Below the pieces are notes generated by a model, which did not search any database, was not told the origin of the DNA, and saw nothing but the letters and a program-made list of their open reading frames with translations. A stretch of DNA of 6,588 bases, taken from a virus. Below are positions 1 to 6,588 of the stretch, in pieces. Where the stretch lies: the IMG/VR virus record IMGVR_UViG_3300045988_079189, positions 1-6,588 of that record. One strand, given 5' to 3'. How positions within the stretch are numbered: the first letter of the stretch is position 1; each line of letters begins with the position of its first letter. Position numbers and translations under genes: made by a program.

Positions 1-55
1 CCAGCGCAATCTTTTAAGGAAAAGTTGAATGTCTTCATAACGCGGATAAGATAAA
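1..55. repeat. Terminal redundancy of the contig. Bases 1-55 are identical to 6534-6588, so the molecule is a 6533-nt circle opened inside the rep gene.
   Basis: Base-by-base comparison: ccagcgcaatcttttaaggaaaagttgaatgtcttcataacgcggataagataaa occurs at both window ends. The minus-strand rep frame runs through the junction without a stop. Confidence 0.95.
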
Positions 56-414
56 GCACCGAACAGATGAGCTTTCTCCAATGCCTGAGGTATCTCATCA
101 TGGTCGGACGTACAATAATTTTCTAATAATTCACCAGTATTGTAATCATATATTTCATAGAAGGAAAAGTTCCGTGTCTGTTTAGCAAGACGGAACACAG
201 CGCGCGGGATAAAAGAATTAGCAAATGTAAGGGTAACAAAATACACCTTAGCAGAAGTAAGACCCTCTAATGTACACTGCTCAGAATAACGGGAAGCCTT
301 AATAGTAGCACATGCAGAACAATGGCCACAAGGGACAACCAACGGCTCCTTAGTAAATGGATTTATTATCCGTTTAGGCCGAAGGCAATATACAAAGGGG
401 GTCTCCTTACTCAT
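1..414 (-). CDS. VP4: Replication initiation protein VP4 (HUH rolling-circle endonuclease), N-terminal 138 codons. It continues across the circular junction into 6533->5298.
   Basis: My translation from the ATG at 414-412 reads MSKETPFVYCLRPKRIINPFTKEPLVVPCGHCSACATIKASRYSEQCTLEGLTSAKVYFVTLTFANSF...YEDIQLFLKRLRW. It is open to base 1. Joined length is 414+1236 = 1650 nt, which is in frame with ORF 5298..6542 (track start MRWR is really ...KRLRWR...). It contains the Cys-rich CGHCxxC segment and the RCR motif-1-like FVTLTF typical of microvirus VP4/gpA. Confidence 0.85.
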   Translation of the reverse strand, partial: MSKETPFVYCLRPKRIINPFTKEPLVVPCGHCSACATIKASRYSEQCTLEGLTSAKVYFVTLTFANSFIPRAVFRLAKQTRNFSFYEIYDYNTGELLENYCTSDHDEIPQALEKAHLFGALSYPRYEDIQLFLKRLRW

Positions 415-581
415 TTTACCGGAGTTTGAATGGTAATAGATGCAGAATCAGCACTTGCAGAAGTAGGATTTTCTACTTTCTGCGTAGAATTCGTGTTATT
501 CTTTTGAACATACACAGCAAACGTACAACTTGCGGCAAGAAGCGCAAAAATGATAAGCGTAACATAATGTTTCTTTTTCAT
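411..581 (-). CDS. Small putative lipoprotein of 56 aa, below the ORF-track size cutoff.
   Basis: Hand translation from the ATG at 581-579 gives MKKKHYVTLIIFALLAASCTFAVYVQKNNTNSTQKVENPTSASADSASITIQTPVK, with TGA at 413-411. It has a basic n-region (MKKKH), a hydrophobic h-region (VTLIIFALLAA) and a lipobox-like AASC. The mature part is S/T/N/Q-rich. The stop overlaps the rep start as ATGA (414-411), suggesting translational coupling. Confidence 0.55.
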   Translation of the reverse strand: MKKKHYVTLIIFALLAASCTFAVYVQKNNTNSTQKVENPTSASADSASITIQTPVK

Positions 582-679
582 ATTAGTTTATTTTTAGACA
601 CACAAAGAAATAAATAAAAAAAATAAGATGCAAGAGGAAAGCAGGCTGTCATTTTCCGAAAGGAGAACAAGAAAGGAGG

Positions 680-706
680 GTGCAAGGGAAATCTGAAACC
701 TTGCAC
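680..706. repeat. Short inverted repeat/hairpin: 8-bp stem GTGCAAGG / CCTTGCAC with an 11-nt loop, upstream of the lipoprotein-rep operon.
   Basis: 680-687 is the exact reverse complement of 699-706. No flanking T-run. Function unknown; a possible operator or structural element. Confidence 0.3.
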
Positions 707-767
707 ACTTCGTGAAAATGACTAGGTTTCACTCCTAAAGTTAAAGTAAAGCTTTAAGTATATAAAG

Positions 768-789
768 AAAATAAGTTTTAACTTATTTT
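768..789 (-). terminator. AT-rich hairpin followed by T-rich sequence on the minus strand. Candidate terminator at the end of the long minus-strand gene string.
   Basis: aaaataagtt (768-777) and aacttatttt (780-789) are reverse complements. On the minus strand the stem is followed by cTTTaTaTacTTaaagcTTTacTTTaac. It sits immediately after the TAA (790-788) of ORF 788..1030. The stem is weak because it is all A/T apart from one G:C pair. Confidence 0.25.
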
Positions 790-1030
790 AACCGCAAAAG
801 CCTACAAAAGTGGTACACCCCTTTTGCCATAAAAGCACAAAATAAGAGAAGGCATAAGGAGGAGACGATAGCAAAATAAGCACAACTTTTGGCTCGGCCG
901 GATAATTTTTCAGGCGCAATCCACGGCCATGAGATTGAAACACTAGCGCACCAGTCGACATGCAAAGGTAGAAAATCAAGATACCTAAAAAGCCAAATAG
1001 TGTTAACGGTAAGCCGTCTAAAGACGACAA
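788..1030 (-). CDS. Hypothetical small membrane protein with two predicted hydrophobic helices; coding status uncertain.
   Basis: The 80-codon ORF starts at a TTG, and the first ATG is at 961-959. It has two hydrophobic stretches (LPLTLFGFLGILIFYLCMSTGALVF and VVLILLSSPPYAFSYFVLLW) separated by a basic loop (QSHGRGLRLKNYPAEPK). Its 5' end lies inside the 979-1064 hairpin, and a second frame (783..965) is also open here, so this may be chance. Confidence 0.25.
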   Translation of the reverse strand: MSSLDGLPLTLFGFLGILIFYLCMSTGALVFQSHGRGLRLKNYPAEPKVVLILLSSPPYAFSYFVLLWQKGCTTFVGFCG

Positions 1031-1064
1031 ACCGTTAACACTATTTACCTTTAGTTAGGTATCT
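979..1064. repeat. Long, nearly perfect inverted repeat able to fold into an ~86-nt stem-loop in ssDNA.
   Basis: The outer arms agatacctaa (979-988) and ttaggtatct (1055-1064) are exact reverse complements. aaag (989-992) pairs with cttt (1049-1052). The inner arms aaatagtgttaacgg (995-1009) and ccgttaacactattt (1032-1046) are exact 15-bp reverse complements. The apical region 1010-1031 holds a further cgtc-taaa-gacg mini-hairpin (1015-1026). Confidence 0.85.
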
Positions 1065-1140
1065 AACAATTTTCACCTATTTTGCATTGCCGACCGATAC
1101 GCCAGTGAATCAATCTCACTTATGGCCGAGGAATGCACCT

Positions 1141-1178
1141 GAAAAAGCCTAAGGTAGCCGCAAGCGGCTGTATTTTTC
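1141..1178. terminator. Intrinsic-terminator-like element: A-tract, GC-rich hairpin, T-tract. It looks bidirectional and the functional strand is unclear.
   Basis: The sequence reads gaaaaagcctaaggt-AGCCG-caag-CGGCT-gta-tttttc. The stem spans 1156-1160 / 1165-1169 and the T-run is 1173-1177 on the plus strand. On the minus strand the same stem is followed 9 nt later by cTTTTTc. It lies 55-75 nt downstream of the stop of ORF 1232..1429. Confidence 0.35.
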
Positions 1179-1231
1179 TATGTCTCCGACGGCTCCTACG
1201 CGGAGAGCGGCCTCACTCAATCCAGTAGAAT

Positions 1232-1429
1232 CTATTCAGAGCCTAAAAGAACGGGCCTCACGAGGTTCCAGCTTTGAAGAACTGAGAGCGGAACAACAGC
1301 GACCAACTTATCAGAACTCGTAGCCATGCGCGAAGCATAGCGAAACGCACCTGCAAAAACAGTAATGTTTGCAGGAATACGGCACCAAGAAAACTCGCCT
1401 GATGCCGTTTGATACACTGCATAATACAT
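1232..1429 (-). CDS. Hypothetical protein, 65 aa.
   Basis: The ATG at 1429-1427 lies 5 nt after the stop of the preceding ORF, on the same strand as all other genes. I recognise no motifs. It sits in a G+C-richer patch containing an internal 8-bp hairpin (1350-1357 / 1368-1375), so this could be structured non-coding DNA instead. Confidence 0.35.
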   Translation of the reverse strand: MYYAVYQTASGEFSWCRIPANITVFAGAFRYASRMATSSDKLVAVVPLSVLQSWNLVRPVLLGSE

Positions 1430-1434
1430 AATAA

Positions 1435-1641
1435 TTAATTAGTTTTAGAATAAATAGTTTCATAAGAACGACCTACCTTAGCCTGAACAATGCCAGCAAG
1501 GAAGTCCAAGTCAATTTCAGAATACTTGTCAAGAAAATCTATAGCATTACTCCTAGTACACCAATAAGTAGTAGTAGAACCTTCACACTTAGACAATACA
1601 ACAACACGAAATTTTTTCTTCAAAGTAATAACTGGTTTCAT
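1435..1641 (-). CDS. Hypothetical protein, 68 aa.
   Basis: ATG start preceded on the minus strand by aaaaaaggaaagatatt, the only clear purine-rich SD-like element in the genome. Same strand as the structural genes. No recognisable motifs. Confidence 0.5.
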   Translation of the reverse strand: MKPVITLKKKFRVVVLSKCEGSTTTYWCTRSNAIDFLDKYSEIDLDFLAGIVQAKVGRSYETIYSKTN

Positions 1642-1708
1642 AATATCTTTCCTTTTTTGTTATACACAAAGATAACAAGAAAAAGCCAAACTTAACGTTA
1701 ACAGAGCG

Positions 1709-1945
1709 TTAAAAATTAGTTAAGAATTGTATTTCTATTTTCTGAACATCTCGATAAGCAATCCCAGGGATATAATCAGTATCATGACTATACACTAAGT
1801 AATGAACTTTCAAGACAGGTCCAAGAGGACCATAAACATAGCAATCCTGAAACAAAAGCAATTGCCTTAAAGGCAAGGAGCACAAAAAGCGCTCGATGTC
1901 TTCAAGGCAATAAAATAGAACTGGGAAATAACCTAACTGCATCAT
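1709..1945 (-). CDS. Hypothetical protein, 78 aa, translationally coupled to VP2.
   Basis: The start ATG (1945-1943) overlaps the VP2 stop TGA (1944-1942) as ATGA. The protein is Cys/aromatic-rich and I recognise no family. Confidence 0.55.
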   Translation of the reverse strand: MMQLGYFPVLFYCLEDIERFLCSLPLRQLLLFQDCYVYGPLGPVLKVHYLVYSHDTDYIPGIAYRDVQKIEIQFLTNF

Positions 1946-2991
1946 CTTACAGTACGAGGAATAGCCTGAGAATTCTCAGAAGAATTTTGAAAATTCTTAA
2001 AAAAATCACCGACACCTTGGAATCCGTTCTTATTATATGCATCAACAAGCTTTGAAAACAAATCAAAAGCAAGTTTCAACTCATTATCCGGGCCAGTATT
2101 ATTCTCTGCATGAGTAGCTTCAGCAGATTTAATACGCAGCTCATCATTATAAGTATCTTTTTGAAAGTTATAATTCAACAATTCTCTCTTAGCCTGATAA
2201 TAAGAAATTTCTCCCTGGTTATATCGGTCAAAAACCTCAGCGACCTTGGACGCAATAGACAATTGATAATTCATATCATAATTCTGGAATTCCTTCATAG
2301 TAAGAGCAGCTGAATAGGCGTTGGCAATACTGGCAATACCTTTTAAGTTATTATCCATAGCTACACCTAACATTTTAAGGCCTTCACTCTGTTGAGCGAA
2401 GTAACCTTGAGCAGATGCTACCTGAGCATTTCCACGGATAGTTGCAAGATAATACGGCATTGCCGCACGGGTCTGATAATTTTCAAGACCTTGACCAACA
2501 TAACTTTGATAATCATTAGCAAAACCCATAGCGGAGGATGCAACACCTTTTATTGCATCAATTACCTGAACCATCTTCTGAAGTCTGTCCATTGCGAAAA
2601 CCGGCTCAACATGACCGGGAACCATAGGCGCACCAGTCTGCTGAGTTCCGGAAGTATCGGCAGGAGCAGCAGAAGGAGCAGTCATCGAAGAAGCAGTACC
2701 AGCAGAACCACCGGACATCATCATATAAGGATTAAGACCAGCTTCCTCAAGCCTAGCACGCTGGGCAGATGCGGAGTTATATTCATTCTCAGCATTCCAC
2801 ATTTTCCACTGCTCATCAATCTGACGCTCTAGATTCTCTCTATTATACTGATTATTCATCTGGGCAATATCACGATTTGCCTGATTCGTCTCCTTAGCAA
2901 TATCGCGATTTGCCTGATTGGTAGAATCAGTCATCTGAACATTGGCATCATTAGCCAATTTCTGAGCCTTTTCCTGTGCAGAAGCACCCAT
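1942..2991 (-). CDS. VP2: Minor capsid / DNA pilot protein VP2.
   Basis: The 349-aa ORF follows the capsid and scaffold-like genes. It has an N-terminal Q/N/A/E-rich helical region and the motif ARLEEAGLNPYMMM, which I recognise from microvirus VP2 proteins. That is followed by a Gly/Ser/Ala/Thr/Pro linker (SGGSAGTASSMTAPSAAPADTSGTQQTGAP). The ATG overlaps the upstream stop as TAATG (2993-2989). Confidence 0.8.
   Translation of the reverse strand: MGASAQEKAQKLANDANVQMTDSTNQANRDIAKETNQANRDIAQMNNQYNRENLERQIDEQWKMWNAENEYNSASAQRARLEEAGLNPYMMMSGGSAGTASSMTAPSAAPADTSGTQQTGAPMVPGHVEPVFAMDRLQKMVQVIDAIKGVASSAMGFANDYQSYVGQGLENYQTRAAMPYYLATIRGNAQVASAQGYFAQQSEGLKMLGVAMDNNLKGIASIANAYSAALTMKEFQNYDMNYQLSIASKVAEVFDRYNQGEISYYQAKRELLNYNFQKDTYNDELRIKSAEATHAENNTGPDNELKLAFDLFSKLVDAYNKNGFQGVGDFFKNFQNSSENSQAIPRTVR
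2864..2929. repeat. In-frame tandem duplication (2 x 33 nt) within the VP2 N-terminus.
   Basis: gcaatatcacgatttgcctgattcgt (2864-2889) and gcaatatcgcgatttgcctgattggt (2897-2922) match at 24 of 26 positions with a 33-nt period. The protein reads TNQANRDIAKE-TNQANRDIAQM. Confidence 0.85.
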
Positions 2992-3491
2992 TATTCAGAA
3001 GGAGAAGGAGAAGAAGCCGGAGACGGAGCAGGGTCAGGATTATTTGATTTTTCTTTCTCAGCCAATTCCTTATTAATACGCTCAACTTCCATCTTATAAT
3101 TGTCATCCAACCATGCAGACCAGCGCAATAACTCGGAAGGAGACTGAATATAACGAGACTTAATAAACTGGCGTAGCTGAACATCCGACATTTTCTCGCG
3201 AACAGAACGCAAGGAAGAAGCAGACTTTCCGGCATTTTCCAAGAACTGAGAAAGCCGAGAAAGCTCCATACGGGTCAAGTCCTGCATATGAAAAAGAGCA
3301 TATACATCATTACGATAATGAACAGCCGGACACGTAGAATGAACACAAGGAAGCTCAACATAATTCATGTCCTCAATAGGAGAAGGCTGCCTAAATTCAG
3401 TCAAGCCATTAAAAAGAGTTGAAGTAATAGGAGGAGTATAAGACGTAACACGCTCCTCAACTTTGCGGAAAAAACGAAATGTCTTAGTCAT
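2991..3491 (-). CDS. Putative internal scaffolding protein (VP3-like), 166 aa from the ATG at 3491.
   Basis: The track ORF 2991..3560 overlaps the VP1 3' end. The ATG at 3491-3489 (MTKTFRFFRK...) lies 11 nt after the VP1 stop and is the more likely start. The segment DVQLRQFIKSRYIQSPSELLRWSAWLDDNYK resembles the conserved C-terminal pattern of gokushovirus VP3 scaffolds (LPxxIRxRFxNDPxxLLxFLxDxxN). The acidic/Pro/Ser tail and the position between VP1 and VP2 fit this call. Confidence 0.55.
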   Translation of the reverse strand: MTKTFRFFRKVEERVTSYTPPITSTLFNGLTEFRQPSPIEDMNYVELPCVHSTCPAVHYRNDVYALFHMQDLTRMELSRLSQFLENAGKSASSLRSVREKMSDVQLRQFIKSRYIQSPSELLRWSAWLDDNYKMEVERINKELAEKEKSNNPDPAPSPASSPSPSE

Positions 3492-3502
3492 AACATAATA
3501 TT

Positions 3503-5305
3503 TTAATAAGGTAATCCATTCAAGTCCAGAGGACGAACCGCGCGACAAGTAATCATACAAGAGCCTAACAACGGGTCAGTATCCGGAGTATCATCAGCCT
3601 TAACGGCAAACAATGTATCAACACAATGAGGGTCAACCTTGAAAAATCCTGCCTTAATAGAATTGGATTCCACATTAGGATTGTCAGGAAAATCAACAGA
3701 GTTGGCAGCTAACGCAGCCTTGTCGTCGAAAGGGAGACACCAGTACTGAAGAGAGCGAGAAAAAGCACCGACAGAGCGGTCATAATCAGTTTTGAACGGG
3801 AAATACCTAGGAGCATAACCTAGATAAGTATCACCCTTCAAGTTTGAGAATGATGACTTCAAAGGATTCATAAGATAGCCTAAAGGAACCTGCTCCATAC
3901 CAACTTGGTCAAATTCAGGAATAGGATAAGACGTAGCATCAGTCAACAAACACTCAGGATTAACACCAGAAGTAATGTAATCAAGCATAGGCAAGGCATG
4001 GAACACACACATAACAATACCGTATTCACCATTAGCATCTACTCTAATAGTACCACGGGCAGACATAGAACCTTTACCTCCAAGAGTAGCAGCATTATCA
4101 TCGATTAGATTCGTATTGGTAACCTCATTAATATCCAACGAAGTATCAATACCGCCAAGATAACGTACCATACCGGAAAGTTCTTTTGGAACGCGAGTGC
4201 CAAAGTGCGCTTGAATCTGAGAGGGGTAATCTTCCTCAGTGCACAGTGAGATTTCTTTCCATTTTTGAGAAGCTTCCGCACGACGAAGAGACAAGATATC
4301 AAGGGTAAATGAATCTATACCTGAAACAGCCAATCCAGTTTTATACAATGCAAAATTATCAGAAGCATCAGCCAATATTCCCTGTTTTGAAGATTCGTTA
4401 AAAAACTTAGCAGCACCATCAAGACTGAACTGAGGATTAGTCTCATTCTTAAATGACATAGGTTTACCATCCGATACAATAGAAGGAGAACCACTAATAG
4501 AAACAAGAGACGCTTCTCCATACTGAGCCTGCGGAATAACACCATGAAACATATCCTTTTGATAATTGGCATACCGCATGTCAAGGAAGTTAAAAGAGTC
4601 AGTAAATCCAGGCCAAGTCAAGTCGAGTTGTAAATCATTATTACCCATAATGTAATCCAGATTAAATGTAGAAGGATTAACACGTTCCCATTGGGTGAAT
4701 CGGCCAGAATCAGCATAGATCTTCTGATAACAGAGAAGGGGAGAAACATCAAATGCAAAGTTAATCAACAATGGGGCAGACCTCCAGGTCTTACCGGGAC
4801 CTCCGGCAGCAGCTGAGATATAATTGTAAAACGCATTACCATATCCGAGATACTCCAATAAGATACAAGTATTCCACGCACGAGAACGGCCAAATGTATC
4901 CACGGAATCACCTAATTCTTCAATATAAATTGCCAACTGCTCAGCAGTAACATAAGGAAGTTCACCAGTAAGAATAACATTTTCCTGCAATGTAGGGCCT
5001 GAAGCATGCTGAACATTGGAATTCATCTGCGTCAATGCGGTATAATATTTATTCCAAAGTACACGCAAAGGAACGAAGTAAAAATCATAGTAACCTTTCA
5101 TACGCGCAAACGCAGAAGTGTTAAGAGGTTGGGTACGGATAAATTGAGCCAAATCAATTTCAAATGAATCCGAAGGAATCATACGACGATGCCAGATAGG
5201 ATAATACATACCTACCTTGGCAGAAAAGTTAAATTTACGCGACAAGTCAAAACCGGAACGAGACGGGTTATTCTTAACCGTCGCCAAAGACATAATATTA
5301 GCCAT
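3503..5305 (-). CDS. VP1: Major capsid protein VP1 (phage F-protein family).
   Basis: The 600-aa ORF starts with MANIMSLATVKNNPSRSGFDLSRKFNFSAKVGMYYPIWHRRMIPSDSFEIDL, followed by RTQPLNTSAFARMKGYYDFYFVPLRVLWN. These are hallmark blocks of Microviridae major capsid proteins. The ATG (5305-5303) overlaps the rep 3' end by 8 nt. Confidence 0.93.
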   Translation of the reverse strand: MANIMSLATVKNNPSRSGFDLSRKFNFSAKVGMYYPIWHRRMIPSDSFEIDLAQFIRTQPLNTSAFARMKGYYDFYFVPLRVLWNKYYTALTQMNSNVQHASGPTLQENVILTGELPYVTAEQLAIYIEELGDSVDTFGRSRAWNTCILLEYLGYGNAFYNYISAAAGGPGKTWRSAPLLINFAFDVSPLLCYQKIYADSGRFTQWERVNPSTFNLDYIMGNNDLQLDLTWPGFTDSFNFLDMRYANYQKDMFHGVIPQAQYGEASLVSISGSPSIVSDGKPMSFKNETNPQFSLDGAAKFFNESSKQGILADASDNFALYKTGLAVSGIDSFTLDILSLRRAEASQKWKEISLCTEEDYPSQIQAHFGTRVPKELSGMVRYLGGIDTSLDINEVTNTNLIDDNAATLGGKGSMSARGTIRVDANGEYGIVMCVFHALPMLDYITSGVNPECLLTDATSYPIPEFDQVGMEQVPLGYLMNPLKSSFSNLKGDTYLGYAPRYFPFKTDYDRSVGAFSRSLQYWCLPFDDKAALAANSVDFPDNPNVESNSIKAGFFKVDPHCVDTLFAVKADDTPDTDPLLGSCMITCRAVRPLDLNGLPY

Positions 5306-6588
5306 CTTCAGAAAATATTAGTTTATCATTAATACGTTTATTTTTTGAACGAACAAGAGAAACACGAGTGATGTGACGATAAAATCGCCTATAATACTCA
5401 GTTTTTAAAAAATCATTTTCAAAATCAGCATCAGTATTGTTATAAAAAAAGTCCAAATCTTCAGGAGCTGAAAAGTCACTTTCAAAATAAAGCTGCTGAG
5501 ACTCAATCCAATCACGAAGGTGAACATAATCAACCCAGGACCAAAACTGGACAACTCTGTTATAAAAAGTAGACAAGTTAACGCCAAGAATACGAGCATT
5601 AGAGCAAAACCTTTTCGAAATAGACAACATACGATAAAGCCTAAGAACATAGCGATAATACATCTCATCGTTGGAAAAATCAAATGATTTAGGAAAATCC
5701 TTAGCATTAACAGCATAAGTAGACAAGAAAGATAGATAGTTTCTCTGAAATGGAGAATATCCAGTCTTTCCAAGGTACACACAATCAATAACATCCTCAA
5801 CAACAGATTTAGATAAATCCATCATATTAAGGTCGTTACCATACATAGAATCAGACGTTAACACGTCATAGAGTCTCGGGACTTGAGGGAAAAAGTAGAT
5901 AACTGGTATACAGAGGGAAAAATCCCTTTTGTTAGAGACAGGGTTAAACCCAAGACATTTTGGGTATAAGTAATTGACAATTGAAAAGGGTGTAGGTCTT
6001 TCTCGAGATTTAGTATCACCGATTCTGACATAACTAACAAGTTCTCTAGGGTCTCGTAACAAAGCTTGTTTAAGGTCGGGGATAAAATATCGGCGGCCGA
6101 GGAATCGGCTGTGTCGGGACTTGAGGGAAAAAGTAGATAACTGGTATACAGAGGGAAGAGACATAGGGCTAGTAATGTATCCCGCAACATACTGAGAGCA
6201 GTCACTGGCTCCGACTGATTCACAATCGACACGACCGAATTTCCAAGCTTCACGGACAGCGAATTCGAAATATGAAAGCCGATGACCGGATGTGACTGGA
6301 GGGTCTTTTCTAAGTGGCCAAGTCCACTGAGGGTAATCTCCAAGGGTATGTCCGGAGTATGGCTCAAATTCTTCACTATCGACGAAAAATAAGAAATGGT
6401 AATGAATTCTGTAGGTTTCGGGTCCGTATTCAGGAGCACAGAAAAATCTAAGCTTCGAGGCTGAAATACAATCTGACGCTTTGATTTCTTCTTCCTTTTC
6501 AGGAATTTTCCCAGCTTTGAGATTTGACAAGCGCCAGCGCAATCTTTTAAGGAAAAGTTGAATGTCTTCATAACGCGGATAAGATAAA
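5298..6588 (-). CDS. VP4: Replication initiation protein VP4, residues ~121-549 as seen in this window. The true N-terminus is at 414->1 across the circular junction.
   Basis: It contains the HUH motif RIHYHFLFF (codons at 6384-6404) and the catalytic-tyrosine motif SQYVAGYI (6174-6191), followed by FSLKSRHSRFLGRRYF. This matches the microvirus VP4/phiX174 gpA-type RCR initiator. The track start at 6542 is an internal TTG (Leu). The frame stays open to 6588 and continues into 1-414. No Walker-type NTPase motif is visible. Confidence 0.9.
   Translation of the reverse strand, partial: LSYPRYEDIQLFLKRLRWRLSNLKAGKIPEKEEEIKASDCISASKLRFFCAPEYGPETYRIHYHFLFFVDSEEFEPYSGHTLGDYPQWTWPLRKDPPVTSGHRLSYFEFAVREAWKFGRVDCESVGASDCSQYVAGYITSPMSLPSVYQLSTFSLKSRHSRFLGRRYFIPDLKQALLRDPRELVSYVRIGDTKSRERPTPFSIVNYLYPKCLGFNPVSNKRDFSLCIPVIYFFPQVPRLYDVLTSDSMYGNDLNMMDLSKSVVEDVIDCVYLGKTGYSPFQRNYLSFLSTYAVNAKDFPKSFDFSNDEMYYRYVLRLYRMLSISKRFCSNARILGVNLSTFYNRVVQFWSWVDYVHLRDWIESQQLYFESDFSAPEDLDFFYNNTDADFENDFLKTEYYRRFYRHITRVSLVRSKNKRINDKLIFSEDG
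5876..5919. repeat. Copy 1 of an exact 44-nt direct repeat inside rep.
   Basis: tcgggacttgagggaaaaagtagataactggtatacagagggaa is identical to 6114-6157, and the flanks are unrelated. Rep reads it here as SLCIPVIYFFPQVPR. It contains two gagggaa sub-repeats (5885-5891, 5913-5919) flanking a GTATAC palindrome. Confidence 0.95.
6114..6157. repeat. Copy 2 of the exact 44-nt direct repeat inside rep.
   Basis: Identical to 5876-5919 with a 238-nt offset, which is not a multiple of 3. Rep reads it here as PSVYQLSTFSLKSR, about 17 nt downstream of the catalytic Tyr motif codons. Confidence 0.95.
6534..6588. repeat. Second copy of the 55-nt terminal redundancy (identical to 1-55).
   Basis: Exact identity to 1-55. 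A 55-nt overlap is what a de Bruijn assembler with k=55 would leave on a circular contig (inference). Confidence 0.95.

Follow-up and report, generated by a model that had tools for sequence, protein, structure and literature searches.

The human gut harbours few phages more abundant than microviruses. Their exit from the host is unexplained apart from the E protein of phiX174 (PMC3394797; PMC9239249). The question is raised anew by a stretch of viral DNA of 6,588 nucleotides (IMG/VR virus record IMGVR_UViG_3300045988_079189; the whole stretch is henceforth termed the window), in which no E-like gene, peptidase, holin or endolysin was found. An earlier reading of the letters alone (henceforth termed the sequence-only reading) had already remarked on the missing E-like gene and peptidase, in agreement with our Pfam and jackhmmer searches, and had pointed to an ORF of 56 codons overlapping the start of the replication gene rep as a candidate lipoprotein with a role in lysis or superinfection exclusion. 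Here, we ask whether this ORF is a gene, what kind of protein it specifies, and whether that protein could be the means by which such phages escape from their hosts.

A short ORF with a lipoprotein signal in an Alpavirinae-type genome

The first and last 55 nt of the window are an exact repeat (1–55 = 6534–6588), so that the window represents a circular genome of 6,533 nt. All credible genes lie on the minus strand (Table 1), and a few further small ORFs are present. Among the five ORFs longer than 100 amino acids, two of which are the halves of Rep, and two small ORFs, the only Pfam matches were Phage_F and the Rep domain. No GenBank phage matched the window in a megablast search with its full length, and among deposited Rep proteins the closest shares 31% identity with that of the window. 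Alpavirinae (Family 5) are recognised by a Phage_F-type VP1 of ~600 aa, a long Rep, the gene order rep-VP1-VP3-VP2, Bacteroidales hosts, and dif-like att sites in temperate members. The window has the Phage_F VP1 and the long Rep with its REP_ORF2-G2P domain, and its metagenomic relatives include prophages integrated between dif-like repeats, one of them in a Phocaeicola MAG. On the strength of these dif-flanked relatives we assign the window to the ‘Alpavirinae’-type microviruses described from Bacteroidales (PMC3091885; PMC9239249); with the pattern used, no dif-like site was recognisable in the window itself.

Table 1. Features of the window (positions in the 6,588-nt stretch; all on the minus strand).
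Feature	Position	Strand	Remarks
Overlap of rep start and lipoprotein stop (ATGA)	411..414	-	read from the sequence
Lipoprotein gene	411..581	-	56 codons + TGA; 55 close homologues; sole open frame in 17/17 relatives
Signal peptide M1-S18 (predicted)	528..581	-	n-region MKKKH, h-region YVTLIIFALL, lipobox A-A-S; passes PS00013
Cys19 codon TGT	525..527	-	predicted lipid attachment site; residue 1 of the mature protein
Mature peptide C19-K56 (predicted)	414..527	-	TFAVYVQK (amphipathic, strand-like), N/S/T/Q-rich polar linker, VENPTSAS, ADSASITIQ
D45-S46-A47	441..449	-	D45 and S46 invariant family-wide; fits an O-glycosylation sequon
rep (VP4), 5' part, residues 1-138	1..414	-	Pfam REP_ORF2-G2P domain in relatives
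rep, remainder, across the circle junction	5298..6533	-	Rep 549 aa in all; starts MSKETPF...; REP_ORF2-G2P
VP1	5305..3503	-	Phage_F
VP3-like ORF		-	189 aa; window ORF
VP2-like ORF		-	349 aa; window ORF
ORF-free leader upstream of the lipoprotein gene	582..1231	-	650 nt; nearly invariant in the close subclade

The ORF-free leader carries a 245-nt hairpin (about 900–1146) and a small one (about 672–700), and it probably holds the promoter of a lipoprotein-rep unit. Rfam returned nothing above threshold for the window; an M-box match was rejected at 29.6 bits against a gathering score of 44, on the non-coding strand.

Re-reading of the sequence reproduced the ORF, its translation and its ATGA overlap with rep as previously given: the reverse complement of 411–581 runs ATG AAA AAG ... 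GTA AAA TGA and encodes MKKKHYVTLIIFALLAASCTFAVYVQKNNTNSTQKVENPTSASADSASITIQTPVK (56 aa). Its N-terminus, MKKKH/YVTLIIFALL/AAS followed by Cys19, satisfies the lipobox rule (PS00013/PS51257 class), as judged by our own implementation of PROSITE PS00013 (K/R in the first 7 residues, an uncharged h-region, a lipobox, and Cys at 15–35). Of the window's 103 ORF variants that start with ATG and reach at least 30 aa, no other passes. Since one or more passing ORFs occur in 18% of dinucleotide-shuffled windows, the pattern alone is weak and not significant evidence. It is the conservation described below that raises the lipobox ORF above this background, and on the sequence comparisons chance is excluded.

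Selection on the mature peptide and layout of the family

A search of 5.8 billion proteins yielded 55 homologues (53–80 aa, 57–96% identity), mostly from contigs of ~6 kb and in some cases from contigs of 47–287 kb. One outlier (P0055, 57–60% identity) proved to be a frameshift artefact of the nanopore assembly L005 and was excluded, and a Bordetella carboxylase that represents the 90% cluster of the window protein is unrelated and reflects a clustering artefact. Stop codons in relatives, which the sequence-only reading had named as grounds for dropping its proposal, were not seen, the lipoprotein frame being the only one open in all 17 distinct relatives. Among 16–17 distinct DNA sequences, the mature part evolves at a dN/dS of 0.15–0.17 with pS at 0.46, whereas the last 12 leader codons reach 0.90, their sequence being variable yet hydrophobic among relatives. 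The five other frames contain stops in all or some sequences or have a dN/dS of 0.36–3.2. Codons of both the AGY and the TCN type are in use at Ser43 and Ser46, and Cys19, which is invariant in the close alignments, is encoded by TGT as well as TGC. An overlapping gene or a DNA element was rejected as the source of conservation: because the other frames are closed or evolve at higher dN/dS and both serine codon sets occur, the constraint acts on the protein. By these sequence comparisons, the 56-codon ORF is a real gene under strong selection at the protein level, in line with the suggestion that a genuine gene had been overlooked here.

The strength of this constraint became apparent in whole-genome comparisons. 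In the homologue alignment CTFAVYVQKNNTDSTQKVENPTSASADSASITIQSP is almost fixed, while the hydrophobic leader varies freely, and against four relatives the mature lipoprotein is the best-conserved protein segment of the genome (Table 2). A recent transfer is unlikely given the synonymous divergence (pS 0.46). AlphaFold2, run on a 33-sequence alignment, returned a helix for the leader and no fold for the mature part (pLDDT about 50), which is probably unstructured until it meets a partner. The earlier description of a polar, probably disordered mature peptide needs amending in that this is certainly not a loosely constrained tail. By analogy with the ‘protein antibiotic’ lysis proteins, constraint this extreme fits a conserved host component as the target.

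Table 2. Amino acid identity (%) of proteins from four relatives to those of the window.
Relative	Rep	VP1	VP3-like	VP2	Mature lipoprotein
L003	34	54	33	28	92
L014	32	55		28	79
L016	34	54		25	84
L013	29	43		24	82

A profile search of 1.84 billion representatives extended the family to 29 clusters at E<1e-3. Almost all are 46–110 aa long and share a common layout: a leader, the lipobox Cys, an alternating hydrophobic/polar segment that runs to (Q/S)K, an N/S/T/Q-rich stretch, E(N/Q), and S-[AV]-D-S-[AT]-x-[IV]-x-[ILV]. Three candidates (P0057, P0069 and P0076) match in 5–10 short stretches each, P0076 being a tandem-repeat protein, and were set aside. The leader of signal-peptidase-II type proposed by the sequence-only reading recurs throughout: the lipobox Cys is present in 169/169 distinct members and is preceded at position -1 by S (149), A (15) or G (2) in 166 of them, with a median mature length of 38 aa. 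D45 and S46 are the sole invariant residues in the broad family alignment.

Two features of the mature part bear on location and modification. Lipoproteins of Bacteroidetes are exported to the surface by an acidic signal, C-X-K-(D/E)2-X, or SDDDD in B. fragilis (PMC5080379). In all 169 members positions +2 to +6 after the Cys are free of D and E (T-F-A-V-Y in the window), which sets the family apart from surface lipoproteins that depend on such a signal; by the rule cited, the protein should remain periplasm-facing, as had been supposed from the window alone. The general O-glycosylation sequon of Bacteroidota, D-(S/T)-(A/I/L/V/M/T), applies to exported proteins only (PMC8550257). Among 140 members, the third residue of D-S-x is A in 74, T in 57, S in 6, V in 2 and I in 1, and D-S-[A/T/V/I] matches the sequon in 134/140. 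Ser46 is thus a probable O-glycosylation site, as predicted from the motif.

Sequence searches of Pfam, PHROGs, NCBIfam, PADLOC and PDB returned no significant family, only leader-restricted likeness to unrelated lipoproteins. The family would represent a type of phage-encoded, small, envelope-acting lipoprotein that matches no known family. The remark that lipoproteins are not generally known from Microviridae also stands, in that no description of lipoproteins in Alpavirinae or other microviruses was found in the searchable literature.

Distribution and exchange for an M15 peptidase

To survey the clade, 80 VP1 relatives (35–89% identity; 78 of them new) were collected from IMG/VR and pooled with earlier loci to give 105 sources including the window. 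The family HMM matches 75 of these, always on the coding strand; the remaining 30 comprise 17 genomes with an M15 peptidase, 12 contigs below 5.8 kb and a single complete genome (L062). Tblastn with one distant member found the family in 77 microvirus records of GenBank, drawn from the guts of mammals (lemur, rodent, pig, dog, human), birds (chicken) and tortoise. The search for a syntenic small ORF under purifying selection that the sequence-only reading had recommended was therefore productive (dN/dS 0.17), and the gene is not peculiar to this genome. As far as sequence searches tell, the family is near-universal in the clade and is found in most Bacteroidota-associated gut microviruses.

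Members occupy three positions. In the window clade and many others the gene overlaps the start of rep, by 4 nt or 1 nt in every close relative (L003, L014, L016, L019 and others); in other lineages 120–200 nt, including another small ORF, separate it from the downstream rep, or it precedes VP1 by 4 nt. The translational coupling to rep that had been proposed is hence a constant of the close relatives but not a defining property of the gene. In temperate lineages the lipoprotein gene comes first inside attL, pointing into the prophage at a distance of about 280–375 nt from the dif-like site. The loci included no decaying prophage that could have shown whether the gene is kept or lost. Some short ORF invariably fills the slot ahead of rep, be it a family member, an unrelated lipoprotein (L107), an M15 peptidase or a hydrophobic peptide of 31 aa (L062). 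The L107 contig resembles two different microvirus genomes in tandem and may be an assembly chimera, for which reason an argument against superinfection exclusion from such tandem genomes was left aside.

The M15 genomes deserve particular attention. None of the 17 contains a family member or a credible lipobox ORF, none of the 75 lipoprotein sources contains an M15 peptidase, and a jackhmmer search of all window ORFs found none there either. In 16/17 the M15 gene directly precedes rep, the two frames meeting or overlapping (for example, M15 at 516-824 and rep from 821 in L075); phiHBP1 is the exception, with rep first and M15 following about 150 nt downstream. A neighbour-joining tree of VP1 places the lipoprotein state as ancestral, with at least two independent replacements by M15, one in a clade nested among lipoprotein carriers and the other in the cultured Bacteroides phage phiHBP1. 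To our knowledge, phiHBP1 is the only cultured Bacteroides microvirus. Microvirus M15 peptidases have been regarded as probable lysis genes, lysis outside phiX174 being otherwise unexplained (PMC3394797; PMC9239249).

The M15 (M15_3/M15A) peptidases of Alpavirinae and phiHBP1 thus resemble the lipoprotein in slot (16/17) and show the complementary phyletic distribution, which suggests the same task, whereas the proteins themselves have little in common: the peptidase is a cytoplasmic-looking metallopeptidase of ~100–135 aa that lacks a signal peptide in the M15 genomes, and the lipoprotein is predicted to be an exported lipopeptide of 37 aa without a catalytic motif. That a near-universal gene vanishes when a wall-degrading enzyme arrives is most simply explained if both serve one purpose. 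As no more than two replacement events are inferred, the pattern could also be coincidence or lineage history, and we take the exclusion as a suggestive clue to a shared task from comparative genomics.

Known envelope-active proteins and the candidate roles

In form, the lipoprotein appears nearest to the colicin-release and entericidin lipoproteins and to the Llp/Cor group, and in its proposed role it would stand nearest to phiX174 E and the Sgl proteins of ssRNA phages; sequence searches placed it in none of these. Colicin and bacteriocin release lipoproteins (Lysis_col; ColE1 Kil, cloacin DF13 BRP) and entericidin B share with it a very small precursor (45–56 aa), a signal-peptidase-II leader and a mature lipopeptide of ~30–40 aa. 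If the microvirus protein acts in lysis, the likeness would extend to function, as accumulation of the release proteins compromises the envelope and frees macromolecular cargo, and as they are co-expressed with the main gene of their element. No Lysis_col or entericidin profile matched (Pfam at E≤0.1 for the window protein and E≤0.5 for P0073 and P0079; NCBIfam), and a Pfam Spo7 match of the window protein was spurious. The release proteins differ, moreover, in host phylum and in being carried by colicin plasmids rather than an ssDNA phage, and the microvirus mature peptide is longer, extremely conserved and marked by the invariant D-S motif. Rz1-type o-spanins, raised earlier as a possible parallel, likewise combine an outer-membrane-type lipoprotein signal with a short, lysis-associated phage protein. 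This role was discarded: the 6.5-kb genome encodes no i-spanin partner, endolysin or holin, with 2 Pro in 37 residues the mature part lacks the proline-richness of o-spanins, and PHROG spanin models match the leader only (E 0.07–0.37).

With phiX174 E and A2, LysM and SglPP7 of the ssRNA phages, the putative lysis gene would share its shortness and singleness in a phage whose genome leaves no room for a holin-endolysin cassette, the lack of a dedicated late switch, and a high conservation that suggests a specific, conserved host target. phiX174 E is overprinted, has an N-terminal transmembrane helix and a cytoplasmic C-terminus, and targets MraY, whereas the microvirus gene is free-standing with its other frames closed, and its product is predicted to be exported and to act from the periplasmic side. 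E and the Sgl proteins, often overprinted, work in the cytoplasm or as integral-membrane proteins and bear no sequence relation to the family.

Among roles other than lysis, superinfection exclusion or receptor masking is the one we take most seriously; we consider it plausible, though less likely than lysis. As a lipoprotein of the inner leaflet of the outer membrane, the protein would bind the periplasmic face of the phage receptor, for example a TonB-dependent transporter; further adsorption or DNA entry would thereby be blocked and progeny spared inactivation on debris and vesicles, as by T5 Llp with FhuA. T5 Llp and Cor of phi80, N15 and HK022 are small phage lipoproteins of similar size and layout, periplasm-facing and made early, and the existence of Llp as a protein of this very kind weighs against a lysis function. 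The missing acidic signal, the place as first gene inside attL in lysogens, which is typical of a lysogen-expressed gene, and the many temperate carrier lineages also suit exclusion. Llp and Cor are accessory and receptor-specific, however, and exclusion genes are usually patchy, dispensable and changing with receptor specificity, whereas this family is near-universal, conserved at 92% where the capsid has fallen to 54%, and exchanged for a peptidase, a replacement for which exclusion of later phages offers no rationale. About half of the carriers, the window included, have no dif-like site by the pattern used. Neither Llp/Cor (Pfam, PHROGs, PADLOC) nor other exclusion families in PHROGs or PADLOC gave a significant match, the best being phrog_4980 ‘superinfection exclusion’ at E 0.052 with one distant member only. 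Were the protein an exclusion factor nonetheless, it would account for immunity among very common gut prophages.

Less likely still is another envelope or lifestyle role, be it as a membrane helper for replication, assembly or DNA entry, as a lysogenic-conversion factor of advantage to the host, or as a device that sets the level of Rep by coupling. The tight coupling to rep in the window clade and the constant presence of some short ORF upstream of rep speak for such a role, but a leader ORF serving regulation alone would maintain neither a dN/dS of 0.17 nor the lipobox shared by 169 variants, other lineages have the gene next to VP1 and not coupled to rep, and the lipoprotein has no metabolic or adhesin-like feature. 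We give least credence to the possibility that the protein is not processed as a lipoprotein, its N-terminal segment being retained as an anchor or cut by signal peptidase I to leave a small inner-membrane, toxin- or holin-like peptide. Read from the sequence, A-x-S before the Cys would also suit signal peptidase I. The strong conservation of the N-terminal segment in distant subfamilies (QWIEIVKLISTF.IG.IT.L.VQSC) is unusual for a disposable signal peptide; in distant members only, the same segment shows a weak likeness to the NCBIfam ‘smalltalk protein’ (15–19 bits against a cutoff of 24.7), and one subclade has Cys at -3 and fails PS00013. Against this, the Cys that is never lost is the residue only lipidation requires, small residues precede it in all but three members, and in the window clade it is the exported tail, rather than the membrane segment, that is most strongly constrained.

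The mutual exclusion with the M15 peptidase leads us to favour lysis over exclusion. That the lipoprotein is a periplasm-facing, single-gene lysis (release) effector of this microvirus lineage we put at not quite an even chance, judging from comparative sequence data. A fuller version is more tentative, namely that it founds a class of single-gene lysis proteins made up of lipoproteins and is the missing lysis gene of Bacteroidota gut microviruses, a lipid-anchored and probably O-glycosylated peptide of 37 residues that would kill from the periplasmic side through a conserved envelope target. As first cistron of the lipoprotein-rep unit, the protein would be made whenever Rep is. Sec would export the precursor, and lipidation at Cys19 with cleavage by signal peptidase II would leave the 37-residue tail, probably O-glycosylated at Ser46, anchored on the periplasmic face of a membrane. 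Its strand-like segments TFAVYVQK and SITIQ and its D-S motif may then bind a highly conserved envelope component, so that accumulation would block a periplasmic step of peptidoglycan synthesis, with PBPs, the flippase or lipid II as conceivable targets, or unleash a host hydrolase, perhaps through a regulator. The wall would fail as the lipoprotein builds up in step with Rep, and virions of 25–30 nm would escape. phiX174 E would thereby be matched in task by another route, as it supposedly is by the M15 peptidase in sister lineages. The absence of a late switch is no obstacle to lysis, given that phiX174 E is likewise constitutively co-expressed with replication genes.

Several points temper the lysis proposal. 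That microvirus M15 peptidases act in lysis is itself a supposition; we know of no single-gene lysis protein that is a lipoprotein; and the known lytic lipoproteins, the colicin release proteins, bring about quasi-lysis via phospholipase A, which may not free virions. A lethal product would need tight repression in lysogens, because the gene adjoins attL and is co-transcribed with rep, and AlphaFold yielded neither a structure nor a nameable target. Should the protein prove to be a lysis effector, it would be the first single-gene lysis protein of the lipoprotein type. Its target would then mark a conserved weakness in the envelope of Bacteroidota, one that exposes Bacteroides, Phocaeicola and Prevotella at a new ‘protein antibiotic’ weak spot. 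As it stands, the family provides a concrete, short and easily synthesised lysis candidate for most Bacteroidota-associated microviruses. Its members are annotated as ‘hypothetical protein’ or not called at all in the source records, and annotation pipelines that drop ORFs below 60 aa miss what is apparently the most constrained gene of such genomes.

Conserved leader and hairpins upstream of the lipoprotein gene

The stretch directly upstream of the lipoprotein gene is free of ORFs and shows almost no change across five relatives, though the synonymous sites of their coding regions differ. It contains a near-perfect hairpin of about 245 nt, which folds as single-stranded DNA at -99 kcal/mol, compared with -40 +/- 4 kcal/mol for shuffled sequences (z = -14.7), and in which five pairs carry compensatory changes. 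Rfam gave no match. Possible roles for this 650-nt stretch are those of a complementary-strand origin, an attachment site that folds, or a leader with structure. Closer to the lipoprotein start, a second, small hairpin shows an A-T to G-C compensatory change in three of six relatives (columns 539/555 of alignment A5). This hairpin might act as a terminator or an operator, or as the site where Rep nicks.

Features in the window and in related microvirus loci
Feature	Location	Strand	Context
ORF-free stretch, 650 nt	window 582-1231	-	directly upstream of lipoprotein gene
Near-perfect hairpin, ~245 nt	window about 900-1146	-	inside ORF-free stretch
Small hairpin, GTGCAAGG-N11-CCTTGCAC	window about 672-700	-	~95 nt upstream of lipoprotein start
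65-aa ORF, MYYAVYQTASGEFSWCRIPANITVFAG...	window 1232-1429	-	kept in close relatives
Direct repeat, 47 nt, one mismatch	window 5873-5919, 6111-6157		within rep
dif-like sites, ATTAAACATAATACGGATTATGTGCAC	L003 9626-9652, 16060-16086		flanking the integrated relative
dif-like sites	L016 8675, 15160
dif-like sites	L014 11, 6487
67-80 aa ORF, ..ELLDW...ICSLK.FIKKH	L003 9756-9998; L016 8801-9004; L014 125-343		prophage-forming subclade
Unrelated small lipoprotein, MKKFILLCLVGIGCGLLSVSC-GSSWDF...ILPDSVK	L107 651-830		just upstream of rep, 6-nt gap
Hydrophobic ORF, 31 aa, MKPVWKIVFYVAEALLSAIKAVFGGKDKESK	L062 384-476		directly upstream of rep

The corresponding region in prophage-forming relatives

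In the temperate subclade, the corresponding upstream region holds a dif-like site and a 67-80 aa ORF in place of the window's leader and hairpin. This ORF is conserved in the subclade, has the dif-like site on one side and the lipoprotein gene on the other, and has no Pfam match. Neither the ORF nor a recognisable dif-like site is present in the window. Dif-like sites (ATTAAACATAATACGGATTATGTGCAC) bracket the integrated relatives, and in several independent metagenome contigs the chromosomal location is the same, with a patatin gene and a Usp gene as neighbours; the free form, L014, also carries the dif-like site.

Other ORFs in the window and in the slot upstream of rep

The 65-aa ORF of the window has no Pfam match, and its changes among close relatives fall mostly at third positions. 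Because the two copies of the rep repeat lie 238 nt apart, each is translated in a different frame (SVYQLSTFSLKSR in one, CIPVIYFFPQVPR in the other); the repeat may reflect a genuine duplication or an error of assembly.

The slot upstream of rep also has other occupants. The lipoprotein of contig L107 belongs to a different microvirus genome on that contig and likewise bears a D-S-V sequon at its end; the contig may hold two prophages in tandem or be chimeric. L062 is the sole complete relative lacking both the lipoprotein and the M15 peptidase gene, and its hydrophobic ORF may represent a third solution for this slot.

Among distant members of the lipoprotein family (L021, L023-L025, L074, L078-L088), strong conservation extends to the N-terminal membrane segment (QWIEIVKLISTF.IG.IT.L.VQSC), which is weakly similar to NCBIfam NF033879 'smalltalk protein' (15-19 bits, below the cutoff of 24.7), so in these subfamilies the leader may play a separate role.

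Follow-up and report, generated by a model that had tools for sequence, protein, structure and literature searches.

Two exact copies of a 44-nt sequence, directly repeated within rep of a gut microvirus, differ in origin. As read from alignments with related genomes, the upstream copy (6114-6157) is the native source and the downstream copy (5876-5919) is a derived insertion private to the genome analysed here (IMGVR_UViG_3300045988_079189:1-6588, a stretch of 6,588 nt hereafter referred to as the window). The account that we favour, with modest confidence, is that the downstream copy arose in vivo as a one-off templated insertion of essentially zero age, either by a double template switch or during the repair of a break. 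The repeat is thus an ordinary mutational event or an artefact, and the 44-mer is best read as a sequence without function of its own.

Bases 1-55 of the window are identical to bases 6534-6588, and this 55-nt terminal redundancy closes the contig into a circle of 6533 nt, a microvirus genome. ORF calling placed every long ORF of the circle on the minus strand. The circle encodes a 600-aa major capsid protein (a Phage_F domain was found in the identical gene of L011, a contig of the same strain), a 349-aa protein, a 166-aa protein and the replication protein Rep. Rep is encoded by one minus-strand ORF of 549 aa, which runs through window positions 414..1 and then 6533..5298, so that the gene crosses the contig junction. 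The N-terminal part, with its ATG at 414, occupies positions 1..414, and the C-terminal part (429 codons plus the stop) occupies 5298..6588. Since the contig ends split rep, linear ORF lists give fragments of the gene only. Rep matched the Pfam family PF23343 (REP_ORF2-G2P, E=2e-10), and microviruses from animal guts in GenBank encode homologues that are ~30% identical to it and bear the annotation replication initiator or VP4. At the DNA level, no near relative emerged when the whole genome was compared with GenBank phages by megablast. The YVAGY motif, which contains the catalytic Tyr (Y253/Y257), is invariant in the Rep alignments.

The preliminary description of this DNA had reported the exact 44-nt repeat at 5876-5919 and 6114-6157, with an offset of 238 nt and both copies inside rep, and a repeat finder confirmed it, returning a 47-nt direct repeat with one mismatch (5873-5919/6111-6157). 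There are zero differences between the two 44-nt copies, the sequences that flank and separate them are unrelated, and about 1e-18 exact repeat pairs of this length would be expected in a genome of such size and composition. The circular ORF also bore out the claim that Rep reads the copies in two different frames: at codon offset 1 the upstream copy is translated as LPSVYQLSTFSLKSRH, whereas at codon offset 2 the downstream copy gives FSLCIPVIYFFPQVPR. The native 44-mer (6114..6157, minus strand) encodes Rep residues ~264-279 (LPSVYQLSTFSLKSR) and stands at the homologous place in all the relatives. Its peptide starts 8 residues past the YVAGY motif, which fits the earlier placement of this copy just after the catalytic Tyr. 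The second 44-mer (5876..5919, minus strand) is read by Rep as (F)SLCIPVIYFFPQVP(R) and falls on a 33-column gap in the relatives. All three reading frames of the 44-mer are open. The heptamer TTCCCTC occurs four times in the genome, twice per copy with the two units 28 nt apart.

In order to establish which copy is ancestral, Rep was compared with its homologues. A protein search retrieved close homologues in two clusters, at 92% and 86% identity, along with some 50 others that are more distant. Two protein alignments were built, A1 with 11 sequences and A2 with 50 sequences (49 homologues plus the window Rep). In both close clusters Rep has 538 aa, versus 549 aa in the window. The difference is an 11-residue insertion unique to the window Rep, with no residues at that place in any homologue of A1 or A2. 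The extra block lies at the downstream copy and can be written as CIPVIYFFPQV plus a Tyr-to-Cys change (or an equivalent). Those cluster members, 88-98% identical, that keep the segment read RDFSLY(K/R)LYD.

The DNA of relatives was obtained from ENA, Logan, JGI and IMG/VR (L001-L010, L015 and L016; 85-97% identity in rep). The second copy of the 44-mer was absent, and the native site present, in 12 of these 12 contigs. The DNA alignment with nine relatives showed the 33-column gap in each of them at the position of the downstream copy, and L016 also encodes a Rep of 538 aa. The target in L001-L010 and L015 consists of GGGATTT(T/A)TC, seven nucleotides and (A/C)(A/G)ACTCTATGA; the relatives' sequence is GGGATTTTTC followed by GCTATAC, or a variant of it differing by one or two bases, and then A(A/G)ACTCTATGA. 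At the native site, the 44-mer is 44/44 identical in L006 and 42/44 identical in L001 and L004, and it is far more diverged in L002 and L005. L006, the closest relative (97.2% identity in rep), carries the ancestral GGGATTTTTCGCTATACAGACTC at the target together with the full 44/44 match at the native site. Since it has both, the direction of copying and the ancestral state are fixed, including that of the one mismatch of the 47-nt repeat. This mismatch is an ancestral G, part of the Arg AGA codon of those relatives that read ...SLYRLYD. The block that is not ancestral spans 5877-5916 (40 nt) and stands where the ancestral sequence has the 7 nt GCTATAC. On balance +33 nt were gained, equivalent to 11 codons, and the Rep frame is kept. 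All 40 inserted bases (44/44 when the microhomologies are included) are identical to rep nt 791-834, located 238 nt upstream. No match to the left-junction pattern was found among IMG/VR and JGI metagenome contigs, and the analysis yielded no second, independent contig with either novel junction. Neither the full Rep nor either of its two contig-end pieces had an exact match on record.

A separate observation concerns the peptides encoded at the two sites. In a distant Rep clade (P0018-P0053 of A2, at the columns of window residues 338-362) the place that corresponds to the insertion target reads (P/S)SSVYQLL, resembling the peptide PSVYQLS of the native copy in the window. There is also a likeness in frame between SL-YRL, at the ancestral target, and SLPSVYQL, at the native site. 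These resemblances may be a coincidence or an old internal similarity.

The junctions were read directly from the alignments. At the left junction (5917..5919, minus strand) there is a microhomology of three bases, TTC, where the target reads GATTTTTC|GCTATAC and the template reads TCTCTTC|CCTCTG. Comparison of the target (...ATTTTTC) with the template (...TCTCTTC) extends the shared TTC to four of five bases with one mismatch. At the right junction (5873..5876, minus strand) the microhomology is a single A, extendable to A.AC with one mismatch (ACAC in the source, AGAC in the target), the template being ...CCCG|ACAC and the target ...TATAC|AGAC. A likeness to the start of the template (TTC.CT....ATAC) is also seen in the ancestral target. 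Two simpler routes, tandem duplication and slippage, were considered and rejected: 40 nt were copied rather than the 238-nt interval, and the flanks between the copies are unrelated. As in templated insertions, the inserted bases match a nearby sequence, microhomology is present at both junctions and the copy is derived and single. Insertions of the MMBIR type are short, are copied from a nearby template and have short, often imperfect, microhomology (PMC8421209).

A path that would produce this arrangement can be outlined. In the course of replication or repair, a 3' end that had reached ...GGGATTTTTC would leave its template and re-anneal 238 nt upstream at ...TCTCTTC through the 3-nt (imperfectly 5-nt) microhomology. 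Forty nucleotides would then be copied from the upstream site (CCTCTGTATACC...CAAGTCCCG), after which the strand would rejoin the original template 7 nt beyond the point of departure, using the 1-nt (imperfectly 4-nt) microhomology at AGAC. The outcome would be a gain of 33 nt that leaves both Rep and an overlapping ORF in the +1 frame in frame, with Rep acquiring CIPVIYFFPQVP and losing a conserved Tyr. A double switch on microhomologies of just 3 nt and 1 nt would be a rare event, and this counts against the explanation. What the window preserves is the scar; from it we infer, as the best reading, both the template-switch mechanism and an origin in vivo rather than in the library.

One important question is how the site looks in other assemblies of the same virus. 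Six contigs were 100% identical to the window and represent the same strain: L011, L012, L013, L014, L017 and L019, over 6492, 6315, 3704, 3044, 1942 and 1490 nt, respectively. The strain was recovered with zero differences in at least four ENA, JGI or Logan assemblies (ERZ27262210, ERR589565/ERZ914818, JGI 3300029231 and ERZ19634217), which are either re-assemblies of related samples or the mark of an unusually clonal and widespread gut microvirus. None of the six same-strain contigs contains the second copy of the 44-mer. L011 starts exactly at AGACTC, the right junction, and ends at GGGATTTTT, one base short of the left junction, where 30 nt of foreign sequence follow. L012 ends at GGGATTTTTCGCTAT, having retained the ancestral allele for six bases (CGCTAT), and is followed by 12 nt of foreign sequence. 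Two further contigs of the strain, L017 and L019, likewise stop in this region of rep (nt 870 and 893 of the gene). The segments L011 1-13 and 6480-6522 and L012 6300-6332 correspond to window positions 5876/5919, and their tails differ (GGTATTTTATTTCTAATGATCATAAAGAGG and TTTTTTTGCAGC). No match to the foreign tails of L011 and L012 was found in the window, the fetched loci, IMG/VR or GTDB genomes.

It is unlikely that these contig ends match the boundaries of the insertion by chance. They suggest branching or conflicting reads at the site, which co-existing alleles would explain, as would chimeric reads; a mixture of alleles, physical DNA ends and chimeric reads may each be the cause of the breakpoints. 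Given that the ancestral allele exists on an identical background, the insertion is either extremely recent, as a variant within the population, or not biological. If it is biological, the event is younger than any substitution in 6.3 kb, because the two copies are identical and L012 has the ancestral CGCTAT on a 100%-identical background. The 44-nt identity in two frames would thus reflect recency and not selection. The preliminary description had argued that two frames cannot maintain such identity under protein-level selection, and that either a nucleotide-level element or a very recent duplication or gene conversion must follow; its logic holds and the recent duplication stands, whereas the nucleotide-level element does not.

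The same assemblies bear on an explanation that we consider possible although not probable, namely that the second copy is a chimeric library molecule, produced by template switching in vitro and maybe propagated as PCR duplicates, or a path chosen by the assembler, the true site being GCTATAC. The insert is unique among all the relatives and databases searched, and L011 and L012, identical elsewhere and without it, break precisely at its two boundaries and continue into different tails. An artefact would also fit the ancestral CGCTAT of L012, the ends of L017 and L019 in the same part of rep, and the disruption by the insert of a confidently modelled helix and a near-invariant Tyr. However, target and source share 3-5 nt, and a de Bruijn graph needs real reads that carry the junctions in order to join them. 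The 55-nt terminal overlap suggests that the assembly used k=55, which exceeds the 40-nt block; if so, single k-mers would span both junctions. An artefact would further need two precise switches 7 nt apart that keep the frame and introduce no stop; by our estimate, an unselected artefact would keep the frame and leave the third frame open with a chance of about 0.17. Ordinary PCR chimeras, moreover, require longer homology. The early suggestion of an assembly artefact or chimera was strengthened by the same-strain assemblies that break at the junctions without the insert.

The coincidence of contig ends raises another explanation, which we regard as improbable: the site GGGATTTTTC/GCTATAC/AGACTC would be a breakage hotspot, exposed to a Rep nick, a host nuclease or a defence system, and the copied 44-mer would count among several error-prone repair scars present side by side in the population. 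It is equally improbable, in our judgement, that such a hotspot is the rolling-circle nick site of the lineage or a host nuclease target and that the site is hypervariable in a clonal population. Three otherwise identical assemblies do part ways inside a zone of 6 nt at the left junction, L011 has its beginning precisely at the right junction, and a 7-nt deletion combined with a templated insertion is a typical scar of break repair (PMC8421209). Third-position variability in rep is also lowest just upstream of the site (3/30 at rep nt 901-990), but this is better explained by the overlapping ORF described below. Against a hotspot, the foreign tails match nothing in the genome, the relatives, IMG/VR or GTDB and may be chimeric contig ends; the relatives assemble straight across the ancestral site, which varies synonymously among them; and no nucleotide motif is common with distant rep genes beyond coding conservation. 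Neither a CRISPR spacer nor a prophage copy matching the ancestral site turned up in a search of 185,579 genomes.

Conservation of the native 44-mer at the nucleotide level was measured across seven distinct genomes and ranked within rep. It falls at the 20th percentile when all positions are considered and at the 37th percentile for third codon positions, and synonymous variability peaks locally there, with 13-14 of every 30 third positions variable, versus 3-8 around it. Both TTCCCTC units are mutated in L002 and L005, those of L002 reading TACCCTC and TCTCCCTT. The four matches to the heptamer exceed the 0.81 expected, but just two of them are independent. Folding of 5840-6200 as single-stranded DNA was unremarkable (z=-2.06), with no dominant hairpin, and Rfam returned no hit anywhere in the window. 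When distant rep genes were compared for a shared origin-like nucleotide motif, the only common stretches were those explained by conserved amino-acid motifs.

These results bear on the claim that the 44-mer is a cis element recognised by Rep. As a functional element (an origin, or iterons bound by Rep) with two working copies, it would give rise to subgenomic circles or a short Rep, a reading to which we attach very little credence. In its favour, the 44-mer comes just after the motif of the catalytic Tyr and includes TTCCCTC twice, and the phiX174 origin sits inside gene A (PMC3606162). Yet the native copy is conserved below the gene average, both its heptamers carry mutations in L002 and L005, a second copy is lacking in every relative, and there is no notable single-strand structure. 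A second origin 238 nt away, within an essential cis-acting gene, would also be expected to destroy the genome in each round of replication. A rolling-circle origin or Rep recognition element was consequently rejected, the conservation of the native copy not going beyond what coding requires, and so were iterons, since there are two independent units, not conserved in relatives and with a count not significantly above chance. The comparison with related rep genes that had been proposed as a check for conservation of either copy or of the 7-mer units found the downstream copy absent and the 7-mers not conserved, and the Rep-recognised element put forward initially did not survive it.

The +1 frame of rep contains a candidate overlapping ORF (5858..6571 on the minus strand, continuing across the circular junction to ~101-122), with 258 aa when counted from an ATG at circular position 101. 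No stop interrupts this frame over 254 codons (rep nt 293-1054) in any close relative, or over 265 codons in the window, an openness that is uncommon among synonymous-codon shuffles (P=0.003-0.005). Three distant relatives, with about 30% Rep identity, have 205, 237 and 209 stop-free codons at the equivalent place (P=0.011, <0.001 and 0.013, respectively). Across seven genomes, 68% of the third positions of rep are variable ahead of the +1 ORF, 33% within it and 47% beyond it. Synonymous variability is strongly suppressed at window positions ~5880-6498 (rep nt ~450-1035), with 3-10 variable positions per 30 versus 14-28 elsewhere, and it recovers close to where the +1 ORF stops; within the suppressed zone, the native 44-mer forms a local peak of variability. 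Taken together, these data suggest an unannotated overlapping gene inside rep, absent from the annotations of the GenBank records examined. Both copies of the 44-mer lie within this ORF, so two frames are probably used at each copy. The insertion falls 6 codons before the stop of the ORF and adds 11 residues to its product.

Elsewhere in the circle, nested inverted repeats were observed at 906-1146, a region with no long ORF and with local G+C up to 0.49. Their arms are 989-1019/1022-1052 (31 nt, 84%), 930-960/1088-1118 and 906-933/1119-1146. This arrangement suggests that a long imperfect hairpin of about 240 nt may form in the single-stranded genome; Rfam gave no hit for the region.

The consequences of the insertion for Rep were evaluated on structural models. 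In the AlphaFold model of an ancestral-type Rep (P0060, mean pLDDT 80), the insertion site lies in a helix spanning residues 340-352 with a pLDDT of ~89. The residue displaced by the insert, Tyr346, is at least 90% conserved among the 49 homologues. The insert brings two prolines into Rep, and in the model of the window Rep the pLDDT of region 334-354 is below 50 (32-47). With the helix split, the conserved Tyr346 replaced, two prolines introduced and the predicted confidence reduced, it is doubtful on the basis of these models that the window Rep is fully functional. The insertion is probably deleterious, mildly to strongly.

If the insertion is real, a 44-nt direct repeat with 194 nt between its copies would be expected to be prone, in a replicon of single-stranded DNA, to copy-to-copy deletion by RecA-independent slippage. 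The resulting loss of 238 nt truncates Rep after residue 278, and for this reason the allele is expected to be transient. The truncated product had been calculated beforehand as a 283-aa protein, and our computation gave the same length, ending in ...FSLKSRDSMTC. This arithmetic stands, but the idea of a conserved mechanism for producing a short Rep or defective genomes does not, because the window genome is the only one with two copies. The junction of the 238-nt deletion was not seen in any of the fetched contigs.

If the insertion is real, the window offers a clear natural instance of templated insertion through microhomology, at zero age, in a phage with single-stranded DNA. It would show a way for initiator genes to gain segments in frame, and it would leave the genome with an unstable 44-nt direct repeat expected to shed 238-nt deletions. 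If it is an artefact, a catalogue genome carries a false 11-codon insertion in rep, which serves as a warning. In neither case is a new replication element revealed. Two by-products are of more use: the evidence pointing to a conserved overlapping ORF inside rep, and the assembly breakpoints that oddly coincide at the site.

Among known systems, the closest likeness is to MMBIR/FoSTeS insertions, with which the window rep shares a 40-nt block taken from a nearby template in direct orientation, tiny microhomologies that can be extended imperfectly, a 7-nt deletion at the target and a switch back to the first template. The MMBIR signature was described in eukaryotic chromosomes (PMC8421209), whereas the replicon studied here is a 6.5-kb phage of single-stranded DNA in which the event is known from its scar, and the template lies 238 nt away rather than at the ~100 bp or less of the cited yeast events (PMC8421209). 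The presence of short repeated units (TTCCCTC, two per copy) near an initiator gene recalls the iterons of plasmids and rolling-circle replicons, but the units in the window number just two independent ones, are located in coding sequence and are not conserved in relatives. A diversity-generating retroelement, which likewise has a template and a variable copy, one of them in a coding region, was rejected, given that no ORF for a reverse transcriptase exists on the 6533-nt circle and the copies are identical; unlike a true pair, they have no adenine-specific differences and are read in different frames. In phiX174, the origin of replication lies inside the initiator gene A, which is overlapped by A*, B and K (PMC3606162). 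The 44-mer differs from that origin in that it has no origin-like conservation and its second copy is not a family feature. In another respect the likeness to phiX174 is closer: as with gene B inside gene A (PMC3606162), the large rep of the window appears to hold a conserved ORF in the +1 frame.
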